From the IMG/VR virus record IMGVR_UViG_3300049794_000047: a stretch of 64,000 nt of DNA. One strand, written 5' to 3'. Numbering within the stretch: position 1 is the stretch's first letter; each line of letters starts with the position of its first letter. Positions 1 through 64,000 of the stretch are shown here, in pieces. Below the pieces are notes generated by a model. That model was not told where the DNA came from. It did not search any database and was given only the letters and a program-made list of their open reading frames with translations. The DNA is from a virus. Its lineage: Duplodnaviria; Caudoviricetes. Both the position numbers and the translations under genes were made by a program.

Positions 1-2106
1 ATCGATGTACTTCTTGAGGCCGTAGTCCTGGAACTCAGAGTTGCTTCCGAGCGTGAACGTGTATGAGTTCGTCCCGAGCCTGGTACCCGTCAGCTCCGCC
101 CATTGTGGGATCGCATCGTTGAGGATCTTGTTCAGCGCGTCGGACATCGACATAACACCCTTGGAGCTCATATATGCCGCCTGGGCGGTGCTCCCCTGTG
201 GGCCGCGGCGTAGGCCGACGTGACCGAGGCGAAACGGCAAACATCGCAACTCAGAGGGCACTGCGTGGTGCTCACCGTGACTGTCTCGCGGATCACGGAC
301 GGATCACCGGCGGATTGTCCTCGGCGGTGATCCCAGCAGCCGCGCTCTCTGCTTGTGATCTCGGCAGAAATGCGTCACCGCAGCTGCCGATCGCGCGGCC
401 GTCCGTCGTCCTACCGCTGATCGAGATTCGGTCCCCACACACGGGACACAGGTGTCTGCTCCTCTTCTTTTTGCCCGTGCTCATAGGAAACCTTCCCGGA
501 GCGGTGGGAGCCCCGCCGCCTCGCGCGTGTCGGCGTTCGCGAAGGCACTTTCCCATGTCGGTCCTTCACCGATGAGCAGAGGGGCGCTTAGACGATGTTC
601 GGCGTTTTTCCAGAGTTGGTACCCGACCATACAGCGGTTGGTGTGCTTCTTGGAGCGGAGACAGACCTGTGCGGAGGATCCGAACTCGCCGCGCGATGAC
701 CAGCGTCGAGCAGCCTCCACACGTGCTTGTGTTTTTGTCATCATCTGCCTCCACGGCGTGGAATCGTTTCCGTAGCACAGTCGCACTGCAGCAGTAGTGC
801 GTCAAGCACGCACTCGTCCAGCTTTGAGGATGCCGTGACGTTGGGCATTGGGACAGCCGTGAACTTGACGGTGTGTTGATCACTACACTCTGCGCCCATG
901 CGGGATGGCGCAAGATTCGATACGTCGATGTCCATCTCGGACAGGTGGCCCTGGGGCCAGATCCACACCCGTATCCGCTTGCCATCCGGCGCCCAGGCCC
1001 ATTCGGCGCGAGGGAGCGTGACGGGGAAGGTCACTGGAGCTCCCGGAGAATCGCGGCGCACGCCGCTGAACACGCATGCTTATTGCTGACGCGGCGCCAG
1101 GGCGGACTGATGTCGCGGACGAACTCCGCTACGGTCATGTTCGGCAGCGACGAGTTGTTGGTCTCGGCGCAGTCCGGATTATCACAGGAAATTTGCAGCC
1201 AACGTTCAATCATCGCCGCCCTCGGTGCTGCGCACTTCGCTTGGCGGCAGCACGAGCTGCCAGCGCAATCGTGACAGCCTGCCGCGCCTCCACACGCCCC
1301 TCGATCGCCTCCTCGAGCATCTGCATCGTTTCGGCGTCGCGGGCACTGAGCTTCCACGGAGGGCTCTGAGCGCGGTAGCGCGCTTCCTTGGTCTTGAAGT
1401 GTTCGTGCTGCCGCGCTAGTTCGGTCACTGGAAACAGCTTGACGCAGCCATGCATCGCGCCGAGTTGACGCCCGTCCTCGACCTGAAAGCGAATCACATA
1501 ACGCCCGGTCGCGCCGCAGTGCGGACAGGTGGCCCCTGCGCCGCAGTCGTCGGTGCCCAGGAAGCGCACGATGAGCGGCAGGCTAGCGGTTGTCATGGCA
1601 TCTTCTTGCCTTGCGGGCGGCGCGCCAGACCACGTACGCGCTAAGTCAGTGACTGCACTGACCAGGGTACGAAGTTACCCGTGGCGTTACAGGGAGGGTG
1701 TCCATCTACCCAGAATACGGGCTGCGTCAGATCGTGCGGTGCCTCAGGCATGGTGAGCGTACTATCGCCGATGGCGAAGGTGCTCCCGACGACATGGACG
1801 CATTCCCAGTTGCAGGAACACGAGGCCGTCGCCTTGCGTTCATCGTACGTCTCGCTTGTCACGGGCAGCACTGTTGCATTCACGGTGGCGTCCCCTCAGA
1901 GCGTGGGCACAGTTCGCGGCGCCGCATGGGACCGCAAGCGGCGGTCGGGGCGACGTCGATGAGGCGGCGGCCGCAGGTCGGTTGCGAGCGCGCCGGGCAG
2001 AGCTTCGTCGGTGGCGCCGGCCGGGATGAAGTGGTGTAGGCCGGCGCGGGTCGGCTGCGAGCGCACCAGCCGGATGACGATCGCTCGACGGTGAGCGTGA
2101 GGGTCG

Positions 2107-3501
2107 CTACGCGCTCACGGTGATGAAGCGCAGGATGTTGTAGGTGAGGGCGAAGAGACAGGCGGTGCCGGTGACCTTGTCGAGGCCGCGCAACGCGGTG
2201 GCGGCCATGCCGCGATGGGCTTTTGCGTCGGCGTTTACCGTCTCGGCGGTCGCGGCGCGCTGCTTGTAGATCTGCTTGGCCTCGTCGGTGCCCATGCGGA
2301 CGCGCCAGGCGGCGACGGCGTCGCTGTCGCCAGGCTTGGGCAGATGAGGGTCGATCGGTGGTTGGTCTGGCGTCTCGGACGCCTTGCTACGCGGCTTGGG
2401 CACCGGCGCGTAGAGGGTCACGCCCGCGGCGGTGGCCTCGTCGATGGCGTCGTGACTGGGATAGCCACCATCGACGAGCAGCTCGGTGGGGCGGACCCCC
2501 GTGCGAGCCTCGATCTGTTCGAGCATCGGGGTGGCTTGGCCTTGGTCGGTGCCGCGGTTGGTGACGCTGACGCCGACGATGGCGCGAGCGGCGTCCGTGG
2601 TGGTGGCGAACTGGGCGTTGAAGGCCGGGCGGAAGCCACCGTCGGGCATCTTCATGACGCGGGCGTCGGGATCGGTGGTGGACACGCGGGGGGTCGCGTC
2701 CTTGGCGCCGCTCTTCTTCTTGATCGCGGCGACGTCGGGGAGCTCGGCGAGCTCGGCGAGCGCGTGCTCGAGCCGTGCGAGCCGATCCTGTGCGACGCGC
2801 GCCATCGTCGCGGCGTGGCGGGCCGTGAGCGCGGGGTCGGTCGCCGCGCGGGTAACCTCGACGAGGTGGGCGCGAGCATCGAGCATGAGCCGCTCGAGCG
2901 ACTCACCGCTGCGAAACGATGCAGCGCCGGCGGACGCGCGGATGCGGGTGCCGTCCTGGGCGACGCAATGAAGATCGATGAGGTCGTGTTTCATGAGTCG
3001 CGCCAGGAGCTGGGTCACGAGTTCGCTGAACACGTCACCGTGGTCGCTGCGGAAGTCGTTGAGGCGGTGATAGGCGACCGCGACGCCGCCGCACAGCCAG
3101 CGGTAGGCGGCGTGGAGCTCGACGAGCCGCGCGATCTCGCGCCCCGAGCCGACGCCGTCACTGGTGGCGTAGACCCAGAGCCCCAGGAGGATCTTGGGGT
3201 CGGTGGCGGGTGCGCCGGCGATCTCGCCGCGGGCGCGGACGTCGGCGTAGAGCCCGCGCAGATCGAGCTTGTCGACGACGGCGGCGATCGCGCGCACCTC
3301 GTGATCGGCGGGCACCTCGGCGTCGAGGTCGACCCGTCCCCAGGTGATCTGGCCGCGCTGCGCGCGCTTGACTCGCACGTCGCGCTCCGGCTGCACCGGG
3401 CAACTCGGCCCGGCCGACCCGGCGGCTTCGTCGGTGGCGCCGGCCCACAACTCGGGCTGGATCGCTGCCCCCGTGCGGGGTGCCGACCGCTTGCGTCTCA
3501 T
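2107..3501 (-). mobile_element. IS1182-family DDE transposase
   Basis: Motifs GAPATDPKILLGLWVYA, SGREIARL, AYRWLCGG, QDGTRIRASA, STTDPDARVMK, LVDGGY, YKQRAATAETVNA. Probable start ATG at 3501 (MRRKRS); the 680-aa ORF N-terminus is a shadow of the neighbouring gene. Confidence 0.9.
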
Positions 3502-4136
3502 GGCCCCGCTCGCTTCCAGCTCTCGCGCAAGAGCCAGGTCTGGGCCGGCGGCAACGCCAGGTCGAGCGCGCCCGCCGACGAGTACGGATCGACGTAGCCG
3601 GGCGCATAGGTCTCGCCGCGCTGGGCGGCGTGCTTGCGCGCGTTGTCGCGGACGTAGCGCATGGCGTGGCGGACCTCGGTGGGCGTGCGCAAGACGCGCG
3701 CGTGATAGCGGTCGTCGAACACGCGGCCCGAGCGCCCCATCATCCGGTTGAGCCCCTTGGCGACGCGGATCGAGAAGCCCTGGACCGCGCGGGCGAGCGC
3801 GCGGCGGTTGGGCGCCTCGACCAGCAGGTGGATGTGGTTGCCTTGGACCGAGAACTGGATGACGCGGACGTCGAAGCGATCGCCACCGATCCGGAGCGCC
3901 GCCGCGATGACGCGGAACGAGCGCCGGCTGCGCAGGTTGTAGACGTGCGGCGCCATGCGCAAGGTGACGTGGAGCGGCATCGGGCGGGTCCACTCGCCGC
4001 GCGAGCGATGTGCCACGCCGGCGCGCGCACCGCGGGGTTTGCGGCCCGCGCCAGCGCGCTTGCCACCCCAGGTCCGGAACTCGAGCGCGAGCTGGCGGGG
4101 GCGACGCCGGGGCACGGGTGGGGGTGACGCCGTCAT
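3498..4136 (-). CDS. HUH/Y1 tyrosine transposase (RAYT/IS200-like)
   Basis: PLHVTLR, SVQGNHIHLLVE (HUH), GRVFDDRYH, RYVRDN (catalytic Y). Its stop overlaps the IS1182 start (ATGA). Confidence 0.85.
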   Translation of the reverse strand: MTASPPPVPRRRPRQLALEFRTWGGKRAGAGRKPRGARAGVAHRSRGEWTRPMPLHVTLRMAPHVYNLRSRRSFRVIAAALRIGGDRFDVRVIQFSVQGNHIHLLVEAPNRRALARAVQGFSIRVAKGLNRMMGRSGRVFDDRYHARVLRTPTEVRHAMRYVRDNARKHAAQRGETYAPGYVDPYSSAGALDLALPPAQTWLLRESWKRAGP

Positions 4137-4261
4137 CTTGATTAAGCATATATTGTCACGACCGTCGGGAAACGCAAGGGCTCTCATCAATCAGGTCCTC
4201 GCGCAGGCGGCGTCCCCACGGGCTAACCGGCGCTGATAGGTGAGATCTTGACGAGCGTGAT

Positions 4262-4386
4262 CGCCGCTCCGGCGACCGCTGCCGCTGCCGCTCCGGCGAC
4301 CGCTGCCGCTGCCGCTGCCGCTGCCGCTCCGGCGACCGCTGCCGCTGCCCGCTGCCGCTCCGGCGACCGCGGCGGAAGCGCTGCCG
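4262..4386. repeat. GCCGCT/CCGGCGA microsatellite-like tandem repeat
   Basis: Many GCCGCT hexamers interspersed with CCGGCGACC units. Confidence 0.9.
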
Positions 4387-4690
4387 GTCGTCGGCGAGCT
4401 GTGGCCGAAGCTGGCTCCTGCGCAGCGAGTCCTGCGTGTTCGCGTCGCTCGCGGTGTCACATCACGCCCCGTGCTTGGCCCCGCGCCGAGGCCGTCGCCC
4501 TTGCGCCGCTCTCGCGCACCGTCCCGCGCCGAGCGCTCGATCCACCGACATCACGCCAAGGGCGTCCCCACAGGTGATCGATCGGCGAGCCGCGAGCGGC
4601 GGTGCCGCGCTCGTCACGGGACGTGCGCTCCGCGGACGCATCGGGCGACGACGGCCCCGGCGCTCGGAGGCCAAGCATAAGGGGGTTCTG

Positions 4691-5011
4691 ATGTTCGATA
4701 CGCTCGAGATGTCGCTCACGGTGCTGGAACGACTCGCTCCGCTGGAGCCCAAGCTCCGCCTGCGCCGCAAGTCGCTCGCCGACGAGGTCGGCCGCGCTGC
4801 CGAATCGATCGCGCGCAACGTCAGCGAAGCGCGGCAGCGTGCCGGCCTCGATCGCGCCGACCTGTTCCGCCGTGCCGCCGGCTCCGCAAGCGAGCTCACC
4901 ACGGCGCTGCGCATCGCGCAGGCACGCGGCTACATCACGCCCGCCGACTTCGCCGCCGTCGATGCGGTGCTGGATCGAGTTCGCGCGATGCTGTGGCGGC
5001 TCACGCACTGA
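4691..5011 (+). CDS. Four-helix bundle protein (23S rRNA-IVS/Avd-like family)
   Basis: LADEVGRAAESIARNVSEA...FRRAAGSASELTTALRIAQARGY pattern. Confidence 0.85.
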   Translation: MFDTLEMSLTVLERLAPLEPKLRLRRKSLADEVGRAAESIARNVSEARQRAGLDRADLFRRAAGSASELTTALRIAQARGYITPADFAAVDAVLDRVRAMLWRLTH

Positions 5012-5299
5012 GTGGCCGGAGGACGTCCGCGCGGAGCTGTCCCGGGTGCGGCGCGGCGCGCGGATCTCGAGCGGTAGCTCTGCCAGTTGCTCGGCATCGA
5101 CCAGCAACGCCACGCGCCGGCCGGGCGTCGAGCCCGGGCTGGCTGTGGGGCTCCGCCGCGTCCCGGCAGGCTCCCAGTCGTCATCCCGAGCCTTCCAGGG
5201 CCATCGGCGGCTCCGTCTTCAGCTCACGATCCTGGCGCGCCGAATCGTGCCCAGGCTCTCAGTCTTCGTCACGAGACGCGAGCACTGAGGTCCCACCCG

Positions 5300-6538
5300 C
5301 TAGAGTGCCTGAACGAGGCGCCCCTGGACGCCACAGAAAAAGAGCGCACTTTCCTTACAGTCCTCTCCACGCGTCGTGACCAAGACGAAGTCTTGACCTA
5401 CGTGCACGGGATCTAGCGTCATGTGACTGCCGACGGTGCGGCCAGCGAAAGATTGACCTGGAAGGTCACCGCCGTTGGCGGCGAGCTGACAACGAATTCC
5501 GATCATGATGTTGTTGACGATCCAGTCGTCTTGGTGAGCGATAACCAGGCGCTCTGGTAGAAAGTCCCTCTGCGGTCGAGCGGTAATCTGCGCGCTTTGT
5601 GTCGACAAGATCGGCACGCGTGTGGACATTGGTAAGAAATAGCTGACCGTGCGCTGGGCGTTCGTGAGTTTCGTGGTGCCCGACAAATCGACCACGAGAC
5701 GCGCGGAGGGGTTGTTCCCGATATAGGTCGCCACAATCTCGACACGATCTTTCGCTGCCAAGGGTTCCAAGATCACAGGGACGGAATCCAAGAACATTTC
5801 CCCGGGCAGCTCTCCTGCTTGCACGAAGATTGATTTTCCGCGTGTTCGAATATCGTTTACGATCCAGTCCTTTGCATCCGCGATTGTGAGGCGATCGACG
5901 AATAGAGCCGGGGACGTGAGGGTCAACGACAGTTTGATGGTTTTGTTAGCCAGCACGCTTTTGGATTCTGCGCGCTCTGCAACGCGCTCGGAAGCGCTTG
6001 CGTCGTGGTGCTCCGTCGCCTTTGTCGGAGGACAACTTTCCCATCCAAACAAGGCTGCCTCGAAGCCCTCACCTTGTTCACTCGAACCTGTATAGGTCAC
6101 CACGGCCACGATTTCTTCGCCGCAACGAACTTTTCGTGAAGTGAGTGGGTGCCAGGCGTCCAGCGAGAACGCCGAGGCATCGCAAGAGTCCGCCTCGATG
6201 AGCGAGGCTTTGGAACCTGTCCAACTTTCGACTGTGAGCTGGTGAATGTCCCAACGCTCCGCGTTCTTGATCAAGAGGCGCTCAGGCCAAAACGCGTCAA
6301 GTTGAGGTCGCACCGTGACCTGAGCAGACTGCCCAGGCAGGATTTTGACATTGACAGGGGTGCTCAACGATAGCGGGACGCGGCGGGCATCCTTCGGAGT
6401 ACTTGTGGTATTCGATGGATTGGGCGCTTCGCTAGCTGTCAGTGATCTCCAAGCAGCTTGGTAGCTCTCGCCGGTCTTGTTTTGGCGCTCACGCACGCTG
6501 AGCTGCAACGCGCGATCCCGTTTCTTATCGTCTCTCAT
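5300..6538 (-). CDS. Uncharacterised protein with three tandem beta-rich RPQ-PERL repeat domains
   Basis: Repeats ILPGQSAQVTVRPQ..FWPERLLI, DRLTI..DWIVNDI, ILSTQSAQITARPQRDFLPERLVI; N-terminal RERQNKTGESYQAAW helix; paralogous to 19850-21151. Confidence 0.7.
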   Translation of the reverse strand: MRDDKKRDRALQLSVRERQNKTGESYQAAWRSLTASEAPNPSNTTSTPKDARRVPLSLSTPVNVKILPGQSAQVTVRPQLDAFWPERLLIKNAERWDIHQLTVESWTGSKASLIEADSCDASAFSLDAWHPLTSRKVRCGEEIVAVVTYTGSSEQGEGFEAALFGWESCPPTKATEHHDASASERVAERAESKSVLANKTIKLSLTLTSPALFVDRLTIADAKDWIVNDIRTRGKSIFVQAGELPGEMFLDSVPVILEPLAAKDRVEIVATYIGNNPSARLVVDLSGTTKLTNAQRTVSYFLPMSTRVPILSTQSAQITARPQRDFLPERLVIAHQDDWIVNNIMIGIRCQLAANGGDLPGQSFAGRTVGSHMTLDPVHVGQDFVLVTTRGEDCKESALFFCGVQGRLVQAL

Positions 6539-6901
6539 TGAAACCTCTCGTTGTCTCGTCCGAGCTGTCCCGCACCGACGGCCCGTCCGAGCAGAGAGAT
6601 TCAAGAGCGCATCCCGGTGGGTCATCCCCTTCATCCCCGCGAAGCGACCAAGGTGCGGTTGGTCGATGGGGCTCAGGCATCCCGGTAGGTGCCGAGATTA
6701 GGTTATCATGTTGGAGACCTGATCCGCAAGCGATGCATGCCCCAGCGGCAACAAAAGCATGCGTTTCTTGTTGTGTTTCATTACCTTGGAGATCAGCGTG
6801 GGTGCCCATCTACCTAGAATACGGGATGCGTCAGATGCCCGTAGGCCACGTGATCTCCTCAAATTTTGAGAGAACCTTTCAGAAATGGTTAGGCTGCCAA
6901 C

Positions 6902-7201
6902 ATGCCGAAGAAGAGCGCCGCCCAACTTGACAGCGAGATCGCCGTCGCCCGGATGATCGGACGTCACGTCGCGTCCAAGTGGCATGGCCGCGCGGACGGC
7001 GAAAGCGTTCAATGGAAATCGTTCGGCGCGTCCATGACCGATGTGCTCGTGCGCGATGTTCCGAGCAATCGGCTCAACTGGCACGCGAGCCAGGGCCTCA
7101 CACCGATCGATGGTAAAGGTCCACTGCCATCACGTACTGAGGTACGTGAAAGTCGTCGCCGCGAGATGGCGTTGCCTCAGAACCAGGGATCGCTGGGGTA
7201 G
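6902..7201 (+). CDS. Hypothetical protein with N-terminal KSAAQLDSEIA motif
   Basis: ORF; the motif recurs in three other ORFs of the window. Confidence 0.55.
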   Translation: MPKKSAAQLDSEIAVARMIGRHVASKWHGRADGESVQWKSFGASMTDVLVRDVPSNRLNWHASQGLTPIDGKGPLPSRTEVRESRRREMALPQNQGSLG

Positions 7202-7325
7202 TCTCGAGGCAGCTCGTTCGATTGCGGGGCGTTCGATCGGGCTTGGACACCGCCTCAGTCTCGAACCGCGGGATTTAGGGGCAACCACATCGAATCAGGG
7301 GCAGGCGAATGAAAGGCGCCTGTTA

Positions 7326-7411
7326 GGGGCTGGAACGAAATAACCTAGTCATTTCGGGTGAATCTTCGTCGGAAAATCGGTCAAATGGCCAAGTTAATAA
7401 AGTCCAGCCCC
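7326..7411 (+). mobile_element. 86-bp MITE copy 1
   Basis: GGGGCTGGA...TCCAGCCCC ends, TTA duplication on both sides. Confidence 0.9.
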
Positions 7412-8325
7412 TTAGCGATCCTCGACGGAGAAGCGACAGCGATTCAATGTCACACGGGCGCAGTACGACATCGTGGACACCCCTCGCCGCATCCTGGCAG
7501 GGGAACAGAACCACAGCGGCCCGCCGACGGTTGCAACCCGCCGACGAGCCAAGGAGTCCACGATGTCGAAGCATCGCAACCCCCGGCCGAAGGTACCGAA
7601 GCGGCCCACCCCTGACAACCCCGACCCCGGCGTCCTGGTCGGGCGCCTCTACAGCGACCTGGTCGAGCTGGAGGGCCTGGCCGTCACCGCCGACGAGTAC
7701 GTCACGGCGCTGCCGGTGTTCCCGACGGGCAGGTACAGGCGCACCCTGCGGCGCCTCTACGTGCTCGTCGGCGCAACCGCCGGACGAGCCAGCGCGGTGC
7801 TGGAGCGGAGCGAAGGCGTCCTCGCTCAACTGGCAACAACCCCCGGGGGTCGGCGCCCGCCGATCCGCCGAGTACGCTGAGTTTCTGTTTCGCGCGTGTC
7901 TGCTGATCTGGGTCGGCAAGACGGCAACACACGTTCACGATATAACGGTCGTGAACGTCTCGATCACGCGTCCGTCGCGAACGATCGCGATCCCGCGGCT
8001 ACCCGAGAGTACGCCCCACGGGCCGTCCCAGTAGTAGAGGGAGTCACCGGGTCGACAGACGCTGCGGATGAGGCGGGGAGGATGCTGCTTGCCCTCGAAG
8101 TCTATCCATCCCCCGCCGCGTTGGAGGACCAGCTCGTCGCGTTGCCATGGATCGAGGTCCGGTCGCGCGGCGATCACGTCGGGTGTGAGCGGATAAAGCG
8201 TCAGTCCTTGGTGATTGATCATGGGATGTCCTTAGCCAGTTGATTCCCTTCGGGTTCGCGAAGCTGGGAGAGACAGTGGACTTGATTGGGAGGCCGGCGC
8301 TTCCAGTCATCGACGAATCCTCTTA

Positions 8326-8411
8326 GGGGCTGGACTTTATTAACTTGGGCATTTGCCCGATTTTCGGACGAAGATCCACCCGAAATGACCAGGTTATTTC
8401 GTTCCAGCCCC
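8326..8411 (-). mobile_element. 86-bp MITE copy 2
   Basis: Same element inverted, TTA duplication. Confidence 0.9.
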
Positions 8412-9290
8412 TTAGAGATCTGGGTCTGGATCCCAGCCGAAACCCGGAGGTGTTCGCTCGAACTTCGCGGGGACCGGCGGTAACTGTGTCGCGGTTTGGA
8501 AGTCGATTGATGTGCCGTTGAGTCGATTCTCTGCTCGTCGAATGGGTAACGGCAGAGATGGAAGGGACGGCCGGATCTCCTCTCCGAAGATCAACATCTC
8601 GAACGGGTGTCCCCTCAAGGTTTCCTCGTCAACACAGGTCACGACCACGACGATGTCCTGGCAAGGCTGACACGTGGTCATTGTAAGAGCGCGGCCAAGC
8701 TCGGCAGTCTCGGCGCCGATCACTCGGATCGGTACGACGATGTGCCCCTTGCCCGCCCTCTGTTCGATCTCGGTGGAGATCTCGAGAACCGGCAGGCCCT
8801 GGAGTCGAACGGCCCAGGTCTCACCTGGAACATCCTGGGAGCACGGGAATTGGCTGCAGTTCCCGACCTTGAGATCGTGGATGACGAAGTGTCGCGCAAG
8901 TCGGTCCGGAATCGCGACGCGGCGCCCACGAAATGGCACCTGGGGGCGCACGGTGATTTGCGCGGACTGCTTGGGGAGGATGGGCACACCTACACAGAGC
9001 GCAAGCATGGAATCTCGTACTTGCGGCTCTTGCTCGGTGACCTTCTCGGCGCGTAGGTGTTCCCATGCCTGGAGGTAAGCGCACACCTCGTCGTGAGACC
9101 CCATGAAGGTCGATCCGACGGCGGCCTTTCCGTCGACACAGCGTCGAACGGCACCGCGTTGTTGATCCCAGCTGATGATCTCGATCCCGAGATTGCGGGC
9201 ACGCTTCATGAGGTCGTCGGGTGGTCTCATGGCTGGCACGCGTATCCAGTCAGCGGTGACCGACGCTTCATTCCTGGTCTTGGTCGTCAT
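8412..9290 (-). CDS. Uncharacterised protein with one RPQ-type repeat domain
   Basis: VPILPKQSAQITVRPQVPFRGRRVAI...FVIHDLKVGNCSQF..DVPG. Its stop TAA coincides with the MITE target duplication. Confidence 0.65.
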   Translation of the reverse strand: MTTKTRNEASVTADWIRVPAMRPPDDLMKRARNLGIEIISWDQQRGAVRRCVDGKAAVGSTFMGSHDEVCAYLQAWEHLRAEKVTEQEPQVRDSMLALCVGVPILPKQSAQITVRPQVPFRGRRVAIPDRLARHFVIHDLKVGNCSQFPCSQDVPGETWAVRLQGLPVLEISTEIEQRAGKGHIVVPIRVIGAETAELGRALTMTTCQPCQDIVVVVTCVDEETLRGHPFEMLIFGEEIRPSLPSLPLPIRRAENRLNGTSIDFQTATQLPPVPAKFERTPPGFGWDPDPDL

Positions 9291-9301
9291 TGGCACAAAG
9301 C

Positions 9302-9682
9302 TTACCGTGGCGTGGGACAAAACGGGAAGTTTCTCGAGCATTTTGTCCCGACCTGCTTGACGACCCGGAGAACCGCCTCGCGCGGTCGGTCCTCGACGAC
9401 GGTCTCCTCGTCGGCGAAGTCATCCGGTGGCCGACCACAGTGTGGGCACGTCCTCGGTGAGAGCAGCGCGCCCGCGAGCAGGTCATCGATCGACACGTCG
9501 GTCAGCCGCGCGACGCCGTAGGCGAGCCTCGCCGTGACGTCCCTCGTGCCGCGGAGCACCTTGCCGAGGCTGTCCGCCTTCACCCCGAGCGCGTCGGCGA
9601 GCGGCTGCCAGCCGCCAACCCGGAACCGCAGGAAGCGGATCGCGACGCGCACGTGTCGCTGTTCCCTGTCCGTGAGCCTCAC
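9302..9682 (-). CDS. IS-associated XRE-like HTH protein with CPHC tail
   Basis: LADALGVKADSLGKVLRGTRDVTARLAYGVARL...TCPHCG; GTGA overlap with the upstream transposase. Confidence 0.75.
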   Translation of the reverse strand: MRLTDREQRHVRVAIRFLRFRVGGWQPLADALGVKADSLGKVLRGTRDVTARLAYGVARLTDVSIDDLLAGALLSPRTCPHCGRPPDDFADEETVVEDRPREAVLRVVKQVGTKCSRNFPFCPTPR

Positions 9683-10338
9683 GGCATCACCAGGCGCGAG
9701 AACTCGGCCTCGACCCCGAACTCCTCGATCGCGTGCACGATGCAGCTCAGGTTCCACAGGAGCACCTTCGCGAGCACCTCGTTCACCTGCGCCGCGAACA
9801 GCTTGGAGCGCACGCTGCCGCCGAACTTCGCCTTCATCGCGCCGAACGTCGACTCGACGTTGCTGCGCCGGTGGTAGTGCCTGAGGAACTCCTCGGCCTT
9901 GAGGTCGAAGTAGGCCCACATCTTCCGCCAGTGCTCGTTCGGGTGGTCCATCTCGCGGCTGTTCGACTTGAACGGCACGAAGGGCAGGGCGCCGACCGCG
10001 GCGATCGCATCGAGATTGGGCTCGGCCAGGTACGCCTTGTCGGCGCTGACCTCCCTCATCAGGAAGCGCCGGGCCGTCGCGTGGACGAGATCTTTGAACT
10101 GGAGCGAGTCGCCAGATCCGGTGCCCGTGCCGATCGTGACGCGCGCGGCGGTCACGACGTTCGTGAGCGTCCCGGTCGCGGCGTGCAGCTTCACCCAGTC
10201 GTGGATGAATCGCTGCTCCTTGTGCTTCGCGGCCCGCGAGCCGTGTCTCGTGCGAGATGGGCCTGGCGCGCGACAGATCCTTGATCCGACGATCGAGGTC
10301 AGCGTGCTCCAACTCGTGGATCCGGTCGCACTGCTCAA
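9679..10338 (-). pseudogene. N-terminally truncated DDE transposase (IS4/IS5-superfamily-like)
   Basis: WVKLHA, DSLQF, VSADKAY, YHRRSNVESTFGAMKAKFG, WNL motifs; the N-terminal part is missing. Confidence 0.8.
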
Positions 10339-13300
10339 GAAGCTTGCGCAGTAATTCGAGGTTCGACATCTGCACCATGACGGGATGTCTCTCTCGTAGC
10401 TTGATCGAGAGAACTACGTCGAAGGGTCTGTGACCGGGTCAAAAAGACGTTTTGTCCCGAGCCAAGACCTCTTGACGCTCCCTGCTGCTTGGTCACCGCT
10501 CGTCGCGCTGACGCTTGAGCCAGCGCAGGCGGTGCTTCTTGATGACGTTCTCCCTGAAGTGCGCGACGAAGGTCTCGCGGCCGGTGATGAAGTCCGCATC
10601 GACGAGGCTCTGCGTGACCTGCTCGTCGGAGCGACCGAACCGCTGCTGCTCGGCGGCGAGGTAATCGCGCGCGACGGAGGGTGCCCGTCCCCCATCGTGG
10701 CGGCGCTGGTGGACCAGTTGATACTCGTAGACCGCAACGTGCGCGTTCAGCGTCTCGGCACAGTCCAGGAGCAGTCCGCCCTGGCGATGCCAGTGCACTG
10801 GCAGTGGACCGAGTTGCTCGTCGAGGGTGTCGACGAGCGCGAGGTCGCCGTGCTCCGTCGCGAACTTCGCGCGCAGTCGCCTGACGACCTCCGACTGCCC
10901 GTGCCGCCCGAGTTCCCTCGGATCGGTCCAGGTCCCCCGCTCAAGGCGCCGGGCGAGGCGGAAGACGTCCAGCGCCTCGCTCTCCAGCGCGTCCACGAGC
11001 TTGAGCGCCTGCAGCCGGATCTTCTTGCTCTCCAGCTTGGACAGCTCCAGGAACATGTTGAGGGCGTCGCGCCACGTCCTGGACGGCGGCGGCGGCGGTT
11101 CGGCGGCTGGCGACTCGACGCGCCGTGTCGACGAGTTGCCCCGGCCTCGTCGGCGGGGCTTGCCCCACGTTTTCTTGCGCTTCCCTGCCACCCGGCGCGA
11201 TCATCCGACCGTCAGATCCCGGGACCAAGAAAACGCATCGGGACGCCCCACGAACGAACCGGGTGCCCGGGGCGATCCCTGATCTAGGGGCGCCCCACCT
11301 GAACTAGGGGCAGACGCTGGAGTGACTGAACAGGCGCGGGACGCTAGCCCTCCGGTTAGGGGGCATGATCACGCGATCGAGAGGCACGCAGGCGTTCTGA
11401 GGCAACGCCCCGCGAGATGCAAACCTCGCTCGAGAAGATCCGTGAGCTCCATGTTCAGGACTGGGATCGCCCCTGGCCAGGCGCGAATTTTGGCAAGGTG
11501 CTGGTAGGGCGGGCGATCAATGCAGCCCTCGCGGAGTTTCGCGCGCCGAAGAAGGGATAGCCTGCCCGTTCAAGGGCGGCCACGAGAACGAAAGCGCGCC
11601 GTCCCCCCCGGGAGCTGCCTGGCGCCTGGCACCGCCCTTCGATCAGAACAGCATGCTGGAGATCTTGTGCTCGATTTTCGCGAGGCGCCCTGCAAGATCT
11701 TCCACGTGCCTCTCGTAGTTGTATGGCGGCAGCGTGTATCCGCGCTCACGGGAGCGATTGCCGCTCCAACTGTTCAAAAGAGCCTGTCGCCGCTCGGCGT
11801 TGAAGCTGCTGCCGGGAAGGACCCACACGTTCGCATCGCCCATACTCCAGACCTGGCGCAGCCCCCGTCCGTGTGGATCGGGAAACTCCTCCTCGAGCGT
11901 TGGCGAGGGTACGGCGAGTTTCTCCACTTCACGCCATGCCATGCGCGCGCGGGCGTGCTCGTCGCGGGCGACGGCGAGCTCAGCGCGCAGCTTCGATCGC
12001 GTCTTCGCCGCGGAAACGGCACTCTTGAGTCGAGACTGTACCTCCATTGTCTCACCTTTCGCGCACCCCGATCCGATGTTCGCGCGCCGCCCGTTGGACA
12101 GCTCGACGTCCATGTGGATCTCGTGCTCGTGGCAGCAGCGATCGCACGGGCGAAGATCGCCCGATCCGGGCACGGGCACCCAGCGGTCGTCGATCTCGAT
12201 GCGATCCCCGCGTGTCGCGCACGTCGATGATGCGCGAAATAGTCGGAATCGTTGGCAACTTGGTCACCACGACGGCCTCAGTGCGTCTTTTCCCAGTGAT
12301 CGCGTGCACGCTCCCACATATCGAGCTGACGCGAGTCTTTAACCTCGTCCATGTACCAGGGGAGCCCAGGAAATTCGGCCTTCCAGGCGCTGATCTCTTT
12401 CTCGTGTGCGCTCAGACGCGGACGTCTGGCCGCATGCGCGCCGAGCAGCGCGAGACCGATGCCCGCCAGACCAACACCACCGAGCATCCACGGCGCGATC
12501 GAGCGTCCAGAGGGTTCGGAGGCTTCTGTCCCGATGTGCGGGCGAGAGCCGTACTGACCGCGCTCGTTCGTGAACGCCATGGATCGAGTCTACCTCGGGT
12601 GTCCTATGATCAGAAGGGCACCCCTCACGTCGCCCCCCCCACAACGACGGTTACAGCCCCCGATCGGCGACCTCCGTCAGCCGCCGCTGCCCCAGGGTAC
12701 CTACATGGACCTTCAGTTGTCGACGACCAGCGTGATGCCTTGCATGCCGTTCCATGGGTACGGCGGCTTGTCACGCCATATGTTATCGGGGGGCACCTGA
12801 ATTTTTGCCGCTAGTTCATCAAGGTACCCTTGTGCGCCCTCGAGCGAGGGGGCGCCCGTCGTGTGGTGCATCTTGCTGCGCAGCCTGACGGCCCGGACAG
12901 CGGCAACGTCTTGCACGGGTTCGGGTGGTGGAGCTTCCTCAAAGAAGGCCACGTGATACGTCCCGGCCTCCACGTGGTGGAGGATCATGAGGACGTCGAG
13001 TGCTGCCGCTGTGTACGTGCCCTCACCGTTACTGATCAACATGGATTTTCTCCCAGTTCAAAGATCGAGACAGTCATCGTGGCGCCTTGTTACGTATTCC
13101 GTTGAGGAGCGCAGAGCGTGCGTTGCTCCACGCGACAGCGCACTGTGCAAAAGTCTGCCGCCCTCTTGCAGGCGAACAGCAAACTTTTGTTGTCCGTTTC
13201 GCGTTTCGAGCGCATGCCTCTCTACCTGGTCGCTCTGCGCCAGGGTCAGCATATCGACGGTGGCGTGCTCGGTGAAGATCACAACCCCACCGCCCTCTCT

Positions 13301-13862
13301 GCCAGCACGAACCGGCGCTGCGTGCCAGGAATCTGCTGACCGTGCACCCACAACGGGTCGCCGGGTGCGAGCTCGAGCGTGAGCATCGGCTGGGGCTCGG
13401 CCACGCCGGGGGTGATCGCGATGATGGGTCGGCCGTCAGGCAGGATGTACTTGGTGCGGGTCATAAGCCAACTCAGCTGTCCGAGGGGCGTGCAGTTGCA
13501 GCCGTGATGGCTCTCCGACACAGTGCCTCAAGTCCTGACCGTGTGTGAGGCAATCGCAACAACCGACGACGGCGCAGGATGTTTCGCGCTCGGCTGTAAG
13601 AGCCAAAGGACACAGTATCCGCATCGCTGGCATCGAGTTCACCGATCTTTGGATCGAAGAACAAGTCAGGGCGCCCGCAGGGCGCCCGCAGGGCGTGAGT
13701 AACCGTCGTGAGATCGACATTGCGGCCAACTCGTAGGCTTGATAGCGTTTCGTTTCTCGATGGGAGGCCCCTTCGTTGTCCAGGCCAAACAGCACCAGAC
13801 CGATGTTTCGGCGTGGCACCGTGAGCAAGTGACCGATCTCATGCGCCGGCCACTACAGGTTA

Positions 13863-13948
13863 GGGGCTGGACTTTATTAACTTGGTCATTTGAACGATTC
13901 CCCGACGAAGATCCACCAGAAATGACCAGGTTATTTCGTTCCAGCCCC
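13863..13948 (-). mobile_element. 86-bp MITE copy 3
   Basis: TIRs plus TTA duplication. Confidence 0.9.
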
Positions 13949-14852
13949 TTACCGCTTGCTCGCGTTCAGAATGGCGACACAGCGCGCACGCGCTTCGGCC
14001 CGTTCCGCGAGTTGCTTTGGGCTCGTGTCATACGTCACGCGCATCGCGGCGATACACCATGCCTTGGTGTTGAGCGAGGAGAGCGGGGGGCTACCAAGCG
14101 CGAGGATTTGCTCGTCGGTGATCGTCTCGGCAGTGACAGTACCCTTGAACCGTGCGGGATGAGAGGCCGGGTCGTTAAGGCGCGGACAAGGCTGGTAGAT
14201 CGGCACGCGGCGCTTGCCATGCAACTCATCCACGATTCGATGGCCCTTGACGGTCAGCCGTGCATGACAGACACCGCAGCGCATCTACTTGCGCTCCTGG
14301 GCGGGCCAGTCCGTGCGCGCTGCCAACGGCTTTGTACACGTCGTAGAATTCTGCCGGGATGATGTTGTTGACGATGCGCGCTGACCCGAGGCACACGCCG
14401 TACTCTTCAGTACGTTGGATGTCAACCGAATAGGTGTGATTCATACAGTGCTCCAAGGGAGCAACCAAGCCACCCTGGGTAGTTCAGTACCCGTGTCTCT
14501 GGGCCCCTGGGAAGAAACGACCATGGTCAACTCGCTCCGAACTTTGCTCCCGGCGCGAAGGCCAGGAACGCGTCGATCATCGCGATGTGGCGGGCCACTG
14601 GATCCGGGCTGGCCCATTCGGGCGGCACCGTGTAGCAGTCGTTGTCGGTCAGGCACGAATCCTCAAGGTACGCGTGACCTGCCCAGATGACCGCGTCCCA
14701 GCCAAGATCACGACAGTGCTGCTCGTACCACTCGACGATGACGGCGGCGTTCCCGCTAAACACCTTGGCACGCCCAAGGCCAGGCCCCTCAGCGTCAGGA
14801 TTGCCGACGAGCGGAAACGCTTCGAAGTGCGAGTAGAGACACAGATCGTGAC

Positions 14853-15251
14853 TCATGGAATCGCCACGTTACGGGAGGATCCGTGGAGACCGTGGCGCTG
14901 GAGCAGTCGTCGAAAGTTGGTGCGATCGAGGCCGGAGAGACGTGCCCCCGCGGAAACCGAGCCCCCTGCGCGCTCCATCACGCGAACAAGGTAATGGCGC
15001 TCGAACTCGGCCGCCGCGAGGCGCTTGGCCTCGGTGAGTGGCATCGCCAGCAACGTGTCGACATCGTCGAGCTTCGAGACCAAGGCAGACGTATCTGCGT
15101 CGATGTTGGCGGCCTGATCGGCGGCGGCGATGCTGGCGGCCTGATCGGCGGCGTCGATGCTGGCGACTTGATCGGCGGCGTCGATGCTGGCGACTTGATC
15201 GGCGGCGTCGATGCTGGCGACCTGGTCGGCGGAGATAACGAGCTGCTGCAT
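14853..15251 (-). CDS. Fis-type (HTH_8) DNA-binding protein with N-terminal 9-aa tandem repeats
   Basis: FERHYLVRVMERAGGSVSAGARLSGLDRTNFRRLLQRHGL; about 5 ADQVASIDA units. Confidence 0.75.
   Translation of the reverse strand: MQQLVISADQVASIDAADQVASIDAADQVASIDAADQAASIAAADQAANIDADTSALVSKLDDVDTLLAMPLTEAKRLAAAEFERHYLVRVMERAGGSVSAGARLSGLDRTNFRRLLQRHGLHGSSRNVAIP
15097..15232. repeat. 27-bp tandem repeat, about 5 copies
   Basis: GCGTCGATGCTGGCGACTTGATCGGCG units. Confidence 0.9.
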
Positions 15252-15427
15252 GCCGATAGACCTTGCGTTTCGCGTGCCGATCCACGCGGGGATGCAAGTC
15301 CGTGATCACAAAACCCCGGGTAGCTTCGCACCCGTGTCTGGCACTCCACACGGAGCTGCCTTTCTGTTCACAGTGCGTTGCATAATCAGCGGCCTGTCGC
15401 AAAAGCGCTCGATTGCAAAGTATGTGG

Positions 15428-15457
15428 TTGACAGGCGTTCGGATGTGAACGTAGGGT
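15428..15457 (+). promoter_or_regulatory. Sigma70-like promoter upstream of the RHH-VapE-cas12 cluster
   Basis: TTGACA-18 nt-TAGGGT with a CGTTC-N6-GAACG inverted repeat in the spacer. Confidence 0.55.
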
Positions 15458-15466
15458 GCAGCCCTG

Positions 15467-15634
15467 ATGGTTGCCACAAAGGACAAACAAGGCTTGGCCG
15501 TGCTCGTCCAGGTAAAGATCAACCGACGCGCGGCTCACCTCCTCCGCAAGCGCGCGAAACGTGCCCTGCGTACACAGGCGAGCTACCTCCGCGCTCTCAT
15601 CTACCGCGACCTCGGACTCATTGAGGCCGATTAA
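15467..15634 (+). CDS. Small ribbon-helix-helix-like regulator (55 aa; absent from the ORF track)
   Basis: MVATKDKQGLAVLVQVKINRRAAHLLRKRAKRALRTQASYLRALIYRDLGLIEAD*: alternating beta strand followed by two helices. Confidence 0.6.
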   Translation: MVATKDKQGLAVLVQVKINRRAAHLLRKRAKRALRTQASYLRALIYRDLGLIEAD

Positions 15635-15720
15635 GGGGCTGGAACGAAATAACCTGGTCATTTCTGGTGGATCTTCGTCGGGGAATCGTTCAAATGACCA
15701 AGTTAATAAAGTCCAGCCCC
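15635..15720 (+). mobile_element. 86-bp MITE copy 4
   Basis: TIRs; TAA duplication at the stop codon of the RHH ORF. Confidence 0.9.
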
Positions 15721-15766
15721 TAAGAGTGTTTCGCCCTCGATGAACTGAACCTGGAGAAGCTCTCCC

Positions 15767-16453
15767 ATGACAGTTACTCAGCAAAAGGAAGCCCACAAGT
15801 CTGTAACCGACTACCTTGCCTTCATCGTGTGGGACGGTAGGCCGCGACTCGATCGCTGGCTCATCGATTACGCGGGCGCAGAGGACTCGACGCACGTCCG
15901 CATGGCGTCGCGTGTGATGCTCGTCGCGGCCGTCCGACGCGCGCGACATCCCGGGTGCCGGTTCGACCAGATGCCGGTGCTTGAGGGTCCACAGGGCTGC
16001 GGCAAGTCGAGCGCTCTCCGTGTTCTTGCCGTCGAGGCCTCTTGGTTCACCGACGAGTTTCCGTTCAATGCATCGGGGATGGCGGATGCAACCGCAGGAA
16101 AATGGATCGTCGAGGTGAACGCGTTAAATCTGTTCGATGCCGAGGCACTCAAGGCGATCTTGTCGCGAGGATACGATGCCCGCCTCAGGCCCTACACCCA
16201 CACGGGCACGCAGTTTATGCAGGTGCCGCGACAGTTCGTGCTCATTGGGACCATGAACCTGTCGCCGGTGTCTGGCTACCTCCGTGAGTCGTCAGAAAAC
16301 AGGCGCTTCTGTCCCGTACGGGTGCAGCGCTTCAATCTCGAGAAACTCCGGGCCGACCGCGATCAACTCTGGGCGGAAGCCGTGCACGTCGAGGTGTCAG
16401 GCGGGTCAGTCCGCGTCGCGAATGCTGTTGCTGGATCCCACGTGGAAGGATAA
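15767..16453 (+). CDS. VapE/virulence-associated-E family P-loop ATPase domain (no primase domain)
   Basis: AAVRRARHPGCRFDQMPVLEGPQGCGKS (Walker A), WFTD, KWIVEV, RPY, PRQFVLIGTMN, NRRFCPV, RDQLWAEA. Confidence 0.85.
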   Translation: MTVTQQKEAHKSVTDYLAFIVWDGRPRLDRWLIDYAGAEDSTHVRMASRVMLVAAVRRARHPGCRFDQMPVLEGPQGCGKSSALRVLAVEASWFTDEFPFNASGMADATAGKWIVEVNALNLFDAEALKAILSRGYDARLRPYTHTGTQFMQVPRQFVLIGTMNLSPVSGYLRESSENRRFCPVRVQRFNLEKLRADRDQLWAEAVHVEVSGGSVRVANAVAGSHVEG

Positions 16454-16457
16454 GAGG

Positions 16458-18572
16458 ATGCTCGACAATACGACCGACACGACCGCCGCCGACACGACCT
16501 CCGCCAGTACTACAACCATTCCGCCAAAAGCGCTCAAGAAGCGCGCCCGCAAGACCTCGACCAAGCCTACACGGATCTACAGCTATCGGATCTTGCCTCC
16601 TGAGGATCCAGAGCACCGGAGGCTGGTCGTCGAGCAGTTCTGGCTGGCGCACCAGTACCGTTGCCGGCTGACCGAGATCGAGATCGAGCAGCGCAGCCGC
16701 TTCCGTGCAATCGACCTGGATCACCCGCTCACGCGCGAAGCGACCTCCCACTGGGAGGCGCAGAGCGCGGCGCTCGACGCGACCTATGCGGCGCTGCGCG
16801 CAGCAAAGGCTGGCCGCGCCCCCGAGCATCGCGACGATGAAGCGATCAAGCAGCATCTGAGGTCGCTGAAGGGGGCCTGCACCAAGGCATGGCGTGACGT
16901 CAAGGCAGCGCGCGCACAGCCCGAGGTGAAGGCCCACCATCAGCCGCGCTACGCCGCGGCTCGAGAGACGACCGCTGAGCAACGCCTCGCCGCGCGAGCG
17001 TCGTTCTCTGCCAGAGGTCTGATGCACGGCACGTACATGTGCATCGAGCACGCCGTGGAACGATCCGTCGACTCGACGGGGCGCCCTCCAAAATTCCTTC
17101 GTTATGAGGGCGAGGGTTCGATTGGGCGCCAGTTGCCACGGACGCGAGACAAGAACGATCGGCTCTACAGCATTACGGCAGATGACCTCTACTCCGGGGA
17201 CGACAGTCGCGTGCGGATGACACCCCTGCCCGTGGGCTGGGAGCAATTGGCGCGGACCGCGCGGCGCCGGATCGCCAAGCCGTACCGTGGGCACGCCAAA
17301 CGTCAGCGTCACGGCGACAGTTGGCAGGAGATCCCGGCCCGCCTCAACGGTCAATACCTCGAGATGCAGTTCGGCTGGGGTCCGGCGAAGCGGCCAAGCG
17401 CCTGGATCCGTTTCCCCCTCACGCACCATCGCCGGATGCCCGAGGACGCCGAGATCTTGTGGGTGTACGTCCACCGCTGGCGCGTCGGGATCCACTACGA
17501 GTGGCGGGTGCAGCTCACAATCGAGAGTGAGACGTTTCACCGGCCACAGGTCCCGATCGCGGTCGGTGGCACCTGCGCGATCGACATTGGCTGGCGACGA
17601 ATCTTCGACACGGACGGAAGTCAGATCGGCCTGCGCGTGGCCTACCTGGTCGACGAGCATGGGCAGGAGCGCGAGATCCGCGCGCCGGACGGTCTCTGGC
17701 AGCGGCTTGCGAAGATTTACTCGATCGCGCAGATCCGCTCTCGAGAGCTCGATGCTGCACGCGATCGCCTGGTCGTCTGGATCAGCGATCGGCCGTTGCC
17801 CCCATGGTTCACCGACCGCGCCAAGGGGCTCGCGATGTGGCGAGCGCCGCGCAAAATGCAACGTCTCATTGACACCTGGCAGCGGGAGGAGAATCGTTTC
17901 GAGGACGACGCGGCGGCGCTCACCATGCTCCAGGCCTGGGCGAAGCACGATCGGCACCTCGGGAACTGGGAAGCCCACATGCGCGATCGAACGATCGCCC
18001 ACCGGCGCGAGGTGTGGCGTCAGGTCGCCGCTGAATTGGCACGCACGTACCAGACGATCCTCGTCGAGGACGGGCTGTGCCGATCGGAGGGCCGCGAGCG
18101 CCAGATGAAGATTGTGGACATCGAGGGTTGGGACAAACGTCCCCCAGAGGAGGGCGACCCGCACGAGGGGCGCGAGCAGCGTCGTCAGTCGCGGATGGCC
18201 GCGCCCGGTGAGCTGCGCCTGGCCATCTCTCACGCGACCCACAAGACTGCGTCCACTGTGATCGATGTGGCGCGAAGCAAGAAGTCGACGCGCGAGTGCT
18301 CCTGGTGCGGACACGATCAAGAGCACGCCAACTTTGCGGTCTCGATTGAGATCCAGTGTGAGGGCTGTGGGCGCAGTTGGGATCAGGACGCGAATGCAGC
18401 CCGCAATCTCCTGCACCACCGCGGTCTGACGAGTGGACAGGTACCACCGATCCCTACGAGCGGTCCTGTGCTACTCCTTGACGGGCAGGCGCGCGCACAA
18501 GGCAAACGGGGGAAACGACGCGGCGATGCAGGTAGAGGGCGTCGGCGGGAGGTTAGAGAGACGACCGTTTGA
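16458..18572 (+). CDS. cas12: Compact type V CRISPR effector, Cas12m (V-M/V-U1)-like, TnpB-derived, 704 aa
   Basis: RuvC-I AIDIGWR, RuvC-II ILVED, AAPGELR, Zn finger CSWC..CEGC, RuvC-III DQDANAARN; N-terminal EQFWLAH, RYEGEGSIGRQL and HRRMPEDAEI resemble Cas12m as I recall it. ATG follows GAAGGATAAGAGG; the CRISPR array starts 60 bp downstream. Confidence 0.85.
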   Translation: MLDNTTDTTAADTTSASTTTIPPKALKKRARKTSTKPTRIYSYRILPPEDPEHRRLVVEQFWLAHQYRCRLTEIEIEQRSRFRAIDLDHPLTREATSHWEAQSAALDATYAALRAAKAGRAPEHRDDEAIKQHLRSLKGACTKAWRDVKAARAQPEVKAHHQPRYAAARETTAEQRLAARASFSARGLMHGTYMCIEHAVERSVDSTGRPPKFLRYEGEGSIGRQLPRTRDKNDRLYSITADDLYSGDDSRVRMTPLPVGWEQLARTARRRIAKPYRGHAKRQRHGDSWQEIPARLNGQYLEMQFGWGPAKRPSAWIRFPLTHHRRMPEDAEILWVYVHRWRVGIHYEWRVQLTIESETFHRPQVPIAVGGTCAIDIGWRRIFDTDGSQIGLRVAYLVDEHGQEREIRAPDGLWQRLAKIYSIAQIRSRELDAARDRLVVWISDRPLPPWFTDRAKGLAMWRAPRKMQRLIDTWQREENRFEDDAAALTMLQAWAKHDRHLGNWEAHMRDRTIAHRREVWRQVAAELARTYQTILVEDGLCRSEGRERQMKIVDIEGWDKRPPEEGDPHEGREQRRQSRMAAPGELRLAISHATHKTASTVIDVARSKKSTRECSWCGHDQEHANFAVSIEIQCEGCGRSWDQDANAARNLLHHRGLTSGQVPPIPTSGPVLLLDGQARAQGKRGKRRGDAGRGRRREVRETTV

Positions 18573-18632
18573 AGGAGGTGCTCGCGATCAGGGATGTGAG
18601 GTCGCGCGATGATAATTGAATAGTGATTGACT
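18573..18632 (+). promoter_or_regulatory. CRISPR leader 1
   Basis: GGTGCTCGCGATCA...ATGATAATTGAATAG..GACT; homologous to the leader at about 23267-23332 and partly to 22187-22248. Confidence 0.75.
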
Positions 18633-19471
18633 GTGATGGAGCTTGCCCGAGCGGTTGACGTTCGGGACGCGTCGCGCTGCCGATTCACAGCGACGGCGGG
18701 GGATAGAGCTTGCCCGAGCGGTTGACGTTCGGGACCTGCGATAGTCGCCCACACGCAGGCGGCTGCAGGCGGTGATAGAGCTTGCCCGAGCGGTTGACGT
18801 TCGGGACCGCATAGCATGTCTGGCACACGGACCTGCGCGCACCGGGTGATAGAACTTGCCCGAGCGGTTGACGTTCGGGACGGTGAGCCGATCCCACGGA
18901 TCCACGTCGCGCCGCGGAGGTGATAGAGCTTGCCCGAGCGGTTGACGTTCGGGACTCGTGCCAGATCGAGAGACCATCGTGTGATAGAGCTTGCCCGAAC
19001 GGTTGACGTTCGGGACTCCGGCTCGTCTCCGTAGCGGACGTACACTGTGCTTAGAGCTTGCCTGAGCGGTTGACGTTCGGGACGAACGCGGTCAGGCGTG
19101 CCGACGGCGGGTACGAGATGTTTGCCCGAGCGGTTGACGTTCGGGACTCCGGCGAAAGAATCTTCCTGGGAGTCTGCCCGAGCGGTTGACGTTTTGGGAC
19201 CTGACCACGTCCACGAAGCCGCGTGATTGAGCCTGCCCGAGGGGTCGACGTTCGGGACTGTCAGTGCGAAACTCATGCTGTCCGCAGGATGCACGTGCTG
19301 GAACTTACCAAGCGGTCGTCAGCCCCTGCGCGCGGTTCTATGCTTCGGGTTGATGGGAGGTGCCCGCACAAGATAAGCACAGGGAACAACACAGCTTTGC
19401 AGGGAAAGGTGGCTATGGATCTGGCCGATCTGGGAGTGATGGAGCCTGCCCAAACGGTTGACGTTCGGGAC
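18633..19471 (+). CRISPR. CRISPR array 1 (about 10 repeats, a degenerate tail, and one further repeat at 19436-19471)
   Basis: 36-nt repeat GTGATRGAGCTTGCCCGAGCGGTTGACGTTCGGGAC; spacers 19-38 nt; decays toward the 3' end. Confidence 0.95.
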
Positions 19472-19509
19472 GACGCGGACCCGCGCGCATCACGACGTCC
19501 GCGAGCTGT

Positions 19510-19804
19510 CGGCCGACTGACCAGCAAGGAGCAGAGGGCCGTGCGGACGGCGCTGCGGTTCCTGCGGCTGCGCGTCGGCGCCTGGGGGCCGCTGGCGAAG
19601 GCCCTGCGGTACGAGTGGGACAGCATCCAGAAGGTCGCCACCGGCAAGCGGGCCGTTACCCCAGCGCTCGCGCTGCGGGTGGCGCGGTTCGCCGGGATCC
19701 CCATGGACGAGCTGCTCGCGGGGCAGTGGCTCTCGGCACGGGTCTGCCCGCACTGCGGCCACCCGCCCGAGGACTTCGTCGACGAGGAGACGATGGTCGA
19801 GTAG
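19510..19804 (+). pseudogene. IS-associated HTH gene remnant fused to a CRISPR spacer
   Basis: Near-identical to 33215-33511; followed by end motif AAGGCAACGAAAT. Confidence 0.7.
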
Positions 19805-19849
19805 GTCAAGGCAACGAAATTGGAGCAGTGAGGTCGTTTCGTACCTGAC

Positions 19850-21151
19850 GTGATAGAATCGAGCGAATCACGTTCTGGAGATCCCATGATCAATCGCCTC
19901 GGACTCTACCGACCCCTCCGCCTCCCGCTGCCGATGTCGAACGGGTTTAACATCCTGCCGACGCAGACGGCACAGATCACCGTCCATCCACAGACGAACA
20001 AGTTCTACCCGGAGCGCCTCCTGATCAAGGAGGCCGCTCACTGGAAGATCGACGCGATCCGCGTCGGGGATCGAGACAGTGCCCTCGTCCAGAATCTCCC
20101 AGGGTCGATGTTCGCGCCCGACGCACCGGGGCGCTTCCCGGGTTGCGGCGAGATCGAGATCCCGCCCGGCGGAGAACTGATTGTCGGGGTGACATACACC
20201 GGCCTCCGCGAGGCCGGAATCCCTTTCGAGGCGTGCGTGTTCGGATCCGACGATCGGACGACGATGCCGGTCGCATCGACCTCTCGCCGGGGGGAAAAGA
20301 AGATCGCAACGGCGCGGAGCGAACGCTCGATACCGCACAACCGCTCAACGAAGCTGTCCACGGATCCGATGAAGCGCGATGCGTGGCCGAGTCGTCTCGT
20401 GATCAAGGACGCCTCCGACTGGGTCGTCAACGACGTCCGCGTAGGCAAGGTGTCGATCTTCGCGCAGGCCGGGGACGTCCCAGGAAGCATGTTCTCCGAG
20501 GACGCCAAGAACGCGGGGTCCGCGATCTGCCTGGGGCGCCTGGTCGCCGGAGACAAGTTCTCGGTCATCGCGACGTACATGGGAACCGCGTCCGACGCTG
20601 AGTTTGTGTACGAACTCTACGAAACCCATGCCGAATCCGAAGCTGCCGACCTTCCAATCGCAGTGATCCTGCCGATGTCGACGGGAATCCCGATCCTGCC
20701 GAGCACGTCGGCGCAGATCACGGGCCGATGCCAACCACCGGATGGCTACTTTCGTGGGATTGGTCCCCGCCAGGGCTTCATAGCCGAGCGGATCGTCGTC
20801 GAAGGAGGCGCTGACTGGGTCTTCAACGATGTCAGGATTGGGCGCACGTCGCAATTCGCGCAGGTCGGGGACGTCCCAGGTCTCGCGTTCAGTTCCGGGA
20901 CCCTGGGAGGCGCGGTGTCCTTCGACGCTGCGCAGGCCGGGATCGACGTCGCCATCGTGACGACTCACATCGGACCTTGCGAGGTCGGAGCTGCCTTCGT
21001 CTGCGGAATCCTGGGTAGCCTCGTCGACCTGGCTGAGGTCGACACGTCGCCCAGACGCGGCCGGATCCTGTCAGCCCAGCGAGTCGACTTGTTCAGGCGC
21101 GAGCCCCGTGCCGTCATACTCGACGACCACGCCACGGCGCTGGAGCGATGA
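19850..21151 (+). CDS. Uncharacterised protein with three tandem RPQ-PERL repeat domains
   Basis: ILPTQTAQITVHPQ..FYPERLLIK; DWVVNDVRVGKVSIFAQAGDVPG; DWVFNDVRIGRTSQFAQVGDVPG. Confidence 0.7.
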   Translation: MIESSESRSGDPMINRLGLYRPLRLPLPMSNGFNILPTQTAQITVHPQTNKFYPERLLIKEAAHWKIDAIRVGDRDSALVQNLPGSMFAPDAPGRFPGCGEIEIPPGGELIVGVTYTGLREAGIPFEACVFGSDDRTTMPVASTSRRGEKKIATARSERSIPHNRSTKLSTDPMKRDAWPSRLVIKDASDWVVNDVRVGKVSIFAQAGDVPGSMFSEDAKNAGSAICLGRLVAGDKFSVIATYMGTASDAEFVYELYETHAESEAADLPIAVILPMSTGIPILPSTSAQITGRCQPPDGYFRGIGPRQGFIAERIVVEGGADWVFNDVRIGRTSQFAQVGDVPGLAFSSGTLGGAVSFDAAQAGIDVAIVTTHIGPCEVGAAFVCGILGSLVDLAEVDTSPRRGRILSAQRVDLFRREPRAVILDDHATALER

Positions 21152-21680
21152 TCTTCGCTGAGAGGGATCCTAGAACTGTCGCTGCCAGGGCGTGCGTTGA
21201 TCACCATGAGCAAGGAGCCGACGAGTGAACGATGATTCCGCAACTTCGTGCTCGGGGACGTGTCGGAAAGTCATCTTTCCCTTTTCCTTCTGTAGTTGGT
21301 ACAAGGAGTCCGATGTGCATCGAGGGTGGGGCTGGAGCGACTTCTCCGTTGAGAAGCTGATCGTCAAGACTCGGGAGGAAGAAGATCCAATTGTCAACCT
21401 CCAAATCGACGGGCGCCCGGTCCTCTCTTGCTTGCAGATCGCATCCGAGCCGATGACACAGCGTGTGGACGAGAAGGGGATGAAGTGGTTCGCCAAGACG
21501 TGGGTGCCGGAGGTCGCCACCACGGTGTCGCGGCGCGGCCCGACGACAGCGTTACAGGCCTCGGTCGACGAGCGCAACCAGTGGACCGGCGAAGAGGGGG
21601 CGTTCTACGGCGACATGTTCGTGCCGATCGATCAGCCGCTCGAGTGGGTCGCGTGCCGCGGCGGCCCCCGCTCCGTCACC

Positions 21681-22077
21681 CCGAACGTTCGGGACCTCGG
21701 CCTGCTCGCTGGCATGCTCCGCAGGGCAAATGTGATAGAGCCTGCCCGAACGATTGACGCTCGGGACACCAAGCGCGCGAGGGAACTACAGGCACGAATT
21801 CGAGGGACAGCATCTGCCCGAACGGTTGACGTTCGGGATGAAGGCAAGTGGTCGCCCTCTGGGATAGAGCCTGCCCGAACGGTTGACGTTCGGGACGGAG
21901 CGGCCAAGCGCGAAGCAGCGCGTGGGGCGTCAAGGTGATAGAGCTTGCCCGAGCAGTTGACATTCGGGACCAACCGGCAGAAGTGCGCCGATCGCGCGTC
22001 GTGATAGAGCCTACCCGAGCGTTTGACAGGGGTCGGCGTACATGATGGAATCTGCCTGAACGGTTGACGTTCGGGAC
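21681..22077 (+). CRISPR. CRISPR array 2 (degenerate, about 7 repeats)
   Basis: Variants of the same 36-nt repeat at about 21732, 21803, 21861, 21935, 22001 and 22042. Confidence 0.85.
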
Positions 22078-22248
22078 GACAGGTAGATCTTGACCGCTCA
22101 GAATTCAGACTTCAATGATGTCGCAGGAAACGACGCGGAGACTCAGGTAAAAAGCACTGTCGTGACAGGGGGAGGGCGCGAGACCCCTTTGAATAGAGTC
22201 CGTGCAAGTGTAGTAAAGAATGTAATGGCAATTGAATAGCTGTTGACT

Positions 22249-23098
22249 GTTGATGGGGCTTGCCCGAGCGGTTGACGTTCGGGCAATCTGTACGACGCGC
22301 TGTGCCCAGGCTGGGTGATGGGGCCTGCCCGAACGACACCCGTTCGGGACCCCTGAGGCACGTCGCGGCTGATGTTGGCACTACGCGTGATAGAGTTTGC
22401 CCAAAACGGTTGACGTTTGGGGCCGGCAACCTGGCTGGTCAGGATCACGGGAGTGATAGAGCCTGCCCGAGCGGTTGACGTTCGGGACCACCGCGCGAGG
22501 ATGACGACACGACAGATTAACCGGCCTGCCCGAGCGGTTGACGTTTGGGACGATGAGCACTTCCTTGGGGCGCTAGAGCCTGTCCGAACGGTTGATATTG
22601 GTAATGCGGATACTGCTCGCGACAGCCGCTTGTACCGGCTGTAATAGAGCCCGCCCGAGCGGTTGACGTTTGGGACAAGGAGACAGCAACTGCGTACGAA
22701 GTGCTGGGCAATGTGATAGAGCCTGTTCGAACGGTTGACGTTCGGGACAACCCGGCGGTGCTGAAAGCGCTGTCGGTTTCTTTGTGATAGCACCTGCCCG
22801 AACGGTTGACGTTCGGGACATCATCGGCGGAAGTTAGGGGCTGGAACGAAATAACCTGGTCATTTCTGGTGGATCTTCGTCGGGGAATCGTTCAAATGAC
22901 CAAGTTAATAAAGTCCAGCCCCTTAGCGAGATGGAGCTTGTCCGAGCGGTTGACGTTCGGGACGTAAGGCTCGGCCACCTGCCGGGTCGTGCTGGAGCTC
23001 GCCCGAGCGGTTGACGTTCGGGACTGCGGGTCTTTGCCCCGCTTTGGCGGGGCCTCGATCGCAAGATAGAGCTTGCCCGAGCGGTTGACGTTCGGGAT
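22249..23098 (+). CRISPR. CRISPR array 3 (about 12 repeats, interrupted by a MITE)
   Basis: AT-rich leader ending AATTGAATAGCTGTTGACT followed by repeat variants. Confidence 0.9.
22837..22922 (+). mobile_element. 86-bp MITE copy 5, inside a CRISPR spacer
   Basis: TIRs plus TTA duplication between two repeats. Confidence 0.9.
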
Positions 23099-23332
23099 CG
23101 CAATCCAAGCAGGGGTGCTCGTCGGTCAACCGGGCTGCGTGACGACGCCAACCCACGCGAGCGGTCCTATGCGTCGAGTTGATGGGAAGGCGCTCGCACA
23201 AGATAAGCACAAGAAACGACACAGCTTTGCAGGTAAGGTCAATGTCGAAATGTTGAAGAGCCGTCTGTTTGAATGGGGTGCTCGCGATCAGTGCAGTAAG
23301 ATCGCGAAATGATAATCGAATAGTTGTTAGCT

Positions 23333-25577
23333 GTGATGGAGCCTGCCCGAACGGTTGACGTTTGGGACAAGTGGGACGGTGACGACGTGCCGGCCTTCAT
23401 GCGTGTGATGGAGCCTGCCCAAACGGTTGACGTTTGGGACGCTGGATGCGCGATGAGGACGACGAGCAGGCTCGAAGTGATGGAGCCTGCCCAAACGGTT
23501 GACGTTTGGGACCTACGCGAATGCGAGCGGTACTTTTGAATCACCGAGGCGTGATGGAGCCTGCCCAAACGGTTGACGTTTGGGATCCGGCGTGCGGACC
23601 GTGCGCCTGTGGTGCAAGCGGGAGTGATGGAGCCTGCCCAAACGGTTGACGTTTGGGACCCAAAGTCACCGAGGCGAACCGACACGGGAGATACGGCGTG
23701 ATGGAGCCTGCCCGAACGGTTGACGTTTGGGACGGGTGGACAGTGATCACCGCCATCGTAGCGCTCGCGTGATGGAGCCTGCCCGAACGGTTGACGTTTG
23801 GGACAGCCGTCGCCACGGATCCACCGCATCCACCTGCCTCATGTGATGGAGCCTGCCCGAACGGTTGACGTTTGGGACGAGAAGCAGGTCGCGGACACGC
23901 GGCGGCTGGTCAACGTGATGGAGCCTGCCCGAGCGGTTGACGTTTGGGACGCGGACAGCCCGACGCCCCCCTGATGAGCCTGCCCGAACGGTTGACGTTT
24001 GGGACGCGCCGTACGCCGTCGTGGGCACGGTGAATCCATTGGTGATGGGGCCTGCCCGAACGGTTGACGTGTGGGACGAGCTGGTGAGCACTTCAAACCC
24101 GGCATGCCGACTTGTGATGGCGCCTGCCCGAACGGTTGACGTTTGGGACTCGTCGCCACGCGTCCGATGCTCCCGGAAGACGCACGTGATGGAGCCTGCC
24201 CGAACGGTTGACGTTTGGGACCGGTGATGGGGCGTCATGGATCGTCGCCCTTCACGCGTGATGGAGCCTGTCCGAACGGTTGACGTTCGGGACAACCCGA
24301 CGGTGCTGAAAGTGCCGTCGGTTTCTTTGTGATAGCACCTGTCCGAACGGTTGACGTTCGGGACGCCGCGTGGCTCCGCGTGTGATAGAGCCTGCCTGAA
24401 CGGTTGACGTTTGGGGCCAACGTAAGGACGCGGCGCGTAGATCTGAATCGCCGTTGTGATAGAGCCTGCCTGAACGGTTGAGGCCAGGAGCGTGCGCGAT
24501 CGACGTCGCCATGCTCGCGGTGATAGAGCCTGCCCGAACGGTTGATGCTTCGGGACTATCCGACTGAACTGCACAAGCGCGGATTCAACGGCATGATGGA
24601 GACTGCCCGAATGGTTGACGTTTAGGACCAGGCTGCGCCGACAGCAACCGCGCGCCGGTTAAGCGTGATGGAGCCTGCCCGCGCGGTTGACGCTCGGGAC
24701 ACCTGTACGACGCGATGCGAGGAATGGACACAGGCCGGGTGATGGAGTTTGTCTAAGCGACTGACGTTATGGACGTGAGAATTCCGACGCGCACAAGATG
24801 GAGTGCGCTAATAGGCGCTTGCCCCAATGGTTGAACCCCTCGACTACTTCACCAAACTCGCGAGGAAAACTGCGTGATAGAGCCTGCCCAAACGGTTGAC
24901 GTTTGGGACAACAGCGGGCACTCTAACAGACTCGGCGCGCGCCTGGTGATAGAACCTGCCCAAACGGTTGACGTTTTGGGACGCATGAGTCTCCACTCCC
25001 ACATCGACCTAGCTTTTGTGATAGAGTCTGCCCAAACGGTTGACGTTTGGGACCAGGTGCTCGGCATTGGGCCCGTCGATGTCGCCGCTGGTGATAGAGC
25101 CTGCCCAAACGGTTGACGTTTGGGACAAGTCAAGCCTGGGTGACGTGATAGAGCCTGCCCAAACGTTTGACGTTTGGGACAAGAGATCCACCAGGCGATC
25201 GCGCCGCTGGCACGCGTGATAGAGCCTGCCCAAACGGTTGACGTTTGGGACCGTCCCACAACACTGCCAACTACGTCGCCGCGTGATCGTGATGGAGCCT
25301 GCCCAAACGGTTGACGTTTGGGACAACCGTACGAACCTCGCGAGTTGTGATGGAGCCTGCTCGAACGGTTGACGTTCGGGACCTTACGAACCCACGGGAA
25401 AACGAGGATCGCTTTCTGGTGATGGAGCCTGCTCGAGCGGTTAATGTTTGGAACGGTCGGGTTTGTGGTTGATTGCCTTGACGGCAGCGTGTGATGGAGC
25501 CTACTCGAACGGTTGACGTTCGGGGACACCTGTACGACGCGCGGCACAGGATAGAGTCTGCCCAAACGGTTGACGCT
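23333..25577 (+). CRISPR. CRISPR array 4/5 (about 33 repeats in two blocks; second block starts at 24874)
   Basis: Repeat GTGATRGAGCCTGCCCRAACGGTTGACGTTYGGGAC, spacers mostly 35-38 nt; each block decays at its 3' end. Confidence 0.95.
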
Positions 25578-25649
25578 CACACCAACGGACTACAACTGAC
25601 GCGCGTTCCATTCCGGTTAGAACCCACGAGGGCACTCGGTTGTTCCAGC

Positions 25650-25991
25650 CTATTCCGTGGGACACGTTTTCCGCTCCCCGGTGAGGTACCGTAGGAGATC
25701 GATCCTCCCACCATAACTGGCGAGGATGATCTGCGTACCCGCGAGATGGCAAGCTGCCAATCGATGATGCCCGTCGAGCAGGATGGGCTCGGGATAGATC
25801 TGACCGAAGTCGCAGCAGTTGTCGACGTTGATCGCATCCAGCGTCTCGCCTCCCAGCAGTCCCTCGTAGAAGTAGCGAATCCGGCCATAGTCCCATGCGC
25901 GTGTGGGGCGCCTTCGGCTTCTCTGCACGTCACTCACGTAGGCCGGCTGCGCGCGATACCGGAGAAGTTTCGAGATCGTCATCCCCCGCAT
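25650..25991 (-). CDS. ParB/Srx N-terminal-like domain protein
   Basis: PILLDGHHRLAA motif; start uncertain. Confidence 0.55.
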   Translation of the reverse strand: MRGMTISKLLRYRAQPAYVSDVQRSRRRPTRAWDYGRIRYFYEGLLGGETLDAINVDNCCDFGQIYPEPILLDGHHRLAACHLAGTQIILASYGGRIDLLRYLTGERKTCPTE

Positions 25992-26318
25992 AGGAAGATT
26001 CCACTCGGGCCAGGCATAGAGTTCCCAGAGGCGCGCTACAAGCAGCTTGCTGTGAGTGTCCACATCACCTCTTGTCACGATCCTACAGCAGTGGCAGATA
26101 AGCTGCTCGCGAAATTGCGGGCGCGTGGAGTCGACACGTGACCAAACCAGCGCCGTGAACATCGATGCCACACTGCTGCACACTAGGATGCGTGTCAGGT
26201 GCCACCCGACGTGCGCCCCGCGAGCACCCGGTTGCAGCTGAAGGCCACGTAACCCCCGCAAAAATCAAGGGACCTGGACTCTTGCATCCGGTCTCCAAAA
26301 GGTGTAAGAGCCTACGAA

Positions 26319-26930
26319 ATGGCTTACGACGGACTCACAACCGGACAGGCGGCCCTCTACTTGAAACGTCATCCCAAGACCCTTCAGGGATGGGACCGTG
26401 ACGGTTCGCTTCCCGCCAAACGCACGTCGACAGGACGACGCTACTGGCTGAAGACGGACCTGGATCGTTATCTCGGCAAAACGAGTCTCGTGGTAGAGCG
26501 TGTGAAGATCGCCTATTGTCGTGTCTCCTCCCAGGCACAACGGGCTGACCTCAAAAATCAGAGGGCCGTCCTGGATGACTTCTGCGCGAAACAGGGCTTC
26601 TCGAATGTCGAGCACATCGCAGAGATCGGCGGGGGCCTGAACTTCAAACGAAAACTCTTTCTGTCGATCGTGGATCGTGTCGTCAGCGGCGCGGTGTCGC
26701 ATCTCGTGATTGCACACAGGGATCGCTTGACACGGTTCGGCTTTGATCTGCTCAAGCACCTCTGTGACACACATGATTGTGCACTGCACGCCCTTGACCA
26801 AGAGAAACTCTCGCCAGAGCGAGAGATGGGCGAAGACCTGAGGACGATCGTCCACTGCTTCTCGGCACGGCTCGAGGGTCTGCGAAACTACCACAAGTCG
26901 CTTCAGGCGGCTCTAGCGAGCAGGACGTAG
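26319..26930 (+). mobile_element. tnpA: IS607-family serine transposase TnpA (no tnpB downstream)
   Basis: MerR-like HTH (TLQGWDRDG..RTSTGRRY), IAYCRVSS, DLKNQ, EIGGGLNFKR, HRDRLTRFGF. Confidence 0.9.
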
Positions 26931-26933
26931 ACC

Positions 26934-27554
26934 GTGCTCGTCTGGATCGACCTGGAGGCCACGAGTCTCTGCGTCCACACGCAAGTCCTGCTCGAAGTGG
27001 CCGCAATCGTGACGGATGACCGGCTCCGGGAGGTGGGCCGGTTCCACCGTGTAGTGCACTGGCCGCCAGCAGAGCAACTCGCGTCCCTGGAGCCCGACAG
27101 CCCAGGCGAAGCGTTTAGGCTCGATGCGGAGCTGATGGGAATCGACCGCGTGGTCATCGAAATGCATGCGAAAAATGGACTGTGGGCCGAGTCGGCGCGG
27201 TCTCCGCACCGCTTGACAGTCGTTGATAACCAATTCGCTGAGTTCCTCGCACAGACCGCAACAGCTACGGACCCAGCAACAGGACAGCAGACCAAAGCGC
27301 AGATCGCGGGATCGTCGATCTGGTTCGACCGCTTGCTCATGATCTCTAGCCTGCCGCGTGCACTTGAGCAACTCCACTATCGCTGCGTCGACGTCACGAC
27401 CCTGAACGAGCTTGCACGACGATTCTGGCCCGGGCTGCTTGGTGGAAAACCCTGCAAGCGAGAGATCCACCGCTCGATGTCTGACATCGAGGACAGTCTT
27501 GAGCTTTGCCGTTACTACGTCGAACAAATTGCCCGTGGGGAAAGGAGCTGTTAA
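26934..27554 (+). CDS. orn: Oligoribonuclease-like DEDDh exonuclease
   Basis: LVWIDLEAT, LEVAAIVTD, AGSSIWFDR, LHYRCVDV, HRSMSDIEDS. Confidence 0.8.
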   Translation: MLVWIDLEATSLCVHTQVLLEVAAIVTDDRLREVGRFHRVVHWPPAEQLASLEPDSPGEAFRLDAELMGIDRVVIEMHAKNGLWAESARSPHRLTVVDNQFAEFLAQTATATDPATGQQTKAQIAGSSIWFDRLLMISSLPRALEQLHYRCVDVTTLNELARRFWPGLLGGKPCKREIHRSMSDIEDSLELCRYYVEQIARGERSC

Positions 27555-27894
27555 CTGATATGCCAAGGAATTCAGATCCGCCAGCCTCAAGCCAAGAGAA
27601 GGCGAGCGACCTTCACACAAGCCTCGGCGAGGTCGTCTGGTGCGTCGACCTCGATCAAGCGGCGTGCTCGCCGGGGCGGTTGGTGCCTGCCGACCCGAGC
27701 CTCTGATGCTGCACGAAACGAGACTTGAGAACGCGGGCTCCTACTACGCATGGTGTTGCACCTGTGGTCGGACGTCGCGACACCTCGCACCACTGCAGGC
27801 TGCTGATCGCAACGCCAAAGCCCACGAGCGAAAGTACAACAAGCAGTCGGATGCCGTCGGCTCGGTCAGCGAGAGCAAAGGTGGCGGGGGGTAG

Positions 27895-28545
27895 ATGGCG
27901 AAGCACCATGGATCCGAAGCCGAGCTTGCCGCGGGGGTTGTTGCTTGGCTTCACAGCAGCGGGGCCGAGGTGTATCAGGAGGTCGAGGTGCCTGGCGGCA
28001 TCGCCGACATCGTCGCGTGTGTGGGTGCCGAGCTCTGGATCATCGAGACGAAGCTGAGCCTCTCGCTCACGCTTCTTGTCCAAGCGATGGATCGCCGCAG
28101 GCTCGCGCACCGCGTGTACTGCGCCGCGCCGCGAACTCGCACGAGCCGGGACTTCGGCCGTGTTTGCAAGGAGTTGGGCGTGGGTCTGCTCGAGGTCTAC
28201 ACAGGGGGTGATAACACGTGCGTCAAGGAAGCCGTCGCATCCAGGCGCTGGAACCGGCGCCCGGCGGTGCTGGAGGGGCTGCTCCGGGCAGAGCACCAAA
28301 CGCACGCGGTCGCGGGAACGAACGGCGGGCGCTGGACACCGTTCCGTGACACCTGCGCGCAGTTGCTGTCCGTCGTCACGGCCGAGCCCGGCATCCAGTT
28401 GCGAGATGCGATCGAGACGATCCGCGACCACTACAGCAGCAAGAGCGCGGCACGGTCCCATATGGCGCGGTGGATCGCGATGAACAAGGCAGCTGGCGTG
28501 CTGCTCGTCGAGGGTGCTCTCTGGCCGACTGGCGGTGGGACGTGA
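27895..28545 (+). CDS. PD-(D/E)XK-like nuclease-fold phage protein
   Basis: VYQEV..IADIV..WIIETK..Q pattern. Confidence 0.55.
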   Translation: MAKHHGSEAELAAGVVAWLHSSGAEVYQEVEVPGGIADIVACVGAELWIIETKLSLSLTLLVQAMDRRRLAHRVYCAAPRTRTSRDFGRVCKELGVGLLEVYTGGDNTCVKEAVASRRWNRRPAVLEGLLRAEHQTHAVAGTNGGRWTPFRDTCAQLLSVVTAEPGIQLRDAIETIRDHYSSKSAARSHMARWIAMNKAAGVLLVEGALWPTGGGT

Positions 28546-30296
28546 CATTTCGCAACCGCCGCACCGGAGGCCCTGCCGGGACACACCCTGGCGCTCGATC
28601 AACAGCAGCCCTCTCCGCACCTGTTGAGCTATCCCGGGACCATACGCAGAGAGCCTCGATCCCTCCACATGAGGAGCATGGGCATGACCCGTAAGAGCAT
28701 TTCAACAAAGGCAACTCGTCGTTTGCGACGTCCCAGCAAGCACGTTGGTAGTTACGTCAACGCGGACGGTGAGGACAAGCCGACCCGCGACACCCTCGCT
28801 TTCGAGGCGTGCGCGGACGGCACACTCATCATCTATGCCACGTTGCCCGACGGAGACGGCGAGCCGATCCACATCGAACCTGAACGTGTCGGTTCGCTTC
28901 TGGCCTCGTGCGGTGATGCCCTCGCGAGGAAGCCAAGCAGGCGATGACTCAAGAAGAAGAGCTTCACGTCCTCCGTGTGCGCGTCGCCGAGTTGGAGGCT
29001 GAGCGTGATCGGAAGCTCCCGATACCGATGAGCGCATCAGACAAACTCAAGTGCCACGTCAAGGCATGTCCCATCGGCTGGCACAAGGGGCAACTGAAAC
29101 TTCACCGTGCAACAACCACTACTGACGTGACTGCCTGGATTCAGGAGCTTGATCGGCTCGTTGGAGTACAATCAAATACTGCGACTAAAACACGCTTGCC
29201 GAAACCGTACGCGGGGGGACCAAAGATCGACGCTGTTGATCGGCTTTGGAGATATTTTGGAGGTTTGTAGAAGAATAGCGGCGACTGAATATTTTTGGGG
29301 CCGGTACTGGGAACAGCGTCGCAGCTGACCAAGCAACCGTCTCCTCGCAGCTAACGAGCAGCTTCAAAGCCCCGGCCAGTGTGTTAGGATGAGCCTATGA
29401 CCACCCAGGAACATGCTCAGAAAAGTGACGGTGCCCGTGCGAGGCAGGCGCCGGGCCTTTTGGAATGCGATCATTGCGGTGGCGGCGGTCGACATTGGTA
29501 TATTCCGCTGACAGATGAAACGCTCTGTCACTCGTGTTACGAGTGGCTACTCGATCGACTGAGCCCAGAAGGCGCGGCGGCGCCTGGTCAAGTCGCAGCC
29601 CGGTTTCTGGCGGGACTTGGCGACGATTCCGCTCGGCTTCCAACTCCTCGAAGAAGCGCGGGCGCAGCGCTTCTTGTGCCAGATCCTCTCGAAGAGCCCA
29701 CGCAAGATCCCGGCCGCCGCCGGCGAGAAGATTGAATGGTGTGTCAAGCACGTGCCTGACCTGCCCATCGTGCTGTCCGAAGACAAGGGCCTCGTCTACG
29801 GCAAAGCTCTTGTGCGACGATTGGCCTGAGTACATCGAGCGGTGGCTCACCTGGCGTCCGCGCGGCCTCGTGGTTGCGGTTGCGGTGGCTCAGCGGTGGA
29901 ACGTCGGCATCGACCAACGGTTCCCCAAGAACGTCGTTAGGTTCGACGGGTCGAATTTCGCTTATGTTCGAGAGCGCATGCAGGAGATTCGCGCGACGGC
30001 GGGTCAGGCATAAACATGGATGTGCAGGGAACGGATCGGTCTATACACGCAGCTGCGAGGGGTACGTCTACATCGGCGACCAGGGCATCGAAGTCTGTGA
30101 GACCTGCGGGGGCTGTACATGCTGCCGTCACGCGGACGTCGACCACCGCAAGGCTCGCTACAGGTGCTGGCACAATCGTGAGAGCACGGCGTGTCTGCTC
30201 GTTGGTAAAAAGCAACTTCAACCATGACTGCAAGAGAGACCAACGCCCATGAGAACCCGGGCGTTGTCTGCCTTGCAACTAGACAGGACACCCGAC

Positions 30297-31139
30297 ATGG
30301 AAACCAAGATGACTCTGGCACAAGACGAAGGTCCAGGCCCAACGCCGACATTCGACATCACGCTTGGGCACAGCGCTCGGCACTCACAGGGTCTCCTGCG
30401 ACTTCGTGCCGGGATCGAGATCTCCGGCACCACTGAGGCCACCCTGACCGCGCGCCCGACCAGCGCGTTTTCGCCCGCGCAGGCTGGCGATTTTACCGCC
30501 ATTCGCGCGTCGATTTGACATCATTGATTTGAAGGTTGGGTTTGTCAGTGTGTTCGCTGACGACAGTAAGGGGCTGGACTTTATTAACTTGGTCATTTGA
30601 ACGATTCCCCGACGAAGATCCACCAGAAATGACCAGGTTATTTCGTTCCAGCCCCTAACGGTGCCGTCGCGAGGCATGCTGACGGCAGTACCTGTCTATA
30701 CTGTCCCGCGCGCCGGTACGAGGCCGTCTATCGATTCAAGCACACAACGTCAGTGCTAGACATCTTGGCCAACCCTGGACCTGCGCGGGCGCTCGTTACC
30801 TCGTCCGCGCCCAGCATACTCGGTCACGAGATCTCGGCGAGGACCTGCCATGCATGGCAGGACATTTCGATCACGGTGCGCGCCTATGAGGGCCACCCCA
30901 GTGACTTCGAGGCGATTCTCCTGGGTGACTTTCGAGAAGCGGGAATCTGTCGCCAGGGGCACGACGGCGAGGACATTTTCGTTGACGATGTAGTCAGGGC
31001 ATACCTCATGACACCGGACGGACGGTACGACCCCACGCTCGACGACGTGCTTCGCCACGTGCAGGGCCTTTGCCCTGCCTGGGTAACAATGCGCGATGAC
31101 GTGAGCCGTCTCGTCGAGCTGTACACGTCGGGTGGTTGA
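30297..31139 (+). pseudogene. RPQ-domain family gene broken by a frameshift and a MITE
   Basis: ATLTARPTSAFSP / RRLAI..FDIIDLKVG; after removing MITE 6 this reads in frame into ORF 30753 (QDISITV..FEAILLG). Confidence 0.65.
30570..30655 (-). mobile_element. 86-bp MITE copy 6
   Basis: TIRs plus TAA duplication. Confidence 0.9.
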
Positions 31140-31198
31140 CCTGGCCTCTCACGATCGCTGAACGAGGCCACCGCGTCAGGGACTGGCAACCCCGCGAG

Positions 31199-31930
31199 TC
31201 AGACCTCGACGACGAACCTAGGGTCGAAACCGTTACCCGCCTCACTCGGATAGCCACGAGGGTTGCAGACGACCCGGGTCCCGCCAGTGACGTAGTCGCG
31301 CCGCGCGTGCGTGTGCCCATGGATCCAGAGACGTGCGTCCGATTCCTCCACCAGCCCAGCAGCATCCGCCGCGACGAAAAAGCGGTTCAACGCTGATCCA
31401 GCATACTGCGGCGCGATGCTCCGCGGATGAGGCAGATGGTGAGTAACGACGACGTCACCAGGCTGTACGTTGGTCTTGAGGAACGTTAGATGCGCCCTAT
31501 GGGTGTCGTGCACCCAGGGCACGAAGTCGGCGATCAACTTGAAGTCGTTCAAGGAACTGCGGTACAGGATCTCATCCGGCGTGGCGGGGAACCACAGCGC
31601 TGCGCCGACGAACCGGGTCCCGTCGATGATGGCGACGCCGGGGTTGAGGACGTGAAGGTTGGGGATCTCCTGAGCACAAGCGGCGAGCAGTGCCTCGGCG
31701 TCTGCGGGACGCGTCCTGTAATACTCGTGGTTGCCTGGCACGAAGATCACATGAGGGAAGCGGTTGCAGAACCAACTGAATGCGCGGCGAACAGGAGTGG
31801 CCTCACGCAGTGGGATCAGGTCGCCACCAAGGACGAGCACGTCCCCGGCAACCGGCACACCGCGCGCGAATTCCTCGCCGCCGTCGCGGTCGAACTCAAA
31901 GTGTAAGTCAGAGCAGATCTGAATTCGCAC
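31199..31930 (-). CDS. Calcineurin-like metallophosphoesterase
   Basis: SDLH, GD, GNHE, THH, HGHTH, NPRGY motifs. Confidence 0.92.
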   Translation of the reverse strand: MRIQICSDLHFEFDRDGGEEFARGVPVAGDVLVLGGDLIPLREATPVRRAFSWFCNRFPHVIFVPGNHEYYRTRPADAEALLAACAQEIPNLHVLNPGVAIIDGTRFVGAALWFPATPDEILYRSSLNDFKLIADFVPWVHDTHRAHLTFLKTNVQPGDVVVTHHLPHPRSIAPQYAGSALNRFFVAADAAGLVEESDARLWIHGHTHARRDYVTGGTRVVCNPRGYPSEAGNGFDPRFVVEV

Positions 31931-33214
31931 GGCGTTTTTATCTTTACCTGTGTAGAAGATAGACGTGTTGAGTACCGAATCGTGCCGGCACCGCTTCAAG
32001 AAAAGGAGTAGACCGCGGCTCGGATCGTGTCTGCGGTGAGTTCCTTGCCCATGGCTACATGTTCTCCTTGTCGTTGAGGTCGATCCCAAGGTTGCCTGTT
32101 CCGTTGACCTTGAGCGTGCGGAGTGCGGAGTCGGACAGGCTTGGTGAGTTCACTGGCGCGGATCCCGGCTCTGGCCTTTGGTGACCACGAGATCCTCCGC
32201 GGAGTTGATGACATCGGCGCAGTGCTGGCGGGCCTCTTTGGGCGTCAAACCAGAAAATGCGATCTCGTTCCCGTCGTCGTCGACGATGTCATCGGTCAGC
32301 GCCCGGTTGCACAGGTCGACCGTGGTCCAGTCGGCCGGCCTAAGACCCAGAGCGGCGATGCGGACCTGGCGGATCTGATGATCTGAGATCGTATCTGCAG
32401 TCAGCATGATGACCTTTTACTACAAAATACGGGCCAAGAAAAGCGGGTGGTAAGACTGCAATATCCTTCCGTAGGTAGCAGGCTACTCGTGTCGGAACAC
32501 GGAGCCGTGACGTCACACGCCACAACGCCGGCTCCGCGTTCCCCGTGGAGTGACTGGTGGTGCGGGGGTTATCGAGCTTGCAAGCTTCGCCTCGTGGCGC
32601 CTCACCAATGTCCCTCGATTTGCGGGCCAAGGGCGGGCGCGGTTAGCGAGCAATCGGAGGCGTGCAAGCCATCGCCGAATGTCTTCCGCGCACAGCACTC
32701 GACGACCGGATGGCTCCGCTTTTGCCATGTCCCACCAGAGAAGACGCGGCATCGACACCCGGTGTAACCCGGCCGGTAGCAACCCTCGTCAGTCGCAATG
32801 ACACGTGACGGCTTGCCTGTTACACCAAAGGTCATCCCCTCAGTACGAATGCCAACTGTCTCTACCCACGCAGAGAAGCAGCCGGGCACCTGCTTCTCCA
32901 CGAAGCACCACTCCTCCGGCGGATTCCAAGGCTCTCCGCGCGTGAGCCCCTTGCGAGTCACGAAGTCTCCTTGCGGAACACCAAGTCCGCGGCCACGTGA
33001 GCGTACTTCGAAACGTAGTCGCTGTTCATCGGGCAAGAGCGAATCCGAGAATTGTCGCCATGGCATCCGACGCGCGCGCTCCGCAAGCTTTGACCTCAGT
33101 TCGTCGCCGGTCAGCTTCGTCTTGGCTTTCTTTTTCGTCATCAGGCTTGCCTCCGCCTGAGCGTATCATAGAGCGTACGAAACTGAGGCAACGACTTGAT
33201 TTCGTTACCTTGCT

Positions 33215-33511
33215 TTACTCGACGCCCGTCTCCTCGTCCACGAAGTCGTCCGGCGGGTGGCCGCAGTGGGGGCACACCCGCGGCGAGAGCCACTGGCCGG
33301 CGAGCAACTCGTCCATGGTCACGCCCGCGAGCCGCGCCACCCGCAGCGCGAGCGCTGGCGTCACCGCACGCTTCCCGGTCGCCACCTTCTGGATCGAGTC
33401 CCACTCGTACCGGAGGGCCTTCGCCAGCGGACCCCAGGCACCGACGCGCAGCCGCAGGAAGCGAAGCGCCGTGCGCACGGCCTTCTGCTCCTTGGTGGTC
33501 AGGTCGTTCAC
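33215..33511 (-). CDS. IS-associated HTH protein with CPHC tail
   Basis: Paralogue of 9302-9682 and 19510-19804; preceded by transposase C-terminal remnant HNLCCVVKAI; followed by AAGGTAACGAAAT. Confidence 0.75.
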   Translation of the reverse strand: MNDLTTKEQKAVRTALRFLRLRVGAWGPLAKALRYEWDSIQKVATGKRAVTPALALRVARLAGVTMDELLAGQWLSPRVCPHCGHPPDDFVDEETGVE

Positions 33512-33642
33512 GACGCGCCCCCTGCCGGCACGAGCGCATCTGGCCAGGACGTCGGCGCCAACCCCGCAGTGAAGATCGCCTTCACGACGCAGCACAGGTT
33601 GTGGGCGACGCACGAGGTTCCGAACGTCAATGCCGAGGCTAA

Positions 33643-33728
33643 GGGGCTGGAACGAAATAACCTGGTCATTTCTGGTGGATCTTCGTCGGGGAATCGTTCA
33701 AATGACCAAGTTAATAAAGTCCAGCCCC
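33643..33728 (+). mobile_element. 86-bp MITE copy 7
   Basis: TIRs plus TAA duplication. Confidence 0.9.
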
Positions 33729-33917
33729 TAAGCGCCGGCTGCGCCACGCTGCGGCGACGCTTTGAGACGTTCGTCGTACGCGCCGACGGTTCTGATCCAA
33801 ACAATCACGATGGGATATCTACAAAACAGGTCGATCGGAAGAAAGTTCCCGGGAAGGACGATCTATCGGACTGAAAAACCGTTGGCCCTTGGTAAAACAG
33901 GCGTTATACTGTCCGCC

Positions 33918-34081
33918 GTGTCTTCCTTGCATCTAGTAGCTGTAAAGCTCACAAAGAGACAACTAAGCGCGCTTGACGATGAAGTCAAGAGGCAGCGAAG
34001 AGACACCTTCAAAACAAGCGCCTCGCGCTCGAGCGTGCTTCGCGAGGCCCTCGAAAAAATGGTGAAGCGTGCCCAGGCTAA
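33918..34081 (+). CDS. RHH/CopG-like regulator (original stop displaced by a MITE)
   Basis: VAVKLTKRQLSALD...SRSSVLREAL; TATACT 7 nt upstream of the GTG. Confidence 0.65.
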
Positions 34082-34445
34082 GGGGCTGGACTTTATTAAC
34101 TTGGTCATTTGAACGATTCCCCGACGAAGATCCACCAGAAATGACCAGGTTATTTCGTTCCAGCCCCTAAGTAGTTTTTTCGGAATTGTGATCTACATGT
34201 ATTTCAAGGATCATGGACCTCCACATTTTCATGCAGTTTTTAACGGGCACGAAGCTGAAATCAGTATCCGCACGATGAAGGTGCTGGCAGGCTCACTTCC
34301 CCGCCAACAGCTTGCTTTCGTAATTACGTGGGCCAGCCTGTATCAGGCAGAGTTGTTCAGGGCTTGGGAAGCTGCTTCAGCGCATAAGGATCCCGCGAAA
34401 ATCCCGCCGCTTGCCAAGCAGTCACGGCAGAAAGCAAAGAAATAA
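34069..34445 (+). pseudogene. DUF4160-family toxin gene interrupted by a MITE at codon 4
   Basis: Removing the MITE and one TAA restores MPRLSSFFGIVIYMYFKDHGPPHFHA. Confidence 0.85.
34082..34167 (-). mobile_element. 86-bp MITE copy 8
   Basis: TIRs plus TAA duplication; empty site can be reconstructed. Confidence 0.95.
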
Positions 34446-34753
34446 TGCGGGTAATTTCAGCCCGTGTTCAAGGTCAAAGCGTGATCCTTTGCCTTGCCGA
34501 TGGTTCCTGCATCGAGCGCGATTTTTCCTTCGTGCGGGGGGGCGCGCTCGATAGTATCCACGGCAAAGACGGTCTTGATCGGCGCGTGCGCATTGCACAC
34601 AATGCGCTCGTGTGGCCTGGCGAAATCGATTTTGGTCTTGACACAGTTGTATGGGGGTTTCCACGGGGGCGACGGCGACGCCCCCTCAGACATGCAATGA
34701 TCGGAGCACAAGGATCGCTAATCCCCTCACCTCTTGTGCGCGAGTTGAGATAA
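34445..34753 (+). CDS. DUF2442-like antitoxin
   Basis: Coupled to the DUF4160 gene; L.LADG...DF..., ALVWPGEIDF pattern. Confidence 0.7.
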   Translation: MRVISARVQGQSVILCLADGSCIERDFSFVRGGALDSIHGKDGLDRRVRIAHNALVWPGEIDFGLDTVVWGFPRGRRRRPLRHAMIGAQGSLIPSPLVRELR

Positions 34754-34884
34754 ATTATGAGAGGCCAAGTCAGGGGGCCATGAAAAAGCCTCGCGCGCCG
34801 TCACAAGCAAGGCGAAAGTTCACCGCACCACGGACCGCCGATCGCTGCACCGCGAACGTCGTGCTCCGCGACGGATCTGGCGCC

Positions 34885-34969
34885 GGGCTGGAACGAAATA
34901 ACCTGGTCATTTCGGGTGGATCTTCGTCCGAAAATCGGGCAAATGACCAAGTTAATAAAGTCCAGCCCC
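34885..34969 (+). mobile_element. MITE copy 9 (left end lacks one G and the target duplication)
   Basis: 85 bp; right TAA present. Confidence 0.85.
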
Positions 34970-34975
34970 TAACGC

Positions 34976-35004
34976 TTGACGAATCGTTAAACGATTGCTA
35001 GGTT
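34976..35004 (+). promoter_or_regulatory. Sigma70-type promoter with palindromic operator (copy 1 of 3)
   Basis: TTGACG-AATCGTTAAACGATTGC(17)-TAGGTT, ATG 7 nt later. Confidence 0.75.
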
Positions 35005-35403
35005 GAGGGACATGACGATCCACTGCCCCGACCCGCAGTCCAATCCGCCCGACCTCATCGTCCGGTCCGGCCGCGAGAGCCTACCGCTGGAGGATCGTAT
35101 CGCGCTGATGGAGGCTAACTGCGTCCAACTCGAGGCCGACGCCGGACGCAACCCGAACTGGCGCGGCGCTGCGTGCGGCATCTTGTTCTCCGAGTGGGAT
35201 CGCCAAGACCACACCGATCACGGCTCGAAGGCCCACGCGTTCAACAGCATGCTCGGGCGCCTCCGTGGCCTGACCCAGACCTACCGCAAGGAGATCGGCA
35301 TCCGCGAGGGCTGGCTGTCGCGTTACGAGTGCGAGATCCTGGCGTGGCGCCGCGGTGGTTTCTTCGAGTGGCGTCAGATCAGGCACGAGGCCGACCAGCG
35401 CCC

Positions 35404-35586
35404 ATGAGCCGCGCATCCCGGACCGGCGAGCCCGGCAAGCTGGTCGGCGTCCGCGCCGCCCCAGCCGAGCGCGATCAGTGGGAGCGTGCCGCGAAGCAGG
35501 CCGGCCACCCAACGCTCAGCGCCGCGGTCGTCAAGGTCATGAACGCGTGGGCCCGGCGGGTCCTGCAAGGAGGCAAAGGTCGATGA
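35404..35586 (+). CDS. Small RHH-like protein (duplicated at 43442-43624)
   Basis: GKLVGVRAAPAERDQWERAAKQAGHPTLSAAVVKVMN. Confidence 0.6.
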   Translation: MSRASRTGEPGKLVGVRAAPAERDQWERAAKQAGHPTLSAAVVKVMNAWARRVLQGGKGR

Positions 35587-36220
35587 GCTGGCGCGACGCT
35601 GCCGTTGACCAGCCCTGGGCGTAGACCATAGCTTCCTGAGGCCGCGGTGATGCGGGCAAGAAAGGAGCCGCCATGAGCGACAGGAGATTGCAGATGATCA
35701 AGATCGATATCCCGCTAGATCTCGCCGGGTCGGTCGCTGCGGCGATCTACTCGCACGCCGACATGTACCGCCGCGACAAGGGCCACAGCCCAGAAGACAT
35801 CGCGCTGATCTGTGCAGACGCCGATCGGATGGAGGTGATCGCGGAGGAGCTCGACACACGAGCCGGTCGTATGGAGGATGATCGACGGAGCGCGGGCCAC
35901 TCTGATGCGGGCCCGGGGTGGGCTGTGAGTGCCACGTGCCCGAGGTGCGGCGCGCTTCACGACATGTCGCCAGGGTGGTGCTTGTGGTGCGCGTGGGGAT
36001 GGGGCCGGAACCCGAGCCTGCCATCTCCCCCGCGTCTACCCAAGCCGGATCCTCTTTGACGTTGTCAGCGTTGCCCGCGTTGTGAAACCGTAGCGATGTT
36101 AACAGCATAGCACTAGTTTCCGAAGAACATCGTAGAGGATCCGGTGCCGGTTACCGACGGAGCGCACCGCGTCAAACCGAGGCGTATCCCGTCTGTCTAC
36201 ACAAAGTGAAGGAACCGAAA

Positions 36221-36856
36221 ATGCCAGCAAAGCCCCGCTTCAAGAAGCGACCCGTGCCCGCCCCGATCGAGACGCCGACCGGTAGTCTCCGCGTCTGGTG
36301 GATCCCACAGGTCCCCGGCCAGCCGTTCCGCGTGCCGGTTGCTGACATCTCGCAGGCCAAGTTCCTGCTGACGACGCTCGCCAATTACGACCTGTTCCAG
36401 TTCGAGCAGCGAATCAAGGGCGACTACGCGAACATCGGCGGTTTGGAGGTGTTCGAGGACGGCGAGTGGTTCGAGTGGAACAACGAAGACGGCGAGGATA
36501 GCGTAGCCATGGGCGTAGAGCACAGCGCGTTCGTCGCCTACGGGGCCAAGGTCACCCTGAAGGATGACGCGTCAATCGATGACCTCGATCAGTGGATGAG
36601 CAAGACCGGGAAGGAGTTCGGCTTGGGCTACGTCGAGTGGGGGGCTCTCAGCTACGGTGGCGACGGTGGCTTCGTGGTCGGCGATCGCCGGTTCATGAGG
36701 ACGCACGACTTCGGCGACGCCGGGGTCGGTTCGCTGTCGGTGACCAGCCCGCCGACCGATACCGAGAGCCGGCTCGCGCAGGCCATGGAGCGCGGTGCGC
36801 CGTTCAGGCTCGACGGCGATGGCGTCCGGTGGTGGGTCGGAGGTTGCACGTGGTGA
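36221..36856 (+). CDS. Phage P22 gp17-like superinfection-exclusion domain fused to an unknown domain
   Basis: LRVWWIPQVPGQPFRVPV...LANYDLFQFEQRIKGDYANIGGLEVF..WFEW resembles the gp17 family as I recall it. Confidence 0.65.
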   Translation: MPAKPRFKKRPVPAPIETPTGSLRVWWIPQVPGQPFRVPVADISQAKFLLTTLANYDLFQFEQRIKGDYANIGGLEVFEDGEWFEWNNEDGEDSVAMGVEHSAFVAYGAKVTLKDDASIDDLDQWMSKTGKEFGLGYVEWGALSYGGDGGFVVGDRRFMRTHDFGDAGVGSLSVTSPPTDTESRLAQAMERGAPFRLDGDGVRWWVGGCTW

Positions 36857-37669
36857 CCACCAACCACGACCCTGGAGACGAGGACCGCTCGGTCGTCACC
36901 TACTGCTCGAACTGCGGCGACCCGTTCGACATGCCACCGGCCGACGATCCGACATTCGCTGCGACGTTCCGCCGCTGGAGACCCTGTCCGAACCCCTCGC
37001 CGGGCCGCCCGTTGGTCGACTGCGGCGTGGGCGGTCACATGTACGAGGAGAGGGTGCCGAGATGCAGTTGAAGGAAGGAACGAAGACATGAGCGACGAGA
37101 ACAATAGGGGACCATTCGTGCTGGCGCTGACACTCGAATGTCAGGCAACAGAGAAGCAGCGCAAGCGAAACTTCGCGCTCTACCAGCGGCTCAAGGACGG
37201 CGACCCGACGGCGCGCGGCAATGGCGTTGGGCTCTCTGCGTTCTCGTACGACGTTCCGATCGAACGTCTGAACATCGGGCCCGATGGTAAGTCGTTTTCG
37301 TTCAGGCTCAGCGGGCGGCGGTCAGTGCCGGGCCTGACATCCGACCGTCCGCGCATCGACGATGATCGGCTGCTGGCCCGAGGTGCAGAAGATCCTCGAC
37401 TCCAGGACGCCATCCGACTGCACGCTGCGCTCCGGCCTCTGCCAGGTGCCGTCGTAGTCCGGATCGCCGATCGGCGTTGGCCAGCACTCGAAGTGGCCCG
37501 AGCGGCGGATCCCGGTGCGCAGGTCGTACCCTACAGGACAGCTCGCGGTCACCGGCGGATCGCGAAACTGAGGGCGAGGAGTAGGAGGCCGACGAGCCAG
37601 TAGAGCATGCCGCCGAGCGTTGCTGCGATGACGCGAGAGGTCGAAATGCCGAGCGTTGACGTTTCCGTG

Positions 37670-37698
37670 TTGACAAACAAGCAGGCTGGTACTACTCT
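37670..37698 (+). promoter_or_regulatory. Sigma70-type promoter, leaderless geometry
   Basis: TTGACA-17-TACTCT, ATG 6 nt later (37705). Confidence 0.65.
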
Positions 37699-39762
37699 GT
37701 TCTCATGACGAACACGAACCGCATCCCGAACGGAACCACGGTACAGCTCGACGACGGCACGACGGCCTTCGCCTACGCCGACGTCGACGGCACCTACCGC
37801 ACCGCCCAGCGCAACCCCGTCACCGGCGGAACCCGGGTTGATCTGGGCTGGCGCCGCGAGCAGCTCCGGGCCCTGCCCGGGTACCCGACCCCGCAGCTGT
37901 AGAGGTTCACGTCCGCATCACCACCGCGTTCCATCAGGCCGAGCTCGCCGATCTGCGGCAGGCGTACATGGCCGAGCGCGTCGCATAGTGATCTCATGAT
38001 CAAGGCAACCATCGAGCACACCCTGACGGAACTCAGCGCACGCAACGATCTGAGCGTCGCGGAGCGAAACCTGATGCGCGACTGCGAGATCGCCCTTGGG
38101 ATGACCGACGCCAAGCCGCAGACCGTCGCCGCGGCGTGGAAGCGCTGCAAGCGCGTCGTGCTGAACGACATCCGTGGCTAAGCCGCCCATGACTCGCCTC
38201 ACCCTCCTCGAAGCCGCCTCCGCCTCTGGCCTCAGCTACCGCCAGGTCTACCGCCGGGTCGTGCAGCAGTCCGTGGTGCCCAGCGAGCGCGAGGGCCAGA
38301 GCTACACGATCGCCGCAGCGGACGTCGCGCTGCTGGTGCCGCGGGCGCCTGCGAAGGATCCCAGGCCGGGGATCACGCTGCGTCCGTCGGTAGAGCAGGC
38401 GCGGGCGTGGAAGCGCGCCGCGGGGCGCAGGACGATGAGCGGGTGGCTGTTGGCGCTGGCCAACGCGGCGTCAGGGTGGGATGGGTAGCCGGACCGCGCG
38501 TGAGCGGCGCCGTCACCACCGCGTGCCATCCGGTCGCCGCGTCGTGTGCTTGGCCAGCCAAATACCGAGCATCACAAAGCCGATCGGCATCAGCATCGAC
38601 GTCGCGGCCCAGAGCCAAGCGAGCACGCCGCTTGACCAGGAGAGCCGCCGGAGCGGACGTCGCCGATCGCTGCCCCGACTGCGATCTCCCGTTGGCCACA
38701 GCGGCCGACTACGCTGCGATCCCAGAGGGCCAAGGCGGTCACCTCTGCTGGCGCGCGTGGAACGTGGACATCTGCATGCACCCACCCGTCGACTGGCGAG
38801 CGCGGGCGCTGAAGGCGGAGGCGGATGCCGACCGGCAGCGTCAGGCTGACCGGGAGCGGATCACCGCGGCCGACGCGGTCCGTGCATTGCTCGACGCACT
38901 GGCGCATCCCGATGGCCGGTGCGTTCGCAAGGCTTGGGACGACGTCGTGTTGCTGTACGGCCGGTTCGGCAGTTCGGCAGCGTCATGAAGCGGTCCGCGT
39001 TCGAGGCGTATCTGGATGACCTCGCCGGAGTGGCCCGATGACCACCCCGCTCCACATCGGGTTTACGGGGACCCGCGGTGGCATGTCGCTGTCGCAGTTC
39101 ACCGCCGTCGAAACCCTGCTTCGTCAGCACCGGGCCGCGAGCAGCATCATCGGCCATCACGGCTGCTGCGTAGGGGCCGACGCCGAGTTCCATCGACTGC
39201 TCCGTCGAATCGACGCATTCATCGTCGGACACCCGGGACAGAGCTGGCCCAACGGTCCGCTCCGAGTCACTTTGGCCCGGCGAGAGCGACGTGGACGTGT
39301 TGCTTGCGAGCGAGCGCTGTCGCTTCCGTGATCGCCTCTGTGATCTGAGACGCGTCGAGGAACTTCTTTCGTCGCGGGCCCGTCAAGCGTTCACCATCCG
39401 ACACAGTTCCTCCAGATGTTTGACTGCACAGGTACCCAATTCCTGTTCCACAAGATCTCGGAGGCGCGCATAGCGCGCCTTTGACTTGCACAGCGACAAG
39501 TCTGCACCCGTTTCCACACTGTCGCGGAGCCGACAGGAAGCCGTGGTGCGCAAGATACGGGTAACGGAGTACCCGGGGAGCAGCCCACGCGTTGCCTGGG
39601 TTCAAGTTGCAGGTATGGCTCACGAAGCTTCCTTCAGCGTGGATCGCCTCGTCCGTCCCTTTGGGGGGCAGTTCGGTCTCGCGGACGGATGCACTGCTCT
39701 TGAGGCTTGTTTGGCCTGCCAGTGTTTTTGTACAAAACCGTCGCCACATGGTACAATGAAAC

Positions 39763-40212
39763 ATGCAGAAGATTGAGGTGTCAAGGCTGCGCGGCAACCT
39801 TCTCAGCGTGCTGACCGAGGTCTCGGCCAGAGGCCCGGTTGCGATCACGCGCCATGGCCGCGTGATCGCGACGCTGTCAGGGCCTCCTGAAGAAGAGTCC
39901 TCCACGAAGTTCGTGGTCGATCGTCGCCGTCTGCGCCGACTTTGTAGACAGCATCATATCCACCGCCTGGCCTTGTTCGGATCGATCCTGCGCGATGACT
40001 TCGGGCCAGACAGCGATATCGATGTTCTCGTCGATCCCGAACCTGGATGCCTACGGACGCTCATCGAGCGCGCAGCTGCAGAAGATGCACTGTCCAAACT
40101 GTTCGGGCGCCCGATCGACTTCGTCAAGCGCCATGTGATTGAAGCAAGTTCCAACGAGATTCGCAAGCGCGCGATCCTGAGCACGGCGCGGGTGATCTAT
40201 GAAGCCTCGTAG
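39763..40212 (+). CDS. MNT antitoxin (minimal nucleotidyltransferase) with N-terminal Phd/YefM-like domain
   Basis: N-terminal LRGNLLSVLTEV..GPVAITRHGRVIA; C-terminal LFGSILRDDFGPDSDIDVLV. Confidence 0.85.
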   Translation: MQKIEVSRLRGNLLSVLTEVSARGPVAITRHGRVIATLSGPPEEESSTKFVVDRRRLRRLCRQHHIHRLALFGSILRDDFGPDSDIDVLVDPEPGCLRTLIERAAAEDALSKLFGRPIDFVKRHVIEASSNEIRKRAILSTARVIYEAS

Positions 40213-40630
40213 CGCTCTGACGGAGTTCGAGTGTGACGAGGCCCGACGACTCGACATGCTGCAGGCTGCAGACACGATCCGTGGTTATCTCCGCGCGGTC
40301 ACGCGGGCGAAGTTCACGGGGATGGTTCTCGACGCAGTGCTCCGGCAACTCGGGATCTTCGGAGAGGCCGCCGCAGGATTCTCTGGGGCTTCCCGTCGGC
40401 AATATCCAGACATCCCGTGGGGATCCGTCGTGCGCCAGCGTCAGTACGTGATCCACCAATACTTCGACGTCGACCTGGACGAGGTGTGGGACGCGGCAGC
40501 GCACACGGTGCCTGAATACGCGCGGATGCTGCGTGCAAGGTCGCTCAAACGGTCGTCGGCCCAGCTGGAAGCTGAGGTCGTGCTTGCTCTTAAAAACGCG
40601 AAGAAGAACAAACTCCGGTCGAAGAAGTAA
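40199..40630 (+). CDS. HEPN (DUF86/HepT) ribonuclease toxin
   Basis: DAVLRQLGIFGEAA, PDIPW, RQYVIHQYFDVD (RX4H). Confidence 0.85.
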   Translation: MKPRSALTEFECDEARRLDMLQAADTIRGYLRAVTRAKFTGMVLDAVLRQLGIFGEAAAGFSGASRRQYPDIPWGSVVRQRQYVIHQYFDVDLDEVWDAAAHTVPEYARMLRARSLKRSSAQLEAEVVLALKNAKKNKLRSKK

Positions 40631-41400
40631 CCGTGGATTCTACCTGCGCGACGCGAGCGCTGCTCGCCTGCTCGTCCAGGTGTTCCACATGTTCGAGCAG
40701 CCGCGAAACAACGTGGGAGGCTTCCCGTTGGTCGGGGGCTTCACGAGCGACAGCGCTCGCGACACGGCGATGACCGATGCTTCGGACGCGGACGTCGCGT
40801 GGGTGCACCCGGGTCGCGACGGCGGTGGAACCGCGGCGAATCTCGCGCGGCGCTACTTCAAGAAGACCTGAGCCTTCACGAGCCATCCTCGCCGTAGGCT
40901 TCGAGCGCGCAGTGGTGACAGCAGGAGTGCATCGCCTCGTGATAGCCCCATCAGGTCGAACAACGCTCTGGACGCGATCACCGCGCAGCCTTCAAGCAGG
41001 TTGTCGCTTGGCTCCATGAAGTCGTTGGTCCGAGCAACGACACCGGCTTGGTTCCGACGCCTCGACTTCGAGACCGTACCGGCCGTTGCGCGCGGCAGCG
41101 GCGAGCCACCTAACGCGGCCGGTATTGAGAAGCGCCTCCACGAGGTTACCCTGGTCACCTGTCGTCACCACCACGAAAACTCGGCTGCTGTCCACGTCTT
41201 GAAAGTTGAGCATCTCGCGTGCCGGGGCTGGTCCTGCGGGGCAAGCTGTTGAAAGTCGTGATCCGGGCAGGTACTTACCGGGACTGCGTTTCACAGGTCC
41301 CAGATCGCACCGTCGTGGCGGAGATACGGGTGGTGAATTGCCCAGGCAACGAAAAACAGGGACGTCTCGGCGATAGACGAACCCTCTGCCTCGGGGACGC

Positions 41401-41429
41401 TTGACGAATCGTTTAACGATCGCTAGGTT
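41401..41429 (+). promoter_or_regulatory. Promoter/operator copy 2
   Basis: TTGACG-AATCGTTTAACGATCGC-TAGGTT; followed by a truncated copy of the gene at 35012. Confidence 0.75.
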
Positions 41430-41567
41430 GAGGGACATGGCGATCCACTATCCCGACCTGCAGTCTAATCCGCCCGACCTCATCGTCCGGTCCGGCCGCG
41501 AGAGCCTACCGCTGGAGGTGTTTTTGCGGGGCCGGGAGCGGGGATAGCGAAGCGCTTAACAAAGCCC

Positions 41568-41596
41568 TTGACGTTTCGTTAAACGATTGCTAGGTT
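41568..41596 (+). promoter_or_regulatory. Promoter/operator copy 3
   Basis: TTGACG-TTTCGTTAAACGATTGC-TAGGTT, ATG at 41604. Confidence 0.75.
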
Positions 41597-43441
41597 GATG
41601 GGTATGACGATGACTCGGATCGAAGCGGAAGAACGCGCCGCTCTGCTCTGGTCGAGCGGTGACGCGATCGGTCAAGTCCGATGGCGACGCTACCGGACTC
41701 CGCGCTTCTGGGTCGGGGTGTGCTTCTCCGATGGACGCAAACCGCAGACCAAGGGATCCAGCAACGTCGATTGGGAATCGGCGTTCGCGATCGCCACCGG
41801 AGCGCTGCAATGAGCTTCGTGTCTCACCTTGACGACGAGACGTGTCAGCACGTCGCTGACGGGACCGGACGCTGCGATCGGCCGGCGCTGTGGCAGGTGT
41901 TCGTGAGCAATGGCTCCCGCTCGTACTTCGCCTGCGACATTCATCTGACGAAGATTTCGCAAGCCATGCACGACGACAACGCGCGGCGTGTGACCGGCGG
42001 ATGCATGAACCTCAAGCGACTGAAGGACAGATATTCATGACCGACTGGATCAGAAACCCGCAACTCGGGTACGCGAGACGCATCGTGACCATGCTGGACG
42101 ACAAGGCGTGGGAGGTCGACTACCTGGTCAGCAAAGACGAGTTGCTGACCAAGCACTCCGTCCCGCGGGTCTCGCGCTCCACCCGCGCATGGGCGAATGC
42201 GCATCGTTGGCGCCTCACTGCCCGGGTGACGCGCGATGCTCTCGGCAGCGGTCACCCAGACAAGTATACGTACCTGATGCGCACCGACGACAGCGAGGGG
42301 TACTCCACCATGGCCGCAGCGCAGGCTGCAGCGGAGTGGACCGCCGTACACGGGTTCCACCACGTCCCAGCGAGGGGGTGGACGCCGAACGGAGAGGGTA
42401 TGTACGCCGCGCAGCGCGAGAGCCTCGGGCTTCCGGTCAAGGACCGCGTGAGGGACCTGCCATGAAAATCGACATCTGGGTTGCGAAGGTTCGGCTCGTT
42501 CGCGATGCCGCTGGGCCGCTCGCCCACAAGCCGAGCTGCAGCTACGCCGTGCTGGCCACGAGCGGTGTCCGAGCCGCGACGGTCATCTGCGATCACCTGA
42601 CATCGATCTGGACGACCGCCGGCGTCGTGTTCGAGGTCACCGAGCTGCGGTGCCGAGGCGACATCCTGCAGATCGACTCGTACGATAACGTCAAGAAGCC
42701 GCACGAGGCGTCGGCGATCGCGACGCTCAACCTCGATCGGCCGGTGGTGTCATGAGCAAACCCGCGGTCAATCTCTCATGGCTCGCCTCGCGTTCCGGTC
42801 CGGTTACCGACCAGCAGCTCAAGCAAATCCAGGAATGGCTCGATGCCGACTGGGAATCGCACGACGTCGAACGTGACGCGGTCCGGCTGATCGGTCGGCT
42901 GGTCGCTACTCTTGACGAGGAGCGCAAGCCGGAGCGCGAGCGCGATGCACGTTACGATGATGCGGCTGCTCGGAGGCCCAAGCCGTGAAACACAGACCTC
43001 TCACGCGCCGTCAGCACCAGATGCTCGGGGACGCGTACGACCACATGATATCCAACGGCGGGAAGACCGACTGGTCTGCCTTGATGGCACCGTGTCCTTG
43101 CATCGGTGATCTCCGCGTCCTCGGCGGCCTGGCGTTGCGTGGGCTGATGACCGACGGCGATCACGGTAACGAACCGCCCGCGATCACGGTGTGGTTGCGC
43201 TGGATCCGGATAACGCCGGCCGGCGTGGTCGAGTGGGAGCGGATCTTCGCCAAGCGCCAGTCGGAAGTAACTACGCCATGACGCCAATCGTCGCTTACCT
43301 CGTCATGGTCGTCTGGGGCATCGTGCTCCTGATCGCGGTCCAGCACACTAACGACACATGGAGTGACCTCTGGCGCGTGCTTCGTCAGCCGTTGCCCTGG
43401 CATGGTGTTCCGCGCATGATCGCCCGATGGAGATCTGCTCG

Positions 43442-43624
43442 ATGAGCCGCGCATCCCGGACCGGTGAACCCGGCAAGCTGGTCGGAGTCCGCGCTGCGCC
43501 AGCTGAGCGCGATCAGTGGGAGCGTGCCGCGAAGCAGGGCGGGCACGCAACGCTCAGCGCCGCGGTCATCAAGGTCATGAACGCGTGGGCCCGGCGGGTC
43601 CTGCAAGCAGGCAAGGGTCGATGA
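43442..43624 (+). CDS. Small RHH-like protein (duplicate of 35404-35586)
   Basis: Near-identical sequence. Confidence 0.6.
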   Translation: MSRASRTGEPGKLVGVRAAPAERDQWERAAKQGGHATLSAAVIKVMNAWARRVLQAGKGR

Positions 43625-44038
43625 GCTGGCGCGACGCTGCCGTGACAAGGGCCGCGGAGGCGAACACCGATTTGTTGTTCGCCGAGCTCCACGGTGACTT
43701 GCGCGACGCCGGCTACAAAGACGAGGTGGCGGCCGAGATCGTCGCGCTCGTCAGGGCCGCGCCATTGCTTCTGGAAATCACCGCAGCCGCGCTGGCCGTA
43801 GTCAACGCCGACGCGAGGCATGGCGTCAACATCCGAGGGATGCATACGGCGAAGAACTCCGCGGAGTACATGGACGCCAGCCGCTCATCGGTCGACACCA
43901 AGAAGGCGGCAGACGAATGCTACGCAGCGCTGCATGACGCCATCCTGAAGGTCCGCCAGTGATCGCCGCTCCGCCACCCGCCGACCACGACCCCGGCCCC
44001 GGCGACGAGGACCGCTCCGGTGGGACTGTGCCCGCTAA

Positions 44039-44124
44039 GGGGCTGGACTTTATTAACTTGGTCATTTGAACGATTTCCCGACGAAGATCCACCAGAAATG
44101 ACCAGGTTATTTCGTTCCAGCCCC
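44039..44124 (-). mobile_element. 86-bp MITE copy 10
   Basis: TAA duplication; splits ORF 43959-44392 (..TVPA|KRFFMVD..). Confidence 0.9.
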
Positions 44125-44385
44125 TAAGCGTTTCTTCATGGTCGACGACGATGGCCACATCCAATACAGCTTGGTCGCCCGCGATGTCGAGCACGTCAAG
44201 GAGTTGTTCCGCGCCGCGGGAACGCTGTTCGGCCCGTACGAGGTCGGTGTTGACGCCGCGACTACGCTCGAGTGGTCGGAGCTGACTCACCAAGAAGCGG
44301 CGCTCAAGACGCGCTGTCATACCGAGGATGACCGCGGAGTTATCGCGCCAGCCGATGCGAATATCGGGGACTGGTTTTGTAGCGA

Positions 44386-44715
44386 ATGGTGACCCTTGAC
44401 GAATGGCGAGCTAGGGCTGCCGAGTTGTTCGGCCCTGACAAGATGGGGTGGCGGTTCGTATGCCCGGCGTGTTGCCACGTGGCCGCTATCCGGGACTGGA
44501 AGGATGCCGGAGCTCCGGCGACCGCCGTCGCGTTCTCGTGCGTTGGCCGCTGGTCGGGCGCCAACCGAGAGGCGTTCGGTAAAGGCAGGGGGCCGTGCAA
44601 CTACGCCGGTGGTGGCCTATTCGGACTGAATCCGGTTGCCGTCGTGGATCCTGACGGACATGTGATCCGGGCCTTCGCATTCGCGGCGCCTGCCGTCGGT
44701 GCGCCCTCGGGATGA
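44386..44715 (+). CDS. VVA0879-like Cys-rich phage protein
   Basis: WRFVCPAC, FSCVGRW, GPCNYAGGGLF.LNPV. Confidence 0.6.
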   Translation: MVTLDEWRARAAELFGPDKMGWRFVCPACCHVAAIRDWKDAGAPATAVAFSCVGRWSGANREAFGKGRGPCNYAGGGLFGLNPVAVVDPDGHVIRAFAFAAPAVGAPSG

Positions 44716-44967
44716 CCACGATGAGAATCCTGCTCCGCTACTGGTGGCGCCTCCGCGCGAGGGGGCACGCGAACCTCTATCACCCGGCCGATGTCACGCC
44801 GACCGTCGACGGGTTCTTGGTTGAGTGCTCGTGCGGTGGGCATGGTCAGGTCCAGAGCAACGGCGACCGGACTTCCACGGTGACCGATACGACCTGTCCG
44901 CTGTGGGCTTGGCGATGGCGATGCCTCCTGGTTTCGATGCCGGCCGCGCGGACGATCGCGAGGCTAA

Positions 44968-45053
44968 GGGGCTGGAACGAAATAACCTGGTCATTTCTGG
45001 TGGATCTTCGTCGGGGAATCGTTCAAATGACCAAGTTAATAAAGTCCAGCCCC
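44968..45053 (+). mobile_element. 86-bp MITE copy 11
   Basis: TAA duplication; lies in the 3' end of ORF 44712. Confidence 0.9.
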
Positions 45054-45924
45054 TAACCAGATCGAAAGGACCGACGAGATGAGCCTGATGGATGCCAAGC
45101 GATTGCTGCAATGGAACGTCGTTACCGAAGCGCTCGCCGATGCGGAGGTCGACCCCGAGACGATCGCGATCGTCGAAAGCGCTCGCATTGTCAGCGAGAT
45201 AGTCCACAGCATGGCGGGTATGCTCATGGGCGGTGCTGACACCAAGCAGGCGAAGAACTACGTCAAGATCGAGATGATCGGGTTGATCCCGCCGTTCGAG
45301 CGTGCGTACATCGAGCTGGTCAGGCCGGGCGGGAAAACCAGTCACGAGTTGCGCGAGCTGCTTCGTGACAGGCTGGCGCACGTCAGGAAGCTCCTCTCCG
45401 AGGGCTGTCCGAAGGACGCGCTCCGCGAGGGCATCATCCAGGGGATCGACGAGGATCTTGCGAGCGAGTCGCCATGAGCGGCACCGACCAGCGCGGCATC
45501 CATGCCAAGTTTCACGTCGAGCGAACCGATGGATCGTCCAAGCCGGGCGGCGCGCACGAGGGCTGCTCGTACTTCGTGCTCAACCTGGAACATGACCCGT
45601 TCGCGCGCGCGGCGTTGAAGGTGTACGCGACCGCATGCGCCGAAGTGCAGCCCAGGCTCTCACGCGACCTGACCAGGATCGCGATGGCCGAACGGAGCAA
45701 GCCTGCGGAATGCGGTTGCCGCGAAGCGATGTGCCCGCACACGGGCGTCGCGCTTGGTCCGTCGGAGACCGCCGACCTTCTGATGAAGATGACGAGGAAA
45801 ACATGACCGAGCTGGACTACATCATCGACGTTCACCGCCGCGAGGACCGCCGAGCGCAGGCCGTGTTTGACCTGACGGTCGCTGCGCTGATCGCAATTGC
45901 GTACGGCGTGTACCGCCTGATCGG

Positions 45925-47704
45925 ATGGCTCGCATGACCGCCACCACCGAAGCCTGCGCCTTGATCGCGGAGGCCCGCAAGCACGACGAGGCGATGACGA
46001 GGGCTCCATGGACCCCGCTACGGAGTCCCAACGGGAACGGCACACTCGTGAACGACGTTCGGCACCGAACAGTGGCCGATTGCGATCAGCCGTACGACGA
46101 CGAATCGCCGGGGAACCCTTCCTTGATCGCCAACGCAGAGGGAGTTGCCTGGCTTCGCACCAATCTTCGCGCGCTGCTCGACGGCTACGCCACGGCGCTG
46201 GAGGAGAACGAGCGGCTGGCTCGCTGGAAAGTCGAGCTGCAGGCTGAAGTCGAGACCGAGGCGCATAACAGGTCACGCGAGATTGCTGCCGCCGACGTCC
46301 TCCGCGCCGACGTCCAGCGCCTGGCCGAGACCGCGCGAGCGGCCTCCGAGAACTGGATGGCGGCGTGCCGGCAGAGGGACGAGGCGAGGACGGATAACGA
46401 GCGATACCGAGTACGTGACGTGATTGCGTCCCTGTCCGGGCTCTTGCTCGAACTCCGCGAAACTACCGTATGGGACGATCCAGACGGCGACGTGCTCGAT
46501 AGGCTGCTCGGCCTTGGTGGAGATCCTCCTGATACCGCGTGGTGTCTCGAGCGTTTGCGCTCCATGGTCGATCTCACCGATCCTGACTGCCCGATCGGGG
46601 TCGCGCTGACCAAGGCAGGCCTGACATGACCACCAAGCCCATCGACGCGGCGCGCTTGAGCGAAATCGTGGCGCTGTGCGCGAGGATGCGGTGTTGGCAC
46701 GACGAGGATCTGGCCAGCGCGCAAGCCTGCGTGTCGTGTGAGTCTAGTGTGCATACACCGTCGGACCTCGAACCGACGCCGCTCTGCGACTTATGCGCGC
46801 AACGGCTGGTCAACGACGTTCCCGATCTCCTCGCCGAGATCGCGCGCCTCCAGTTTGACCTCGGCCACGCGACGTCCCACGAAGGTGACCATCTGAGCAA
46901 GGCCTCGCGCCGCATGGTCGATACCGTGATGGGCGATCGCGATGCGCTCCGGGCCGCGGTCGCCCGCCTCCGCACCGAGGTCGAACAGTTGAGCAAGCGT
47001 CCGCTACGGACCTTCGATCACATCGGCGGAGACCGGCTCGCCGATGAGGTGGCAGTGCTGATCAGGCGCAAGGCGATCGATGCGCGCTCGCCGGCCGGGG
47101 ATGCATTGCTCGACTACCGAGAGCCGCCTTCGACCGAGCGCGCCGATCGGATGGCCGTGCTCGAAGCAGAGAACGAGCGCCTCGCCGCCGACGTCCTTCG
47201 CCTGACCGAGACCGCGCGCTCCGCGGCCGAGAACTGGATGGCGGCGTGCCGGCAGCGTGACGAGGCGAGAGCGGAGAGCGAGCAGCTGCGGCAACGGGTG
47301 CGTGATCAGGATGAGGAGCTCCAAGCCCATGCACAGCGCGGCTGGCGCGAACTGCTGGAGGAGAAGCCATGACCGCCAAGCCAATCCCCGTCGTCCGCTT
47401 GAGCGAGATCGCGACGCTGTGCGAACTGATGCAGCACTGGTACAACGACGAGCTGGCCAGCGAGCAAGCCTGCGTGTCGTGCGAGTCGAGCATGCACACG
47501 CCGTCGGATCTCGAACCGACGGCGCTTTACGACCTGTGCGCGCAGCGGCTGGTCGGCGACGTTCCGGAGCTTCTCGCCGAGCGCGCCCGTCTCCACGTCG
47601 ACCTCGGCGAGACCCGGCTCGTGCTCGAGCAGCAGGACCGCGATCTGACGAAGGCCCGCGCGCGTATCGCCGCGCTGGAGGCCGGGCTGCGCGAGATCCT
47701 GTAG
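45925..47704 (+). other. Three coupled phage-like coiled-coil genes with shared modules (45925-46629, 46626-47372, 47369-47704)
   Basis: ATGA overlaps; shared QACVSCESSxHTPSDLEPT and ENWMAACRQRDEAR blocks. Confidence 0.7.
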
Positions 47705-47721
47705 AAAGTAAGCGCGCAGTT

Positions 47722-48717
47722 TCACTTCGCTTGTAGATCTTCGTAGCGAAGTGCGATCGGGAGCTTCTCAACCGCGGCCCGTTTGCCCTTTTCGCCGCGG
47801 CGATCGTAGATGGCTGTTGTCTTGACGTCTGCGTGGCCCATGAGCCTTTGCACCATGAGGATGTCGGCGCCGTTCTCGAGCAAATCCGTTGCGAACGTGC
47901 GGCGCAGGTCATGCGGAGTCAGGGAAGGGACGCCGGCCAGTGTGACGAGCTCGCCGAGCACGTAGTCAACTCCCGCGCGACCGAGGCGCCTCGTCGACGG
48001 TCCTCTGTCACGATTCCAGCTCACGAAGAGCGGTGCGCACCCCCGGCCTTGTTGGAACTCGAACCACGGCAAGAGCCAGGGTCGATATCCCTCAGCAAGG
48101 TAGGTTGTGCGGAACTTGCCCCGCTTGCCGCGTTGTACCTGGATCGCTCCCGTGGTTGGTTCATACTGGGCGGTGTCAAGAGCAGAGACTTCCTGTCGAC
48201 GAAGCCCGCCTGCAAACATGGTGATGAAGAGCGCCTGGTCTCGCCAGCCCCAGGGAGGATCCTGACTGGCCGCCGTACGCAGGAGCGTGCAGACTTCCTC
48301 GATCGAGACCGCCCGCCCCGCAGGCGGCAGATCTGCCGTCTTCATACTCTTGAAGTCGAGTGCACGATGGTAGTCCTCTGTCACGATTTGCCCGAGCTGC
48401 CAGGCAGCCTTGAGCACACCGCGTAGCGCGGACAGCATACGGTTGACGGTACGCTCGCTGTAGCTCGAGACAAGTGAGGCCCGTAGGGCCAACGTGTGCT
48501 GAATGCGGAGCTGATGCCAGGGTAGTGACCACAGGGTGGCTCGACGATCGATCCGTTCCGCGATCTTGGCAAGCCCGGATCTCATCGCTGGACGCGAGTC
48601 TTCGCCGAGCTGAGCAAGGTACACAGCCACTGGATGCTCGGCCAGGTTAATCCCAATCGGGACAATTAGGCCTGTAGTATCGCGCGGCTGGTGGATGAGG
48701 GCGTCGTGTTTGGTCAT
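47722..48717 (-). CDS. Tyrosine recombinase/integrase (XerC/D-like)
   Basis: RDQAL..GLRRQE, GKRGK, HDLRR, MGHADVKTTAIYD. Confidence 0.92.
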   Translation of the reverse strand: MTKHDALIHQPRDTTGLIVPIGINLAEHPVAVYLAQLGEDSRPAMRSGLAKIAERIDRRATLWSLPWHQLRIQHTLALRASLVSSYSERTVNRMLSALRGVLKAAWQLGQIVTEDYHRALDFKSMKTADLPPAGRAVSIEEVCTLLRTAASQDPPWGWRDQALFITMFAGGLRRQEVSALDTAQYEPTTGAIQVQRGKRGKFRTTYLAEGYRPWLLPWFEFQQGRGCAPLFVSWNRDRGPSTRRLGRAGVDYVLGELVTLAGVPSLTPHDLRRTFATDLLENGADILMVQRLMGHADVKTTAIYDRRGEKGKRAAVEKLPIALRYEDLQAK

Positions 48718-49874
48718 GTGTCGACCCCACGCGCCCGAAGTTTTGCAAGCAGTTTGTCTGCTACCGTTACTGGAATGGAGCCCCCGCGCTCCTGTCGAAT
48801 CGCGAATGCGATATCTTCTAGTCGCTCGGTCTGCGGCCGTCGCGCTGCGAGAACGTCCTGTGCGTAGCACTCCCTGGGGGCCAACGGCTCGTTGGAGGCG
48901 CCCTGCCCCCGAAGCGTCCGCATCCTGCGCACGCCTTCCATCACGTAAGCGCCAACCTCTTGCTCCCCAAATCCGTAGTCCCGCATCGCGTTCTCCCACA
49001 CTGAGAGATCGTTGAGAGTTCCGAAGTGACGGAAGGCGTCGAGCCCGTGCCGCGGATCGAACACGTATGCGGGGCGAGGCACATCACTGTCTAAGTTGTG
49101 ACTTACTGAAACCCACGGCCTTGTGTGGACTCGCCATAGGCGGCATTGGCTCTTGGCTGCGGCTTCCTGGATCATCTGTAGCGTGTACCAGTCGCCAATT
49201 GTGCATCCCACTTCGACGGCGATGAGTTGGCCGTACTCGATGCGGTCCTCGCCAAAGCACGGGATCTCTCGATTCCAGGGCAGGAACGGCATGGGCCTTG
49301 GGAGCCCCGACGACTCACAGGCGGTTGCTTGCTCTGAGTCTGGATACTTCGACCCGCAGATCTCGCATTGGTACAGCTTGATCTCACGCATCTCACTCTG
49401 CTCCGTAGCGGTCGTAGTCTCCGACGATCGGTACATCATCATCATCATCGAGGGTCCCAGTGACCCATGCGGGGCTCGCTGGTGGTGGACACGGGAACTC
49501 GTCAGGTACCACGACAAAGCCCCGATCGTTGACCACGACAGGGGCCCCTGCACGCAAGATCTTGGCCGGCGAGTAGTGAAATGCGGGGGTCATGTCCCTG
49601 CGGCAACCTCACGTGACGGATCAGTTCGATCTCGGCACGTCTCCACCGACGCCACATCTCAAGAACTCCGCGGCCGATGATTCCCCAGCCCAGCATGTCT
49701 AATGGGTAGCGCCGCCACTCGCGACACAGGTGAGACACCTCAACGAGGAAAATAGCCGAGAGAATTAGTGCTCTTGGCATGACCCACTTCCAGATGACCT
49801 GCTTCTTGTTCTTCTTCATGACGACTCCCTGCCTCCTGAGTTCTTGTCGCAAGTTACGTGCTGTAATGGGACCG

Positions 49875-50066
49875 TCACGTACTCCATGGCAGGTTGTCCA
49901 GCAGCAAGTGCACGCGCTCTACTGCGAGCTTCTGGTTGCGCTCCCGACTGGATTCGCTGCTGACAACGACCGCGGTGCCGGTCGGCACGTGGTGCGCGAT
50001 TACGCCCCTGGCCGTTCCGACTGCACCGGGAGGCCAGGTACGGATTTCGATGTCCAAACGATTCAT
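49875..50066 (-). CDS. Mini peptide-chain-release-factor (RF-1 domain)-like protein lacking GGQ
   Basis: GVIAHHVPTGTAVVVSSESSRERNQKLAVERV matches the H.PTG..V....RS...N...A pattern. Confidence 0.6.
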   Translation of the reverse strand: MNRLDIEIRTWPPGAVGTARGVIAHHVPTGTAVVVSSESSRERNQKLAVERVHLLLDNLPWST

Positions 50067-51604
50067 GGGCAGGAACTCATTTTTCCAAATGCCTTTATAA
50101 GATTGTGACATTCCGTGCAGTCGCAGATCCGCGCGCAGACCAGGCAAGCCCTGTTATCCGCGTCCACGAACCTGTGATGCGGCACTTGGCTGCCGCGCTC
50201 TCCTCGCTTGCACGGGGCTTCTTCCAGATGGATCTTTGTCGCACGAAACGGTGTTGTTCGAGTCGTGCTTGTCTGGTTGTCACCCATTGATTGGATTTCC
50301 GGCGGATGGGCAGGCGTAGCATCCTGACATGCTCAGGTAACGAAATGATCGATGACATGAATTTCGTTACCTTCACCTGCTCGACCCCCGTCTCCTCGTC
50401 TGCGAAGTTCTCAGGCGGGTGGTCGCAGTGGGGGCACACGCGGCTCGTGTGCCTCCGCTGCGGCCTGCGGCCTTGATAACAGCAACAGTTCGCGCTCACG
50501 AAGGCGCGGGCTCCGCAAGCATGTCGAGGTCTGGGTCATCACCGACCGTGAGCCAACAATCTTCGAAGCTCGCCCCAACGCTCCCACCGCCCTCTCCGTC
50601 GATGAACGCGGATCATTGCGCGCAGAACACACTTGACGAGCTAGCCCTTGCAGTGCATTTTTACTGGGATGTTGGCGAGTTTGATTTGCGGTACCTGAAA
50701 GGAACTCCGACATGGCTTCTCGAAAAGCACGACTCGATCGCGAAATTGCCGAGATTCTGACGCAATCCTTCCATGACCCTGACGAGCGTCTGGTTCGAGC
50801 TGAGGCCGATGGCGTCGTCTATCGGGGGCGACGCAGCATTCACCAAAGTGGCGGTCGTGTATGGATCGACGGCAAGCTGGTCGGTGTTGAGGTTGACAAT
50901 GACGGGAATCCGCTCGCTGCGCATGTGCCTACATCGCGCGCAGCCCCCCTGCCTTCAGCGCGCGTCGTTCGGCCCTCGTGGTGGACCAAATTTCGGCGAA
51001 AGACGACTTGAGGATCGGGCGTCGAGGCTCGTCCACGAGGTACTTCAGCACTCGCACGTCGCCGATCACAGGTCTCCCTTGAGCGCGGCATCAAAGTGCG
51101 TGCCCCACAGTAATGGCGGATTGAGCGGCGTGAACACGAAACCGTAGCCGCACTTTCCGCCAGGAACAAGCATCCAATCATTTCCTGTCGTCCCAAGGTT
51201 GAAAACAAACTTGGCAGGCGCACACGTGCCAAATTCTACGAAGAGTCCTAGACCATCATCATCGTAATTAACCAGCATGTCGCCGCGGCCCATGGCGCCG
51301 TGAGGTTCGCGCTCGAAGGTGCCGTTGCCGAGGCTGCCGACAAACTGCCACGCCTCATCACCAGGTTTTTGATACGCTCTTGGCAACTCAACATGTCGAA
51401 TAGTGACAGCATCCTTCATGATCCAGGCGTGCAGCGTGCGCCAGGCCCAGTGATCTGAAGATCGTCGTGACCAGCCTTGCAAGACTTGTTGTGGGGTCCA
51501 GATCTTCCCGTCGGGTGTTTGCCATGTAGCCAGGGGCATCGGCATTTCGATGAAGGCTGCAATGTGCCGTGCGCTACGTGCTTCAAAGTCGTCTAAGGAT
51601 CTTG

Positions 51605-52474
51605 TCATTGTGTCCTCTTGAACAACGACGGTAACGCGTTGCCCACGGCGTCGCTGTTCCGTGAATGTGAGTAGATATTCTCGATCGTACGCTCGGTCTG
51701 GCCGGTGAGTTGCCGGACATCCATGGGTGACTTTCCTTCTTCACGCAGCCACGTCACCGTTGAGTGACGCGCAAGGTGAGGAAACACGTGTCGGATCTGC
51801 GCTTGCTTTGCGCGCCGGTCAAACACGCTCCAGATCTGAAATGCAGACATCACTCCACGGATCTTGTTCTTGCGCACGTCCAGGAACACATGCCCAGTCG
51901 TGACGCCGAGAGAGCGTAGCCGCTCGATCCAGGTGCCGAGTGCCGCGAGCGTTTCAACATCGGCGTTGAACGAAATGCGGTCACCTCCCTTGTTGATCGT
52001 CGTGATCTTTGGTGACTTCACGCCGGCCATTTCGAGAGCGCGGAGACCACCGCGGCGGAGCCCTGTTCGCAGTGCTAGGACGAGGAGTGCACGATCACGT
52101 ACGTCGACAAGCTCGTCGCTGGCACAGGTCGCCAGGAGCAACGCTGCCTCCTCGTACGTGAGCGGCACACGCTCCTCGGGGTCTTGGGCCTTCACCTTCT
52201 CGACGTCGGCCGCGAAGTCTCTCCCATTGGCAACGTGCTTGGCGAACCGCTTCGACGCGTAACGGACGGCCTTGCGGTAGACATTCACCGTCTGTGGCTT
52301 TCTCTTCTTGAGGAGCTCAAAGAGCCAGCACTCAACGAGCGCCGGTGTGTAGACGCTGGGGTCGTCGCCGGCGAACGCGACGAACGCCGCTACGCACTCA
52401 CGGTAAAGCGCTTTCGTACGCGCCTGCAAATTCAGGCTCGTCTCGATGAGTTCGTCGAGTTTCGAGGTGCCCAT
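51605..52474 (-). CDS. Second tyrosine recombinase
   Basis: RDRALL..TGLRR, NKGG, PHLARH, LTGQ..IENIY. Confidence 0.88.
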   Translation of the reverse strand: MGTSKLDELIETSLNLQARTKALYRECVAAFVAFAGDDPSVYTPALVECWLFELLKKRKPQTVNVYRKAVRYASKRFAKHVANGRDFAADVEKVKAQDPEERVPLTYEEAALLLATCASDELVDVRDRALLVLALRTGLRRGGLRALEMAGVKSPKITTINKGGDRISFNADVETLAALGTWIERLRSLGVTTGHVFLDVRKNKIRGVMSAFQIWSVFDRRAKQAQIRHVFPHLARHSTVTWLREEGKSPMDVRQLTGQTERTIENIYSHSRNSDAVGNALPSLFKRTQ

Positions 52475-54054
52475 CTGTCGAACGCTACTGGACCCCGACC
52501 TAAAACGCAACACTCCAGCGGGAGTGTTGCGTGGCACTGATTTCAACAGCTTGGACTATGCAAACTGTGGCAACACGGACCCTGTTGTCACGGAGAATCA
52601 ATAAGTTAAGGCGGCCTAATTGCGAGTTATGTAGCCGCCCTGCTAGGATGCGCCCCGATGGCATCCCAGCCCGTCTCCCAGCCCGTTTCCGCCGAGGCCC
52701 CCGTGCAGGCCGTTGTCCTTCGCGAGCGTGCGAACACCCTCCTGCGAGAAGCCTTGGATGCGGCCGACGCCGACCTTTGGGGAAACACGATCCGTCACGC
52801 GATGGTCGATGCAGCGCTGGCTCTCTACACCGAAGCCGCGCAGCTCGAGGGACCGCCGCTCGAACCGCATGACGTCACGAGCTGGGCTGCGTTCTTGCCG
52901 ATGAACCCTTCGTGGCTGTTCACCCAGAACTCGACGCCGCCCTCGGCCTGTCCGCACACGCAGATTGTGCTGGGGAATGACGAGACGCCAACCCTGCAAC
53001 TGCCAATCGTGCGGTAAGCGGTGGACCTTCGTGCCAGCGGGCGCGACCCCACGGTACTGCGCCGATGACGATCCGACGTATCCAGGCATGCTCGACAACC
53101 GCGGCTGGTCGAAGTCCGCGCGCGTGGCAATGCTGGACGATCATAACCACAGCGCGGCGATCGCGCGAGATATCCAGCTCGGGCGCACCAGCTTGCAGAT
53201 TCGAGACGAGATCATCCAGAAGGTCGGGATGATGGCAGATGCCCGCACGCCCGAGATGCAGGCCCGCTACGACGCGGCCATCGCCCGTGAAAGTGAGGGT
53301 CCAGGCACGGGATCCATGATCGTTACGATCACGGGACCACACGGCGAAGATGCGACGACGATCGCGCGCGCGGTCTGCGAAATGCTGTCGGAGGCCGACA
53401 TCGACAACTCGATGCCCGAGGAGTCCGATAACCCGTACGCCGGAGATTCGACCGAGCAGCTTTACAGCCTTCGCCGCCGCGCCGGTCTTCGTGTGGTTGT
53501 TCAAACGGACACGAAAAGGATGCTGGCGCGTCCATGACCAAGACGACCTACGCGCGCCAGTTGTCGGCCGACGAATTGGCGGAAGAGACGAAGGACATGT
53601 CGCCCGAGGCGCGCGAGGAGTTCCGCATCGAGAACGCGACCAGTCCCTTGTTCGACATGGGGCTTCGCTTCGAGGGCGCCTTCGGTGATCGCGCGATCGA
53701 TCGTCTCGACATCTCGGACGAGGACGCAGAGGCTGCGGCGATGCGGATGGAGGCCGGTAGAACCGAGGCGGGCCGCGCGTTCGCGCACCTCCTGCGCAGC
53801 ATCACGAATCGCCGCCGTCTTCGCGTGATCTCGCACAAGGTGACCGCGGGCGGGGAAGCCAGCGGCACACGCGAGTCGATGTCGATCCCGGAGATCCACG
53901 AGCGTTACGCGAAGCTGCCTAAGGGGGATGCATGACTCGTCGCGCGAGCCGCGATTCTTCCAAAACCGTGCGTGGTGCCCGCACACCGCTGGATCGACGA
54001 GGTCGTACATCGCAAAGCCGCGCACGCGCTGCACAGCGACTGTAGGGAAGTCCA

Positions 54055-54465
54055 TTGGACCTCACTAACGAAAAGATTGCTGCCGCCAGCGCTGAAGAAC
54101 TGCGCGAAGTCTGCCGCCAGCTCCTCGCTGAAAACCAGGCCCTGCGCGCGCTGATCAGCGACCGCACGTCCGCGGCGGTTAATAAACTCCGTGAGCAGGG
54201 GTTGAAGTTCAATGGAAATCTTCCCTACGGTCTGGGAAGTAACAAAGTCACCAAGAAGCTCGAGCCCTCACAATACGAGGAGCGGTTGATCACTGAGATC
54301 AAGCAACTGCATACCCAAAAACTCTCCCTGCGCGCTATAGCTCGCACGCTCACCGAACATAACCTTCTCAACCGGGACGGGAAACCCATTGACGCAAAGC
54401 AGGTGGCGCGTATTCTCGACGCTGCAGGCATCGTGAGAAAGCGTCGATCGGCCCCGTCAGTGTAA
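54055..54465 (+). CDS. Serine-recombinase DNA-binding (Recombinase) domain without catalytic domain
   Basis: LISDRT..REQG..GNLPYG...SLRAIARTL..NRDGKP...QVARIL. Confidence 0.7.
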   Translation: MDLTNEKIAAASAEELREVCRQLLAENQALRALISDRTSAAVNKLREQGLKFNGNLPYGLGSNKVTKKLEPSQYEERLITEIKQLHTQKLSLRAIARTLTEHNLLNRDGKPIDAKQVARILDAAGIVRKRRSAPSV

Positions 54466-57400
54466 ATTCTTACGCCGGATCAAAGCAGCTGAGACCAGCA
54501 TTCTGCCCGAGGGCTGTCCACGGGCGGATGGCTACTTCGATCCTGACATGATCGGGCGGGCTTCCACCCTTTGGATCGCCAACCACAAACTAACGGCCAC
54601 GCGCCAGGAGAATTTGCCGATGGCGACACATGAAATTCTTGGAATAGACCCTTACCGCGAGGGCGCTTCCATCGCGTTTGGAGTTCCCTACAACCGAGTC
54701 ACAAATAGCCAGCGGACCCTCTTCAAGGAGGGCTTCGCCTTGTTCGCCTGCGGGCTTGAAATGAGCAGGCAAATGGGCCAGGAGAACATCCGAGCACAGG
54801 TCAAGCGCGTGGCCCGCATGATGCGTCTACGCGGGGGGGTCTAGCAAGTGCTGGACGTCCCCATGTGCCCGACCCCTGAACCGAGGATCAAGCCGTGAGC
54901 AGCGGACATCCGGTCGAGCAGGCGATCCGTCGATCCCACTGCGCGCATGCGGACAGTTCCGACCCCCGGCACCCGTGTGTCGGCAGTTGCCACATCACTC
55001 CTCAGGGTGTGACGCTCACCTGCAAGGCGTGCGGTGACGACGAGCGGGCGATCGCGCCGGCAGAGACCTTGCCCGAGGCCCGGCTTGTTCGCGAAATCCT
55101 TGATGTGATCGGTATCGAATTCGACGCCCTCGCACCCGAGCGCAGGATACGTGCCGCGGAGGCCGCGAAGCGCTGGATGATGACGAGGCGCCACTGAATG
55201 CGCCGTGATCTACACGGACTCGACGCCGCAGGTGCTGGCGACCTTGGCACTGTCGACGATGGCGCGCTGTTTGGGCTGTGTCCGAGCTGCGGCGCTGAAC
55301 TGCGCGTCGTGTACGCGGAAGATCCGTACACCCGACGCAGCTGTCGCGCCATCACGCACCCAGTGCCGTTCTGCACGTATTTTGGAGAGACCGATCCCTC
55401 CGTGATTGAGTGTGACATCCAGCACGCGAAGAAACCTCTATCGTCATGACCGCCGCTCGCATGGAGCACACAACGCGAGCACCGGGTGTTCGGCTACCCG
55501 TGTCTCGAGCACAACGCAAAGGCTCGTTCTGCAGTCATCCAGAGACGGGTATAGATCTACCCAGAGCTGCATGACAACCATTTGCGCCGATGCACCTACG
55601 GCACGTTAACTGCTCTAGTCATCCAACATGTCGATCCAGAGCCGACACCTTTACGCAGCCTACAAGCGAATCGAAGCCTTCGTTGGCAAGGCGGGTGCGC
55701 TAGTGCTCGCTACCGTCTGGACGACGTGCGAGGTGAACCACGGCCCGGAAGTGAATGGCATCGGACCGCTCGGGATTCAAGAGTAGGTCCAAGGAGCGTT
55801 GCCCATGCCGAGCAAGAGGAAAGCGCGCGTAAGGTTGAGCATGGTGCCCGCTGCAGCCGGTCAGTTGCAAGATGTTAAGGACATGCGCGCAGCCGCTCTC
55901 AAGACGTCAATCGATCTCCGCATGAGAGCGGACGAAATCGAGGATGCTGCTCGTACGATCGCGAGCATCGCCTACGATGAGGGTCGCAGCGATGAGATCG
56001 ATGGACCGGCGTGGGATCGTGCAGAGAAGATCCTGCGCGCAGCAGGGATCCCGGTGCCGAACTCCGGCCTACTGGTGTGGTCGTGACGATCGGCGATCCG
56101 AAGTCGTTTACATGCTCGAAGTGTGGCGCCAAGCCTGGCGTGTCGTGCCTGTCCTATCGCGGCAAGATCCAGACACTCACGCGATTTCACCATGCGCGTG
56201 TGGATGGTGCGCGCGGGTTCTTCATCGATCCTGACGGCAAGGCGCGTCCCACCCTGGCAGCCGGCATTCACATGGAGTGCGGGATCTGCGGTGCACAGCC
56301 CGGCCACGTCTGCATCTCGATGGCCAAGCGTTACTCGGGTGACTACGGCTGTCGTGGACGCGCAATCTCACTTCCCTCATGGACGCGTGATCGCAAGACG
56401 TTCCACAAAGAACGCGTGCTGGCTGCCGTCGCTGAGAGCGATCGCCGCAAGACTGCAGCGGCCGAGTACAACACGCACCAGTTGCGCCCTGAACGAAAGG
56501 ATGGCGGTCCATGATTCCGACGCAGATCACCGACGAGCGTGTCTGGAACGCGCTGCGTCACCACATTGTGCTTGGCACCGACGCGCACCTGTCACGTTAC
56601 GATCTGGCCAAGCGAAGCGGTCCGCACGCTACGCTGGCGTGTGTCGAATGCGGACGTGCACGGTGGATGCATGCAACGCGGCACGACACCTGCGGGCAAT
56701 TCAGTTGGGTTGCAGCCGCGACGATCTCCGATGAGCTGATCACGATCTTCCGACTCGTGGCAGGCCTCGATCATGACATCGCTGTGGAGTGTTCTAGGGC
56801 GCTTAATGACTTCGGCTTGGCTCCTGGACCGCAGCGTGACAGCAAGCGAACCGTCGCGGCTGCGATCAACGCGGCACTGCACCGCTACGCCGGTGCCCTC
56901 AACGCCGAGGTCAAGCCGTGAGCTACACCCCGAAGACCCGCGGTCCAGATCTGTCTGATCCAGAGCGGGGGCCGTTCCGAAACGTGACGAGGATTGCTCG
57001 CGCGATGCTCGCGATGCGCGCGGTGAGGCGCGGAGAATGATCTACCAACTCGACATTTTCGACCCGCTCAAGATCATGTTACAAGGAGCACCGGCCGATG
57101 AGCGAAGTCGTCGTTGAAACCCAGGAACAACTGCTCGCCGTGCTTGACCAGATCTCGTTTGCCCCGTCGTGCGTGAACATGGGCTGGCAGTGGCAAATCG
57201 AGGAACTGCAGTCGCCGTCCGGTGATCTGCGTGGCTGGCTCGTCAACACCACGTTCCGTCGTCCCGACACGCACACCGGCGAGATTGGAATCGGCTCGGG
57301 GCGCAAGGAGCTGATCGCCTACGGGGCGAGCGAAACCGCCGTAGTGAAGACGGCGTGGCTGCTCGCGGAGTTGATCGTGCGCCACGAATTGATGGAGGCG

Positions 57401-59182
57401 TTTCTCTATCGTGGCGTGCGCATCTTCAACCCCCACCACACCGTCGATGAGCTGTCCATGCCAGCGAGGTTTTCCTAGCTTGCCGAACCTGGCGGCAGTC
57501 TCTCGTATCCAACGTCGCCGGTCCAGATGAAGACGATTGAACTGATCGGTTGGCCCCACACCCGATCGCCGCTCGTGCCTCCATCGAGCCCCCCGATGGC
57601 GGACACGGTGTGCCCGGCGTGCGGTGAGCAGTCCAGCGTCACGTTCACCCTTGAGGAAGAGCGGTTCCCCTACGGGATCGCCCCGCACACGGTGGAACTC
57701 GCCACAATGATGGACAAAGGTCGCTGCGCTGCCTGCACGCTCGAGTTCACTGACTGGCGCGCGGAGGAAGCACATGATCGGGCTGTCCAGATCTACCTCG
57801 CTGATCACAAGGATCTACCCTGATGTCATCTGTGGCAGCGGCGAAGCCTCCCGCACGTCGCAAGCGCGACCCCCTCACCGGGCCGAGACGCGAGGTGATC
57901 TACATCTTCGAGCGCGAGGGCTCGTGCGGCGGCCCGTACTGGTTGCTCGTGCTGTCATGCGGGCACGCCGTCTCTCGCAGGCGGCATGACCCCAGTAACT
58001 TCGCCCAGATGCTGTTTCGACCCCTCAGCGAGAAGCTCGCACCCCGGCACGTACAGTGTCACTATTGCGGGATGGGTGCGGAGCAGCGCGATCCGTGGAT
58101 CCTGATCCAGGTCTTGGAGCAGCAGAAATGATGATCCCACAAGACTACATGCTCTCCCTGGCTGAGCTGGCTGATGTTCACCGCGACCTGCCGGTGGGTA
58201 CGTTGGTGCGACACGTTGGGGGTGCTGTGGCGCGGGTGACGTCAATGCGGGGGGACTTCGCGGAATGTCACCGCATCAAGCGCGACGGGACACGTGATCG
58301 AAGGTTGTTTGGGTGGTCTGGATCACTACCCAAAGCACTCTGGACCGTGCTGCCGTGAGCAACGAGAAAATCTGGCAGGTGCTCCTGCCCGATGGCTCGG
58401 CCTGGGTCCCTGCGGACTCGCGTCCCGATGATCCCCGGCGCTCGTGGATCTACTCGCGATCCATCGCTGACATGTTCGCGCGCGACGTCGGTGGAGAGGT
58501 CGTTGAGGTGAGCCGTCACCAGCGAGAGAAGCTGCTCGATCAAGAGATCGCCACGGTGCTCACGGAACCGAAGACGCGCCCGGTGAAGACGCGTGCCCGC
58601 CCTTTTCCCCGGACTGCTCGAGAAGCACTCGCAACAGCGATCCTGGAGAGCGTGCCACTGACCTACGCTGCACGCTCCGCACTCGACACGACGCGCGAAA
58701 CTGCGGATGAGGGTGAGCACAGGGCAGCGCTTGGCGCTCTCAAGAAGGGGCTGCCCGCCACGTTGTGGATCGGCTACGATCCGAAGAGCACCCGGGGCTT
58801 TGCCCAGGAAGCCGAGCCCGTCTGGAACACGGATGATCCCCAAGGTGAAGCTCCGGGGCAGTGGCGCCAGATCGTGCGCGATGAGATCGTGGACCTCCTC
58901 ATCGGCGCCCCCCCCAAGAGGGGCTAGGGAACCACGAGCGGCAGACAGCATGCTCTCAGCTACTTGCTGGCAAAGGACAGGGTATCTCCTCACCCGTATC
59001 TCAGGCACCACGGCCCCCGCACTCTCACAGAGACGGGTGCTTTTCTACCCACGCATACGCGCCGGATACTTACGCCAATGCGCGCTCGGCACGCAAGCTG
59101 CTCCAAACGTTTTGTCGAGGGAATCGTCGACTTCGACATCCCCCCACATTTCAGGTCTCGTTGCGCTTGTCGAAGGTCACGC

Positions 59183-59980
59183 GTGCTGATCAAAATCACA
59201 AATTTTTGTTCCATGGGCTGTTCGCACTGCATGGAAAATTCAACCGTCGCCGGGCAGCACATGACTCGCGAGACGTTTCTGGCAGCCCTGGGGCTCACCG
59301 AGCGCCTCGAAGGGCTCGCATGGCAACGTGGCATCCCAAAGCTCCTCTTGACCAGCGGGGGCGAGGCCACCGAGCACCCAGACATCGAGTGGTTCCTGGA
59401 GACCGCTCTTGCAGCTGGCTACCAGCGCTTTCTCATCACCAACGGCATGTGGCTCGATAACCCCGAGCTGCGCGCGAAGATCCTCCGACCAGACTGGATG
59501 GATCTGATGGTCCAGGTGACCAACGATCCGAGGTTCTATCCATCAGCCCCCAGGGCCGTACCGACCGACGATCCTCGCGTCGTGTTCGTGCCGTCCTTGA
59601 CCGTGCTCGTAACACTCGGGAGGCTCAAGCGGACGCGGCTGCCCGCGACTCCCCCTGTCCGCAAGGGGCCCACCTCGTTCAACTTCCGGTCGCTGACTCG
59701 ATCATTTCGCGATGTGCGCGAGGCTATCTTCATGCTCCGTGCGCGGGCGGCGATGGGCCTGTCAGGGCACTGCTCGCCGAGCATCTCGAGCGACGGTTCG
59801 ATCGTCGCGGGTGAGACCTCGAATTGCTTTTCAGTCGGCGACGTGCATTCCAGCGCCGAGGAGATCACCCGCGCACTGCTCGCCATGCAGTGCAACAGGT
59901 GCGGACTGGTCGACAACCTCAGCCAGCAGGAGAAGCTCGCGATCGGCGAAGCGCGCGTCCTCACCCCGGAGTCCCCGTGA
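59183..59980 (+). CDS. Radical SAM protein
   Basis: CSMGCSHC (CX3CX2C), SGGEATEHP, ITNG, C-terminal cysteines. Confidence 0.9.
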   Translation: MLIKITNFCSMGCSHCMENSTVAGQHMTRETFLAALGLTERLEGLAWQRGIPKLLLTSGGEATEHPDIEWFLETALAAGYQRFLITNGMWLDNPELRAKILRPDWMDLMVQVTNDPRFYPSAPRAVPTDDPRVVFVPSLTVLVTLGRLKRTRLPATPPVRKGPTSFNFRSLTRSFRDVREAIFMLRARAAMGLSGHCSPSISSDGSIVAGETSNCFSVGDVHSSAEEITRALLAMQCNRCGLVDNLSQQEKLAIGEARVLTPESP

Positions 59981-60230
59981 AGGGTCTCGACACGTTGGTC
60001 ACGCGCTGTACACAGATCGCCGACAGGGTCGTCCCAGAGTATCGAGCCAGGAACAAGAGCTACTCATGCACTGGAGGCGTGGCGAAGCGTTGGCAGGCCG
60101 CGTGGGACGGCGCGTGTATAGCTCTTGGTAACGACCCCAAGGAAGTCGGTGATGCTGAGCGGCGAGTTCGAGTTCACGGTCGAGGCAAACGTCAGCCCGG
60201 GGTGCTTACAAAGAAGGAAGGCAAAGCAAC

Positions 60231-60689
60231 ATGACTGCGATTGAATTCGTAATGGTCGGGACCTGCCTGGCAGCGATTGGGATCTGCCTGTGGCAATCTT
60301 GCCGTGTGCGTGGGAGATCGGACAAACAGCATGGAGACTTCGGGGATACTGCCAAAGGAGACCTGCCACGATCTGCCCCCGGCATCGCGGTCGAACTTGA
60401 CTGCCGTGCGTGCGGCCGTCAAAATCGAGTTCCGAGCGAGCGCCTGCGCGACCGGCCGAAGTGTGGCGGATGTAAAAAAACATTGATGCCGGGGAAGCGC
60501 CTCACGATCTGCCACGCCAACTTGATAGAGGGCGCGCTGCGCGAGAGCCTGAATGCTGCCTGGATGGACTCCGACCACTTTTGGAGCTGCCTCCCGCCGC
60601 CACGGCCTCCCGCGGAGCGCCATGTCACTCCCGTCGGTGCAGCGATGGCGAGCCATGCAACGACAGCAGGGAGACATGCCCATGACTGA
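60231..60689 (+). CDS. Membrane-anchored Zn-ribbon protein (Trx2-type N-terminal finger)
   Basis: N-terminal hydrophobic helix; CRACGRQNRVP....PKCGGCK; no WCGPC. Confidence 0.6.
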   Translation: MTAIEFVMVGTCLAAIGICLWQSCRVRGRSDKQHGDFGDTAKGDLPRSAPGIAVELDCRACGRQNRVPSERLRDRPKCGGCKKTLMPGKRLTICHANLIEGALRESLNAAWMDSDHFWSCLPPPRPPAERHVTPVGAAMASHATTAGRHAHD

Positions 60690-62972
60690 TAGCCCCCGAG
60701 AGACTGTATCTGACTACATCGCACTGGACTGGTACGACGGCCCCCTCCTCGAGATCGCGCGTGTTGACTTCACGGATCGCGACCGTATGGTGCAGGTGTG
60801 CTCGCTGTGCGACGTCCACGAGATCGAGCAGCCCCCGGGCGAGCGCCTCCGCGGGACAATCAGCGGCAAGGAGCCGTGGACACGAACCGTCATCCGGCTG
60901 ACTCGAGATGATCTGCAGGCGATGCTCAATTTGCTGGACGACAAGCCAGTGAGAGGATTTCACGATCGATGATGACCCCGCCGCCACTCACCTGCCGCAA
61001 CTGTGGTGATCTGTTCACCGATCCCGAGCGCCCCTGCCCCCACCCGTCACCTGGCCGTGAGTACAAGGAGACCGGGCGCGGCGGCCATATGTTCGTGGCG
61101 CCTCCCCCAGCCCTGTTGGGAGAGCCGCTCTCCGCTATCCGACTCCAGGCCATTGGTGATCTGTCCAAGATCCGCGGACCGCATGCGGGCTCTGGTTGCA
61201 AGTGCGACGGATGTCTACAGGCTGCAGCACTAACGGATCTGCACGGGGAGTACGAGCGAATGCGCGCCGAGTGCAAGCGCTTACGTCGCGCGGCACTGGA
61301 AACTGCGCGGGTGTTCACGCCAGAGCAGATCGAGCGCTTGATGGAAGTTGAGCCCTGAGACGATGAGCGACACGACCCTACAAGACGAAGACGGCGTGCG
61401 GTACTCGTATGACAACCTGCGGACACAGGGTTGGTTGGACGGCCACGCAAGCGGCCTCGATGTCGCATTCGGATTCTTGGTCGAGCGCGCCGTGGCGCTG
61501 TTCCGCGACCGGAAGGATGAAGACGCCACGCGTCTGCGCCGCCTCGCAGACGAGATGGTCCAGGCGCTCCGTCCCCAGATGGAGGAGCGCTCCCGAGAAC
61601 ACGCCCAGAACTTCCCTGTTGTGGTTGCCGCGGCGTCGCCACCGGAAGATGCGAAGGACGAGGGCGAGGGCGGCAGTGACAGCAAGCGCACGTGGCTGGA
61701 CGACGATGACGAGCCATGACAGCGCGTATGAAACCATCTATGCGGAGATGCCGATGAGCAAGCTGGATTGCCTGCCGCAGAACAATGCAGGCTGGGACCC
61801 GGGTAAGGATCCGTCGTGAGTGAACACGTCACCTGCGAGCACTGCAGCAAGCCCGGCCAGAGGCGTACCGGTCACGTGGCACCCGAGGGCTGGTGGTTTG
61901 GATCGTTCACGCTGGAACCGGATGGCGATCACGATCCAGGAGACACACTGGTCGTGCATGCATGCTCGAACGAATGTCGCGACGCTCTGTGGACCAGGCA
62001 AGAGGGCCACAAGTGGGACGTACTTGAACGCCGAATCGACGTAGCATCAGAGATCCGCCGCTACGCCGCACACGCCATTGCCGGTCTTCGCGAGCACGTT
62101 AGGCGCATCAGGATGGGAACGTGGGAGAGTGTTGCGAATTCAGAGTCGTTCGCCGGATCGAAGGTTGCCGCACTGCTAGAGGACGCGGCAGACCACCTTG
62201 AATCAAGAGCCGAAAACGAAGTCGAAGCGCTGCAGCCCCAATGCGGAACAGCTGAAACATGAACAAACCAATCTGGCCCAAGGTGAGCGCTGAGCGCGAC
62301 CGTGTGACGATCATGATCGGAGGTGTCGGCGTATCCATTACCACAGAGGACAGTCGACAGCTCCGGAAGAAGCTAATCGCTGCGGAACTAGAGGCCGACC
62401 GTCATCCGCGGAGAACCCATGAACCTTCAGCGCCTCATTGATTATATCCCGTCGACCGTACTCCGACGAGTCGCCGATCGTCCGACTTTCCTGGACGACA
62501 TCACCCGCTACGTCGCGATGGACGACAGCGACCTCCTTCATGCCACCGAGGGCTGTCTAAAGAACCTAAAGCGCCTTGACGATGACAGCCCCGGTCCAGA
62601 CAGCGACCTCCAGCTCATCCTCATACCTGAGATCTGGGAGCGGATCCGTCCGGGCACCAGAGATAAGCTCCGCCGTATCTCGTCCACCCTGGCAGAGTAC
62701 AGTCCCGATCCTGAGCGCCCGTCGATCTTCGCGCGACTGCTGGGACCAGAGACAATGGCGCGCCTGCGTGAGAGCGCTGACGCGTTACGCCAGCGCATCT
62801 TGCATGTGTCAAGCGTCGATGTCGAAACTCTCGTCGAGCAGGTGCGTTTTGCGATCGCGGGCTCTCGTGTAACCGACCGCTAGTCCCCGGCCGACTGCGT
62901 GTACGAGCCCGGGTTCGTCTACCGGCTGGTGCCCGTGGTCGCGTGCCGTGCATTATCCCGACAGGACCCTTA

Positions 62973-63058
62973 GGGGCTGGACTTTATTAACTTGGTCATT
63001 TGCCCGATTTTCGGACGAAGATCCACCCGAAATGACCAGGTTATTTCGTTCCAGCCCC
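62973..63058 (-). mobile_element. 86-bp MITE copy 12
   Basis: TIRs plus TTA duplication. Confidence 0.9.
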
Positions 63059-63108
63059 TTAGCGGGCCTTTGGCGCGCCAGAGCACACGGAACACAGCAT
63101 CTTCCTCT

Positions 63109-63542
63109 TCACTTCTTCACGTCGACTACGGCCCTCACGAGCTTCTCGAAGTGAGGGTTCGACAGCGCCCACGCGCCACGGGCACTCCGAAGACGGGTAA
63201 CGATCTCATCCGCTTCCATGCCGAAGACGTCGTGCATCGCGAGTGCCGCGATGAGCGCTGATCGATTGAGCCCCATCGCGCACGTCACGAGCACGCGCCG
63301 ACCAGCACGCAGACGACGGGCAACACGGCCGGCGGTCTTCACGGCAAGAGCGATCTCGTCCTCGCGCAGCTGCCGACTCGGATCATCGTCGAGCGGTGCG
63401 TGAAGCACCTCCGTGCCCGGAAACAGATCAGCGGGAGGCTGGTACTCCAGCGCTGCAAGAACGATTGCGTCAACGCAGCGTATCGTCCAGGCGCCGGCTT
63501 GGAGCCGACGAAGAGACCAGGCGCAACTTTGTTCTGTGACAT
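63109..63542 (-). pseudogene. Dual-specificity/protein-tyrosine phosphatase, frameshifted near 63475
   Basis: VAPGLFVGS in one frame; VDAIVL..PLDD..VLVTCAMGLNRS (CX5R) in another. Confidence 0.8.
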
Positions 63543-64000
63543 CAACAACATCTCCTGGGCTTCATGGCAACGGCATCTCCGTGACCCTGACCAGTGTAGT
63601 CCTGGAGAGCGCGTAGCGCCGCGTAGCGCCGCGTAGTCCGTGATCGAGATCTCCTCGTCAGTGAAGTTGTCGGGCGACCTCCCACAGCGCAAGCACGTCC
63701 GCGGGGACAGCAGCTGTCTACGCAGCATGCTTCGACCTGACGCGGAAGGACTGGTGGATTCCGGTGGCTGAATTCCCGAGGCGCTGATCACTCGAGGGCC
63801 AAGCAGGTGAAGGTAACGAAACGACAGCAGACATTCATTTCGTTGTCTAGGGTGTTAGGATGAACCTATGACCACCCACGAACATGCCTACGCCGAGGGA
63901 TCCGCTGCACAATGTGATCATTGCGGTGGTGGCGGTCGACGTTGGTATATTCCGCTAACGGACGAAACGCTGTGTCATTCGTGTTACGAGTGGCTGCTCG

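Follow-up and report, generated by a model that had tools for sequence, protein, structure and literature searches.

Does a Cas12m-like protein that keeps the canonical RuvC D-E-D triad cut DNA, or does it bind and silence its target without cutting? The question is raised by a gene in a 64,000-nt stretch of DNA (the window), for which an earlier note had proposed a nuclease-active, compact intermediate between TnpB and Cas12m. The gene lies as follows:

16458-18572, + strand: cas12m (type V-M/V-U1 effector), encoding P0001; 704 aa, stop-free translation

The ATG at 16458 has GGAAGG/AAGAGG upstream and the orthologues likewise begin with ML followed by D or T. The JGI start, ATG 16422 (716 aa), and a GTG start at 16284 (762-aa ORF) were both rejected because the orthologues begin at the equivalent of 16458. 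A second assembled contig encodes a protein identical across all 704 residues, a JGI metagenome holds one that is 99% identical, and 48-75% of the sampled words of the stretch are present in two more soil sequencing runs. None of the sequencing runs listed as containing the stretch is an RNA run. Comparison with two orthologues gave dN/dS values of 0.13-0.16 for the whole gene and 0.10-0.13 for its core. The reading frame is unbroken, and selection on it is purifying.

The translated protein matched the PADLOC Cas12u1 profile at full length (E 5.3e-76), with residues 38-653 covering positions 3-528 of the 533 in the profile. A phmmer search of the PDB gave matches to the Cas12m chain 23vw (5.7e-43), Cas12m2 (5.5e-25), GoCas12m (6.5e-17) and a further Cas12m chain (4.2e-06). 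An AF2 model (pLDDT 81.9) shows the bilobed Cas12m architecture: a WED domain, the coiled coil of REC1 and REC2, and a RuvC in separate segments with the TNB zinc finger inserted. When this model was used to search the PDB with Foldseek, the top four matches were Cas12m2 and GoCas12m (E 1e-31 to 4e-24), and the E value for Cas12f and TnpB was 1e-11. The Cas12m-like character claimed in the earlier note is therefore borne out by the HMM search, the PDB matches and the fold, and P0001 can be assigned as Cas12m, the effector of type V-M (formerly V-U1).

The residues on which the question turns were located in the translation:

17583-17585, + strand: RuvC-I aspartate, D376, in the motif AIDIGWR
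18066-18068, + strand: RuvC-II glutamate, E537, in the motif ILVEDG
18387-18389, + strand: RuvC-III aspartate, D644, in the motif WDQDANAARN; D642-Q643-D644 invariant
18297-18368, + strand: TNB zinc finger of CCCC type (C614, C617, C634, C637); Pfam PF07282, E 3.7e-09

The triad had been placed at 17583, 18066 and 18387 in the earlier note, which had also seen a four-Cys finger, and all of these lie at exactly those nucleotides. In a HMMER alignment to Cas12m2 (8hio/8hhl) the triad motifs of P0001 pair with VALHLGWR, VLVDD and YDQD, the triad of Cas12m2 being H317, D485 and D579 (Omura 2023, PMC10442227). D376, E537 and D644 therefore occupy the RuvC-I, RuvC-II and RuvC-III positions and are not chance acidic residues. 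The D-E-D triad occurs in 67 of 71 family members and in all 37 close relatives and ranks with the most strongly conserved positions in the wider family, and the CCCC finger is found in 69 of 71 homologues. Among 59 homologues D644 is the sole invariant triad residue, D376 and E537 being conserved in at least 90%, a pattern that would fit a role in binding both metal and strand, such as the HDD site has in Cas12m2. A conserved arginine of the TNB domain (R490 in Cas12f) is needed for cleavage by Cas12f and Cas12a. Cas12m may lack this residue: there is neither arginine nor lysine between the two CxxC pairs of P0001, in an alignment that is not tool-anchored.

The remaining parts of the protein are:

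16458-16544, + strand: N-terminal Thr/Ala/Ser-rich extension, aa 1-29; predicted disordered, pLDDT <50
16608-17078, + strand: REC1/REC2 helical coiled coil (the Cas12m 'sickle' or 'Roof'), aa 51-207, from the AF2 model
17277-17333, + strand: clade-specific WED insertion, aa 274-292, KPYRGHAKRQRHGDSWQEI; predicted beta-hairpin
17427-17432, + strand: H324-R325, the equivalent of H269-R270 in Cas12m2 (VQVHRWLP aligned with LTHHRRMP)
18069-18218, + strand: extended lid after RuvC-II, aa 538-587, with the conserved motif GDPHEGREQRR; aa 552-569 disordered, pLDDT <50
18438-18569, + strand: basic C-terminal tail, aa 661-704; predicted disordered, pLDDT <50 from residue 667

The AF2 helices at 51-88, 90-117, 128-153, 155-185 and 190-207 (pLDDT about 90) match the REC2 coiled coil known from Cas12m2 and GoCas12m. 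An attempt to map the Arg-rich pocket of Cas12m2 (R111, R112, R126) onto P0001 was dropped, as the N-terminal alignment was too low-scoring. H324-R325 is nearly invariant in the homologue alignment; in Cas12m2 the dyad recognises the crRNA scaffold at C(-1) and at its G:A pair (PMC10442227).

The Thr-rich N-terminus, the basic C-terminal tail and the insertion KPYRGHAKRQRHGDSWQE (aa 274-291) that had been noticed earlier are all present, and the extra length of P0001 consists of lineage-specific additions: the disordered N-terminal extension, a constrained WED beta-hairpin, a longer lid and the disordered basic tail. The dN/dS values are 0.5-0.67 for the N-terminal extension, which is missing from shorter relatives that begin MKRKTSTxPTR, and 0.37-0.59 for the tail. 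At aa 270-300 the value falls to 0.05-0.08, below that of the core. The two strands of the WED insertion (281-285 and 288-292, pLDDT 84-91 in the AF2 model) form a hairpin that is predicted to adjoin the crRNA and the PAM-binding region, and K274, R277, Q283 and Q290 are invariant in the ~700-aa clade. In the lid (the concept is that of PMC10442227) 23vw shows two gaps, of 8 and 5 residues, against P0001, and P563-R576 is invariant within the ~700-aa clade.

In a tree rooted on a c2-like row, in which the position of MsCas12m is not fixed, P0001 sits deep in a group rich in D-E-D, the successive outgroups being shorter proteins. This makes it an enlarged derivative and not a compact, TnpB-like intermediate; that part of the earlier proposal had to be given up, as P0001 with 704 aa is longer than all characterised Cas12m proteins (536-628 aa) and has a full REC coiled coil. 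The D-E-D-rich group stands apart from a four-row c4-type branch (Pp, Mk, Manganitrophus and P0076; support 100). Clade 3 of Cas12m is DED/NED, and clades 3 and 4 carry DED (Wu 2022, Bigelyte 2024). With its DED triad and a homologue of the same lineage labelled c3, P0001 can be placed in clade c3 on sequence.

The sister clade and the next outgroup include proteins with the triads NGD (P0066, P0064) and NED (P0065), and these close lineages have, to judge from their residues, lost the D-E-D triad. Both NGD genes were checked and are full length, with arrays after them. It seems, therefore, that interference in this lineage does not require RuvC catalysis.

The guide RNAs would come from arrays downstream of the gene:

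18633-19471, + strand: first CRISPR sub-array, 36-nt repeats GTGATAGAGCTTGCCCGAGCGGTTGACGTTCGGGAC, decaying toward the 3' end
21732-25526, + strand: further sub-arrays of the same repeat family in the same orientation, about 45 repeats

In all, about 55 36-nt repeats lie 3' of cas12m. The predicted fold of the repeat is a stem of 8 bp closed by a 5-nt loop, and this hairpin stops 2 nt short of the spacer (-15 kcal/mol; z -2.9 to -3.4). A 'tail + leader' unit (18445-18668), which overlaps the DNA of the C-terminal tail, recurs at 23146-23368 and partly at 19317-19406, and precedes the later sub-arrays. Orthologues that are 77-79% identical have the same repeat directly 3' of the gene, with 5 repeats in one locus (L001) and at least 111 in L002/L003; the adjoining array is a conserved association across the orthologues. 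The repeats of relatives on Virus Rctr197k and a Pelobacter plasmid are also 36 nt long and end GAGAC. Beyond the arrays, neither strand of the window has an anti-repeat longer than 11 nt, and a putative tracrRNA-free, single crRNA guide is supported.

The arrays are not uniform: many repeats are degenerate, spacers of 16-31 nt are interspersed, and a 2.2-kb gene cassette and a MITE interrupt them. Scans of the larger window ORFs with Pfam or PHROGs turned up no cas1, cas2 or cas4, and neither did the precomputed Pfam annotation of L001-L003, L010 and L011; V-M systems without adaptation genes are the norm (PMC10691335). The spacers of the window, L001 and L002 were compared with the window and all fetched loci, and this gave no protospacer, the matches being 16-20-nt partial ones or unmasked copies from the L002 array. 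Therefore no PAM or target type was derived. The viral contig collection held no exact match to the repeat pattern or to two spacers (24-nt 5' parts), and no match when scanned with P0001 and with a homologue alignment (A3). A scan of genome contigs with another alignment (A2) gave 40 pattern matches, of which 0 were confirmed.

The neighbouring ORFs include a VapE fragment, transposases, two integrases and a superinfection-exclusion-like protein (PHROGs/Pfam). Among the surrounding ORFs in the window, in L001 and in L002, the same profiles picked up no capsid, terminase or conjugation gene. The carrier, on a soil metagenome contig, may be a phage, a plasmid or a chromosome island.

What the triad does has to be judged against assays on relatives. 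Bigelyte 2024 (PMC11013384) reports that no dsDNA cleavage was detected with four D-E-D Cas12m proteins (Ms, Ap, Un and Tf), that 6 of 8 Cas12m variants tested gave a PAM-dependent binding signal, and that with purified MsCas12m neither DNA nor RNA was cut and there was no collateral cleavage. The negative assays were run at 37 °C with IVTT or purified protein, and the four proteins are 25-40% identical to P0001. When DED was restored in Cas12m2, cleavage was not restored (PMC10442227), so the triad alone is not sufficient. The same study left open DNA hydrolysis by clades 3 and 4, speculating on a two-metal mechanism. The statement in the earlier note that MmCas12m has His in RuvC-I was right (the triad of MmCas12m is HDD, PMC10442227); the note's premise of altered RuvC residues in all characterised Cas12m proteins finds no support, given the four D-E-D proteins without dsDNA cleavage in PMC11013384.

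P0001 is most likely (at a rough probability of 0.7) a crRNA-guided DNA binder and silencer, a clade-3 type V-M effector. The analysis shows its family, its residues, the conserved tie to the array, the fold of the repeat, purifying selection and the loss of the triad in array-bearing sisters; that it binds without cleaving, processes its own guides and uses the triad as set out below we infer from published relatives. The downstream arrays would be transcribed, and P0001 would bind the 3' hairpin of each 36-nt repeat, where H324/R325 would read the terminal A-C in the manner of Cas12m2. Cutting of the pre-crRNA would take place within the repeat and without a tracrRNA, and the resulting crRNA of roughly 50-60 nt would direct P0001 to PAM-flanked double-stranded DNA. 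There an R-loop would form and the complex would remain bound, blocking transcription or replication of the invader while leaving its DNA uncut. The D-E-D site would hold the displaced non-target strand via bound Mg2+ and would not be a working DNase. As D-E-D is normal for the branch and the tested members bind and silence without cutting, the finding is largely ordinary. The outcome which the earlier note had named as telling against its reading, a place in a described clade with the same residues that only binds, is essentially what was found: clade c3 and the residues stand through the homologue, and binding would hold by analogy.

Several points run counter to the binder reading: D-E-D in 37 of 37 close relatives is unexpected if the site is dispensable; the longer lid and the WED hairpin, both peculiar to this lineage, might alter what the protein does; hydrolysis by clades 3 and 4 was left open in Omura 2023; the published negatives come from 37 °C assays on four proteins only 25-40% identical to P0001; and the spacer searches gave no protospacer. 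[quoted passage not shown] This seems unlikely, however, given that 4 of 4 D-E-D proteins, including MsCas12m of clade c3, were without cleavage in Bigelyte 2024, that DED restoration in Cas12m2 gave none, that intact genes and arrays persist in nearby sisters without D and E (NGD, NED), and that the full Cas12m binding feature set (REC coiled coil, HR dyad) is present. The strictly conserved triad, the lengthened lid with its GDPHEGREQRR motif and the constrained WED hairpin would be in keeping with a ~700-aa soil subclade that kept or regained RuvC catalysis, as a first DNA-nicking or DNA-cutting Cas12m, or that uses the site for a new RNA-guided reaction; this is quite unlikely. Retention of D-E-D in a non-cleaving clade would also be accounted for if DNA interference were by binding and the site served to cut RNA, in pre-crRNA processing or trimming of the spacer 3' end, like the RuvC of Cas12c and Cas12j. 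Some other type V effectors do process their guides with RuvC in a Mg-dependent manner, and processing by MsCas12m is Mg2+-dependent; the NGD relatives, however, keep arrays that must be processed, and we consider this role very unlikely.

The state of the arrays bears on a further possibility, that the locus is a decaying or non-defence remnant without interference, or is purely regulatory on its mobile element. The degenerate repeats, the interspersed 16-31 nt spacers, the cassette and MITE, the lack of cas1, cas2 and cas4 among the larger ORFs and of protospacers among the sequences searched would all suit it. It is nevertheless highly improbable: the gene is under purifying selection (0.13-0.16), the same protein recurs on a second contig and at 99% identity in a JGI metagenome, two more soil runs share 48-75% of the sampled words of the stretch, the orthologues have large, regular arrays of at least 111 repeats, and adaptation genes are by the V-M norm absent (PMC10691335).

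If P0001 is a DNA binder and silencer, little changes: a large soil-borne branch is added to a known family of DNA-binding CRISPR effectors. D-E-D is retained family-wide in proteins that do not cleave, and the well-populated subclade, with its NGD and NED sisters, lends itself to a natural comparison of what the triad does. The WED hairpin and extended lid could alter PAM or guide handling, and are of some interest for Cas12m base-editing and CRISPRi scaffolds.

Among known systems, TnpB (IS200/IS605) and Cas12f have the RuvC and TNB core (PF07282) in common with P0001, but their fold match is 20 orders of magnitude below that of Cas12m. TnpB is about 400 aa, with an omega RNA overlapping its 3' end and with IS ends or a TnpA neighbour, whereas the present locus has a CRISPR array and the protein a REC2 coiled coil. 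The NCBIfam guided_TnpB model scored 31.5 bits (cut-off 100) over the C-terminal ~80 residues only. An ordinary IS-encoded TnpB, the alternative named in the earlier note, is therefore rejected by profile, fold and locus.

MmCas12m/Cas12m2 (8HHL, 8HIO) and GoCas12m (8PM4) of clade 2 have the same fold (Foldseek E 1e-31 to 3e-27, TM 0.52-0.69), with the REC coiled coil, the HR dyad, a 36-nt repeat with a 3' hairpin, no tracrRNA and no adaptation genes. The repeat hairpin with its 3' AC matches the Cas12m2 scaffold design as far as the sequence can tell, the HR dyad being conserved. They differ in their HDD triad, HCCC finger, length (596-607 aa) and actinobacterial hosts, and are ~21-22% identical. 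The closest solved relative by sequence, with an E value of 5.7e-43 over residues 312-653, is the 577-aa chain PDB 23vw_A ('CRISPR-associated DNA-binding protein Cas12m'), which shares AIDLGWR, IVLEE and WDQD (D-E-D) and the CCCC finger but is shorter, without 13 lid residues and the WED insertion. From its numbering (D316/E469 = D306/E459 + 10; 567 + 10 = 577) it is probably tagged TfCas12m.

MsCas12m ((Allo)meiothermus silvanus plasmid NC_014214.1, WP_013159911.1) is the best plasmid tblastn match of P0001 (29.9% identity, 76% of the query, E 1e-38). The two share the D-E-D triad, the CCCC finger and clade 3, as well as a single-effector locus with an adjacent array, no adaptation genes and a mobile or accessory replicon. 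MsCas12m has 536 aa against 704, P0001 adding the N-terminal extension, WED hairpin, longer lid and C-terminal tail, and it was shown by assay to be non-cleaving, whereas P0001 is known here from its sequence. D-E-D Cas12m proteins are already published, and a close homologue of P0001 is already catalogued. In Table S1 of Bigelyte 2024, entry 111 (IMG/VR 3300020000, Ga0193692_100002460, 703 aa, CRISPR +, clade c3), from East River riparian soil, is catalogued only and never assayed. Of one lineage with P0001 and equally long, it shares with it the Thr/Ser/Ala-rich N-terminal extension followed by RKTSTKPTRIYSYRILPPEDP, the insertion (KPYRGSAKRQPHGDGWQE), CAIDIGWRR and a soil origin, and is a separate orthologue, roughly three quarters identical to P0001 by eye, unaligned, over the ~400 residues printed.

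Translation of window 16458-18572 on the + strand gave an open frame of 704 codons, whose product is here called P0001. The D-E-D triad and four-Cys finger described in the earlier note were confirmed in full by translation and alignment:

nt 17583, +, RuvC-I D376, motif CAIDIGWR
nt 18066, +, RuvC-II E537, motif TILVEDG
nt 18387, +, RuvC-III D644, motif WDQDANAARNL
C614, C617, C634 and C637, +, finger cysteines

The three acidic residues can be assigned to RuvC-I, -II and -III because they align (HMMER, against solved Cas12m2) with the VALHLGWR, VLVDD and YDQD motifs of the Cas12m2 triad, which is H317, D485 and D579 (Omura 2023, PMC10442227). A Shine-Dalgarno-like GGAAGG/AAGAGG precedes the ATG at 16458, and orthologous proteins begin at the same ML[DT]. 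The 716-aa JGI gene call, from the ATG at 16422, finds no support in the orthologue starts.

The TNB finger (PF07282) was the sole domain recognised by Pfam, and NCBIfam gave TnpB tails below threshold. The PADLOC Cas12u1 profile (V-U1, now V-M) covered P0001 end to end (E 5.3e-76). Among PDB sequences the top match was 23vw, 'CRISPR-associated DNA-binding protein Cas12m' (5.7e-43), followed by Cas12m2 (5.5e-25), GoCas12m (6.5e-17) and UnCas12m4a (4.2e-06). An AlphaFold2 model built from 59 homologues (mean pLDDT 81.9) predicted the finger and a split RuvC together with a WED β-barrel and, at aa 51-207, the long helices of a REC coiled coil. Foldseek placed structures of Cas12m2 and GoCas12m in the first four ranks (E from 1e-31 to 4e-24, TM 0.52-0.69), with Cas12f and TnpB after them (~1e-11). 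The original call of a Cas12m-like family was thus right.

Several regions are lineage-specific:

aa 1-29, N-terminal extension, predicted disordered (pLDDT <50), dN/dS 0.5-0.67
aa 274-292, WED insertion, predicted β-hairpin (pLDDT 84-91), dN/dS 0.05-0.08 (aa 270-300)
lid after E537, predicted disordered at 552-569, 13 residues longer than the 23vw lid
aa 661-704, C-terminal tail, predicted disordered from aa 667, dN/dS 0.37-0.59

The Thr-rich, basic N-terminal extension proposed earlier stands only for aa 1-29, which are missing in shorter relatives; these start at a conserved basic MKRKTSTxPTR, a stretch that is itself part of the family core. The insertion noted with it is present as the WED hairpin, and aa 270-300 are the most constrained stretch measured (core dN/dS 0.10-0.13). 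The insertion is real and functional; it adjoins the side of WED that binds the crRNA handle and the PAM, a position from which it may contact nucleic acid. The lid holds a conserved GDPHEGREQRR motif. In at least seven 90%-identity orthologue clusters (P0009, P0010, P0012, P0014, P0016, P0017 and P0018; 807-824 aa) an IS66 transposase fragment of ~100 aa lies in frame in a loop between WED strands, equivalent to window ~17150-17160 (aa 231-235). Its match to PF03050 spans positions 150-255 of the 284 in the profile (E 2.9e-19). These proteins are otherwise 67-81% identical to P0001 and keep D-E-D, and the fragment has the look of a transposase segment that a Cas12m acquired and kept.

Directly 3' of the gene begin ~55 copies of a 36-nt repeat, all on the + strand, reaching 25526. 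In its fold, a 5-nt loop caps an 8-bp stem that ends 2 nt before the spacer, a design in common with the Cas12m2 scaffold. In Cas12m2, H269 and R270 read crRNA C(-1) and A(-2) (Omura 2023, PMC10442227); their equivalents in P0001, H324-R325, are conserved. No anti-repeat was found within the 64-kb window, nor cas1, cas2 or cas4 among the ORFs scanned there, which is normal for V-M (PMC10691335). In orthologues of 77-79% identity the gene is again followed immediately by this repeat (5 copies at orthologous locus L001, at least 111 at L002/L003), and the effector-array pairing is therefore conserved.

V-M arrays have been described as short (Altae-Tran 2023); those at L002/L003 (12199-20817, at least 111 repeats) and in the window (18633-25526, ~55) are very long for this type, and no adaptation genes were seen. 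A unit made up of the final ~130 nt of cas12m, the leader and the first repeat (18445-18668), which encodes the weakly constrained C-terminal tail, recurs at 74-87% identity ahead of later sub-arrays (19317-19406 and 23146-23368). Duplication of such a 'gene tail + leader + array' unit therefore seems to have produced the sub-arrays. The sole duplicated spacer found lies in two sub-arrays (22749-22783 and 24294-24328, 91% identical). A 2.2-kb cassette (19472-21731) splits the arrays; neither of its ORFs matches Pfam or PHROG:

19223-19804, 193 aa, its start lying in repeat and tail sequence
19850-21151, 433 aa, with an internal repeat of ~125 aa present three times

The window has a GC content of 62.6% and appears to be soil metagenome DNA. 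Directly upstream of cas12m, ending 4 nt before its start, is a truncated VapE-type primase/helicase gene:

15767-16453, 228 aa, VapE-like ORF, P-loop domain only (PF05272, E 6e-48)

Its counterpart in phage primase/helicases of ~800 aa is the segment at positions ~460-666. An independent Logan contig (L012) has the pair as well, but the pairing is not conserved, since L001 and L002 have other upstream genes. The surroundings of cas12m hold transposases, two integrases and numerous small ORFs with no family match, and orthologue contigs of 240-460 kb are similar in gene content. A 91-nt MITE-like element with inverted ends (AGGGGCTGGA...TCCAGCCCCT) is present in two 99% identical copies, one just 5' of the VapE fragment (15634-15724) and one inside the CRISPR region (22836-22926); related ends occur at 13859-13954.

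A homologue search found 75 proteins; ~37 of these are ~700 aa long and 64-99% identical, and all come from metagenomes. Of the 71 long proteins aligned, P0001 included, 67 have the DED triad and the rest are NGD (2), NED and NAD. References fetched for the tree were MsCas12m, PpCas12m, MkCas12m, a mycobacterial HDD protein, a Manganitrophus plasmid protein and Virus Rctr197k. P0001 fell in a fully supported ~700-aa clade, whose sister (support 99) holds P0066 (NGD) and P0065 (NED); P0064 (NGD) is the next outgroup, followed by shorter D-E-D proteins (557-638 aa). Proteins of c4 type formed their own branch and MsCas12m had no firm position. Because these shorter D-E-D proteins are outgroups, P0001 is, on its sequence relationships, a derived, enlarged form, and the suggested compact intermediate between TnpB and Cas12m was not borne out. 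Two peptide patterns recovered no confirmed relative of the ~700-aa clade from 185,579 GTDB species genomes. Both NGD genes are intact and followed by arrays of related repeat (L010 8029-8322; L011 8217-12258), indicating that close to P0001 in the tree the system is maintained without RuvC catalysis.

The reading we favour, with a probability of about 0.7, is that crRNA would direct P0001 to PAM-dependent binding of invader dsDNA, that the bound protein would silence invaders or block their replication, and that it would process its own pre-crRNA independently of RuvC. D642-Q643-D644 is invariant across 59 homologues, D376 and E537 only 'nearly invariant'. A site whose main role is to hold metal and the displaced strand, the role demonstrated for the HDD site in Cas12m2 (Omura 2023, PMC10442227), would be expected to give this pattern. 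In Bigelyte 2024 (PMC11013384), the eight Cas12m chosen comprised four D-E-D (MsCas12m, 536 aa; ApCas12m, 628; UnCas12m, 583; TfCas12m, 567), two H-D-D and two N-D-D proteins. An adapter-ligation assay reported there detected dsDNA cleavage in none of the eight, and PAM-dependent binding was seen for six. Purified MsCas12m left target DNA and RNA uncut and had no collateral activity, and origin-targeted TfCas12m interfered with plasmids.

That the P0001 subclade is an active nuclease or nickase is unlikely. In favour are the strict conservation of its triad and the newness of the lid and WED additions; against it, all four D-E-D relatives assayed in that study were negative for cleavage, a restored DED failed to reactivate Cas12m2 (PMC10442227) and the sisters are NGD or NED. 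A triad serving RNA cutting is slightly less probable again and conflicts with the outcomes for D274A and D485A. Least probable is a decaying locus, against which stand a cas12m dN/dS of 0.13-0.16 and the recurrence of this locus across several soil data sets.

Silencing by DNA binding would place P0001 among known systems. The novelty of a D-E-D Cas12m, claimed on an incomplete picture of the literature, does not survive the published examples. A 197-kb Caudoviricetes phage record from 2016 (L005, KX853510.1, Virus Rctr197k) has a 622-aa distant D-E-D relative (2971-4839, 28.7% identity) adjoining an annotated CRISPR array (4873-6387), and predates a 2026 preprint claiming the first phage-encoded Cas12m. 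The closest solved chain, 23vw, is also D-E-D and is probably tagged TfCas12m, as its numbering (D316, E469, 577 aa) is that of TfCas12m (D306, E459, 567 aa) plus 10. Four Cas12m clades of Wu et al., with DED in clades 3 and 4, are quoted in Omura et al. 2023 (PMC10442227). In Supplementary Table S1 of Bigelyte 2024 (PMC11013384), entry 111 (703 aa, East River riparian soil, IMG/VR 3300020000), marked CRISPR-positive and clade c3, shares with P0001 the N-terminal extension, the insertion (KPYRGSAKRQPHGDGWQE) and the CAIDIGWRR motif. P0001 thus extends a described group, the D-E-D clade 3 of Cas12m, by one new and large protein, with a near relative already catalogued.

Follow-up and report, generated by a model that had tools for sequence, protein, structure and literature searches.

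A terminator-like hairpin spacer duplicated in a type V-M-like CRISPR locus is probably an ordinary acquired spacer copied by repeat recombination

Introduction

Transcription signals carried by spacers have been described in Sulfolobus, where spacers of foreign origin sometimes bring promoter or terminator motifs that disturb long pre-crRNA transcripts (Deng et al., PMC3315313; Blombach et al., PMC10883916). Premature termination has been proposed to enrich young spacers (PMC10883916; PMC5749868). As summarized in PMC10883916, bacterial CRISPR arrays are subject to Rho-dependent termination and Nus/boxA antitermination, and premature termination limits their distal spacers (Stringer et al. 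2020). In an engineered type I-E array of E. coli, a hairpin followed by a T tract in the CRISPR unit terminates transcription efficiently and gives usable crRNA (PMC4499155). Characterised Cas12m binds DNA in a PAM-dependent manner without cleaving it and processes its own pre-crRNA, and the PAM of GoCas12m is TTN (PMC11013384).

In this study, we analysed a 64,000-nt stretch of viral DNA (Caudoviricetes; IMG/VR record IMGVR_UViG_3300049794_000047), called the window below, which carries two copies of a spacer that resembles an intrinsic terminator. The locus recalls the Sulfolobus arrays in that the signal would lie in a spacer. However, the Sulfolobus signals are archaeal T-rich motifs and cryptic promoters with Cbp1/Cren7 handling (PMC3315313; PMC10883916), whereas the candidate terminator here is of the bacterial hairpin-plus-U type and takes up an entire spacer in a class 2 array that a mobile element carries. 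In the account of the arrays of Stringer et al. 2020 given in PMC10883916, termination is Rho-dependent and diffuse, whereas here a spacer would hold one putative intrinsic site. The E. coli construct is artificial, with the repeat as its hairpin and eight T as its tail (PMC4499155); in this locus the spacer itself forms the hairpin, and the tail is interrupted. Known type V-M systems (PMC11013384, PMC10442227) are similar in effector homology, in a 36-nt repeat with a 3' hairpin and in a TTN-type PAM, the last judged from a relative's spacer. They differ from this locus in its larger effector (704 aa), its decaying repeats, its several sub-arrays with copied leaders, and its location on a large soil element. 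Our literature search found no description of a natural punctuation spacer.

Results

A type V-M-like locus with several sub-arrays

A Cas12m-family effector adjoins the arrays, which hold about 61 repeats in several sub-arrays, three of them with a leader copy. The effector and the two sub-arrays that contain the hairpin spacer (copies 1 and 2) are as follows.

16458..18572, plus strand: Cas12m-like effector of 704 aa; best PDB matches are Cas12m (E 6e-43), PADLOC Cas12u1 at E 5e-76
22142..23098, plus strand: sub-array C with a leader copy; leader motif at 22230; decayed repeats flank copy 1 on either side
23252..25583, plus strand: sub-array D with a leader copy; leader motif at 23314; copy 2 follows 14 clean repeats and precedes 7 decayed ones, after which come a second clean block (24874-25324) and a decayed tail

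The effector, the leaders and a PAM-flanked protospacer agree on the plus strand as the crRNA strand. The protospacer (window 10175-10211) belongs to a spacer of the relative L107 (L107 13540-13576); the two agree at 33/37 over window positions 10206-10175, and TTC lies on the 5' side. This flank matches the TTN PAM of GoCas12m (PMC11013384) and fixes the plus strand as the crRNA strand, and the hairpin described below is thus oriented so that termination would be possible. The same match shows that the locus family samples spacers from related elements, and is evidence of conflict between related large elements. Close relatives, with effectors 70-99% identical, lie on contigs of 100-430 kb that are rich in small uncharacterised genes. 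Several close relatives of the Cas12m effector, about 810 aa long (P0008, P0009, P0011, P0013 and P0015-P0017), carry a match to an IS66 transposase domain (PF03050), and so does one at L110 10001-12442, which has a 70-repeat array behind it.

The arrays change quickly between sister strains. Locus L001 is 99.4% identical to the window over 8 kb including the effector, yet only the first spacer is in common (L001 7876-9035 against window 18633-19471); the arrays differ from the second spacer on and so appear to reshuffle fast. Several L001 spacers agree with sequence present in runs X2 and X3. Within the window, the spacers at 22286, 24701 and 25527 begin with a common 13-14-nt stretch at the 5' end and then diverge, a similarity near the maximum of shuffled sequences that possibly reflects recombination; spacers are also partly shared at 18882, 23805 and 24150. 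The spacer at 19084-19120 is common to L002 (effector 83% identical), where it is duplicated (14362-14396 and 18175-18210), and is far better conserved across lineages than the hairpin spacer. Near-identical spacers with scattered substitutions at L002 13999-14034 and L004 11312 possibly stem from separate acquisitions from one conserved gene.

A MITE-like element of about 92 bp with terminal inverted repeats occurs in at least six near-identical copies (13860-13951, 15632-15723, 22833-22926, 30560-30656, 33640-33732 and 44965-45058), and its depth is very high in run X1. A gene at 26319-26930, about 750 nt past the arrays, combines an HTH domain with a serine resolvase and is IS607 TnpA-like by domain order.

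Two spacers fold as terminator-like hairpins

The two copies of the hairpin spacer are 35 nt long and flanked by 36-nt repeats; intact neighbouring spacers measure 35-38 nt.

22749..22783, plus strand: spacer copy 1, with an 11-bp hairpin at 22752-22776, a GAA loop and a U-rich tail, in the decayed sub-array C
24294..24328, plus strand: spacer copy 2, with an 11-bp hairpin at 24297-24321 and a U-rich tail, where the young block of sub-array D meets the old one

An earlier note on this DNA had described these two spacers with an 11-bp stem, a GAA loop and TTTCTTT, and both folding and a search of the window confirmed them. The search gave just these two matches at up to 3 mismatches (0 expected). 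Copy 1 folds at -17.7 kcal/mol (z = -4.1 against dinucleotide shuffles) and copy 2 at -17.9 kcal/mol (z = -4.6). By z-score these are the most significant folds among 53 spacers of the window, and the copies are the two top-ranking terminator-like sites on the plus strand of all 64 kb. Seven of the 11 pairs are G-C, TTTCTTT follows directly 3' of the stem in both copies, and the tail has 6 U in 8 positions with a break at position 4. With AA upstream, this is a typical terminator arrangement: a stable G+C-rich hairpin and an adjoining U-rich tract on the transcribed strand. The stem persists when the spacer is folded together with both flanking repeats, and the minus strand folds far more poorly and has no U tail. 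The d'Aubenton Carafa discriminant d was estimated at about 16. A fluoride riboswitch was considered and rejected, its Rfam score being below threshold. Both copies are spanned by contigs of run X1 that show 0 differences. This makes an assembly error less likely, although the argument is weakened by the fact that X1 is possibly the source sample. Appreciable termination of transcription by the hairpin has, by prediction, roughly even odds.

A stem of this kind could also have arisen by chance or in situ, by template switching, with a T run beside it by chance, so that the source was no terminator. Four further spacers of the set have stems of 10-11 pairs without tails, and AGCACC of the repeat that follows the hairpin is complementary to its 5' arm over 7 bp, a hint of template switching. 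However, the combination of stem, adjoining tail and upstream AA, with z below -4, is typical of terminators, and we regard an origin without one as quite unlikely.

The hairpin bears on guide function as well. The predicted unpaired probability of the guide region is 0.27, versus 0.43-0.63 in three control spacers, so the spacer probably makes a poor guide whose guide region is mostly paired. This speaks against a further possibility, that the spacer works as a guide directed at a terminator, conserved or repeated, in a competitor or host, the differences between the copies mirroring target variation through separate acquisitions or tracking. Cas12m acts by binding (PMC11013384), the locus family targets related elements, and real terminators would be expected to vary with their pairing kept, all of which would suit such a guide. 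Against it, the hairpin is predicted to block the guide, and spacer structure impairs Cas12a arrays (PMC8478413). Protospacer searches found no target, and the markers shared by the two copies point to one acquisition followed by duplication. We consider this possibility very unlikely.

The two copies descend from one repeat-spacer-repeat unit

The duplicated unit is a repeat-spacer-repeat of 107 nt whose copies differ by six transitions, divided equally between the repeats and the spacer (three each). Its parts and immediate neighbours are listed below.

22713..22748, plus strand: repeat upstream of copy 1, with markers T14 and C31
22784..22819, plus strand: variant repeat downstream of copy 1, with C8 and A9
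22833..22926, no strand assigned: inverted-repeat element of about 92 bp (MITE-like), inserted in the spacer after copy 1's downstream repeat
24258..24293, plus strand: chimeric repeat upstream of copy 2, with G6 of sub-array D at its 5' end and T14 and C31 of sub-array C at its 3' end
24329..24364, plus strand: variant repeat downstream of copy 2, with C8, A9, T14 and C31
24365..24381, plus strand: truncated 17-nt spacer after copy 2, 35 nt long behind an ordinary D-type repeat in X2 and X3 contigs

The derived markers T14, C31 and C8A9 are shared on both sides of the spacer, which indicates one acquisition and a later duplication; the two units have common ancestry. The markers of the chimeric repeat place a likely crossover between repeat positions 7 and 13. 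In X2 and X3, contigs link a D-type repeat to the 35-nt form of the next spacer, a moderate hint since the shorter side is 34 letters. Taken together, the chimeric markers, the truncated spacer and these contigs suggest that recombination between repeats brought copy 2 to its present place, with sub-array C as the probable donor side.

The earlier note had also pointed to the same unusual repeat after both copies. CA at positions 8-9 does follow each copy, as one duplication predicts, but the variant, though rare in this locus, is also found after an unrelated spacer, in a degenerate third repeat at 21804, and it recurs in the relatives L003, L006 and L102. In L010 (12070-14530), which encodes a more distant Cas12m (46%), GCACCTG is the standard form of the repeat. 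The value of the variant as a marker special to the hairpin spacer is weakened by these occurrences. A role as antiterminator was rejected as well: the variant repeat is transcribed past the termination point, and the 7-bp duplex of its AGCACC with the 5' arm (-9.5) is weaker than the hairpin. Template switching or chance may account for this complementarity.

Among the related loci, spacers are routinely found in duplicate with slight divergence. Although copies 1 and 2 are the sole full-length duplicated spacer of the window, six related loci hold 21 spacers duplicated within the locus, with 26 differences over 704 sites, of which 22 (85%) are transitions. The duplicated spacers of the relatives were no more structured than the single ones (P = 0.71). 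Divergence between the copies is 5.6% over the unit, versus about 0.6% between sister strains in flanking genes, which suggests that the unit is old or derived from a diverged element.

Retention of the stem lies within the neutral range

The copies differ at spacer positions 7, 20 and 23, and each difference interchanges a Watson-Crick and a G-U pair. This observation of the earlier note holds; all three differences are simple transitions in the stem, and two-sided compensatory changes number 0. When three changes were simulated neutrally from the inferred ancestor, all 11 pairs stayed intact in 0.21-0.29 of the runs, and pairs plus tail in 0.09-0.12. Conditioned on all three changes falling in the stem, the pairs stayed intact in 0.06-0.10; the joint probability of changes falling in the stem and keeping its pairs is 0.014-0.024 if the question is framed that narrowly. 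The inferred ancestor folds at -20.5 kcal/mol, and the stability that each copy has lost since then is about what neutral change costs on average. With 3/35 differences against 3/72 in the repeats of the unit, the spacer is no better conserved than they are. Deamination with a strand bias (C>T and A>G), which could make changes look pair-keeping, was rejected, as C>T equals G>A at the non-stem repeat positions. These results indicate that retention of the stem fits the neutral expectation and that selection is poorly supported; two copies give low power, so that weak selection is still conceivable.

Repeat decay and related loci do not favour a punctuation spacer

The leading reading of the earlier note was a punctuation spacer that ends pre-crRNA transcription and silences older downstream spacers. 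In its full form, a domesticated terminator would have been selected and reused twice to end pre-crRNA, favour young Cas12m guides and insulate the sub-arrays. Several observations agree with it. The hairpin is on the correct strand, with a strong stem, the tail directly after it and a d value of about 16, and the three changes all fall in the stem and keep its pairing. The number of private changes per repeat rises exactly at copy 2, from a mean of 0.5 upstream to 3.9 in the next seven repeats (P = 0.002), and copy 1 lies about 470 nt ahead of the next leader. A dilution rationale for such a device has been published (PMC10883916; PMC5749868).

However, the step is reversed at copy 1, where upstream repeats carry 4.1 private changes and downstream repeats 2.3. 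Further downstream of copy 2 there is a clean block of seven repeats with 0.6 private changes per repeat, and sub-array A, L002, L004, L107 and L110 show the same kind of step from clean to decayed repeats with no terminator. Run X2 holds the decayed block 24388-24800 with 3 substitutions, and one X2 contig bridges the site of copy 2. The decay behind copy 2 is thus probably older than the insertion. X2 depth is low over 23914-24300, an observation that was not used by itself.

Relatives give a similar picture. The hairpin spacer is absent from all related loci fetched, and 16 related loci, some of them with 70-108 repeats, contain no strong sense terminator among their 436 spacers; one antisense terminator spacer was found, in L110. 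From bacterial and element DNA, 0.03-0.43 terminator-bearing spacers are expected by chance per 430. One such family in about 490 spacers is therefore unremarkable, the more so when picked from a genome-wide scan. Together with the neutral range of the stem changes and the lack of compensatory change, these findings leave a selected punctuation spacer unlikely. Its mobile version, in which the captured terminator, domesticated as a repeat-spacer-repeat full stop, would pass from one sub-array to another by recombination between repeats and be selected for restricting Cas12m loading to young guides, is likewise improbable.

Source of the spacer

No protospacer was found in IMG/VR, GTDB, JGI metagenomes, INPHARED, PLSDB or 401 Myxococcota genomes, the best matches being 27/35. 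The search of viral databases proposed by the earlier note was blank or at chance level in IMG/VR and INPHARED; matches in INPHARED and PLSDB had E 0.4 or worse. In the Myxococcota genomes the spacer had 4 matches at 3 mismatches and the control had 3, and the repeat was not found in them as an array. The rest of the window contained no protospacer either; a 15-nt match at 47528-47514 is not a hairpin. Almost no other array spacer had a target among the fetched loci, so the blank result is uninformative. In the GTDB search the same hairpin core formed perfect hairpins in unrelated bacteria, which fits an origin from a generic terminator.

Discussion

We favour, with a probability of about 70%, an ordinary spacer that was acquired from terminator-bearing DNA, copied by recombination between repeats and left to drift. 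The source DNA, most likely of a competing large phage or element or of its host, would have contained an intrinsic terminator in sense orientation, and a fragment of it would have been acquired once. The unit of repeat, spacer and variant repeat would then have been copied from a context of the sub-array C type into sub-array D, an event that would have clipped 18 nt off the next spacer. Thereafter the copies may have drifted by transitions, which in a G-C-rich stem often yield G-U pairs. The result would be a poor guide that possibly halts part of the read-through transcription, and nothing shows that it is kept for that. It is plausible that the hairpin physically ends some transcripts, perhaps partially, as such a by-product.

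This reading corresponds to the alternative in the earlier note, a terminator-derived spacer that was later duplicated. It is the best fit, and the shared markers bear out a single duplication, but a protospacer in support of the source was not found. The punctuation reading of that note did not hold up, given the structure within the neutral range, the count of 0/436 in relatives, the reversed decay at copy 1 and the decayed block in X2 without copy 2.

That spacers may carry transcription signals as a side effect is an idea already published (PMC3315313; PMC10883916). A selected, portable punctuation spacer would be new, and the evidence presented here does not favour it. If neutral, the hairpin spacer would be a clean bacterial-type example of spacers importing transcription signals, and a natural test case for the effect of one spacer on downstream crRNA levels. 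If selected, it would represent a new heritable way to tune the depth of CRISPR memory and would offer a direct test of the published dilution model.
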